Shown here: positions 1 through 10,026 of the stretch, piece after piece
Position numbering within the stretch: position 1 is the first letter of the stretch
Layout of the letters: each line of letters begins with the position of its first letter
Sequence record: OP999027.1
Strand: one strand, 5' to 3'
DNA: 10,026 bases
Made by a program: the position numbers and the translations under genes
The notes under the pieces: generated by a model
Databases searched by the model: none
Seen by the model: only the letters and a program-made list of their open reading frames with translations
Told to the model about the DNA's origin: nothing

Positions 1-246
1 CTGGCAAGGCCCAGAGAAAAGGCTGGAAACCTAGAATTCTAAAATGCAAGAAATGTGGCTTTACGCATGATAGGGACGTTATAGCAGCGTGGAATATTGC
101 TAAAAAATTAGATGTGAGCCTCATGCCCTGGGGCTCAAAGGGGGCCCATGACCCTTACGTGGAGTGGTCAGTGTCCATGATGAACCGTAAGGTTGAGGCC
201 CAACACCCCCTCCTAACTATGGGGTGACAAGGAAGATTGGGTTCAT
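1..246 (+). mobile_element. Right end of an IS200/IS605-family element
   Basis: tnpB 3' end; subterminal hairpin CACCCC(204-209)/GGGGTG(221-226); candidate terminus GGTTCAT at 240-246. The segment is visibly GC-richer (27/60 in 1-60, 36/60 in 121-180) than the flank. The exact last base is inferred. Confidence 0.8.
3..227 (+). CDS. tnpB: C-terminal fragment of IS200/IS605-family TnpB (RNA-guided nuclease), 5'-truncated by the window edge
   Basis: Frame 3, not in the ORF track, translates GKAQRKGWKPRILKCKKCGFTHDRDVIAAWNIAKKLDVSLMPWGSKGAHDPYVEWSVSMMNRKVEAQHPLLTMG*. CxxCG followed by DRDxxAAxNI is the TnpB zinc-ribbon end plus RuvC-III motif. TGA at 225-227. Confidence 0.92.
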   Translation, partial: GKAQRKGWKPRILKCKKCGFTHDRDVIAAWNIAKKLDVSLMPWGSKGAHDPYVEWSVSMMNRKVEAQHPLLTMG

Positions 247-266
247 TACAATAAGCTCTTATGATG
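116..266 (+). ncRNA. Putative TnpB omegaRNA (reRNA): scaffold to about 246, guide about 247-266
   Basis: Stems GAGCC116-120/GGCTC132-136, GGGCC142-146/GGCCC197-201, CCTTACG153-159/CGTAAGG186-192, CACCCC204-209/GGGGTG221-226. ATGAACC180-186 is complementary to GGTTCAT240-246 (pseudoknot geometry). The 5' boundary is uncertain. Confidence 0.7.
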
Positions 267-1242
267 CACTATTATCTTTTTCTAACTTCTCCTTCTTCTC
301 CTTTGCCTCATCCTTCATCTTTTCGATTGCATTTACTACATTCATAATCTCATCGGCATCGGCACCGCTTTTAATGCCTAATTTTATGACCTCTAGTTTA
401 GTATTGACGAGGCGCGCATGTGAATCATTTCTTTCTTTTTTCCCCTCTAGTTCTTTCAACTCCTTTTGTAAGTTATCAAGTGATTCAACAATTTCGTTTA
501 TATGTTTTTCTTTTGGCGCGTCTTGATTTTTCTCTTCATCCTTAGTCTCGTCAATTTTTATGTCGCCCGCTTCAACCTTTTTTAGATACAAAATTAACGC
601 AACGCGAAAAACCGTAGACATCGAAAATCCGTTCTTATGAACGTAGTTAAGGAAACGTCTCTTAAGGTCCCATGGTATCATTGACCTAACGACTATATTT
701 CCCTTATACAATTCATCCTTATTTTCTATCTTATCCTTAATTATATAAGCAAGATCAAGGTGCCCATAATGGTCTAAAAACCACTTTATTACGTCAGGTA
801 TGATGTCCTTAATATTCTTTGGGGTAAATTGTACTATATTGGTAAGCTTTCTATATAGCTCATTACTGATGGAAAAATCAATTTCCACCTTCTCATCCTT
901 TCTCATAGTAACATCGTAAAGATAATCGGTAAGTGCTGCAAAAACAACTAAATCTCGAGAGCTCACTTTATTCTTTTCTACATACTCGTTTAGCATCTTT
1001 ACCATATCGTCTGACAATGAAACAGTAATTATATCCTCAAGCGGTGGTGAATTAGCAGTCAGCTTTTGTTCTAACTTCTTTATTTCCCGTAGCACCGCCC
1101 TGAAGCTTTCATTTTTATGCTTATCAAAAAATATCGATAAGGCCCTAGTGACTATTAGATCTTGATTTTCATTTCGTTTTTCTTGTGCTTTTCTCATCAG
1201 CTCTACTAAACCACGTGGTAATCTAAATGTCAAGTAAGGCAA
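259..1242 (-). CDS. Protein with four tandem ribbon-helix-helix (RHH) domains and a C-terminal coiled coil (~327 aa)
   Basis: RHH-like units: YLTFRLPRGLVELMRKAQEKRNENQDLIVTRALSIFF; IITVSLSDDMVKMLNEYVEKNKVSSRDLVVFAALTDYL; VEIDFSISNELYRKLTNIVQFTPKNIKDIIPDVIKWFL; IVVRSMIPWDLKRRFLNYVHKNGFSMSTVFRVALILYL. Start re-called to TTG 1242 (AGGTGG RBS, directly after the upstream stop at 1253); the ORF track extends it to 1317. Confidence 0.82.
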   Translation of the reverse strand: MPYLTFRLPRGLVELMRKAQEKRNENQDLIVTRALSIFFDKHKNESFRAVLREIKKLEQKLTANSPPLEDIITVSLSDDMVKMLNEYVEKNKVSSRDLVVFAALTDYLYDVTMRKDEKVEIDFSISNELYRKLTNIVQFTPKNIKDIIPDVIKWFLDHYGHLDLAYIIKDKIENKDELYKGNIVVRSMIPWDLKRRFLNYVHKNGFSMSTVFRVALILYLKKVEAGDIKIDETKDEEKNQDAPKEKHINEIVESLDNLQKELKELEGKKERNDSHARLVNTKLEVIKLGIKSGADADEIMNVVNAIEKMKDEAKEKKEKLEKDNSAS

Positions 1243-1252
1243 GATGGGCCAC

Positions 1253-2062
1253 CTATGTAGCGAACAGATAATTTTCAGTCTTTGAGGCCGGTGCTGCAAG
1301 CCGCAGAGCCAATTCATCCTTATGCTTTATAGCGAAGATTTTAGACTTTCCGCTGCGTATCTGATCTTGATATGTTTTGCTCAATTCTTCTGCATAACTC
1401 TTTAACACAGCTTCTATATCATTATTATAATCAGCCAGGCTAACTTTCTTTTCCTCAAAAAACCAATTATTGCTTCCTAACATACCAGCAGCAACTAAGT
1501 CCATTTTCGTATCTGCATAAAATACGTCAGCTTCGATAAACGTATCATTACCGTCTATAGGTATAGTGTATCTTTTTAGCTTCTTCATCGCCGTATTTAT
1601 CATATTCATCTTAACCTCCTTATCATGCTCAACATAAGCCAAAGGATCATAGGTAAAGCCAGCTCTTTCGATAAAGTCATTGAAGACATAAATTAGTGGG
1701 GATAAGCCAGACATTATTATTATCAATAGCCTATCTTTAGCCGCATCTAGGTCAAACAAATACTCGCTGTTATGATCGACATTTATTTCAAAAATGAAAG
1801 TGAACATTATTTTTAGTTTTTCTTTGTTGGCAGTGTTATATAGTCTAACACTTAGGTTTATCGCATATGTTGTTTGATTAATCTTTGATATATCTTTCTT
1901 TATGCTAGCTATTTTATAGTTGTACAAGGCGAAAGGCAATAGGCCTTTCTTATATAGCGCGAGACTGTTTCTTAACACGTAGTGTACAAGATCTTCTAAA
2001 GTCTTTTCTTTTACCTTTAAGTGGAGTTGTGTTTTTTCGGGTTCGGATTGGATCTCAAACAT
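1253..2062 (-). CDS. Hypothetical protein (269 aa) with a probable single N-terminal RHH and an unassigned alpha/beta C-terminal region
   Basis: ATG with GGCGGT RBS downstream of a TATA box. QLHLKVKEKTLEDLVHYVLRNSLALYKKGLLPFALYNY aligns with RHH2 of the neighbouring protein (L..YV..N......L..F.AL..Y). Remainder not recognised. Confidence 0.75.
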   Translation of the reverse strand: MFEIQSEPEKTQLHLKVKEKTLEDLVHYVLRNSLALYKKGLLPFALYNYKIASIKKDISKINQTTYAINLSVRLYNTANKEKLKIMFTFIFEINVDHNSEYLFDLDAAKDRLLIIIMSGLSPLIYVFNDFIERAGFTYDPLAYVEHDKEVKMNMINTAMKKLKRYTIPIDGNDTFIEADVFYADTKMDLVAAGMLGSNNWFFEEKKVSLADYNNDIEAVLKSYAEELSKTYQDQIRSGKSKIFAIKHKDELALRLAAPASKTENYLFAT

Positions 2063-2233
2063 TTTACCGCCGATTATTACTGTAGTTATTTAAGCTTATA
2101 AAACTTTCTATCATGAGCTTCATAGCCAAATACGTAAAATTACGTGTTAACATAACAGTATAGTCACAAAAACATAAGGGGAAAAAGGGACTTCACCAAA
2201 ATTGTAGAACTGACATTACAATTCTGTAATTTT
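2060..2233 (-). promoter_or_regulatory. Intergenic cassette copy 1: oligo-T terminator, 36-bp inverted repeat, 14-bp palindrome, BRE/TATA, leader
   Basis: Minus strand GAAAG-TTTTATAAG (2095-2108) is a BRE+TATA. Perfect palindrome ACGTAA-AA-TTACGT 2132-2145; IR AAAATTGTAGAA-N12-TTCTGTAATTTT 2198-2233. About 80% identical by hand to 7197-7340. Confidence 0.8.
2178..2190 (-). terminator. Pyrimidine/oligo-T terminator candidate for the RHH operon ending at 2243
   Basis: Minus strand TCCCTTTTTCCCC about 55 nt after the stop codon; same relative position as the T7 tracts in cassette copies 2 and 3. Confidence 0.5.
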
Positions 2234-2242
2234 ACCAAAAAT

Positions 2243-3487
2243 TTACAAGAGTAGAATTTTAACATTATCTTTATCGATTTCCTTTAGGTAACCGTGATTC
2301 TTAAATGATTCGAACAACTCCGTTGTATTTCTGACAGATTTTATTTTCTTCATCGCGTCTTGGATATCTTGCTTCTTTACTACTGTTCCTTTTTTTAGCC
2401 CAGGATAAAGGCCCGTCTTTAAATCTTCCAAAATTCTTTGCCATACTACGTAAGTTTTAATATCAGACTTTCCAGAGAATCGTTTCTTTGTCCATTGTCT
2501 CAATATTTTTGCTATAATTTTGCCAACTTCAAGCTTAATCGCACTTTCATTAACGCTTAGCTTATAACCATGATGATACCTAAGTATGACATATTCTTTT
2601 AGCAAGTTATAAAGTCGTCCTGATAATGGTACACTGACAAAACGACTTGCACGTCTAGGTTTGGGTTTATTATTTTGTTTCGGTGGGTCATTAGGTGGGT
2701 CATTTGCTTCTTCATTTTGTATAACCTTCTGTTGTTCTGCAGTACTTCCATTCAGCAAATTCAAATGATTCATAATTGCGAGGCGAATAATAGCGCCTTT
2801 AGAAACTAGCGTCTGTTCCGAAATTTTTTCTAATTGTAGTAAAACGCGTATAGGCAACTTTATAGGGAGCTCTTTTTGAGGACCCTTTCCAGAAAATAAG
2901 TTGCTAGCAGTCTCGTGCAGCCTTTTGATTTCCTCAGAGTTATCATCATATTTTTTCAAAAACTCATCAATAGCCTCCCTTATAAGGTCACTTATTGTTA
3001 TGCGTTTTTTTATTACTTCATTCTCAAGGAGTTTGTGTAACTCGTTACTATACTTAAAGCTTGTCTGAACCAACACGTTAAGATCTCCGAAATCTGAAGC
3101 CTCTTGTAGTTTCGTTTTATGCCTTAGCTCATCCCTAGCTCTAGACAATATTTCTTTTACTTTTTCTATATAAGGCCTTTTCTGTCTATCATCAAGATTA
3201 AGGAAGTTATTTATCATGCTCCAAACTATTCTCATAATCGAAAATCCTCTTGAGTTGACATAAATGCGGATCTTCTCCATAGCATCTTCTGGTAATGTTA
3301 AAGAAATTCTTTTTAACTCTTCTTTATTATAATTGGGTGGTAGTGATTCTATAGAGTCTGAAGGATTTTCGGCAAATGCAATAATAGCCGCCCTCATCAA
3401 AAGCCCACCAGGTACACCAAGCCGTTCTGCCTCTTCTACTACTTTATCTAATAATGTTTCAGGAATGATGAAGGTCAGAGACTTCAT
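2243..3487 (-). CDS. Multi-RHH protein (four clear RHH, a possible fifth) with Pro-rich linker and C-terminal winged-helix-like domain (~414 aa)
   Basis: RHH units start at SLTFIIP, RISLTLP, QTSFKYS, ELPIKLP, and possibly FVSVPLS. The C-terminus KKQDIQDAMKKIKSVRNTTELFESFKNHGYLKEIDKDNVKIL has a helix-helix-beta-hairpin wHTH pattern. The first ~250 aa are collinear with the 270-aa neighbour. ATG 3487 preferred over GTG 3496. Confidence 0.85.
   Translation of the reverse strand: MKSLTFIIPETLLDKVVEEAERLGVPGGLLMRAAIIAFAENPSDSIESLPPNYNKEELKRISLTLPEDAMEKIRIYVNSRGFSIMRIVWSMINNFLNLDDRQKRPYIEKVKEILSRARDELRHKTKLQEASDFGDLNVLVQTSFKYSNELHKLLENEVIKKRITISDLIREAIDEFLKKYDDNSEEIKRLHETASNLFSGKGPQKELPIKLPIRVLLQLEKISEQTLVSKGAIIRLAIMNHLNLLNGSTAEQQKVIQNEEANDPPNDPPKQNNKPKPRRASRFVSVPLSGRLYNLLKEYVILRYHHGYKLSVNESAIKLEVGKIIAKILRQWTKKRFSGKSDIKTYVVWQRILEDLKTGLYPGLKKGTVVKKQDIQDAMKKIKSVRNTTELFESFKNHGYLKEIDKDNVKILLL
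2682..2704. repeat. 11-bp direct repeat (period 12) encoding NDPP-NDPP in the linker
   Basis: GGTGGGTCATT at 2682-2692 and 2694-2704. Confidence 0.8.
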
Positions 3488-3492
3488 TCTTA

Positions 3493-4305
3493 TCACGCTA
3501 CCAGTGTTGTGTTTGCTTTGCTAACACTTTGCATAACCTCTTGATGTACGTCAACCAAGTTCAGATATCTCACAATTGCAAGGCGAATGAGCATAGCCCT
3601 AGACACATTAATCTTATCAGCTATTTTAGTTAGCTGTAATAGCATATATGCAGGCACTTTTAAGGAACAATCCTTAGCCGAAACTTCGATATAATACAGA
3701 TGTTTAGCAGCCTCATATAGCTTTTCGATTTTCTCAAAGTTATTACCATATTTCTGCAAAAGATCATCAATAGCCCTTCTTACAAGTTCACTTGCCGTTA
3801 TTCCTCTTTCACGTACCTCTTTTGCAAGTAGTTTACGTAAGTCATCTAGACATCTAAAACTTATTGGAACCAGCCGATAAGGTTCTTTTGAAGCAATATT
3901 TTCCAGTAATTGAAGCGAATGCTCTTTGTCTCGTTTTCTCTTTCTCTTCTCTGTTATCTTTCTTACCTCTTTTTTGATATAGATTAGTTTTTGCTCATCA
4001 CTTAAATTAAGAAAATCGGCTACCGTCCTCTCCGCTACTTTTCTCGCCGGAAGGCCTTTTGCAGCAGCGTAAGAATAAATTTTTTCTAAAGTGTCTTTTT
4101 GCAATGCTAAACAAACTTTTGTTATTTCTTTTCGTCCAGACCCGCCGATTGCGTTTGGTAATGGTTTTATAGAGTCTGGCGGGTTTTCTGCAAACGTCTG
4201 AATTGCAGCACTCAGCAAAAGTGTTCGTTTTACATTAAAACGCGACGCTTCTTCATTTACCTTGTTAAGTAAAGAGATACGTATTGAAAAGCATAAATAT
4301 GCCAT
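3493..4305 (-). CDS. Four-RHH protein (~270 aa), paralog of the N-terminal part of the 414-aa protein
   Basis: RHH units at YLCFSIR, KVCLALQ, PISFRCL, CSLKVPA. Motifs shared with the neighbour include FAENP.DSI..LP, FLNL.D.QK..YI, LLQL.KI and IRLAI...LNL. ATG 4305 follows GGGTGA RBS (track start GTG 4314). Confidence 0.87.
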   Translation of the reverse strand: MAYLCFSIRISLLNKVNEEASRFNVKRTLLLSAAIQTFAENPPDSIKPLPNAIGGSGRKEITKVCLALQKDTLEKIYSYAAAKGLPARKVAERTVADFLNLSDEQKLIYIKKEVRKITEKRKRKRDKEHSLQLLENIASKEPYRLVPISFRCLDDLRKLLAKEVRERGITASELVRRAIDDLLQKYGNNFEKIEKLYEAAKHLYYIEVSAKDCSLKVPAYMLLQLTKIADKINVSRAMLIRLAIVRYLNLVDVHQEVMQSVSKANTTLVA

Positions 4306-4316
4306 TTTTATCACCC

Positions 4317-4637
4317 TTACACTAGCTTGAAATAGGCTGCTAATGCAGTCCGTATGAGGTCGCTCTTATTCGTTCTTATTTTTTCTGCTACAATATCTAG
4401 CTGAGTGTTGAGACTCTCAGGAAGCCTTATGGAAATTACGTACTTACCTGAATAGGGAGAAGTCTTTTTGCTTAACTCCATTATCTCATCATTATTATGC
4501 TGTAAAAGCCTCATCACTGCCTCCTTTATAATTGCGGTTTTTGTGGTGTTAGTTTTTTCAGCCTCTTCCTTTAGCTTTAAAATAAGGCTAGATGCACACT
4601 TGAAGCTTATCTGTTTTAAGGGTTCTTTCTCTAACAT
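4317..4637 (-). CDS. Two-RHH protein (106 aa), CopG/Arc-like single-chain tandem RHH
   Basis: KQISFKCASSLILKLKEEAEKTNTTKTAIIKEAVMRLL and YVISIRLPESLNTQLDIVAEKIRTNKSDLIRTALAAYF are both textbook RHH patterns. ATG 4637 with GGTGGT RBS (track start GTG 4655 lies in the leader). Confidence 0.9.
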   Translation of the reverse strand: MLEKEPLKQISFKCASSLILKLKEEAEKTNTTKTAIIKEAVMRLLQHNNDEIMELSKKTSPYSGKYVISIRLPESLNTQLDIVAEKIRTNKSDLIRTALAAYFKLV

Positions 4638-4790
4638 TTTACCACCAATTAACACTGTAGTTTTTCTAGATTAAAAAACTATCTATCATGAGTTACATAA
4701 AGAAAACCGTAAAATCTTGTGATATTATGAAACGATGATCACGTAAAATGATTGTTAAAAAAAGGAATTTGCCAAAATTGGTGAATTCTG
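4635..4790 (-). promoter_or_regulatory. Intergenic cassette copy 2 (distal inverted repeat truncated by the upstream gene end)
   Basis: TTAAAAAACTATCTATCATGA at 4671-4691 is identical to 7202-7222. CGTAAAAT, GAAACGAT, A7-GG (4757-4765) and CCAAAATTG are collinear with the other copies. Leader 4635-4662 matches 2060-2087 at 24/28. Confidence 0.75.
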
Positions 4791-4791
4791 T

Positions 4792-5364
4792 CTAGTTATT
4801 CATATTATCATTAATTTTCATTATAATATTCGCTATCGTTTTAAAGGCTAATTTGCCATAAGGATAAAGTTCGATTTGAATGTTTTTAGAAGCCTCATAA
4901 ACTATCTTGTAATGGTGTTTAGGCAAAACCGCAACTATTCTTTTATGGATATTGTGGGCATGAGAGAGTGCAATGGAAAGTAGTTTGATGAACTCTTGTT
5001 TTTCTTCTTCAGTCATCAAAGAAGGAGGATAATCATAAGAATTGAAAGGGTAACAGTTCTCTAATTCTCTAGGGACTAACAACATCGGCTCAGAGACAGA
5101 ATACACTTGAACCTTATCCTCAAGTTTATACTTTCGTAGCAAGGAATAAGCTAGTTTGTGTGTGGCTGACTTATTATAAGGCTTAACTGATGTACAAGGT
5201 AATAAAAGCGCTATTTCTTTTTTGGAATACCAGTTGTTGAGAAAGTACTCATGCCATTTTTTTACCACAGGATGTTGGAATGGGTCAAAGCCAGGCTTTT
5301 TTATTATTTTTTCGCCTGAGCCAAGATACTTCTCTAAGGGTTCACAGCCTTCTACATAACTCAT
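4792..5364 (-). CDS. Stand-alone ArcS-like catalytic domain (DUF5591-type; archaeosine synthase C1 region), no PUA domain
   Basis: PCTSVKPYNKSATH (aa 56-69, nt 5158-5199) matches the ArcS signature PCx3KPYx2Sx2H exactly; followed by VSEPMLLVPRELE..YP...YDYP, typical of this domain. Only 190 aa. Confidence 0.85.
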   Translation of the reverse strand: MSYVEGCEPLEKYLGSGEKIIKKPGFDPFQHPVVKKWHEYFLNNWYSKKEIALLLPCTSVKPYNKSATHKLAYSLLRKYKLEDKVQVYSVSEPMLLVPRELENCYPFNSYDYPPSLMTEEEKQEFIKLLSIALSHAHNIHKRIVAVLPKHHYKIVYEASKNIQIELYPYGKLAFKTIANIIMKINDNMNN

Positions 5365-6205
5365 TTATTTCCGCCTCTGGGTCTGTTATATTATGAGAGT
5401 ACTTAATAAGAGGGTGATCTGCCTCATACTCACTATGTAGCAAGACCCATACATTAATAAATGATCTATCTATCCAATTGTCAAACCTTATAGGAAATGG
5501 GTAGTGAGTCTTCTCTAGAAAGTCCTTAAGTGATTCAAGTTCATCTTCACTAATTCTTCTAGCACCCCAACTTATTTTTCTCTCTCCAACATACCTTTCT
5601 CCTTTTCCAGGCAATAACACCATACCATGTATTGCCTTTACTCTATAAGTTGATGTGTCAACACTATCAGCATCATAAAAAACCTTTCTCATGAAAGGAG
5701 AACCAGCACCTAAAACGTGAATTTTACCCTTCCATTCTTTTCTAACAAGGCGATACATCGCAACTGCTAGCTTTTGACTGGCTACCTTATTAAGAGATGG
5801 TGGAACTATCCCACCAAATGCGATATAATCCGTATATTGAGAGTAGAAATCAATAGCCTTTTTAATGCTTTCAACATCATAAGCGTGAATGACTGGTATT
5901 ATATTCTTATCCAGTTTCGTGTATAAGTACTCAAAATGCTTGAAATTAAGCTCTGAAGGCTTTTCGCAAGGTGTTGCAGGTATATCGAGACTAATGTAAT
6001 AGTCTGCATCAAGCCTCTTGTATTTATCTAATACGGCATCTACACTAATCTGCATTTTTTTAACCATTATTTGATAGCCACCAGAATCTACCCACGTTTC
6101 ATTTTCCCATTCTACAAAGTCCCACACAAGCTGATTAATCATCAGTGGTACACCTAACTCCCATAACTTCACCCTACTATCAGGCAAACCTAAAATAATC
6201 TTCAT
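5342..6205 (-). CDS. tRNA-guanine transglycosylase-fold protein, DpdA-like (candidate DNA 7-deazaguanine transglycosylase)
   Basis: TGT motifs DSGGYQ, SLDIP, PVIH, FGG, HVLGAGSP and DSVDTST, with both catalytic Asp positions present. No CxCxxC zinc site and no PUA domain; His where tRNA TGTs have QG. ATG 6205 preferred; the track start GTG 6247 overlaps the upstream gene. Confidence 0.85.
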   Translation of the reverse strand: MKIILGLPDSRVKLWELGVPLMINQLVWDFVEWENETWVDSGGYQIMVKKMQISVDAVLDKYKRLDADYYISLDIPATPCEKPSELNFKHFEYLYTKLDKNIIPVIHAYDVESIKKAIDFYSQYTDYIAFGGIVPPSLNKVASQKLAVAMYRLVRKEWKGKIHVLGAGSPFMRKVFYDADSVDTSTYRVKAIHGMVLLPGKGERYVGERKISWGARRISEDELESLKDFLEKTHYPFPIRFDNWIDRSFINVWVLLHSEYEADHPLIKYSHNITDPEAEINELCRRL

Positions 6206-6224
6206 ATCCTTACCATTTTTCTCC

Positions 6225-6677
6225 CTATATGTTAAATACCATTTCACGTATGGTTTTGATTGTATTTCTTACAAATCTCGCCTTCTTCATCGTCAGTGGG
6301 GTCTGATTCAGTTTTAGCTGAAGATGCTGAATAAAGTAGAACATCAAGATTCTGTGAGCCTTTTTTGCCCTTTCATTTTCGTATTCCGGAACGACGTAAA
6401 CTACATTCAAGGCGAGTACATCTCTCCAGCTTTCTATGTGAACATACATCTGCAGAACTTCCTGGAGATGAATGAGATATTCCTGAATTTTCGTATTATC
6501 TTCTAATGTTCTCAAGATTTTTGCTAACATGTAGATGATCTCGTCCAATGTTGCATTCTCTGGATTCTCAATACCAAGCTCTTGCAAAAATTGGAGGCCT
6601 TCTTGATCTTGCGCCACTTCTTCCTTTATGCTCTCCCACGATTCGTTACTTAACCCCTCCGGAACGATATTTATCAT
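6225..6677 (-). CDS. Hypothetical all-alpha protein (150 aa), tandem paralog of 6693-7163
   Basis: Roughly half of residues identical to the neighbour by hand alignment (e.g. YVVP.Y..ERAKKAH..LMFY.IQ.LQ). Both are preceded by GG-rich RBS + AAAAAC-ATG-ATA. Confidence 0.85.
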   Translation of the reverse strand: MINIVPEGLSNESWESIKEEVAQDQEGLQFLQELGIENPENATLDEIIYMLAKILRTLEDNTKIQEYLIHLQEVLQMYVHIESWRDVLALNVVYVVPEYENERAKKAHRILMFYFIQHLQLKLNQTPLTMKKARFVRNTIKTIREMVFNI

Positions 6678-6692
6678 GTTTTTCTTACCCCC

Positions 6693-7163
6693 CTATCTAT
6701 TCTGCGTATTAAATATCATTTCACGCAAGCTTTCAATAAATTTATCTATAAACTCCATTTTTTCAGTAAATAATCCAGGTCCTTTTATAGGTTGTTGTAA
6801 GTACTGAATCAAGTAAAACATTAGTAACTTGTGTGCTTTTTTTGCTCTCTCGTCCTTATAGTCAGGTACGACGTAAATCATAGCCAACACATTATCCTCA
6901 TTCTGCCAATCCTCATTGAATTCTGAAACATACGTCTGTAATGATGCTTTCAATTGTATTATATATTTTGTTTTAGCTTCATCACTTTCTAAGGTATTTA
7001 ATAACTTCGCTATCATACGAACTATTTCATATCTTGTTGCCTCTGCAGGGTCCTCAAGACCTAGTTCTCTCAAATATTGTATAGCTTCTTTATCTTGTGC
7101 AACATTTTTCTTTATATATTCCCAGCTTATTTTACTTATTCCTTCTGGCACAATATCTATCAT
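6693..7163 (-). CDS. Hypothetical all-alpha protein (156 aa), first gene of the TGT/ArcS operon
   Basis: ATG with GGAGGTGG RBS directly downstream of cassette copy 3; paralogous to 6225-6677. Confidence 0.87.
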   Translation of the reverse strand: MIDIVPEGISKISWEYIKKNVAQDKEAIQYLRELGLEDPAEATRYEIVRMIAKLLNTLESDEAKTKYIIQLKASLQTYVSEFNEDWQNEDNVLAMIYVVPDYKDERAKKAHKLLMFYLIQYLQQPIKGPGLFTEKMEFIDKFIESLREMIFNTQNR

Positions 7164-7196
7164 GTTTTTCCCACCTCCATTTATCTTTTCTCTTTT

Positions 7197-7340
7197 TTAG
7201 CTTAAAAAACTATCTATCATGAACTCCATAGTCAAAAACGTAAAATTATGTGTTAACACGAAACGATAGTCAAAAAACTTGAGAGGAAAAAAAGGGGCTT
7301 CTCCAAAATTGTAGAACTATCATGACAATTCTACAAATTT
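7197..7340 (-). promoter_or_regulatory. Intergenic cassette copy 3
   Basis: 54/62 identity of 7197-7258 to 2091-2152 and 36/43 of 7298-7340 to 2191-2233. IR AAAATTGTAGAA(7305-7316)-N12-TTCTACAAATTT(7329-7340); near-palindrome ACGTAAAATTATGT 7238-7251; T7 tract (A7 on + at 7287-7293). Confidence 0.82.
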
Positions 7341-7377
7341 GCTACCATCACGAATTTTTCTCGTACTAATGAGATTT

Positions 7378-7392
7378 AAAAAAAGGGAAAAA
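7378..7392 (-). terminator. Oligo-T terminator candidate for the thyX operon
   Basis: Minus strand TTTTTCCCTTTTTTT about 70 nt after the thyX stop. Confidence 0.5.
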
Positions 7393-7401
7393 TTTAGCGA
7401 T

Positions 7402-7441
7402 AAAAGTTCGAAGTTCCTGTATATAGCAAAAGTTCGAAGTT
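7402..7441. repeat. Perfect 14-bp direct repeat AAAAGTTCGAAGTT (period 26)
   Basis: Copies at 7402-7415 and 7428-7441, separated by CCTGTATATAGC. Confidence 0.85.
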
Positions 7442-7462
7442 TGAAAATAAGCTTTCATCACT

Positions 7463-8239
7463 TCAAATCGAGTCAATAACACCACGTGAATTAATGACGC
7501 ATTTTATAATTCCATCCCTATTAACTCCTTCAATACATCTTTGAGATATAAACTCTATATTGTGATTTTTAAGTACATCATCTAAAGTTATATACTCATT
7601 TCTTATGAAATTCTCGTGTATTATGCAATTTGGCCCAGCATATCTAAATAATCTTGGGTGAACTTTCTTTACTTCCTCTAACATTCTCCACGCAATTGCT
7701 CTAATTTCCCATTGAGCTCTTGAACAGAGCCTTAGGGAAAAGAAATTATATAATTCCCTAGCATTCATACTTACTACGATGTTTGTATTAACAGCGTTTG
7801 GCAAAACATAACGCGCATCCTCTTCGGGTATTCCGCTCTTCAACAATTCATAATAAATTTCATAAGCATTATTGTAAGCTTTGTTAACTAGCTCATGAAC
7901 ATCCCTCTTTTTAATGCTAATAGGTATTATTGGCTTATAATATTCATCTATTGGCCTAGCAAACCTATGAGACATTTGCGTATAAGAGGCTATTCTATGC
8001 CTAACAAGCTGATGAGACGCAACCCTAGAAATTCCCTCAATAGAAAAAGTATAAACTGAATGCTCTAACACAGACCAATACCCATGTAGAATTGCATCCC
8101 TAATCCATGTCTCAATCTCGTCATCACTCATTTCTTTTTCATGATAATCCCAACCTTTCCTACTCCTACTCATTTTAGCCGCAATCGCTACTACCTTTTC
8201 ACCATCAGGTGAATATGATACTAGTCTGACTATCATCAC
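7463..8239 (-). CDS. thyX: Flavin-dependent thymidylate synthase ThyX
   Basis: ThyX motif RHRxxSxxxxSxR ([13 protein letters not shown]), plus SVLEH, ARYVLP and [12 protein letters not shown]. Start GTG 8239 or ATG 8236. Confidence 0.97.
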
Positions 8240-8249
8240 TTTCGCCTCT

Positions 8250-9260
8250 TCAAAACGTTATGTAAAACTCTGCGATTAAGTGTAAGGCCTCTTTAGCGTT
8301 CTTTAGGGCCTCATCAAGATGCTTTTGGAAATCGTCAAAACATAGCGTATACGTATCATTACATAGTACGTCGTAAAGTGCTTGTAATGCCTTAAAATCT
8401 GCATATGTCTCCATTAAGTTTATTATAGTTGCGTCAAAATCAACGTCTTCTGCATCTATTCTTTGCTCCTCCTCGTTCCAGGCTTTTTTTGATAACACTA
8501 ATCCAGCCGGATTAGCAGGAGTGATTGCTAGATTATAATACTCCCACATATTGTCAATAGCTTCGCTTAGCACATTATAAGTTCCCCTAGTAATATCCTC
8601 ATTCGCCTCAAGCATCGCGGTAATCGTATCTATGTCCCTCTCAAGATGCTCATGTCTATTTTCTATCATGCCATAATACCTCGAAAGATACTTGTCTAAC
8701 TCTTCCACCAAGGCTTGCCTTTTATCTGGGCCAATATTGTTGTGCCTTGTGTAGTAATCTGAAATTGCAACAAGTATACCAAATGCTCTCAGCCTAAACA
8801 CATCTAAATCTCCTTTTAGAAAGAATGACTCTATATCTCTGTTTTGTTTTATAAGCAGATATAATGCCTCCATTGCCCTTAAATTTGCGTAAATTTCTAA
8901 AACATACATAAATGCATTTTTGGCATCGAATTTCTCTGCTACCATTATGCCTCTCTCCTTATCAAAAGCCTTATTAAAAACCGCACTTAGCATTGCGGCA
9001 TACTCCCTCACCTCATCATAGTAGACACCTTCTAAAATGCTAAACGTTAACTCTATTGCGCTTTGCGCGCTTTTCGAAGTAAACTTTTTTTTCTCAATCT
9101 CTTTCCAAACATATTTAAGACTTAATTCTATGTTAAAAACTGTCTCTTGTGTTTCCCCATAATAAACCTTAAACTCCATTAGATCTTTAATACTCTGTTG
9201 TATTTTTGAAATAAGTTCTACCTTATCATTTGCCCCTCTAGGGTTTATAAGTTCGGCCAT
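8250..9260 (-). CDS. Hypothetical alpha-helical protein (~336 aa) made of two diverged ~162-aa repeats
   Basis: Long ORF; ATG 9260 follows GGTGA RBS (track start GTG 9275). YYG, KA, E.YA and ALY recur at an offset of 162 aa. Confidence 0.85.
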
Positions 9261-9380
9261 TTTTGTATTCACCAATTTAACTATTGTTCTTTATACTTAT
9301 AAATCTATTTCCTATGTTTTACGGTAATAACCCATAAAAACTATGGCATTTATTAGCATAGCCACTACCTAAAAAAAAGG
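9258..9380 (-). promoter_or_regulatory. Promoter of the 336-aa/thyX operon; possible degenerate fourth cassette copy
   Basis: TTTATAAG TATA (9296-9303), palindrome CCATA-N5-TATGG at 9331-9345, A8-GG at 9371-9380. Primary identity to the other copies is weak. Confidence 0.55.
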
Positions 9381-9509
9381 AACGTATTATGACTATAGAG
9401 TAGGATTTTTCTAAAAATATGTAGAAAAAGAAGCTAGCTTAAAGTAAAAGGTAAAAATGCTAGGATAGAATGCAGACTCACTTATTATTATCATTTGATC
9501 AAAAAGAAT

Positions 9510-9608
9510 TTAAAAAAAAGACTCATCAACGTCATTTTTCAATTCATTACGTAGTTCATCAGTGGAAAATGTTAGAATCGAAAATAATAGTATTTTTTTG
9601 TAATTCAT
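9510..9608 (-). CDS. Possible 32-aa peptide MNYKKILLFSILTFSTDELRNELKNDVDESFF overlapping the end of the previous ORF
   Basis: ATG 9608 with GGCGA upstream; TAA at 9510-9512 directly after a T8 tract. Short, so it could be chance. Confidence 0.25.
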   Translation of the reverse strand: MNYKKILLFSILTFSTDELRNELKNDVDESFF

Positions 9609-9937
9609 ACTTCGCCTTATGCAAATGGCTTGAGGCCCTCCCAATAATCTCTTTTTCACTTTTTCCCTTAGAGGGATTATAAACGAATACTAATACTAGC
9701 ACGTCAGGCGGATTTTTGCCTGGGTAAACGTGAACATAAACATTAACATCAGGCATTTCCTCAATATCACAAATATAAAGTGCCCAATTTGTCTTTTTGT
9801 ATAAAAAGCCGTCACACTTCGATGTTTTGTAACGTGTTACTTCGCTAAGTCTATTTTCTGCCCAAGTAAATAATTCAATGAGTTCTTTTTTTAATTGTTC
9901 CGAAATTACGCTCTGCGCAGAAATTATTTATCCCCAT
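9559..9937 (-). pseudogene. Probable ~125-aa gene with a single frameshift near its 5' end (or a non-AUG start); the track shows only its last 65 aa
   Basis: The frame of 9559-9756 stays open to 9927 (IISAQSVISEQLKKELIELFTWAENRLSEVTRYKTSKCDGFLYKKTNWALYICDIEE-MPDV...) with no ATG/GTG/TTG before 9756. An ATG at 9937 sits one base out of frame, downstream of a TTTAAAAA box (9956-9963). Confidence 0.55.
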
Positions 9938-10026
9938 TTTTGTTTCTCGTTTATATTTTTAAACATTTCGAAGTAAAAAGTAAAGTTTATTAACTTTTAC
10001 ATCGTTACTTATGATAGCCCCCAATG

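Follow-up and report, generated by a model that had tools for sequence, protein, structure and literature searches.

RHH proteins normally reach long operators via cooperative assembly of separate dimers, and CopG, Arc and MetJ work through cooperative arrays of dimers. Two RHH units can also be carried by a single chain. In the F relaxosome, three single-chain TraY pseudo-dimers line up in a train that occupies bp +61 to +90, approximately 30 bp of DNA (PMC12117103). AvtR, a single-chain di-RHH protein (AFV6 gp29, PDB 4hv0), autoregulates and protects approximately 100 nt by oligomerising along DNA (PMC5569661). Among the homologs in Bicaudaviridae, more than two RHH domains per protein are common (PMC9976892).

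The locus described here lies in a window of 10,026 nucleotides (GenBank OP999027.1), a contig from the draft genome of Sulfolobus tengchongensis spindle-shaped virus 4 (STSV4). A preliminary description of the window had reported about 15 RHH domains in five consecutive genes. The coordinates and sizes that it gave for all five genes, all on the minus strand, were correct, as was the dense array, which is made up of 14 RHH units in four genes; the 269-aa gene has none. The features are as follows.

4638-4822, minus strand: promoter/leader cassette, copy 1, heading the 106-270-414 operon; one of three direct-repeat copies in the window
4317-4637, minus strand: 106-aa di-RHH protein, module C'-D' (units at 4482-4619 and 4320-4445)
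3493-4305, minus strand: 270-aa four-RHH protein, A-B-C-D (units at 4168-4305, 3991-4128, 3739-3873 and 3544-3675)
2243-3487, minus strand: 414-aa protein with four RHH units (3350-3487, 3182-3319, 2936-3073 and 2744-2878)
Other parts of the 414-aa protein, minus strand: helical connector at 3092-3190, disordered NDPP linker at 2627-2749, weak orphan RHH-like segment at 2477-2641 and probable winged helix at 2246-2461
2063-2247, minus strand: promoter/leader cassette, copy 2, a direct repeat heading the 269-327 operon
1253-2062, minus strand: 269-aa protein without RHH units (phrog_28589), syntenic with STSV1 ORF25 and STSV2 gp24
259-1242, minus strand: 327-aa four-RHH protein (units at 1108-1242, 907-1035, 757-894 and 565-693) with a K/E-rich coiled-coil-like tail at 262-537
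7164-7353, minus strand: promoter/leader cassette, copy 3, outside the RHH genes, heading an operon of 156-aa and 150-aa genes

RHH units and the two-RHH module

Scanning each repeat with an RHH-unit HMM, a check that the preliminary description had proposed, detected two units in the 106-aa protein, four each in the 270-, 414- and 327-aa proteins and none in the 269-aa protein; as the HMM derives from STSV4's own units, the count is circular there, and for STSV1, STSV2 and the metagenomic contig it is an independent one. The 106-, 270- and 327-aa proteins thus have the numbers originally reported. Curated models also recognised the approximately 45-residue beta-alpha-alpha unit of the RHH superfamily. 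Pfam RHH_1 scored 38.7 bits with the 106-aa protein (E 8.6e-10 in two stretches, plus RHH_3), 27.8 bits with the 270-aa protein (on unit C, unit D being weak), 39.7 bits with the 414-aa protein and 19.6 bits with the 327-aa protein, which falls just short of the curated cutoff of 20.5. Profile matches included CopG 1b01 (E 3e-4, di-RHH profile / unit D) and ORF56 2k9i. When eight units were scanned one by one against Pfam, together with the C-terminal domain and the fifth region, useful matches came from units B and C only, several units gave E values of 0.03-0.04, and neither unit A of the 270-aa protein nor the fifth region gave a match. Since this per-unit support is uneven, the unit counts rest on profile comparison and on the model described below. 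As read from the alignment, most units carry the canonical Ser/Thr/Lys-rich turn ahead of helix B.

The 414-aa protein was the sole RHH protein of the array to be modelled, using AlphaFold2 with a shallow alignment of 17 sequences; the model (mean pLDDT 72.5, pTM 0.33) does not fix the arrangement between modules. Consistent with the Pfam and profile matches, and with the RHH folds originally claimed, it contained exactly four beta-alpha-alpha units (E2-9/H10-23/H27-40, E58-65/H67-80/H84-96, E139-146/H148-161/H165-180 and E205-212/H213-226/H230-241), and DSSP called all four RHH strands as strand in the monomer. The best experimental match by Foldseek was F-plasmid TraY (PDB 9f0x, 9f0y, 9f11; TM-score 0.61-0.76, rmsd 2.2-3.4 A over approximately 100 consecutive residues), chains E, F and G being assigned to TraY by inference from the paper's three TraY copies and the chain lengths. 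Other matches included single-chain Arc, the winged helices of MCM8 and Rpa2, the di-RHH proteins of many Sulfolobales viruses, AvtR included, and the model of the 106-aa STSV2 protein (TM-score 0.83). The strand assignments and Foldseek alignments support a model in which adjacent units pair as single-chain pseudo-dimers (1-2 and 3-4). The intrachain pairing for which structure prediction had been suggested is supported indirectly, at the level of prediction, by the four strands and the TraY superposition. The C-terminus of the model has the order H-E-H-H-E-E at 343-411 and is probably a winged helix.

The four or five RHH units first assigned to the 414-aa protein are four in both the unit HMM and the AlphaFold2 model. 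In the fifth region the unit HMM covered the strand and helix A only (E 0.4 here, 0.003-0.8 in relatives), hhalign against units 1-4 gave a best E of 0.003 out of register, and the model had two helices and no strand. A fifth unit is at most a weak, unpaired candidate.

The 327-aa gene starts at TTG 1242, preceded by GGTGG, 10 nt past the stop of the 269-aa gene. This start corresponds to the ATG of STSV1 ORF26, and on both counts the 327-aa frame of the preliminary description is better than the 352 aa of GenBank. The two halves of the protein (1-112 and 114-235) each matched the di-RHH profile over approximately 95 columns (hhalign E 5e-10 and 5e-12); heptad occupancy in the tail reached 0.75. 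The single RHH unit that had been read in the 269-aa protein could not be recovered, as Pfam gave no RHH match and hhalign probability was at most 2.1% against every RHH profile. Its model, confident in one of five only, had a helix at 7-31 followed by alpha/beta domains and found no Foldseek match at E<=0.001, and the protein was rejected as an RHH protein. Matches to NTF2/SnoaL-like folds were weak (E>=0.1) and were not used to assign function.

Sequence comparison supports a two-RHH module as the repeat unit of the family, as had been proposed from the window. Di-RHH pairs aligned in register over 91-101 columns, with the exception of pair 1-2 versus pair 3-4 of the 270/414 family, and STSV1 and STSV2 carry in-frame 4+2 fusions that yield six-RHH chains. 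The four-RHH chains have the order A-B-C-D, of which the 106-aa protein represents the C-D module alone: its alignment with RHH3-4 of the 270-aa protein, noted from the outset, was reproduced by BLASTP (29% identity, 112 residues, E 3e-11) and hhalign (E 1e-14), and the motif described as shared is visible in it. The 270- and 414-aa proteins are 39% identical over 262 residues.

Units within a chain are asymmetric, A being unlike B and C unlike D. Hydrophobic core positions and helices are conserved; base-facing strand residues are strongly variable in A and B and conserved in C and D. At these positions, entropy in units A and B was 2.0-2.9 bits versus 0.75-1.2 in their helices, in a small sample of 11-19 units that contains orthologs and whose sequences are therefore not independent. 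In unit C, the base-facing residues were Ser in 15 and Lys in 12 of 19 sequences. The variability in A and B could reflect relaxed constraint instead of diversified specificity.

Relatives and described RHH systems

The array belongs to the STSV multi-RHH paralog family (phrog_9615, phrog_876; NCBI PHA02938). The multi-RHH proteins matched phrog_9615 over their full length (E 2e-110 for the 270-aa protein, 2e-119, and 1.3e-77 for the 327-aa protein) and the 106-aa protein matched phrog_876 (E 1.5e-22). The locus is syntenic with STSV1 ORF20-26 and STSV2 gp17-25, with 62-83% identity to the STSV1 orthologs. The preliminary description knew of no locus this dense in RHH domains; the syntenic loci of STSV1 (2005) and STSV2 (2013), with 26 and 32 RHH units, are denser than that of STSV4 with 14, and multi-RHH proteins are stated in PMC9976892. 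RefSeq notes for both viruses record the paralogy as 'PHA02938 superfamily'. Because the 2023 paper had noted multi-RHH proteins in these viruses, the array is an uncharacterised variant and not a discovery.

RHH genes number four in STSV4, six in STSV1 and eight in STSV2. The lower number in STSV4 may result from assembly collapse of the draft genome; when loss of two six-RHH genes by recombination of 106-type modules was considered, N- and C-half identities to the STSV1 and STSV2 copies gave no clear breakpoint. Two large protein searches, one of 5.8 billion clusters and one of 1.84 billion representatives, recovered only 15 and 6 proteins, respectively. In tblastn searches of 50,697 phage records, the 270- and 327-aa queries found nothing beyond STSV1-4, and the 106-aa query also gave weak partial matches (E 0.005-0.009) to Sulfolobus spindle-shaped viruses.

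The STSV4 units share their fold and sequence signature with CopG, Arc and MetJ. Those proteins form dimers and dimers of dimers without covalent links, whereas the STSV4 assembly is one asymmetric polypeptide. TraY likewise has two RHH units in one chain, predicted to be matched by each STSV4 pseudo-dimer; however, TraY copies are separate chains joined by protein contacts, and the STSV4 proteins would join two pseudo-dimers covalently (three in STSV1 and STSV2). TraY has no detectable sequence homology to the STSV4 proteins (11-15% identity in Foldseek alignments), and its context of relaxase and oriT is absent at this locus. AvtR and other di-RHH proteins of Sulfolobales viruses match structurally as single-chain two-RHH proteins, the AvtR match itself being weak (TM-score 0.59, E 1.3, 14% identity). 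These proteins have one module per chain, to which the STSV family adds four- and six-unit chains, the probable winged helix and the coiled-coil-like tail. Sequence searches of Pfam and PDB recovered neither the TraY nor the AvtR family. Single-chain di-RHH pseudo-dimers (TraY, AvtR, VirC2) are an architectural class and not a homologous family, and on the predicted structure the STSV4 proteins fit this class. The aCcr1/SIRV2 gp21 family also comprises RHH proteins of Sulfolobales and their viruses, but aCcr1 itself, at 58 aa, has one RHH and forms dimers, in contrast to the two or four units of the STSV4 RHH chains. Assignment to its clade is defined by position within the SiL_0190 clade and binding of the 9-bp aCcr1-box; the STSV2 homologs were placed outside the aCcr1 (SiL_0190) clade (PMC9976892).

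Proposed function and alternative explanations

Alongside the domain content, module grammar, predicted fold and shared cassette documented here, we infer DNA binding, site length, a division of specificity, autoregulation and targets: the products of the four genes are probably modular regulators that bind DNA sequence-specifically and form a virus-specific family. Each adjacent RHH pair would fold within the chain into a pseudo-dimer, like TraY and AvtR, and insert a two-stranded beta-ribbon into one major groove. A chain of two, four or six RHH units (six in STSV1 and STSV2) would thus be one, two or three covalently linked readers, covering approximately 10, 20 or 30 bp on TraY geometry and standing in for the non-covalent cooperative trains of ordinary RHH dimers. 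The C-D module, with its base-facing Ser and Lys/Arg kept, probably reads a motif common to the paralogs, and the A-B module, variable at these positions, probably sets specificity paralog by paralog. The winged helix, the possible orphan RHH and the coiled-coil-like tail may provide extra contacts or self-association. Both operons stand behind copies of one cassette, and each is expected to be autoregulated; viral promoters are the most likely targets and host promoters possible ones. Cooperative assembly would then be hard-wired into single asymmetric chains of two or four domains, or six in STSV1 and STSV2. Such chains would offer nature's own material for studying how RHH modules combine on long asymmetric sites.

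An architectural or segregation role, in which trains of covalently joined RHH units would coat, bend or bridge the DNA of the virus (at an origin, a centromere-like array or in packaging) instead of acting at promoters, is unlikely but deserves the most attention among the alternatives. The TraY train acts at oriT, and omega and ParG act on repeat arrays. The nearest experimental structure to the STSV4 model is this DNA-bending train, the paralogs are many and have up to six RHH units per chain, the 327-aa protein could bridge or oligomerise through its tail and the 414-aa protein through its winged helix, and a repeat and stem-loop region is annotated in STSV1 at 561-1120. However, no ParA-type ATPase or relaxase adjoins the cluster, no ATPase is found among the window proteins, and the window has no short tandem repeat array. 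The STSV1 cluster sits among nucleotide-metabolism and DNA-modification genes, away from the structural module, and diversified base-facing residues suit specific readers better than generic coating proteins.

It is highly unlikely that the RHH units are anti-defence decoys, which would act like antitoxins or bind other proteins to neutralise toxins or defence regulators of the host, without reading DNA. Although the 414-aa protein barely reaches the Pfam CopG_antitoxin (PF12441) cutoff (28.2 versus 28 bits), and antitoxin mimics such as SMV1 gp44 exist in related viruses (PMC11065993), no toxin family was found among the neighbour genes, the proteins have no toxin-binding tail, and the domains retain features of DNA-binding RHH units; the genes are also missing from the predicted anti-defence list for STSV1 and STSV2 (PMC11065993). 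Least probable of all, with very little weight, is that tandem duplication and recombination have left genes that are for the most part redundant, each with little function of its own and some of them in decay. The varying number of RHH genes, the strong variability of the A and B readout positions and an 83-aa metagenomic chimera, in which unit A is fused with the end of unit D, would fit such a history. Against it, all frames are intact and lengths conserved among orthologs 62-94% identical across four viruses and several metagenomic contigs, hydrophobic core positions and helices are conserved, and a ribosome-binding site is kept at every junction.

For the favoured reading as DNA-binding regulators, one specific extension concerns host cell division. 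STSV2 blocks host cell division, and the factor responsible was left open in both 2023 papers (PMC9976878, PMC9976892); no aCcr1 homolog was found in STSV2 (PMC9976878). The STSV multi-RHH family is an obvious candidate for this factor. It is conceivable, if rather doubtful, that STSV-type viruses, having no aCcr1 homolog, rely on multi-RHH chains as the missing factors that switch off cdv/ESCRT transcription in the host and convert cells into giant virus factories, the constant C-D module anchoring on a shared motif and the fast-evolving A-B module retargeting each paralog. If so, the family would be a programmable array of natural origin, its RHH readers linked covalently and each complex having 4, 6 or 10 units, the 10 arising by pairing of the orphan fifth unit between chains. 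Direct testing is possible since the genes, the candidate operators in the shared cassette and host genetic tools all exist.

The shared promoter cassette

A conserved promoter cassette of approximately 190 bp stands before both RHH operons and aligns with those upstream of STSV1 ORF20 and of STSV2_17 and STSV2_22. Copy 1 carries ATTTTACG, CTCATGATAGATAG, the TATA box TTTTTTAAT and the Shine-Dalgarno GGTGG; copy 2 includes, at 2207-2224, the 18-bp palindrome in degenerate form. These motifs are candidate operators only. The window has three copies of the ATTTTACGT..CTATG block; in STSV1 the block is found exactly three times genome-wide, ahead of ORF17, ORF20 and ORF25. Copy 3 is a mark of co-regulation with the RHH operons, and by analogy with the arrangement of STSV1 ORF17-19, its operon probably extends to the TGT-like and DUF5591 genes. 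The cassette was rejected as a member of the 'early/anti-defence' promoter class of PMC11065993, as ORF17, ORF20, ORF25 and their STSV2 counterparts are absent from that list. As a lead only, GATAGATAG in the cassette resembles the SSV1 F55 operator ATAGATAGAGT.

RHH units in four of five consecutive genes

The window is identical over its 10,026 bases to OP999027.1, contig 1 in the draft assembly of Sulfolobus tengchongensis spindle-shaped virus 4 (STSV4). The isolate comes from a Tengchong hot spring; its genome sequence is unfinished and split into 11 contigs (PMC10101205). It is syntenic with STSV1 ORF15-26 at ~83% DNA identity, and synteny with STSV2 is partial (~85% identity over 46% of the window). 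All genes of the ribbon-helix-helix (RHH) locus carry the GenBank label 'hypothetical protein'. The five consecutive genes at issue are named here by product length:

4317-4637, minus strand: 106-aa gene; phrog_876; RHH_1 above the curated cutoff
3493-4305, minus strand: 270-aa gene; phrog_9615; RHH_1 above the curated cutoff
2243-3487, minus strand: 414-aa gene; phrog_9615; RHH_1 above the curated cutoff
1253-2062, minus strand: 269-aa gene; no Pfam RHH match
259-1242, minus strand: 327-aa gene; phrog_9615; RHH_1 just below the curated cutoff

The 270-, 414- and 327-aa proteins share phrog_9615 (PHROG profiles, E 1e-77 to 1e-119). For the 327-aa protein, the start chosen in the preliminary description proved better than that of GenBank (352 aa): the TTG at 1242 lies behind GGTGG, 10 nt beyond the stop codon that ends the 269-aa gene; its counterpart is the ATG of STSV1 ORF26. 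The contig begins inside an IS200/IS605-type element convergent with the 327-aa gene, where 3-224 (plus strand, frame 3) encodes a TnpB/Cas12f-like C-terminal end (Pfam Cas12f1-like_TNB, E 1e-7); in STSV1 this place is taken by ORF27, a membrane protein.

Since Pfam scans of single units supported only some of them, three further lines of evidence were used: profile-profile comparison, PDB profile search and AlphaFold2. Profile-profile alignment put units 1-4 of the 270/414 family mostly in register, and each half of the 327-aa protein aligned with the di-RHH (two-unit) profile over ~95 columns (E 5e-10 and 5e-12). In the PDB profile search, the di-RHH alignment matched CopG (E 3e-4) and ORF56, an RHH protein of a Sulfolobus plasmid. 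An HMM of the single unit counted 2, 4, 4, 0 and 4 units in the 106-, 270-, 414-, 269- and 327-aa proteins, a count that is circular for STSV4, whose units were used to build the HMM, but not for its relatives. The earlier estimate of about 15 RHH domains in five genes thus becomes 14 units in four genes.

The gene that drops out encodes the 269-aa protein, to which one RHH had been assigned. Its hhalign probability was ≤2.1% against every RHH profile, and its model consists of a long N-terminal helix followed by alpha/beta domains, with no significant structural neighbour. In the 414-aa protein four units were recovered, while the candidate fifth (residues 283-337) gave only a weak unit-HMM match. 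The sequence of this segment resembles a strand followed by helix A; the model has two helices at low confidence, as would be expected of an unpaired RHH in a monomer model.

The two-RHH module and its predicted structure

The proposal that the di-RHH is the unit of expansion is supported by several alignments. The 106-aa protein matched units 3-4 of the 270-aa protein with 29% identity over 112 residues (E 3e-11; hhalign E 1e-14), and the motif previously described for this pair is visible in the alignment. Nearly all two-unit pairs aligned with each other over 91-101 columns, odd units resembling odd units and even units resembling even ones. When aligned to the HMM, units fell into four positional types, in the order A-B-C-D in four-RHH chains and C'-D' in the 106-aa protein.

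The strongest support came from relatives. STSV1 ORF21 and ORF22 (L002, the STSV1 record, 10040-12199) each join a four-RHH chain in frame to a 106-type module, giving six units per chain, and the same 4+2 fusion forms STSV2 gp18 and gp19 (L003, the STSV2 record, 4890-7048); these proteins are 353-361 aa long. No counterpart of the six-RHH genes was found in STSV4 contig OP999027.1, which may reflect collapse in the draft assembly. In total, the locus holds 26 units in STSV1, 32 in STSV2 and 10 in a divergent 3.2-kb metagenomic contig. In addition, P0026, an 83-aa metagenomic protein, is a chimera of a 270-type protein in which the beginning of unit A is fused to the last part of unit D, indicating recombination between RHH repeats in natural populations.

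The AlphaFold2 model of the 414-aa protein showed four beta-alpha-alpha units and no more (block-mean pLDDT ~70-91); it is a single model built from a 17-sequence alignment (pTM 0.33). All four strands were assigned as strand in this monomer model, which implies that they pair within the chain. Over ~100 columns, the best experimental matches were F-plasmid relaxosome chains E, F and G (TM-score 0.61-0.76, rmsd 2.2-3.4 Å), and single-chain Arc, AvtR and VirC2 were also matched. Among predicted viral structures, the top matches were the STSV1/STSV2 paralogs and di-RHH proteins of ~100-120 aa from many Sulfolobales viruses. Modules 1 and 2 are connected by a helix of ~30 residues, residues 247-287 are disordered, and residues 343-414 have a winged-helix topology with weak matches to the winged-helix domains of MCM8 and Rpa2. 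Lys and Glu together make up 36% of the tail of the 327-aa protein, whose hydrophobic residues are spaced in a heptad-like manner.

Readout positions were taken as the three outward-facing strand positions, set by alignment to CopG. In a small sample that includes orthologs, readout entropy in units A and B was 2.0-2.9 bits, compared with 0.75-1.2 bits in the helices of the same units. Of 19 unit C sequences, 15 keep Ser and 12 keep Lys in the readout; the last readout position of unit D was usually Lys or Arg. This pattern fits a constant C-D module and a diversifying A-B module; an alternative reading of the A-B variability is relaxed constraint.

Distribution and previous descriptions

The family is narrow, with 15 proteins among 5.8 billion clusters and 6 among 1.84 billion representatives. 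Among sequenced viruses, full-length relatives were confined to STSV1-4; with the 106-aa query, Sulfolobus spindle-shaped viruses were matched as well, weakly and in part (E 0.005-0.009). The divergent metagenomic contig (L004; GCA_038730885.1, JAVYRF010000149.1; 1-3237) carries a multi-RHH cluster of a 226-aa four-RHH, a 114-aa two-RHH and a 249-aa four-RHH gene, with an unrelated 263-aa gene; a 232-aa product has been called on the 249-aa ORF and shares 32% identity with the 270-aa protein. Thus, the multi-RHH arrangement reaches beyond STSV1-4.

This family is already described in part. RefSeq notes for STSV2 record its paralogy, and more than two RHH domains per protein are common among Bicaudaviridae homologs (PMC9976892). 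The latter study placed several divergent gp21-family members of STSV2 outside the aCcr1 clade and stated that any cell-cycle role of theirs 'remains to be determined'. No aCcr1 homolog was found in STSV2 or SMV1, yet both enlarge host cells (PMC9976878), and a December 2025 paper on the STSV2 cell-division block names no viral factor. No characterised chain of more than two units emerged from a literature text search for four-RHH or tandem-RHH proteins. New here are the A-B-C-D/C'-D' grammar, the reading of the six-unit chains as fusions, the division of the readout into constant and variable positions, the appended winged-helix and coiled-coil-like parts, and a shared promoter cassette.

The promoter cassette and the proposed role of the RHH chains

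The window has a conserved ~190-bp promoter/leader cassette in three places:

4638-4822, minus strand: cassette preceding the 106-aa gene
2063-2247, minus strand: cassette preceding the 269-aa gene
7164-7353, minus strand: cassette preceding the 156-aa gene at 7163

It also precedes ORF20, ORF25 and ORF17 in STSV1 and gp17, gp22, gp24 and gp12 in STSV2, and the block ATTTTACGT..CTATG occurs exactly 3 times in the whole STSV1 genome. Each cassette comprises a TATA box, a ribosome-binding site and conserved blocks, the last being candidate operators. One of these blocks is the 18-bp palindrome GAATTGTCATGACAATTC, found in the non-106 copies (2207-2224 and 7314-7331). The palindrome also occurs in a further record, L005 (18596, 25381, 30954 and 41919). 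Its copies are perfect or nearly so and lie between genes, just past gene ends and upstream of promoters; it might serve as an operator or form a terminator hairpin. The placement of the cassette divides the RHH genes into two operons, 106-270-414 and 269-327, both of which appear to share their regulation with the operon that starts with the 156-aa gene.

We infer that the RHH chains bind DNA, each adjacent pair acting as a covalent pseudo-dimer that would read one major groove. By analogy with a train of TraY, a known single-chain di-RHH protein, chains of one, two and three modules would read ~10, 20 and 30 bp. Most likely, they regulate transcription at viral and possibly host promoters, and would be autoregulated through the shared cassette. 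The nearest functional precedent is AvtR, also a single-chain di-RHH protein, which autoregulates and spreads over ~100 nt (PMC5569661).

An architectural or segregation role is a rival to transcriptional regulation, as is a function as anti-defence decoys; no gene of the RHH operons appears among the predicted anti-defence genes published for STSV1 and STSV2. The chains might also be redundant duplicates.

The 156-aa gene (6693-7163, minus strand) and a 150-aa gene (6225-6677, minus strand) are tandem paralogs forming direct repeat D4; neither matched a known family, and STSV1 has one copy, ORF17. At 4792-6247 and 7463-8239 (minus strand) lie genes for a DUF5591 protein (Pfam E 3e-20), a 301-aa protein and ThyX. 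The 301-aa protein had no Pfam match here and is a homolog of an STSV1 gene named queuine tRNA-ribosyltransferase in RefSeq. This set may point to DNA modification of the 7-deazaguanine type, as with phage DpdA-type enzymes. Ser/Phe/Leu-rich frames run antisense to Lys/Glu-rich genes at 4468-4674, 6916-7200 and 224-526 (plus strand); GenBank has a CDS for each of the first two, and all three look like shadow ORFs rather than genes.

Follow-up and report, generated by a model that had tools for sequence, protein, structure and literature searches.

A repeated palindrome, T-tract and BRE/TATA cassette ahead of unrelated operons in STSV-type viruses

Why would three operons encoding unrelated proteins be preceded by much the same long upstream sequence? 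The window of 10,026 nucleotides that raises this question is contig OP999027.1 of Sulfolobus tengchongensis spindle-shaped virus 4 (STSV4), in which the minus strand carries all genes as well as the cassette features described below. An earlier note on this DNA reported three collinear copies of a cassette, which are recovered both by a repeat search (families D1, D3 and D6) and in a MAFFT alignment. Over the coordinates used in that note, copies 1 and 3 are identical in 79.2% of the aligned columns (114 of 144), in line with its value of about 80%, and the exact 21-mer it assigned to copies 2 and 3, TTAAAAAACTATCTATCATGA, occurs at 4671 and 7202. All three sites hold, but their limits had been drawn too narrowly, leaving out the TATA-to-ATG stretch and the outer palindrome arm. 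With the start codon included, the alignment places copy 1 at 2060-2239, copy 2 at 4635-4791 and copy 3 at 7161-7346, directly preceding genes for proteins of 269, 106 and 156 amino acids (aa), respectively. Chance is excluded by nhmmer E-values of 1e-34 to 1e-50 for the copies. The palindrome core pattern was found at two sites, compared to 0.08 expected from shuffles of the window.

The cassette measures roughly 180 bp and comprises, in this order, a palindrome (P), a T-tract, a conserved upstream block (mid block) and a BRE/TATA promoter. Of the anatomy named earlier (T-tract, palindromes, TCATGA, BRE/TATA), the oligo-T tract, TCATGATAGA and the BRE/TATA AGAWAGTTTTWTAA were located in every copy; the large palindrome is present in copies 1 and 3, while copy 2 has its right half only. 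In copy 1, P spans about 48 bp (2192..2239; dyad centre between 2216 and 2215, with 15 of 28 positions symmetric in a dyad search). It starts about 20 nt past the stop codon of a 414-aa RHH gene and carries the core GAATTGTAATGTCAGTTC at 2207-2224 (nhmmer palindrome profile, E = 4e-9). The C-flanked T5 tract CCTTTTTC at 2181..2188, a putative archaeal terminator or insulator, is invariant in the alignment of the 20 copies found among relatives (see below). The cassette-specific mid block follows at 2110..2180 (mid-block profile, E = 4e-20; full-length cassettes only), and the motifs TGTTAACAC, ATTTTACG and TCATGATAGA lie at 2144-2152, 2133-2140 and 2107-2116. A motif search places the BRE/TATA AGAAAGTTTTATAA at 2096..2109, ahead of an initiation region (2060..2095) with a GGCGG Shine-Dalgarno (SD) motif at 2067-2071 and the ATG of the 269-aa gene at 2060-2062. 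From the usual TATA-to-TSS spacing of 26-27 nt, the TSS is predicted near 2072-2076.

In copy 2, the 3' end of a 190-aa gene (stop codon 4792-4794) takes the place of the left P half, and the right half (ACAGAATTCACCAATTTTGG...) aligns at 4767..4791. Its T7 tract CCTTTTTTTA (4756..4765, motif search) is followed by the mid block at 4685..4755 (profile E = 3e-11), in which ATTTTACG occurs twice (4708-4715 and 4742-4749); the TCATGATAGA feature lies at 4682-4691. The BRE/TATA AGATAGTTTTTTAA, found by motif search at 4671..4684, forms ATAGATAG (4679-4686) together with its upstream flank, and the leader (4635..4670) holds the SD motif GGTGG at 4642-4646, with the ATG of the 106-aa gene at 4635-4637. 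The start of this gene is the ATG at 4637, which gives the 106-aa product, and not the in-frame upstream GTG at 4655. Copy 3 again has a full P (7299..7346; dyad centre between 7323 and 7322, 17 of 28 positions symmetric) with the core GAATTGTCATGATAGTTC at 7314-7331, a T7 tract CCTTTTTTTC (7286..7295, motif search) and a mid block at 7216..7285 (profile E = 1e-17), with TGTTAACAC at 7250-7258, ATTTTACG at 7239-7246 and TCATGATAGA at 7213-7222. A motif search locates its BRE/TATA AGATAGTTTTTTAA at 7202..7215, with ATAGATAG at 7210-7217, and its leader (7161..7201; SD motif GGAGG at 7174-7178, ATG of the 156-aa gene at 7161-7163) is 5 nt longer than in the other copies. The BRE/TATA accordingly lies 34-48 nt upstream of the ATG in copies 1 and 2 and 39-53 nt in copy 3, with the SD motif in between. 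At the homologous sites of STSV1, the depositors annotated a TATA_box (18719-18724 and 20755-20761) and an RBS. A second T7 tract, apart from that of copy 3, is situated at 7377-7386, closer to the thyX stop codon. As this T-tract is already upstream of P, the cassette's own tract is not needed there to terminate thyX, a point against the boundary-element reading proposed below.

The downstream genes belong to three families without relation to one another, so the description of the operons as unrelated stands. The first gene behind copy 1 (1253..2062, 269 aa) belongs to the STSV1 ORF25 family (phrog_28589, E = 1e-142) and has no Pfam, NCBIfam, PADLOC, PDB or fold match; by gene order, it is followed by a gene for a 352-aa RHH-repeat protein (259-1317). 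Copy 2 precedes the gene of a 106-aa protein (4317..4637) whose single chain holds two RHH motifs (Pfam RHH_1, E = 8.6e-10, two stretches), placed by an iterated profile at residues 9-47 and 67-105; the protein also matches the transcriptional repressor family phrog_876 (E = 1.5e-22). Next in gene order are two RHH-repeat paralogs, one of 270 aa (3493-4305) and one of 414 aa (2243-3487). The operon behind copy 3 (4792..7163) encodes the 156-aa protein of the ORF17 family (6693-7163), its 150-aa paralog (6225-6677), a TGT-like protein of 287 aa (5342-6205) and an ArcS-like DUF5591 protein of 190 aa (4792-5364). Neither the sequences nor the predicted folds of the 156-aa and 269-aa proteins have any known match.

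A profile search returned 20 full-length copies in STSV1, STSV2, STSV3, STSV4 and four MAG contigs (L013 and L017-L019), which supplies the further copies in relatives that the earlier note had proposed to look for. They occupy the same three or four orthologous positions, and their 3' end is invariably a start codon. Beyond STSV-type sequences, the searches recovered none. Across the 20 copies, which come from at least eight genomes or contigs, conservation extends to about 140 nt ahead of the TATA box and thus, as had been claimed, goes far past a basal promoter. Between STSV4 and STSV1, the cassettes are 60-82% conserved compared to 80-100% for the flanking genes, which implies strong constraint on only part of each cassette. 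This faster divergence would also suit a reading in which the copies are duplication relics homogenised by gene conversion, with the basal promoter alone functional and the likeness due to descent and intragenomic exchange. In the window, copies 2 and 3 indeed depart from the family consensus in 16 identical ways (p about 7e-5) and group together in the tree, and conversion could have inflated the similarity between paralogs. Outside STSV4, however, copies group by position and not by genome (u20 clade support 94/94), so that conversion is occasional. Moreover, the copies retain distinct blocks that do not vary, as well as a roughly 80-nt mid block nearly free of indels, whose best-kept motif ATTTTACGT is always 23 nt upstream of the BRE, and the TTTACG-N23-AGAAAG spacing from TTTACG to the BRE is common to a distantly related cassette family (family A). 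We therefore consider the relic reading rather improbable.

A conserved block of this length might alternatively be the gene of a small non-coding RNA or a micro-protein. GenBank lists short ORFs across the cassettes (2164-2265, 4468-4674, 6916-7200 and 7339-7479), and divergent initiation is conceivable because the TATA box is nearly symmetric. Yet these ORFs differ between copies and are not conserved, indels of 1-2 nt in or after the T-tract break any reading frame across copies, RNAalifold yields -2.98 kcal/mol, with neither a consensus structure nor covariation, and an Rfam search returned no family. Such a gene is thus extremely doubtful, and the lack of RNA structure and covariation indicates that the signals act at the DNA level.

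The palindrome behaves as a module of its own. It is dyad-symmetric over about 48 bp, with four AATT-centred subsites at spacings of 9, 12 and 9 bp. Whereas the mid-block profile detects cassettes only, the P profile also finds P alone at about eight further intergenic sites per genome, divergent promoter regions among them. Within the phage collection, P is restricted to STSV-type viruses, with 12 places in STSV1. In the cassettes, P comes after a stop codon, with the T5-8 tract no more than about 15-20 nt further on, and the self-complementary consensus of P could form an RNA hairpin; P and T-tract together might hence be a hairpin terminator, or an element that stabilises or processes the RNA 3' end of the upstream operon, in which case an operator would be the wrong interpretation. 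In Sulfolobus, however, a T-tract alone is known to suffice for termination. Three stand-alone P sites of STSV1 (41927, 68688 and 73173) lie between divergent TATA boxes, where there is nothing to terminate, most stand-alone P elements have no adjoining T5 tract, and all u20 copies lack half of P and nonetheless keep the T-tract. The P arms also show no within-instance excess of complementarity over non-orthologous instances (179 vs 173.5 +/- 7, p = 0.24). The conserved feature of P is its dyad sequence and not a hairpin, which leaves the terminator or RNA-element reading unlikely.

The best explanation, which we regard as probable, is that the cassette is a DNA-level composite boundary element between STSV-type transcription units, conferring shared control, with RHH proteins as the likeliest factors, and offering sites of exchange. 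P would serve as an operator bound by a dimeric or tandem DNA-binding protein that the virus encodes, the C-flanked T5-8 tract would stop or insulate transcription arriving from the upstream operon, and the mid block would supply a regulon-specific regulatory site upstream. The BRE/TATA box, AGAAAGTTTTATAA, would then act as promoter, giving transcripts in which a GGTGG Shine-Dalgarno motif, within a leader of about 10-13 nt, precedes the ATG. One control logic would in this way cover three operons: the ORF17-family, TGT-like and ArcS-like genes; the RHH-repeat regulators; and the ORF25/ORF26 homologs. The RHH-repeat proteins are the likeliest trans-factors, since the 106-aa gene with its twin RHH motifs directly follows one cassette, and the regulon would be autoregulated as in the SvtR, AvtR and F55 systems. 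RHH proteins typically repress their own promoter (PMC5569661). AvtR of AFV6, with eight genomic sites, carries two RHH motifs in a single chain, as does the 106-aa protein; SvtR of SIRV1 spreads from a site in the gp30 promoter that is about 80 nt from the TATA box on its upstream side, much as P is situated about 110 nt upstream of TATA; and F55 of SSV1 binds ATAGATAG repeats next to the BRE of early promoters, the same string abutting the BRE in copies 2 and 3 (PMC5569661). This string occurs four times in the window, always on the coding strand, versus 0.6 expected, and two of the four abut a BRE; it is only 8 nt long, however, and represents a derived state in these two STSV4 copies, the others having ATAGAAAG. 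Solved RHH regulators have no detectable sequence similarity to the STSV RHH proteins, which differ from SvtR, AvtR and F55 in having two to probably four RHH motifs per chain, and the P consensus is unlike the published consensus sites of SvtR and AvtR. Copy 2, which precedes RHH genes, lacks half of P, and this counts against the link. RHH autoregulation is the leading candidate mechanism, with proximity and analogy connecting the RHH proteins to P.

Regulons defined by regulatory sequences have been described for archaeal viruses (Bhoobalan-Chitty et al. 2024, PMC11065993), among them that of STSV1 and STSV2, whose motif precedes ORF1-11 and ORF72 and was published as early/anti-defence. 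The present cassette resembles those regulons in that a long, conserved and virus-specific sequence, repeated before several unrelated genes of one genome, surrounds a strong BRE/TATA; it differs in that an RHH-repeat operon lies inside the regulon instead of an Aca8-type regulator. The published STSV1 ORF1-11 type corresponds to family A, of which the window holds one cassette (9258..9411) upstream of a 341-aa gene (nhmmer family-A profile, E = 6.6e-10). The same profile weakly matches copy 1 (E = 4e-5) and also L013 (E = 4e-7), and the ORF72 upstream region is an intermediate form with a P element. The two families, which also have the TTTACG-N23-AGAAAG spacing in common, are distant homologs. 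In contrast to family A, the present cassette has the additional P palindrome and the C-flanked T-tract, and its gene set is different, ORF17, ORF20 and ORF25 being outside the published lists. The suggestion of probably early expression is not supported, as the published motif belongs to another cassette family, and neither is the nomination of the 156-aa and 269-aa genes for anti-defence, given that ORF17 and ORF25 homologs are missing from those lists and the proteins have no known matches.

Since the copies are alike, they may additionally be used as sites of homologous exchange. At one such site, STSV2 retains the palindrome and T-tract, but mid block, promoter and ORF17-family gene are all missing; in L013, an additional ORF17-family paralog has been inserted at the module boundary where the STSV2 loss begins. 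Furthermore, the STSV2 ortholog of the 341-aa gene has the present cassette where STSV1, STSV4 and L013 have family A. Gene gain, loss, cassette swap and the conversion between copies 2 and 3 support the recombination role proposed earlier, although the events are few and one contig (L014) is possibly a chimera. The comparison with the PeSL cassettes of T4-like phages (Arbiol et al. 2010, PMC2839356; Comeau et al. 2014, PMC4122927) applies in part. In both cases, short composite units of terminator and promoter recur between variable-region genes, and indels or replacements between close relatives start or finish at them. The STSV cassette, however, has an archaeal BRE/TATA instead of a bacterial sigma-70 early promoter, measures about 180 bp with a large regulatory block, is present in only 3-4 copies per genome at conserved positions, shows no sign of excised circles, and has a palindrome that is also found alone, away from terminators. 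A small mobile element, MITE-like or self-moving and PeSL-like, could have spread the promoter around the genome, as gene-content differences start at the cassette, the cassette family was swapped at one gene, and TnpB-type IS elements occur in these viruses (a fragment at 3-227 of the window; transposases in STSV2). This is nevertheless very unlikely in view of the stable copy number at orthologous positions in all relatives, the start codon at every 3' end, the absence of copies outside STSV-type sequences and the failure of the repeat search to find an inverted repeat joining the cassette ends.

The cassette thus lies where STSV genomes appear to have gained, lost or swapped genes, as judged from comparison of these relatives, and its regulon would be the second of a kind already described for STSV viruses.

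The repeated cassette (family B), which lies upstream of the 269-aa, 106-aa and 156-aa genes at positions 2060–2239, 4635–4791 and 7161–7346 (copies 1, 2 and 3, respectively), is a real, well-delimited and modular unit. It belongs to the known type of archaeal virus regulon in which genes share a regulatory sequence plus promoter: a conserved sequence surrounding the promoter is common to several genes, three in the window and three to four per related genome (nhmmer E-values of 1e-34 or lower). The window matches OP999027.1 exactly; this 10,026-bp contig belongs to Sulfolobus tengchongensis spindle-shaped virus 4 (STSV4), the genome of which is incomplete and comprises 11 contigs (PMC10101205). 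The syntenic parts of STSV1 and STSV2 are ~80–87% identical to it, and all real genes are carried by the minus strand. In the direction of transcription, these encode a 341-aa protein and ThyX, followed by cassette 3, the 156-aa protein, its 150-aa paralog, a TGT-like protein (287 aa) and an ArcS-like DUF5591 protein (190 aa). Cassette 2 then precedes a 106-aa protein with twin ribbon-helix-helix (RHH) motifs and two RHH-repeat proteins (270 and 414 aa), and cassette 1 precedes the 269-aa protein and another RHH-repeat protein (352 aa). Four short ORFs annotated in GenBank run across the cassettes (2164–2265 (−), 4468–4674 (+), 6916–7200 (+) and 7339–7479 (+)); they are not conserved between the copies and are probably non-genes. 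In the interval from the thyX stop codon to cassette 3, the 14-nt direct repeat AAAAGTTCGAAGTT occurs at 7401–7414 and 7427–7440; it includes the palindrome TTCGAA and is kept in STSV1, STSV2 and L013, a metagenomic contig of an STSV-like virus. On the plus strand, a gene for a TnpB/Cas12f-like protein (Pfam PF07282, E = 1e-7) runs off the left end, with its C-terminal 74 codons at positions 3–227, and homology to STSV1 ends at position 233, ~13 nt into the ORF27 homolog. Given this fragment and the break in homology, an IS element seems to have inserted near the left end.

The description of the cassette in the earlier note holds up well. The three collinear copies are recovered by a repeat search as families D1, D3 and D6, and MAFFT aligns them from ~180 nt upstream through the start codons. 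Over the extents that the earlier note assigned to copies 1 and 3, 114 out of 144 columns are identical (79.2%, against the ~80% claimed), and the exact 21-mer common to copies 2 and 3 is located at 4671 and 7202. A T-tract, TCATGATAGA, the BRE/TATA elements and an SD motif occur in every copy. Only half of the large palindrome is retained in copy 2, and the gene behind it begins at the ATG at 4637 (106 aa, matching the annotation) rather than at the GTG of the ORF list. The earlier note had also called for a search of related genomes. An nhmmer profile, built from the three copies and later from 12, was run on STSV1, STSV2 and the STSV3 contigs and detected full-length copies (E-values of 1e-27 to 1e-50) upstream of STSV1 ORF17, ORF20 and ORF25, of STSV2_12, _17, _22 and _24, and of two STSV3 genes, as well as a weak copy in front of STSV1 ORF72. 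Through homologs of the 269-aa protein, four metagenome-assembled contigs of STSV-like viruses were identified; they carry eight further copies. The resulting 20 copies all end at a start codon and are confined to the same three to four places of the gene map. A pattern scan of IMG/VR returned nothing beyond STSV1 and STSV2 themselves, and scans of JGI metagenomes and GTDB genomes gave no further relatives of the cassette.

The cassette is read as a terminator/insulator, which would be followed by an operator with an upstream regulatory block and then by the promoter. At its start lies P, a dyad-symmetric palindrome of ~48 bp with the consensus TTCT-N-CAAATTT-RYMR-AATTGTCA in the left half and TGACAATT-YKRY-AAATTTG-N-AGAA in the right half. 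The dyad positions are conserved and, as in operators of RHH proteins, the repeated subsites are about one helical turn apart: in the perfect 48-bp palindrome of STSV1 (68665–68712), which lies between two divergent TATA boxes, four AATT-centred subsites are spaced by 9, 12 and 9 bp. The P profile also matches around eight stand-alone intergenic sites per genome. In STSV1 (AJ783769.1), these are located at 30943, 41908, 48508, 53863, 66598, 68665 and 73154; three stand-alone sites are situated between divergent TATA boxes (ORF37/38, ORF66/67 and ORF71/72). Most transcription-unit boundaries elsewhere in the STSV1 genome are marked by a stand-alone P. According to BLAST of the phage collection, P is confined to STSV-type viruses, with 12 places in STSV1. 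Scanning genomes for the 18-nt P core yielded, among the matches listed, scattered bacterial chance matches only, and this result is uninformative. In the cassettes, the T-tract (CCCC-T5-8-CCCC) does not vary, but it is absent beside most stand-alone P sites. It is followed by a mid block of ~80 nt that occurs in cassettes only, is nearly free of indels and has ATTTTACGT as its best-kept motif. The BRE/TATA part corresponds to AGAAAGTTTTATAAGCTTAAA, with AGAWAG and TTTTWTAA 34–48 nt (copies 1 and 2) or 39–53 nt (copy 3) upstream of the ATG; a TSS ~26 nt further downstream would still fall ahead of the gene. The cassettes thus contain the sequence of an archaeal BRE/TATA promoter, and at the homologous places of STSV1 a TATA_box and RBS were annotated by the depositors. 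The leader contains GGTGG, after which the ATG follows.

Inverted symmetry of this kind might also reflect a structured cis-regulatory RNA or sRNA, for which conserved structure and compensatory changes are expected. RNAalifold on 12 copies yields −2.98 kcal/mol (covariation term, −0.05), i.e., an essentially unstructured RNA, and Rfam searched at E-values up to 1 returned a single chance match. The complementarity of the P arms within each of 21 instances was compared with that of arms paired across non-orthologous instances; there is no excess (179 within versus 173.5 ± 7.0 between instances, p = 0.24). Since neither compensatory change in P nor covariation is found, the conserved entity is a symmetric sequence, as for a protein-binding site, and not a stem, and the RNA explanation was rejected. 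A conserved reading frame across the cassettes is excluded by small indels in and after the T-tract. A MITE or IS-derived element was discarded as well: the cassette ends are joined by no inverted repeat, and the copies occupy orthologous sites in all relatives. A comparison with the aCcr1 box was set aside, its published consensus being too loose for scoring.

The earlier note presumed an early regulon and used the shared promoter to nominate anti-defence genes. Bhoobalan-Chitty et al. derived virus-specific ‘early regulatory sequences’ and list putative anti-defence genes, which comprise ORF1, 2, 4, 6, 9, 11 and 72, plus 3, 5, 7, 10 and 55 in STSV1 and STSV2_01–04, 06, 08, 09 and 73 in STSV2 (PMC11065993). 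None of STSV1 ORF17, ORF20 and ORF25 and STSV2_12, _17 and _24 appears in the supplementary lists of that study, and the genes downstream of the family-B cassette are neither listed nor validated as early anti-defence genes. Upstream of STSV1 ORF1–11 and ORF15, another long cassette (family A) is found, with 11 copies in STSV1 and seven in STSV2. One copy is located at ~9258–9411 (−), upstream of the 341-aa gene, so both families are present in the window. The family-A profile matches family-B cassettes weakly (E = 4e-5 to 4e-7), and TTTACG stands exactly 23 nt upstream of AGAAAG in both families alike. Because its genes are unlisted and its homology to family A is weak, family B is a sister of the described kind and not the described one itself. 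The published early motif belongs to family A, hence the label ‘early’ is not transferable to the family-B cassette.

The nominated 156-aa and 269-aa proteins likewise show no homology to known Acr or defence proteins, and nothing links either of them to anti-defence. Sequence searches against Pfam, NCBIfam, PHROGs, PADLOC and PDB gave no lead on their function, with the lone exception of a PADLOC CARF match (16 bits, E = 0.0011) that is treated as chance because it does not fit the all-helical model. The AlphaFold model of the 156-aa protein is a seven-helix bundle (pLDDT 81), the sole Foldseek match of which is its STSV1 homolog ORF17; the model of the 269-aa protein is of the alpha+beta type (pLDDT 73.5) and has no significant Foldseek match. 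The 156-aa and 150-aa genes (6225–7163 (−)) are tandem paralogs with a period of ~477–486 nt, and their family is predicted to be all-helical and occurs in STSV-type viruses only. The 156-aa gene heads an operon with the TGT-like and ArcS-like genes. The TGT-like (weak TgtA match), ArcS-like DUF5591 and ThyX genes, at 4792–6205 (−) and 7463–8236 (−), are highly conserved compared to STSV1 (90–97% nucleotide identity) and could together form a nucleotide or DNA-modification module, possibly of the 7-deazaguanine type. Phages are known to carry 7-deazaguanine DNA modification; by analogy, the 156-aa/TGT-like/ArcS-like operon might modify DNA and thereby counter restriction.

The best candidates for the trans-acting factors of the cassette are, by analogy, the RHH-repeat proteins. 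An encoded regulator of this type is at hand: copy 2 is immediately followed by the twin-RHH 106-aa gene, and the window contains three further RHH-repeat genes. The four paralogs span 259–1317, 2243–3487, 3493–4305 and 4317–4637, all on the minus strand. The 352-aa protein has, in addition, a charged tail that is probably a coiled coil; the annotated start of its gene creates a 65-nt overlap with the 269-aa gene and has probably been placed too far upstream. An iterated profile detects two strong RHH motifs per protein and weaker N-terminal ones, where Pfam alone undercounts. The 106-aa protein contains two motifs and the others probably four, a count made partly by eye. With two RHH motifs in one chain, the 106-aa protein resembles AvtR of AFV6, a repressor of its own gene that binds DNA in monomeric form at eight sites of the genome; the SvtR site is ~80 nt upstream of the TATA box and SvtR is thought to spread toward it, and at early SSV1 promoters the RHH repressor F55 recognises repeats of ATAGATAG located at the BRE or TSS (PMC5569661). 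The window contains ATAGATAG at four places (4679–4686, 5466–5473, 6693–6700 and 7210–7217, all on the minus, coding strand) versus 0.6 expected, and none of 200 shuffles reaches four. Three out of four sites are just upstream of gene starts: in copies 2 and 3 the site adjoins the BRE, and a third site is found 16 nt before the 150-aa gene. The loss of half of P from copy 2, ahead of the twin-RHH gene itself, counts against a mechanism in which RHH proteins act through P. A more far-reaching scheme, which we consider rather unlikely, is that the dozen or so P sites per genome and the STSV-specific single-chain proteins with two to four RHH motifs constitute one virus-wide switch. In this scheme, the four in-phase AATT subsites would be recognised by chains of covalently joined RHH pseudo-dimers, which would act from 40–115 nt upstream to time most transcription units, with family B as the autoregulated core.

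The cassettes are not ultra-conserved. Between STSV4 and STSV1, cassettes 3 and 2 are 72–82% and 60–70% identical, compared to 93–100% for thyX, 77–100% for the TGT-like and ArcS-like genes, and 79–89% at four-fold degenerate sites of the flanking genes; discrete blocks are thus kept while the rest turns over fast. In a tree of the 20 copies, those of other viruses at the position labelled u20 cluster by position (94/94), whereas copies 2 and 3 of the window pair with each other (92/89). The latter two have eight states in common that are found in no other copy (next best pair: three). They depart jointly from the consensus of the other 18 copies at 21 columns versus 11 expected (p = 7e-5), and 16 of these 21 departures are identical (p = 7e-5). 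This pattern in the alignment points to gene conversion between cassettes 2 and 3, which are 2.5 kb apart, or to joint adaptation.

Rearrangements between relatives also coincide with cassettes. After thyX, P and the T-tract are present in STSV2; mid block and promoter are missing together with the ORF17-family gene, and the break falls directly after the T-tract. At the same boundary, L013 carries an extra ORF17-family paralog (188 aa), followed by half of P, the T-tract, mid block and promoter; the few bases remaining in STSV2 at the break match the start of this 188-aa gene. The ORF17-family array numbers two genes in STSV4 (the 156-aa and 150-aa paralogs), two in L013, one in STSV1 and none in STSV2. 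STSV2_12, the ortholog of the 341-aa gene (87% identity, beginning 15 nt into the coding sequence), carries a family-B cassette, while STSV1, STSV4 and L013 carry family A at that gene. STSV2 also contains a pair of RHH operons with separate cassettes. Another metagenomic contig, L014 (JAVZBB010000022.1), carries a gene for the identical 156-aa protein and, behind it, the 150-aa, TGT-like and ArcS-like genes; the similarity breaks off in the last ArcS-like codons (switch region, L014 2380–2500), after which a family-A-type promoter and unrelated genes follow, including a PaREP1-like one. This contig could be a recombinant or an assembly chimera. The earlier note had proposed PeSLs, the composite terminator/promoter cassettes of T4-like phages, as an analogue. 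At the sequence level, the family-B cassette shares with them a putative terminator with a promoter directly after it (T-tract and palindrome, then BRE/TATA), present in many copies within a plastic region of the genome, but its promoter is of the archaeal type. Taken together, the rearrangements, with four cases of breakpoints at cassettes, and the one conversion tract lend the PeSL analogy (PMC2839356, PMC4122927) moderate support; the events are few and one contig is possibly chimeric.

The interest of the cassette is mainly for archaeal virologists. The means by which these viruses govern host and viral transcription are still an open question (PMC9976892), and P, the ATTTTACGT block and the BRE-proximal ATAG repeats provide defined DNA sites on which their unusual multi-RHH proteins can be tested. 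If true, the virus-wide switch would represent a new way to build long-operator specificity from tandem RHH modules. The cassette also offers an archaeal parallel to the PeSLs of T4-like phages, control regions that occur repeatedly and at the same time act as recombination points for gene shuffling. Finally, it defines a second, separate STSV-type regulon beside the published ‘anti-defence’ one, and the search space for early and anti-defence genes is not simply to be widened to every shared promoter.

Follow-up and report, generated by a model that had tools for sequence, protein, structure and literature searches.

Two recurrent palindromes, putative protein-binding sites, in promoter and intergenic regions of the spindle-shaped viruses STSV1 to STSV4

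Introduction

Gene regulation in the large tailed spindle-shaped viruses, that is STSV1, STSV2 and their relatives, is essentially uncharted. The window analysed here, the 10,026-bp contig OP999027.1 of Sulfolobus tengchongensis spindle-shaped virus 4 (STSV4), contains a repeated promoter cassette with two palindromes, and two copies of this cassette precede operons for RHH-motif proteins. A first-pass annotation, made from the sequence alone, had proposed that these palindromes are operators of the neighbouring RHH proteins and close an autoregulatory circuit. This raises the question whether the two sites belong to the cassette and its genes, or whether they are part of a wider regulatory system of this virus group.

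Results and Discussion

Promoter cassettes of the STSV4 window

The window showed 83-90% identity to parts of STSV1, STSV2 and STSV3, and it had no match in the plasmid collection. For comparison we used the complete genomes of STSV1 and STSV2 together with five STSV3/STSV4 contigs. All real genes of the window are encoded on the minus strand. Among them are four genes for RHH-motif proteins (ORF7, ORF6, ORF5 and ORF2), and other products are a 269-aa protein without assigned function, two helical paralogues and ThyX. A DUF5591 gene overlaps a 301-aa gene, and the STSV1/2 counterpart of the latter is annotated as queuine tRNA-ribosyltransferase.

The promoter cassette occurs three times in the window, before the operons starting at 2062, 4637 and 7163. 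Cassette 2 spans positions 4638-4791, and both the annotation and the STSV2 orthologues place the true start of ORF7 at the ATG at position 4637. Cassettes 1 and 2 were confirmed to precede operons encoding RHH proteins, as had been claimed. The cassettes are clear paralogues, and their BRE/TATA block is near-invariant across 12 aligned cassette copies from STSV1-4. The core promoters in the window are the following:

2096-2111, minus strand: BRE/TATA core of cassette 1, ATAGAAAG followed by TTTTATAA, a near-match to the strong-promoter consensus of PMC11065993
4671-4686, minus strand: BRE/TATA core of cassette 2, driving the RHH operon ORF7-ORF6-ORF5
7202-7217, minus strand: BRE/TATA core of cassette 3, driving ORF12-ORF11-DpdA-ArcS2

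By homology to STSV2, the start of transcription from the cassette would be 25 nt past the TATA box and about 9 nt upstream of the ATG. The RNA-seq contig of STSV2 gene 24 begins at precisely this distance from ATG and TATA in two of four runs, in which the cassette is uncovered, and contigs cover the cassette in the other two. Since contigs cannot show transcript ends, these data are compatible with the start site and do not prove it. Relative to this predicted start, the centre of the 14-bp palindrome lies at about -67 and that of the longer palindrome at about -144, and neither overlaps the BRE, the TATA box or the start site.

A 14-bp palindrome at fixed distance from the TATA box

The shorter palindrome, here called box P, consists of 6-bp arms around an AA centre and was found where it had first been placed, the 14-mer at 2132-2145 and a copy with one mismatch at 7238-7251. 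When as many as two mismatches were allowed, the window gave three matches against 0.09 expected, and none of 200 shuffles reached three. Its ideal form is the perfect palindrome ACGTAAATTTACGT. Each of the three cassettes has a copy:

2132-2145, minus strand: box P of cassette 1, 28 bp from the TATA octamer, centre about 67 bp upstream of the predicted start site
4707-4720, minus strand: box P of cassette 2, proximal arm kept and distal arm degenerate, three arm mismatches
7238-7251, minus strand: box P of cassette 3, its distal arm with one mismatch

Cassette 2 further contains an additional TTTTACGT word at 4741-4748.

Box P is present in 12 cassette promoters of STSV1-4 and also in a second, strongly diverged promoter family. 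Among the cassette copies the promoter-side arm (TTTACG) is kept in 12 of 12, one of them with a single-base change, and only three have a perfect distal arm. The second family is found before STSV1 ORF1, 2, 4-7, 9-11 and 15 and before the STSV2 counterparts, which are mostly predicted anti-defence genes of PMC11065993. A related box occupies the same position there, usually with a better kept distal arm. In total box P precedes about 20 non-RHH genes. STSV2_12 and STSV1 ORF15 are orthologues with different promoter modules.

The distance between box P and the TATA box is 29 ± 1 bp in both promoter families, and the spacer is unrelated in sequence between the two families, yet has the same length. 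Allowing box P up to three mismatches and requiring a TATA box 29 ± 1 bp further on, we counted 11 occurrences in STSV1 and 0-1 in shuffles. Box P lies upstream of the BRE, without overlap. Of 25 STSV1 and STSV2 promoters, 17 keep the left half-site, 18 the right one and 10 both, and none has lost both; these promoters share ancestry, and the half-site and spacing tallies do not count independent events. Decay of a single half but never of both, together with a spacer free of indels, is what would be expected for a dimer site in register with the initiation complex. The position of box P relative to the promoter is constrained, a property of palindromic protein sites.

A longer, 48-bp palindrome around the 36-bp inverted repeat

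The first-pass annotation had described a 36-bp inverted repeat with 12-bp arms, and the complementarity it gave could be reproduced (10 of 12 positions for 2198-2209/2222-2233, 11 of 12 for 7305-7316/7329-7340). Inverted repeats of this kind (12-nt arms, at least 10 of 12 matches, spacer of up to 20 nt) numbered 23 in the window and about 16 in Markov resamples, and taken singly the repeat at 2198-2233 is within chance for such an AT-rich window. It is its recurrence across genomes that shows the repeat to be real. An nhmmer profile built from the two window copies found it in STSV1-4 at E-values of 1e-8 to 1e-12. The 18-bp core with up to two mismatches was present six times in STSV1, five times in STSV2 and once in the window with 0.0 expected; since duplication, and probably also gene conversion, links the copies, this recurrence is not independent evidence and shuffle controls overstate its significance.

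Alignment of 22 ungapped copies showed that the symmetry reaches ±24 bp, so that the 36-bp repeat forms the interior of a palindrome of 48 bp. The 12 nt that had been taken as a spacer are the conserved centre of this palindrome, close to GAATTGTCATGACAATTC. In the window the element and the adjoining T tracts lie as follows:

2192-2239, minus strand: 48-bp palindrome copy 1, containing 2198-2233 and starting 3 nt past the stop codon of the 417-aa RHH gene
2178-2189, minus strand: C-flanked T5 tract (CCC-T5-CCCC) of cassette 1, just downstream of the palindrome
4768-4785, minus strand: palindrome remnant of cassette 2, reduced to the promoter-proximal 18-bp unit (TTC-N12-AAA)
7299-7346, minus strand: 48-bp palindrome copy 3, containing 7305-7340, 116 nt past the thyX stop codon
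7285-7297, minus strand: the same C-flanked T tract in cassette 3

The C-flanked T tract (CCC-T5-7-CCC) after the palindrome is kept in 12 of 12 cassettes, and several solo copies of the palindrome are without it.

The element is composed of three overlapping 18-bp palindromic units (TTC-N12-GAA-N12-TTC-N12-GAA) with centres 15 bp apart. Near-invariant columns, reading TTC or GAA, recur every 15 bp and the triplets between them drift freely. RAATT boxes stand 9, 14 and 9 bp apart, and the central unit contains GAATTG twice in inverted orientation. In one copy (STSV1 28665-28712) the 48-bp palindrome is perfect, and in some the symmetry extends to ±30. We had considered a fixed polarity of the element, with the GGWGAA side toward the downstream gene, and dropped it because the left arm has the same words reversed and because of these copies with ±30 symmetry.

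The outer units resemble box P, with which they have the core GTAAATTTAC in common. STSV1 contains five exact occurrences of this core, with 0.1 expected, and with one mismatch the core is found in the window at 2134, within box P, and at 2226, within an outer unit. STSV3 has solo outer units and a perfect CGGTAAATTTACCG.

Pairing between the arms of the 22 copies was compared with two kinds of control. Paired cells amounted to 78.2%, against 77.1 ± 0.9% in partner shuffles, 50 of 500 of which reached the observed value. Controls with a slid register were paired to 30-48%, and the palindrome register is therefore real. The covariation score was 0.181 against 0.164 ± 0.013, and 51 of 500 shuffles reached it. 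The symmetry thus arises from the likeness of each arm to the consensus and not from compensation. The right arms that differ between the two window copies do stay largely symmetric with the left arm, as had been pointed out, but this is not accompanied by covariation among the copies. Conservation of arms without compensatory change, seen here for the 48-bp element and likewise for the half-sites of box P, is typical of palindromic protein sites.

Genome-wide distribution of the 48-bp element

We found nine copies of the 48-bp element in STSV1, about ten in STSV2, seven on three contigs of STSV3, and four plus the remnant in STSV4, where two copies are located outside cassettes (contigs OP999035 and OP999036). 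The STSV2 sites include those near positions 12311, 14392, 22661, 28240, 39544, 52408, 65491 and 73921. All copies are intergenic, and most of them lie before unrelated genes, for example at the junction of the dUTPase gene with the giant ORF34 and before a membrane-protein operon. Seven of the nine STSV1 sites are at the same gene junction in STSV2, and solo copies without a cassette persist at syntenic sites in four viruses. Three of the STSV1 copies are situated between divergent TATA boxes (ORF37/38, 66/67 and 71/72). In tandem contexts the element begins 3-27 nt past the upstream stop codon. From the end of the palindrome to the next annotated TATA box there are 12-92 bp, unlike in a classical operator. 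STSV3 has one mosaic copy whose flanks derive from two different loci.

In the collections searched, neither element was found outside the STSV clade. The 18-bp core, in a scan for exact matches, was absent from all Sulfolobales species representatives. The same scan gave eight matches in the genome collection, all in unrelated bacteria, and 26 in the metagenome collection, none with STSV-type flanks (one human-gut contig was excluded from analysis). In IMG/VR the exact core was found only in STSV1 and three unrelated contigs, and a search of IMG/VR with the RHH protein and the 269-aa protein returned no relatives beyond STSV1 and STSV2. A mobile palindromic element of the MITE or REP type was rejected, since seven of nine sites are syntenic and none of the Sulfolobales representative genomes contains the exact core. 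The idea that the operators are private to the cassette is not supported, with the repeat at about 9-10 intergenic sites per genome and box P before about 20 non-RHH genes.

A putative cis-regulatory vocabulary of the STSV1-4 clade

From the arm-wise conservation, fixed spacing and synteny of these recurrent elements we infer that proteins bind them and that this binding has a regulatory effect. The best explanation would be that box P is a putative upstream element of a strong-promoter class and the 48-bp element a putative protein-binding boundary palindrome, with a recognition word common to both. On the sequence comparisons presented here, we give this reading an even chance of being right.

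Both palindromes would then be docking sites on double-stranded DNA for sequence-specific proteins, and they would represent a cis-regulatory vocabulary of the STSV1-4 clade and not a single circuit. A dimeric factor on box P, about 67 bp before the start, might touch or block the initiation complex from upstream. It could thereby set the activity of the strong-promoter class, which comprises the cassette and the predicted early/anti-defence promoters. The 48-bp copies, about ten per genome, would mark the boundaries of transcription units. A multimeric protein might cover the roughly 4.5 helical turns of this element, where it would form a boundary or roadblock and regulate the neighbouring promoter or promoters from a distance.

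RHH proteins as candidate binders

Candidates for such a protein are encoded in the window itself:

259-1317, minus strand: ORF2, driven by cassette 1, two clear RHH motifs and up to two weak ones, phrog_9615
2243-3496, minus strand: ORF5, four RHH motifs and a C-terminal part of about 170 aa, candidate binder
3493-4314, minus strand: ORF6, four RHH motifs, candidate binder
4317-4637, minus strand: ORF7, 106 aa, two RHH motifs in a single chain, candidate binder

The four-RHH chain of the first-pass annotation thus exists twice, in ORF5 and ORF6, and binding of such chains to the long site is plausible. In PHROGs the RHH proteins of the window belong to the virus-specific family phrog_9615, together with the 'transcriptional repressor' phrog_876. 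The number of RHH genes varies between viruses. An AlphaFold2 model of ORF7, made from a three-sequence alignment, was of low confidence (pLDDT 52.6), and its sole usable result was a strand-helix-helix pattern occurring twice. Sequence searches of solved structures with the STSV RHH proteins gave nothing below an E-value of 0.4. For STSV2, several divergent RHH proteins of the broad aCcr1-like family have been described, and their targets were left as an open question (PMC9976892).

The multi-RHH family is the best candidate for the binder, because each chain appears to carry one or two single-chain RHH pairs. The confinement of both elements to the STSV clade and the absence of the exact core from Sulfolobales representatives also mildly favour a viral binder. 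The 48-bp element might accordingly be a genome-wide boundary site for single-chain multi-RHH proteins, with a linked RHH pair on each 18-bp unit and with paralogues reading box P, although we regard this more specific model as possible but doubtful. RHH subsites are usually about one helical turn or less apart. The 15-bp spacing of the units, about 1.5 turns, differs from this and might count against an RHH reading. Were the model true, the RHH family and its about 30 sites per genome would constitute a master transcription programme of the large spindle-shaped viruses, with a mode of RHH-DNA recognition and a viral genome-wide control that are undescribed in archaea.

A possible RNA hairpin or cruciform

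Could the inverted repeat instead act as RNA, as a 3'-end hairpin of the upstream operon with the T tract aiding termination or end protection? The cassette inverted repeat does resemble an intrinsic terminator in being followed by oligo-T directly past a stop codon, and the tandem copies at 3-27 nt past stop codons fit this as well. Some read-through RNA must contain the repeat, as STSV2 RNA-seq contigs span the cassette in two of four runs. At 37 °C the sense strand is also predicted to form the more stable fold, at -10.8 and -15.0 kcal/mol compared with -7.0 and -8.0 for the antisense strand, and the sense-strand z-scores are -2.7 and -4.1. G.U pairs are mildly in excess on the sense strand (55 against 40 cells, 14 copies favouring sense and 4 antisense), a weak point only, as the copies are related and the bias comes partly from two outer columns.

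At 75 and 80 °C, taken as growth temperatures of the host, however, ViennaRNA with energy parameters extrapolated to this range predicted 0 kcal/mol for most copies. In the window, copy 1 gave 0.0 and copy 3 gave -2.3 and -1.2 kcal/mol, and only the perfect STSV1 copy was clearly folded. The arms of the element are AU-rich and mismatched and show no compensatory changes in 22 copies. The element is further found where no gene ends, as in the three of nine STSV1 copies between divergent promoters, and several solo copies have no T tract; in all these respects it is unlike an intrinsic terminator. Archaeal RNA polymerase terminates at oligo-T and does not need a hairpin. The C-flanked T tract, and not the palindrome, is therefore probably the stop signal of the upstream operon, and we consider a function of the repeat as RNA unlikely.

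Extrusion of a cruciform is also improbable, because DNA in hosts containing reverse gyrase is relaxed to positively supercoiled. The first-pass annotation had left the choice between protein-binding sites and a cruciform. Given the lack of compensatory changes and the predicted melting at 75-80 °C, protein binding fits better than either a hairpin or a cruciform, and by arm conservation, fixed spacing and synteny the elements behave as protein sites at the DNA level.

Possible passengers of duplication

The elements might also be passengers without a function, or with a role in recombination at most, that spread by duplication of the cassette and that gene conversion has kept similar. The paralogy of the cassettes is evident, the mosaic copy in STSV3 joins flanks of two loci, the orthologues STSV2_12 and STSV1 ORF15 differ in their promoter modules, and RHH gene number is variable, all of which would be in line with such a history. 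Passenger sequences would however not be expected to persist at syntenic sites of four viruses in cassette-free form, nor to keep invariant columns that are symmetric and patterned while the intervening triplets drift. The 29-bp spacing of box P is moreover retained despite a replaced spacer sequence, and no promoter has lost both half-sites. We think it improbable that the elements are mere passengers.

Possible binding by a host protein

Another possibility is that the sites are bound by a host protein, either an Lrp-like or other regulator of the Sulfolobales or the CRISPR-repeat binding protein Cbp1, and that the virus uses a host circuit. The inverted GAATTG pair of the central unit is suggestive here, since the core motif of Cbp1 lies in the GAATTG-containing 3' part of the CRISPR repeats. 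Cbp1 has many non-CRISPR sites and a 6-bp core near the 3' end of the repeat, in which the AA and TT positions matter, and mutation of the A-rich part weakens binding (PMC10883916). STSV1 and STSV2 infect different hosts and the sites are kept in both. The likeness to the Cbp1 site is however limited to the hexamer, without the A-rich part that follows it. In addition, a scan for exact matches found the 18-bp core in none of the Sulfolobales species representatives, and the elements are restricted to the STSV clade in the collections searched. A host protein as the binder is in our view quite unlikely.

The proposed private autoregulatory loop

The original proposal, in which both palindromes are operators through which the neighbouring multi-RHH proteins shut off their own operons, is quite improbable, despite the RHH operons behind cassettes 1 and 2, the four RHH motifs each of ORF5 and ORF6 and the matches to repressor families in PHROGs, because the cassette of the main RHH operon (cassette 2, before ORF7-ORF6-ORF5) has the worst box P, with three mismatches, and only one third of the repeat. 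The cassette 2 orthologues at STSV1 ORF20 and STSV2 gene 17 are equally poor copies, most copies of both elements stand before non-RHH genes, and neither site overlaps or adjoins the core promoter in the cassettes, as an RHH operator in its own operon would.

Comparison with known systems and significance

The distribution described here yields a testable catalogue of sites, with a fixed upstream box and a 48-bp palindrome at about ten putative transcription-unit boundaries per genome. The STSV2 host S. islandicus REY15A is genetically tractable. If one regulator reads both elements, it would give access to the early/late switch of this virus group and to its expression of anti-defence genes. 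In the literature covered, which did not extend to the genome papers of STSV1 and STSV2 or to the transcriptome paper of STSV2, we found no description of the 48-bp element or of these repeats.

Cluster A mycobacteriophages, which are bacterial viruses, possess stoperators, 13-bp asymmetric sites of strict orientation that are bound by the repressor (gp71 in phage L5). In the phages, one regulator exerts genome-wide control through tens of such sites dispersed over short intergenic regions. Like stoperators, the STSV elements are intergenic copies of one putative site; unlike them, the STSV element is a 48-bp palindrome without established polarity. Viral RHH regulators in Crenarchaeota comprise SvtR of SIRV1, AvtR of AFV6, which has two RHH motifs in one chain, and F55 of SSV1. 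These regulators, and likewise aCcr1 and the viral gp21 homologues, are small RHH proteins acting on short repeated or palindromic promoter sites. Known RHH boxes are short, and they overlap the core promoter or lie next to it, whereas the STSV sites are at about -67 and, over 48 bp, up to about 144 bp upstream. For aCcr1 the site is a 9-bp box placed between TATA and start codon (PMC9976878, PMC9976892).

A close precedent is the consensus regulatory sequence with strong BRE/TATA reported for STSV1 and STSV2 (Bhoobalan-Chitty et al. 2024, PMC11065993), with ORF1, 2, 4, 6, 9, 11 and 72 listed as carriers. In the same study inverted repeats near a promoter of SMV2 were read as repressor sites. 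Palindromes beside promoters of archaeal viruses are thus already known (PMC11065993), and what is unusual here is their size, phasing and genome-wide spread. Differences to the published list are that the window genes lead operons, which that pipeline excluded, that no cassette-driven gene is listed, and that the 48-bp element falls outside its 100-bp search window. In agreement with the published anti-defence promoters, the cassettes combine a strong BRE/TATA with flanking sequence that is common within one viral genome. The cassette core nearly equals the published strong-promoter consensus, and the promoters of that study, like the cassettes, have box P at the same 29-bp distance.

Promoter modules and a possible tie to host cell-cycle control

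In STSV1, the second, diverged promoter family, which precedes mostly predicted anti-defence genes, has ATAATACCGT conserved between box P (the 14-bp palindrome that lies upstream of TATA) and BRE.

Occurrences of ATAATACCGT in STSV1 (L003)
2685-2696
3756-3767
5144-5155
6198-6209
7448-7459
9903-9914
16652-16663

The reverse complement of ATAATACCGT contains GTATTA, the seed of the box of aCcr1, a cell-cycle regulator of Sulfolobales (PMC9976892). Through ATAATACCGT, a host cell-cycle factor may be connected with the early promoters of the virus. The cassettes of the window, its paralogous promoter modules, are without ATAATACCGT.

STSV2_12 and STSV1 ORF15 are orthologous and have different promoter modules (L004:12270-12470 versus L003:16575-16727), the former being of the cassette type with palindrome and the latter belonging to the second family; promoter modules have therefore been exchanged between the viruses.

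RNA evidence for STSV2 consisted of contigs assembled from four runs, which show presence only. In all four, contigs passed from gene 21 to gene 22 across the cassette at STSV2 20869-21028 (L014:4848-5007), where the palindrome is truncated. Two of the four runs left uncovered the full cassette that precedes gene 24.

In cassette 2 the degenerate box P is preceded, 21 bp upstream, by a second TTTTACGT word (window 4741-4748); the other cassettes carry GTTTTTGTGAC at this position.

Possible recombination and insertion at the intergenic palindrome

One STSV3 copy of the 48-bp intergenic palindrome (L007:5770-5860) is a mosaic, in which a solo outer unit bearing the dUTPase-junction flank comes first, then a left flank plus palindrome, both of ORF37/38 type, and then a right flank of dUTPase type. 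This order suggests recombination or gene conversion between palindrome copies.

Insertion sequence (IS) parts in the window
1-230 and 9961-10026, 3' end of TnpB (IS200/IS605 OrfB) and IS end starting AAAAAGTAAAGTTTATTAA

This AAAAAGTAAAGTTTATTAA end directly adjoins palindrome copies at two STSV1 loci and one STSV2 locus (L005:13780-13860; L006:12300-12380), so the intergenic palindrome sites may be preferred landing places of the IS.

A direct-repeat module near thyX

At window 7404-7441 a TATATAGC word lies between two direct copies of AAGTTCGAAGTT. The module recurs in STSV1 downstream of thyX, adjoining copies of the 48-bp palindrome, and is seen again in STSV1 and STSV2 at two junctions between convergent genes.

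Other copies of the AAGTTCGAAGTT/TATATAGC module
L003:18500-18535 (STSV1)
L005:8439-8476 (STSV1)
L006:20837-20874 (STSV2)

It could represent a small unannotated promoter or a further protein site, and the annotated ORF14 lying over it (7339-7479, + strand) looks spurious.

Follow-up and report, generated by a model that had tools for sequence, protein, structure and literature searches.

The DNA analysed here, a window of 10,026 nucleotides from GenBank record OP999027.1, belongs to Sulfolobus tengchongensis spindle-shaped virus 4 (STSV4). Two overlapping genes, each recorded as 'hypothetical protein' in the STSV4 entry, lie on its minus strand together with the following features:

7202..7221, minus strand: promoter motif CATGATAGATAGTTTTTTAA, 20 nt, with a TATA box at its 3' end, about 40 nt upstream of ORF12
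6693..7163, minus strand: ORF12, 156 aa, by sequence comparison a paralogue of ORF11, first gene of the predicted operon
6225..6677, minus strand: ORF11, 150 aa, function not assigned, stops 19 nt upstream of the transglycosylase start
5342..6205, minus strand: DpdA-like guanine transglycosylase, 287 aa, ORF10, WDS52846.1, a TGT-fold TIM barrel with D40, D74 and D183
4792..5364, minus strand: ArcS2, 190 aa, ORF9, WDS52845.1, a stand-alone ArcS C1/DUF5591 catalytic domain
4757..4763, minus strand: seven-T run, putative archaeal terminator, 29 nt downstream of the ArcS2 stop codon, read from the sequence

The two main ORFs have 23 nt in common (5342-5364), and the ArcS2 start lies inside the end of the upstream transglycosylase gene. 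Both this overlap and the 190-aa protein with an exact ArcS motif had been described in a sequence-only reading of the window, made without database searches, and are confirmed from the sequence. The transglycosylase start at GTG 6247 given by the ORF-listing program was rejected: all 33 of 33 family members begin with MKI or MKV at the position of ATG 6205, and the GenBank annotation also runs from 5342 to 6205. Since the true start is ATG 6205 and not GTG 6247, the residue formerly numbered Asp54 is Asp40 of the real protein.

The transglycosylase and ArcS2 genes would be the last two of four genes in an operon under the control of a conserved viral TATA motif, and they may be translationally coupled via their overlap. 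The next two transcription units are each preceded by an identical or near-identical copy of CATGATAGATAGTTTTTTAA, at 4671-4690 and 2096-2115 (three matches against 0.01 expected), and in STSV1 the same motif coincides exactly with TATA boxes annotated by the depositors. At the other end, the seven-T run might close the operon as a putative terminator. A sigma-70 promoter scan was set aside as inapplicable, since the virus is archaeal. ORF11 is probably co-transcribed with the transglycosylase gene. It is 50% identical to ORF12, the family of these two paralogues is present in STSV4 and STSV1 only, and Pfam and PHROG searches with ORF11 gave no match. As partners of the module ORF11 and ORF12 were rejected, because they are missing from STSV2 and from the cellular gene clusters described below. 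According to the ORF list and Pfam, there are no queC, queD, queE or radical-SAM genes in the 10-kb window, which also lacks tRNA genes. The same holds for a RaSEA gene within this window, the STSV4 genome record being incomplete; the absence of queCDE and RaSEA from the window, stated by the sequence-only reading, is thus borne out.

The 287-aa protein is a member of the TGT superfamily by its TIM-barrel fold and by its catalytic and base-recognising aspartates, and it lacks the zinc site of this superfamily. Its AlphaFold (AF2) model is a TIM barrel with a pLDDT of 90.7, for which a Foldseek search returned the archaeal enzyme arcTGT (1j2b/1iq8) as the best PDB match (E 1e-10), followed by bacterial TGT (E 2e-8). 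Three aspartates are invariant in 33 family sequences, namely D40 (WVDSGGYQ), D74 (SLDIP) and D183 (DSVDTSTY), and the Asp residues of the protein align with D95/D249 of arcTGT. There are only two cysteines (C80 and C284), no CxCxxC...H zinc site is present in the protein, and the family alignment contains no conserved Cys cluster. Pfam detects no PUA or other domain over the 287 aa. Alignment, model and Pfam therefore all agree with the earlier description of a TGT-barrel protein with catalytic Asp motifs but without zinc site or PUA.

The placement of the protein among the TGT clades is based on HMM and fold comparisons. It matches PHROG 887 ('queuine tRNA-ribosyltransferase') with an E-value of 1.9e-53, and neither Pfam TGT nor PADLOC gave a match. 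The arcTGT model TIGR00432 scores 20 bits (range of scores 20-25) against a cut-off of 350, and the NCBIfam DpdA model NF041059 does not match at E<=0.01. A PDB search with the single sequence yielded noise only and a family profile was required, which found arcTGT as the best solved structure (E 3.8e-5). In profile and fold the nearest characterised protein is arcTGT and not bacterial DpdA. Among 1.84 billion proteins, each of the 150 best relatives is a short TGT-only protein, and the viral fold matches include phage transglycosylases, for example those of nt-1 and phiST. That the protein might be the N-terminal domain of a split ArcS was rejected, as it matches the arcTGT model, never the ArcS model, and has kept all catalytic aspartates.

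The 190-aa protein matches Pfam DUF5591 (E 3.4e-20) and the NCBIfam ArcS model NF040592 (E 6.9e-21), the latter with 74.5 bits against a cut-off of 440. It spans positions 274-408 of the 575 positions of this model, corresponding to the C1 core only, and contains the exact motif PCx3KPYx2Sx2H (P56-C57-TSV-K61-P62-Y63-NK-S66-AT-H69), of which PC...KPY is unchanged in 20 family members. Because it stays below the NF040592 cut-off and covers only this part of the model, we name it ArcS2: by its domain content it is the stand-alone C1 protein and not the canonical four-domain ArcS.

Judged by sequence and synteny, the STSV4 pair is orthologous to STSV2_15/16 and to ORF18/19 of STSV1. Amino acid identity of the transglycosylase is 94.8% to STSV2_15 and 94.4% to STSV1 ORF18, that of ArcS2 is about 93% to STSV2_16 and STSV1 ORF19, and both viruses have the gene order and the 23-nt overlap of STSV4. 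In all three viruses thyX lies upstream of the pair. The small upstream ORFs differ, since STSV4 has two paralogues, STSV1 one, and STSV2 an unrelated ORF of 80 aa. A TATA motif separates thyX from the module in STSV4 and STSV1, whereas the STSV2 module is apparently co-transcribed with thyX. A scan of IMG/VR brought up only STSV1/2 and rudiviruses. The STSV2 pair has been published as DpdA and ArcS (Hutinet 2019, PMC6884629), and its ArcS was later renamed ArcS2 (Cui 2023, PMC10516641). Since the STSV4 genes are near-identical to it, the gene pair is already known and not new. The sequence-only reading was right in mentioning such a pair in STSV2, and its idea of a DpdA-like protein coupled to a stand-alone ArcS as a DNA-modification module agrees with the published description (PMC6884629, PMC10516641).

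STSV2 virion DNA contains dCDG at 149 per 10^6 nt, not dG+, which is a very low level of modification (0.04% of G; PMC10516641) and corresponds to roughly 10-25 dCDG sites per STSV2 genome. The authors report DpdA and ArcS as the sole homologues, with a single TGT homologue. They also describe the host, S. tengchongensis, as being without preQ0 synthesis genes. G+ is present in the tRNA of S. acidocaldarius and S. tokodaii (PMC7668247, PMC11298593), so the earlier statement that Sulfolobales make preQ0 holds for these two species, but the STSV2 study denies the pathway in S. tengchongensis. In the nt-1 experiment, addition of ArcS removed 926-1607 dPreQ0 per 10^6 nt (PMC10516641, Table 3) and only 4-7 dG+ per 10^6 nt were formed (PMC10516641). 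The loss of dPreQ0 greatly exceeds the gain of dG+, and most of the product must therefore be a species that was not measured. ArcS is a lysine transferase that works on the bare preQ0 nucleoside, and reverse exchange is blocked once the lysine has been transferred (PMC11298593).

We consider it quite probable that the STSV4 pair is a two-enzyme module which places a 7-deazaguanine in viral double-stranded DNA, that it was captured from a host, and that it is the orthologue of the STSV2 DpdA/ArcS2 pair. The module would act on the viral double-stranded DNA after replication. By the conserved TGT chemistry, the 287-aa enzyme would flip out selected guanines and put in their place a free 7-deazaguanine base supplied by the host pool (preQ0, or perhaps CDG). 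In this double displacement D183 would be the nucleophile, D40 would serve as general acid/base and D74 would read the base. In a second step, the stand-alone ArcS C1 domain would work on the nitrile of the inserted base. If it behaves like canonical ArcS, it would move lysine onto preQ0, for which tRNA structure is not needed, and the product would no longer be exchangeable by the transglycosylase. In the absence of RaSEA, a preQ0-lysine amidine or products of its hydrolysis may be what is primarily formed. The mark might shield viral DNA from host nucleases that read either the mark or its absence. Anti-restriction protection, as the sequence-only reading proposed, is a candidate role, and the level of modification in STSV2 is very low.

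Orthology, fold and catalytic residues, the invariant ArcS motif, operon structure and purifying selection (dN/dS of 0.07-0.11 for both genes among STSV1/2/4) argue for this module. So do the dCDG in STSV2 virion DNA, the lysine-transferase chemistry of ArcS, the nt-1 mass balance, the trees described below, and the match of the TGT-like protein to the arcTGT and not the ArcS model. Against it stand the rarity of the modification in STSV2 (0.04% of G) and its identity as dCDG, which on prediction is made by neither enzyme, as well as a host reportedly devoid of preQ0 synthesis genes from which the base would have to come. Further points against the module are the absence of the zinc site shared by bacterial DpdA, arcTGT and bacterial TGT, the missing NCBIfam DpdA and Pfam TGT matches, and the fact that the closest solved relative of the TGT-like protein acts on tRNA. 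For STSV4 itself the function of the module is read from the genes, the dCDG having been measured on STSV2 DNA.

Relatives of both genes on host chromosomes bear on their origin. In phylogenetic trees the viral proteins nest within a Sulfolobaceae chromosomal clade that includes the host species (support 100/99 for the TGT-like clade; ArcS2 sister to S. tengchongensis with 88/82), and it looks as if the virus took up both genes jointly from the chromosome of a Sulfolobaceae host. The S. tengchongensis chromosome (CP146016.1) has its own overlapping pair with 65-71% aa identity to the viral one, followed by colinear genes for a HerA-like ATPase, an AAA+ protein, a protein of about 230 aa and a NurA-like nuclease. 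This six-gene block (TGT-like, ArcS2, HerA-like ATPase, an ORC/Cdc6-type AAA+ protein of about 1010 aa, the ~230-aa protein and the NurA-like nuclease) occurs in eight Sulfolobales species-level loci. A HerA-like gene lies within 10 kb in 13 of the 19 cellular TGT+ArcS2 loci, in about four different arrangements. Conexivisphaera combines the pair with HerA/NurA in another arrangement, a Desulfurococcales MAG has the order TGT-ArcS2-NurA-HerA-1478-aa protein with AAA_22, and in Njordarchaeia NurA, HerA and a 1450-aa protein are divergent from TGT-ArcS2. In a fifth arrangement, found in Thermoproteales, TGT adjoins HerA without ArcS2. Radical-SAM neighbours in cells were considered as RaSEA and rejected, being a TIGR04084 SPASM protein and the tetraether lipid synthase Tes.

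The recurrence of the pair next to HerA/NurA/AAA+ genes in several arrangements across distant archaea suggests, as far as gene linkage can tell, a defence system that marks DNA with deazaguanine. Such a system has been proposed for HerA/FtsK in combination with an AAA+/STAND NTPase, a nuclease and a TGT (PMC12839542). It is tempting to speculate that the viral pair copies the self-marking arm of the Sulfolobales HerA/AAA+/NurA system and lets the virus evade the effector, but we hold this to be rather doubtful. It would extend the module explanation rather than exclude it, with the pair serving as such a self-mark copy and not as a general device against restriction. The colinear block in the host's own chromosome and its counterparts in the other archaea speak for it, as does the sparse modification density of STSV2, which resembles restriction-modification and fits site-specific marking. 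The large cluster protein folds at its N-terminus as an ORC/Cdc6/Hda-type AAA+ ATPase, and the HerA-like protein, with 103 bits against a cut-off of 800, is not the canonical HerA of DNA repair. A herA-mre11-rad50-nurA repair operon was rejected as an identity of the clusters, given the wrong gene order, the lack of Mre11/Rad50 signatures and this low HerA score. However, the flanks of the Sulfolobales block are syntenic on both sides across four genera, so that the adjacency could be inherited rather than selected, and the block resembles core genome more than a mobile defence island. Moreover, Sulfurisphaera, Stygiolobus and Aramenus possess the pair without HerA/NurA nearby, PADLOC matched generic HerA and no other model on the cellular clusters, and the HerA-like ATPase might instead assist base insertion in the manner of DpdB.

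In its widest form the proposal says that the STSV pair is a captured copy of the arm by which an archaeal defence system, so far undescribed, marks self, and that a preQ0-lysine adduct in DNA is the true product; this is possible, but we would sooner bet against it. On this view the dCDG of STSV2 and the trace dG+ of nt-1 would have arisen by breakdown or side reactions, and the published targeted LC-MS would not have looked for preQ0-lysine in DNA.

It is improbable that the module is directed at tRNA, as a minimal crenarchaeal archaeosine-type TGT core plus a PUA-less ArcS core adjusting host or translation-related RNA. The proximity to arcTGT by profile and fold would fit such a role, as would the fact that many Sulfolobales keep cellular homologues in a syntenic position on the chromosome. 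The PUA domain is also said to be dispensable for archaeosine formation, according to the title of work by Sabina and Soll from 2006. Canonical ArcS, in addition, is missing from most Crenarchaeota (PMC5485725, PMC11298593). On the other hand, 7-deazaguanine is present in the virion DNA of STSV2, for which a single TGT homologue is reported, and the arcTGT model scores lie at 20-25 bits instead of 350. The protein has no zinc site and none of the tRNA-binding domains, the window is free of tRNA genes, the cellular neighbours are DNA enzymes (HerA-like ATPase and NurA-like nuclease), and the short TGT-only relatives as well as the phage transglycosylases among the fold matches also point away from tRNA. 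That the genes are decaying passengers without present function in STSV4, the trace dCDG of STSV2 being incidental, might be read from the very low modification, the unexpected product and the lack of deazaguanine synthesis genes, but is hardly credible in view of the low dN/dS of both genes in three viruses, the intact catalytic residues and full ArcS motif, and the 23-nt overlap that is kept in STSV2 and STSV1 and has a similar counterpart in hosts.

With the two-enzyme DNA-modification module as the preferred reading, two 'hypothetical proteins' of STSV4 can receive names through their orthology with a published system. The analysis also addresses questions from the STSV2 study, namely the deazaguanine source, the finding of dCDG rather than dG+, and the purpose of the mark. 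Since the host species has a pair that is 65-71% identical, the statement that it has no related genes needs to be revisited. The published mass balance and the lysine-transferase chemistry of ArcS point to a lysine adduct outside the measured set, and the linkage to HerA/NurA/AAA+ in cells suggests an archaeal counterpart of deazaguanine-based restriction-modification. Should this be confirmed, Archaea would have a first deazaguanine self/non-self system. It would also illustrate how a virus can imitate the DNA mark of its host, by which it would survive in S. tengchongensis.

Among known systems, the STSV2 module (PMC10516641) agrees with the STSV4 pair in orthology, gene order and overlap. 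Bacterial DpdA from Salmonella Montevideo (PMC10164549) likewise has a TGT-type TIM barrel, no PUA and a presumed DNA substrate, and its D95/D130/D256 have equivalents in the three aspartates of the STSV4 protein. Its crystal structure contains a CXCX2CX22H zinc site that is conserved in the family (PMC10164549), and the claim of the sequence-only reading that DpdA lacks the zinc motif is therefore wrong for the bacterial enzyme. The STSV4 protein has neither this site nor the large Ins8 insertion, and is shorter, with 287 aa where the DpdA model has a length of 406. The absence of the zinc site therefore sets it apart from bacterial DpdA, arcTGT and bacterial TGT alike. DpdB (a ParB-like ATPase), DpdC and dpdD-K were found neither in the window nor in the STSV1/2 flanks, and the cellular clusters of the pair hold HerA/NurA/AAA+ genes in place of dpd genes.

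The catalytic DSGxxQ and D-x-x-D-S...Y motifs of P. horikoshii arcTGT (1IQ8/1J2B) align with the STSV4 protein, which is half as long and has no zinc site, C-terminal domains or PUA. Canonical ArcS of T. kodakarensis (PMC11298593) shares with STSV4 ArcS2 the C1/DUF5591 core with PCx3KPYx2Sx2H, but in addition possesses an N-terminal TGT-like domain, C2 and PUA. It pairs with RaSEA, whereas the radical-SAM neighbours in cells are TIGR04084 or Tes. The DpdA2 and ArcS(2) of Vibrio phage nt-1 (PMC10516641) are likewise a viral transglycosylase with a stand-alone ArcS core. No other such pair has been put to experiment: dPreQ0 was inserted and then consumed in the presence of ArcS (PMC10516641). 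Unlike the STSV4 module, nt-1 brings a preQ0 pathway of its own, its ArcS motif is degenerate, its system is bacterial and mesophilic, and its transglycosylase (464 aa) belongs to another subfamily, with a fold match to the STSV4 protein of E 1.3e-8. BRC systems (PMC12839542) are comparable with regard to the cellular context only. They have a HerA-type translocase, an AAA+/STAND NTPase, a nuclease and a TGT in common with the archaeal cluster, which is without PglZ, BrxC-like DUF6079, DUF4007 and GNAT, uses a NurA-like nuclease and adds ArcS2 as a tailoring enzyme.

The coupled transglycosylase and ArcS2 genes of the spindle-shaped virus STSV4 are already known as a pair and their finding is a correct re-discovery, since the same pair is present in the related viruses STSV1 and STSV2 and has been published for STSV2 as DpdA and ArcS (Cui et al. 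2023, PMC10516641), as the sequence-only reading had noted. Nucleotide identity to both viruses is approximately 90-91% across the region and 90-93% inside the two coding sequences, and the protein identity of the pairs amounts to 93-95%. Viruses with DpdA-type genes include two Bicaudaviridae and twelve Ligamenvirales (Hutinet et al. 2019, PMC6884629). The STSV4 paper does not discuss the two genes.

GenBank OP999027.1 is identical to the window; it is one contig (10,026 bp) of Sulfolobus tengchongensis spindle-shaped virus 4 (STSV4), whose genome is not completely assembled. The features of the region are the following:

7463-8236, minus strand: ThyX, flavin-dependent thymidylate synthase (Pfam Thy1, E 5e-67)
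7202-7221, minus strand: 20-nt motif
6693-7163, minus strand: ORF12
6225-6677, minus strand: ORF11
5342-6205, minus strand: ORF10, transglycosylase-like
4792-5364, minus strand: ORF9, ArcS-like
4757-4763, minus strand: T7 run
4671-4690, minus strand: 20-nt motif
2096-2115, minus strand: 20-nt motif

ORF9 and ORF10 were both found where they had been placed, and the 23-nt overlap proposed for them is real. A longer ORF10 with a GTG start (to 6247) stems from mechanical ORF listing and was rejected as artefactual: all 33 aligned family members begin with MKI or MKV at the ATG, and 6225 is already the end of the upstream gene. The catalytic residue designated Asp54 exists but was misnumbered; counted from the true ATG start it is Asp40.

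The transglycosylase-like protein has no match in Pfam and, within NCBIfam, only a weak one to arcTGT (20 bits), but PHROG 887 (queuine tRNA-ribosyltransferase) matches it with E 1.9e-53. Its confident AlphaFold model (pLDDT 90.7), calculated from a 33-sequence alignment, is a TIM barrel, for which Foldseek ranks arcTGT first (E 1e-10) and bacterial TGT next. Among viral models, a rudivirus homolog ranks first (TM 0.88), followed by phage transglycosylases including those of Vibrio phage nt-1 and Cellulophaga phage phiST. The family profile retrieves arcTGT as sole match among PDB sequences (E 3.8e-5), with both catalytic Asp motifs in register, and D40, D74 and D183 are invariant in the 33 family sequences. 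Since the protein contains only two cysteines in all, the Cys3His zinc site of TGTs is impossible, and there is no room for a PUA domain. Fold, invariant aspartates and cysteine count thus bear out a TGT barrel with intact catalytic residues but neither zinc site nor PUA domain.

DUF5591 matches the ArcS-like protein with E 3.4e-20. A further match is PDB entry 2q07, which is uncharacterised, and that to the ArcS model is confined to positions 274-408. The protein is a stand-alone C1 domain, now named ArcS2 in the literature. The motif PCx3KPYx2Sx2H is present exactly as had been read, and PC...KPY, SEP and several further residues are invariant across 20 homologs. The conserved ArcS motif was also remarked in the STSV2 enzyme, which was renamed ArcS2 (PMC10516641).

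The 20-nt motif CATGATAGA(T/A)AGTTTT(T/A)TAA, with a TATA box at its end, occurs three times in the window (0.01 expected), each time preceding a successive minus-strand transcription unit. In STSV1, it coincides at its 3' end with TATA boxes annotated by the depositors, and it may serve the virus as a common promoter or as an element bound by a regulator. Because this TATA-ending motif precedes each unit, the transglycosylase and ArcS2 genes are predicted to be the distal half of an operon, in the order motif (7202-7221), ORF12, ORF11, transglycosylase, ArcS2 and T7 run. The small tandem genes ORF11 and ORF12, immediately upstream of the transglycosylase, are paralogs with 50% identity. Members of their family were found only in STSV4, with two copies, and in STSV1, with one, whereas STSV2 has none; ORF11 and ORF12 are therefore not essential partners of the module. 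The thyX gene lies upstream of the module, and since no promoter motif intervenes in STSV2, both may be co-transcribed there. Four ribbon-helix-helix (CopG/Arc-like) genes in a row (ORF2, ORF5, ORF6 and ORF7; 259-4655, minus strand) are multi-copy, and their counterpart in STSV1/2 is the expanded ORF20-24 family.

Both genes of the pair are under purifying selection (dN/dS 0.07-0.11 among STSV1, STSV2 and STSV4). A search of 5.8 billion proteins detected close homologs on Sulfolobales chromosomes, including that of the host species S. tengchongensis, where a DUF5591 gene is overlapped by the TGT-like gene as in the virus (aligned identity to the viral proteins 69-71% for the TGT-like protein, about 65% for ArcS2). 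In maximum-likelihood trees, the STSV transglycosylases are nested in a chromosomal clade of Saccharolobus, Sulfolobus and Aramenus (support 100/99), and the S. tengchongensis protein is sister to the STSV ArcS2 clade (88/82). Judging from these relationships, a host was evidently the source of the pair, captured as one unit. A long branch within that Sulfolobales clade is formed by rudivirus TGT-like homologs, which have no ArcS2. Rudivirus-type TGT-like genes also occur on contigs of bacterial assemblies (Planomonospora, Streptomyces gamaensis, Paenochrobactrum and Nocardioides; loci L039, L040, L059 and L060). The stretch tested, from Planomonospora alba JCM 9373 (L040, 31,951 bp), shares 99.5% identity with Sulfolobus islandicus rudivirus 3. 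These cases are almost certainly contamination, which explains the protein name 'MULTISPECIES [Bacteria]'.

Sequence and structure establish the fold, catalytic residues, ArcS motif, gene coupling, purifying selection and host origin; for the orthologous system of STSV2, others have shown deazaguanine in virion DNA, namely dCDG and not dG+ (149 per 10^6 nt), and left the base source and the route to dCDG open (PMC10516641). The transglycosylase would exchange the base on DNA via the TGT mechanism, and ArcS2 would then work on the nitrile. ArcS of T. kodakarensis transfers lysine, even to the bare preQ0 nucleoside, and the product of ArcS can no longer be exchanged back by the transglycosylase (PMC11298593). 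These properties offer a rationale for pairing both enzymes. In the nt-1 experiment, addition of ArcS led to the loss of 926-1607 dPreQ0 per 10^6 nt and a gain of just 4-7 dG+ (PMC10516641); the bulk of the product is outside the species measured. A preQ0-lysine adduct is a plausible product when the radical-SAM partner RaSEA is absent, and its hydrolysis at 75-80 C could yield dCDG. The tRNA of S. acidocaldarius and of Sulfurisphaera tokodaii contains G+ (PMC7668247, PMC11298593), therefore the premise that Sulfolobales make preQ0 holds in general, but for S. tengchongensis it is contradicted by the STSV2 authors, according to whom this species lacks the pathway (PMC10516641). The TGT-like/ArcS2 pair at least is encoded by this host.

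One genome per species was scanned first, and 63 loci were then surveyed locally with HMMs. Four same-strand genes come after the pair in S. tengchongensis, Saccharolobus caldissimus, Sulfuracidifex and Acidianus; they encode a DUF87/HerA-like ATPase, a ~1010-aa protein, a ~230-aa protein and a NurA-domain protein. This six-gene block is present in eight Sulfolobales loci, which are not independent, because the whole region is syntenic within the order. The linkage signal lies instead in the differing gene arrangements of distant lineages: ArcS2-TGT...HerA-large protein in Conexivisphaera and one apparently mis-binned contig, TGT-ArcS2-NurA-HerA-1478 aa (AAA_22) in a Desulfurococcales MAG, and NurA-HerA-1450 aa divergent from TGT-ArcS2 in Njordarchaeia. 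In Thermoproteales, a HerA-like gene adjoins the TGT-like gene without ArcS2, and in the Ignisphaera group the TGT-like gene stands by itself. The mis-binned candidate (L023), labelled as a Thermogutta sp. MAG (Planctomycetota), carries an archaeal-type ArcS2-TGT-HerA-large-protein cluster nearest to that of Conexivisphaera and is probably a mis-binned archaeal contig. In Sulfurisphaera ohwakuensis (L005, 8111-10894), TGT-like gene and ArcS2 are split and divergent with a TnpB/Cas12f-like gene between them, and the vicinity contains no HerA/NurA genes.

At 103 bits, where the cut-off is 800, the HerA-like protein is distinct from the repair HerA, no Mre11 or Rad50 signatures were found in the cluster, and its order differs from the canonical herA-mre11-rad50-nurA repair operon. 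The N-terminus of the large protein adopts an ORC/Cdc6/Hda-type AAA+ ATPase fold (moderate model, pLDDT 73). Our literature search found no description of this conserved archaeal cluster, in which HerA-like, AAA+, small-protein and NurA-like genes are linked to the TGT-like/ArcS2 pair (S. tengchongensis CP146016.1, L004, 11736-18144; also L007, L008, L010, L015, L017-L020 and L046). This linkage and the host-derived origin together provide a testable explanation for a puzzle acknowledged in the literature.

Deazaguanine self-marking has been proposed for a defence architecture built from a HerA/FtsK translocase, AAA+/STAND NTPase, nuclease and TGT (PMC12839542). The sequence-only interpretation is supported in part. 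Its identification of the pair was right, but it wrongly took DpdA to be without the zinc motif, as the Salmonella DpdA structure contains a CXCX2CX22H zinc site that is conserved throughout the DpdA family (PMC10164549). Bacterial DpdA, arcTGT and bTGT all possess a zinc site, whereas the viral transglycosylase clade is devoid of it and distinct from all three.

Follow-up and report, generated by a model that had tools for sequence, protein, structure and literature searches.

The question raised by this locus is whether two adjoining genes, which stand at the head of the genes for 7-deazaguanine DNA modification in Sulfolobus tengchongensis spindle-shaped virus 4 (STSV4) and are both listed in GenBank as hypothetical proteins, belong to the modification machinery or serve the virus in another way. 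Two questions were left by Cui et al. (2023, PMC10516641), namely by what route viruses of the STSV type acquire 7-deazaguanine and insert it into their DNA, and what other proteins take part. In this study, the window, meaning the whole stretch of DNA analysed (10,026 bp), matches the STSV4 contig OP999027.1 exactly; STSV4 is a tailed spindle virus with an incomplete genome and an identity of 80-86% to STSV1. The genes on the minus strand follow the order of a helical 341-aa protein, thyX (PF02511, E 5e-67), an intergenic region of 299 nt, ORF12, ORF11, dpdA, arcS2 and several multi-RHH proteins. The dpdA-like gene (5342..6205, minus strand; phrog_887, E 2e-53) encodes a 7-deazaguanine DNA transglycosylase of the TGT family, whose product is 93% identical to both STSV1 ORF18 and STSV2_15, and it is overlapped by 23 nt by arcS2 (4792..5364, minus strand; PF17884, E 3.4e-20), which encodes a stand-alone DUF5591 / ArcS C1 domain. 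The start of dpdA is ambiguous, being either the GenBank ATG at 6205 or a GTG at 6247 that overlaps ORF11 by 23 nt, and the alignments of dpdA homologs start at the ATG.

ORF12 (STSV4_1_ORF12, P0001; 6693-7163, minus strand; 156 aa) is the upstream and variable paralog, and ORF11 (STSV4_1_ORF11, P0002; 6225-6677, minus strand; 150 aa) is the downstream and conserved one. The preliminary description, which was made from the sequence, had seen here a tandem duplication of about 50% identity that takes in the ribosome-binding site and start context, lies between a cassette promoter and the TGT gene, leaves gaps of 15-20 nt and encodes helical proteins, and all of these points were borne out. BLASTP aligned the two proteins with 77/154 identities (E 9e-51), and the block YVVP.Y..ERAKKAH..LMFY.IQ.LQ, given as the most conserved one, was found in both. 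The ORF12 stop is separated from the ORF11 ATG by 15 nt (6678..6692, minus strand), a spacer that holds a G-rich Shine-Dalgarno-like motif and the common GAAAAAC, and the ORF11 stop is separated from the dpdA ATG at 6205 by 19 nt. Both starts display GAAAAAC-ATG-ATA-(G/A)AT-AT behind a G-rich Shine-Dalgarno-like motif, which reads GGAGGTGGG before ORF12 and GGGGGGT before ORF11, and a copy of the cassette (7159-7340) lies upstream of the pair. The synonymous sites between ORF12 and ORF11 are saturated, with a dN of 0.38, indicating that the duplication is old. AlphaFold2 gave confident all-helical models with seven helices for both paralogs (pLDDT 84 and pTM 0.83 for ORF12; pLDDT 89 and pTM 0.86 for ORF11). 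Both proteins are acidic (pI 5.1 for ORF12 and 5.3 for ORF11), and the family proteins have a net charge of -5 to -6 and zero cysteines, features that speak for the binding of proteins and against catalysis or the binding of DNA.

Three copies of the cassette were found in the window (2053-2233, 4628-4785 and 7159-7340), which are 120-180 nt long and 67-82% alike, and each of them harbors a palindrome, a T7 run and the TATA-like GATAGTTTTTTAA. The cassette ahead of ORF12 (7164..7340, minus strand) displays a palindromic operator-like element at about 7336-7309, a T7 run at 7293-7287, a TATA-like GATAGTTTTTTAAGC at about 7215-7200 and the Shine-Dalgarno motif GGAGGTGGG at 7178-7170, and would act as a promoter judging from these motifs. 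The cassette after arcS2 (4628..4785, minus strand), with its T7 run at 4763-4757 and a TATA-like motif at about 4676, heads the RHH genes. On the sense strand, between the first of these two cassettes (7164-7340) and the T7 run at 4763 past arcS2, there is only one T6 run, located within dpdA, which makes it reasonable to infer that ORF12, ORF11, dpdA and arcS2 most likely form one four-gene operon, with dpdA as its third and arcS2 as its fourth gene, read from the cassette promoter; the putative unit is bounded on both sides by cassettes with T7 runs. With regard to the further remark that no intervening TATA element or terminator could be seen, there is no T run of six or more between 7209 and 5682, and TATA-like hexamers do occur within the ORFs (7116, 6789 and 6752); such hexamers are expected inside ORFs at 35% GC, and internal promoters may still exist. 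An STSV4-like MAG contig (L008) departs from the STSV4 sequence directly after arcS2, exactly at the cassette, which suggests that the cassettes are recombination joints for exchanging gene modules.

With regard to distribution, the statement that the family is not a recognised one holds, because neither protein has a meaningful match in Pfam, PHROG, NCBIfam or PADLOC. A profile built from ORF12, ORF11 and STSV1 ORF17 disclosed four proteins among 1.84 billion representatives, namely the ORF11/ORF17 type, ORF12, a 69-aa fragment and a 188-aa relative (P0013) of about 30% identity, and a tblastn search of 50,697 records from phages and archaeal viruses found matches in STSV4 and STSV1 only. All known members lie in STSV-like viral DNA in the order thyX, member or members, dpdA, arcS2. 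The family is thus a small orphan group confined to STSV-like Sulfolobus spindle viruses, with members that are acidic, all-helical and about 150 aa long. STSV1 ORF17 (YP_077210.1; UniProt Q684F7), which equals ORF11 in length and likewise lies between thyX and the TGT gene, has been listed as a hypothetical protein from 2005 onwards, and the literature searched assigns it no function.

The copy number of the family varies among these viruses. One copy, ORF17, is present between thyX and dpdA in STSV1, and STSV4 additionally has the 50%-identical ORF12 upstream, as do the MAG contig L008 and a Logan contig (L010), on which the ORF12 protein is identical. On the MAG contig L005, the 188-aa P0013 takes the position of ORF12 and is separated by a second promoter-like spacer from the 150-aa copy that follows it, so that the upstream slot is occupied by either ORF12 or P0013. 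The downstream gene is conserved, its ORF11 orthologs being 92% (STSV1 ORF17) and 88% (the 150-aa gene of L005) identical in amino acids. A search of the complete STSV2 genome at E<=1 found no family member, and compared with STSV4 this genome lacks the whole stretch that begins 125 nt ahead of ORF12 and ends at the dpdA ATG. These viruses therefore offer a natural copy-number series of none (STSV2), one (STSV1) and two (STSV4). Moreover, an ORF17-type gene is broken after about codon 62 on two short metagenome contigs by the end of a TnpB element on the opposite strand, which encodes a Cas12f1-like TNB domain (E 2e-21). The regions concerned are L006 332-541 and L007 215-424, the element is of the TnpB/IS200-605 type and shares about 89% identity with an element end found at 3-232 of the window, and the cut gene amounts to a natural knock-out present in two assemblies. 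The island DNA gave only chance-level short matches against 301 Sulfolobales genomes, with no integrated copy and no convincing spacer among them. Summed contig depths from two hot-spring metagenomes are lower by 1-2 orders of magnitude for ORF11 than for dpdA/arcS2, and ORF12 lies below ORF11 by a similar step; as such depths mix organisms, this is no more than consistent with the distribution described here.

The preliminary description had proposed that ORF11 and ORF12 are unrecognised components of the modification system, and in its strong form this proposal is contradicted. The DNA of STSV2 carries dCDG at 0.04% of G (PMC10516641), and since this virus has no family member, modification can proceed independently of the family. 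Chromosomal genes for DpdA were found in S. tengchongensis (73% identity), in a Saccharolobus MAG (85%, with 94% for ArcS2) and in Candidatus Aramenus, and each of these three dpdA-arcS2 pairs directly adjoins a divergently oriented gene and lacks a leader ORF. At 46 further genomic dpdA loci, hmmsearch --max detected no family member, and the Sulfolobales dpdA loci among those surveyed show no same-strand ORF upstream. ORF11 and ORF12 are therefore not obligatory subunits of the 7-deazaguanine modification enzymes, and as both STSV2 and the host-chromosomal modules lack them, the two genes at the operon head are ruled out as the missing universal component. The link to dpdA/arcS, on which the proposal had leaned, holds in one direction, as no member was seen away from these genes, but fails in the other, as dpdA/arcS2 stand mostly without members, with 175 clusters of DpdA homologs and 51 genome loci against four clusters of the ORF11/ORF12 family; co-occurrence with dpdA was not found across independent lineages. 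Previous work observed that the genes around dpdA/arcS are not common to other 7-deazaguanine viruses, and that a viral DpdA works alone in heterologous tests, as the DpdA2 of nt-1 inserts preQ0 by itself (PMC10516641). The proposal had been prompted by bacteria, in which DpdB and DpdC, the partners of DpdA, are encoded beside it just as ORF11 and ORF12 lie beside the viral dpdA, but ORF11 and ORF12 resemble no Pfam, NCBIfam or PADLOC family, those of Dpd systems included.

The chromosomal genes are worth describing in their own right. On the S. tengchongensis chromosome CP146016.1 (L014 6001-12885), the gene for the 73%-identical DpdA and one for an ArcS2 of about 65% identity are followed by genes for a DUF87/HerA-like ATPase and a 1011-aa protein, and the region may be a Dpd-like defence island. 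This host pair should be set beside the statement of Cui et al. that proteins for Q/G+ biosynthesis are not encoded by the host (PMC10516641). In the actinomycetes Streptomyces gamaensis and Planomonospora alba (L042 and L043), DpdA-like genes of about 40% identity to the viral one each have a same-strand ORF of 399 aa ahead of them.

The best explanation that we can offer, to which we would give a probability of roughly 40%, is that ORF11 and ORF12 are virus-specific factors for host interaction or anti-defence, co-expressed with anti-restriction enzymes. Under this explanation, both genes would be transcribed together with dpdA and arcS2 on one mRNA from the cassette promoter, and their products would probably act through binding another protein, with ORF11 as the presumable conserved working copy and the upstream slot, holding ORF12 or P0013, as a putatively diverged and exchangeable second copy. 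An anti-defence role, which the preliminary description had offered as its second reading, is compatible with the turnover in copy number within a variable island between thyX and dpdA, with the narrow distribution, with small proteins that are acidic and helical, with the putative operon shared with an anti-restriction enzyme and with a weak Cas10d/Cas11-like structural match. Two observations count against it. STSV1 ORF17 is absent from the STSV1 anti-defence genes predicted by regulatory motifs (PMC11065993). The other is the strong purifying selection on ORF11. Anti-defence genes often evolve fast. Between the STSV4/L008 type and the STSV1/L005 type, ORF11 orthologs show a dS of 1.0-1.2 with a dN/dS of 0.03-0.06, which marks ORF11 as a real and strongly constrained gene with a history unlike that of dpdA, for which the same genomes gave a dS of 0.19-0.28 and a dN/dS of 0.07-0.16; the dS of thyX is 0.05-0.10. 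ORF11 thus sits in an island of deep divergence whose flanks were recently exchanged or homogenised, and this fits the near-identity of viral and host-chromosomal dpdA/arcS2. Recombination that reshuffled old alleles could possibly account for its synonymous divergence, as could selection that favours change in the nucleotide sequence. The regions compared were 6225-6677 of the window, L004 8001-8450 and L005 8224-8673, which are near saturation in dS, yet encode proteins that are 88-92% identical.

That every member adjoins dpdA fits a dpdA-linked role equally well, and the closest alternative to an anti-defence role, which we consider rather doubtful, is a virus-specific adaptor or enhancer of DpdA/ArcS2 that would bind the transglycosylase, the ArcS2 domain or the viral DNA and raise or redirect the modification without being strictly required. 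At each of the five loci, dpdA is immediately preceded by the family, with a spacing of 15-19 nt and common Shine-Dalgarno contexts, but as all of them belong to one clade of close relatives with conserved gene order, the five adjacencies amount to one observation and are not independent evidence. The host-chromosomal modules have no family member, so that the members could adapt a host module to the virus; against this, no such partner exists at other 7-deazaguanine loci, where the DpdA clusters exceed 170. STSV2 is again instructive on both sides, since its DNA is modified even without the family, but at a level low enough to leave room for an enhancing role, and Cui et al. expect more proteins (PMC10516641). 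Likewise, ORF11 is under purifying selection so strong as to suggest that its partner is conserved, but its synonymous divergence is far deeper than that of dpdA, indicating that the two have not recently travelled together. A predicted complex of DpdA, ArcS2 and ORF11, with ORF11 as the scored partner, received a score of 0.00 from a method that gives no verdict and counts neither way.

Unlikely, too, is a different viral role, either as an accessory factor of transcription or replication under multi-RHH control through the common cassette, or as a minor component of the virion or of its assembly. The genes for the RHH regulators are headed by the same cassette, TetR-like regulators appear among the weak, non-significant fold matches, and STSV2 dispenses with the family, all of which would agree with such a role; against it stand the acidic net charge, the lack of a helix-turn-helix or other DNA-binding signature, and the fact that neither structure nor sequence matched regulators beyond the level of noise.

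Returning to the anti-defence reading, a pointer to a possible target came from the predicted fold. The BFVD model of STSV1 ORF17 (Q684F7) superposes on the ORF12 model with a TM of 0.85-0.89 and was the sole BFVD match. Exhaustive structural alignment of both models against 48,161 PDB representatives ranked residues 723-844 of 6THH chain C, which form the C-terminal domain of Cas10d from Sulfolobus islandicus, as the top solved match for each, with Z 7.8, 112 aligned residues and an rmsd of 3.7 Å for ORF12, and Z 8.2, 108 residues and 3.2 Å for ORF11. The match spans residues 42-150 of both paralogs and the whole Cas10d domain at an identity of 9-12%. The D4 domains at the C-termini of Cmr2 and Csm1 ranked next (Z 5.6-7.0), ahead of a type VII effector, Cas11d, a small subunit of Csm and the insert of Cas7-11 that resembles Cas11 (Z 4.2-5.7), and a second structural-alignment run added Csm2 and Cmr5. 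Unrelated bundles such as bestrophin, FliS and designed proteins appeared in the same lists at Z 5-6.5, and the tool itself warns that for helical proteins a Z below about 13 can reflect a common arrangement. Compared with the Cas10d C-terminal domain, Cas11 and Cas10 D4, the two viral proteins are acidic, lack a basic nucleic-acid-binding face and have 41 extra N-terminal residues.

Other searches did not reproduce this resemblance. Foldseek against the PDB returned nothing at E<=0.001, with all E-values above 0.8, the shape searches of the ESM Atlas reached a TM of at most 0.42, and the Atlas feature search gave no usable match. Profiles of the Cas11 families (Csm2, Cmr5, Csa5 and Cse2) in Pfam, NCBIfam and PADLOC did not match either protein at E<=0.1-10. 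We also collected ten Cas10d C-terminal domains from 251 Sulfolobales genomes, starting from a Sulfolobales Cas10d that was found via its HD region and confirmed against 6THH (E 6e-230); TIGR03174 (Csc3) did not recognise Cas10d of Sulfolobales. HHalign of the family against these ten domains gave a probability of 0.1% (E 0.52), which is no evidence of homology to Cas10d. Because a Z of about 8 lies where helical bundles match commonly, the modelled Cas11-like fold of ORF11 and ORF12 is kept as a weak, structure-only lead. Two other candidates were rejected as noise: the Ku70 and TPR matches of a PDB profile search (E>=0.014), in whose list no Cas protein occurred, and a PADLOC match of ORF12 to CARF4-CARF_PDDEXK (16 bits, E 0.0011), which ORF11 and P0013 fail to reproduce.

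Should the lead be followed, the two proteins might be CRISPR small-subunit decoys, whose C-terminal residues, about 110 in number, would imitate the C-terminal domain of Cas10d or Cas11d (type I-D), or Cas10 D4 or Cas11 (type III), and which could poison complex assembly or nuclease recruitment by taking the place of the small subunit or binding its partner. [quoted passage not shown] The genome of the host species (CP146016.1) encodes an intact Cas10d of 845 aa, as do only 11/251 of the sampled Sulfolobales genomes; the window contains no cas genes, and ORF11 and ORF12, lying between thyX and dpdA, are outside any cas operon. Even with the same Cas10d domain ranking first for two independent models ahead of other Cas10/Cas11 bundles, and with both proteins being acidic, we regard a decoy as improbable, given Z values that common helical bundles approach, the unsupportive Foldseek, HHalign and profile searches, and an N-terminal part of 41 residues that it leaves unexplained. 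If the fold proved true, it would represent a new class of archaeal anti-CRISPR acting through subunit mimicry, an archaeal counterpart of the AcrIF3 strategy directed against the type I-D/III effector of S. tengchongensis and carried on the same transcript as DNA-modifying enzymes; if false, ORF11 and ORF12 stay a tightly conserved orphan family. This study adds the series of none, one and two copies, the independence of the modification from the family, the pattern of selection and the fold lead.

Further small helical genes were observed on the STSV4-like MAG contig L008. About 4 kb downstream of arcS2, there is a tandem pair of genes for 119-aa helical proteins (6684-7040 and 7100-7456), the first of which weakly resembles family residues 38-101 (E 0.001 when a small set was searched with hmmsearch; 36% probability in hhalign, with 38% identity over 61 columns) and may be a short relative without the N-terminal part. 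At 8808-9757 of the same contig, two adjoining helical ORFs of about 156-160 aa from an unrelated family are followed by a 177-aa relative, and small helical genes seem to be often tandem-duplicated in these viruses.
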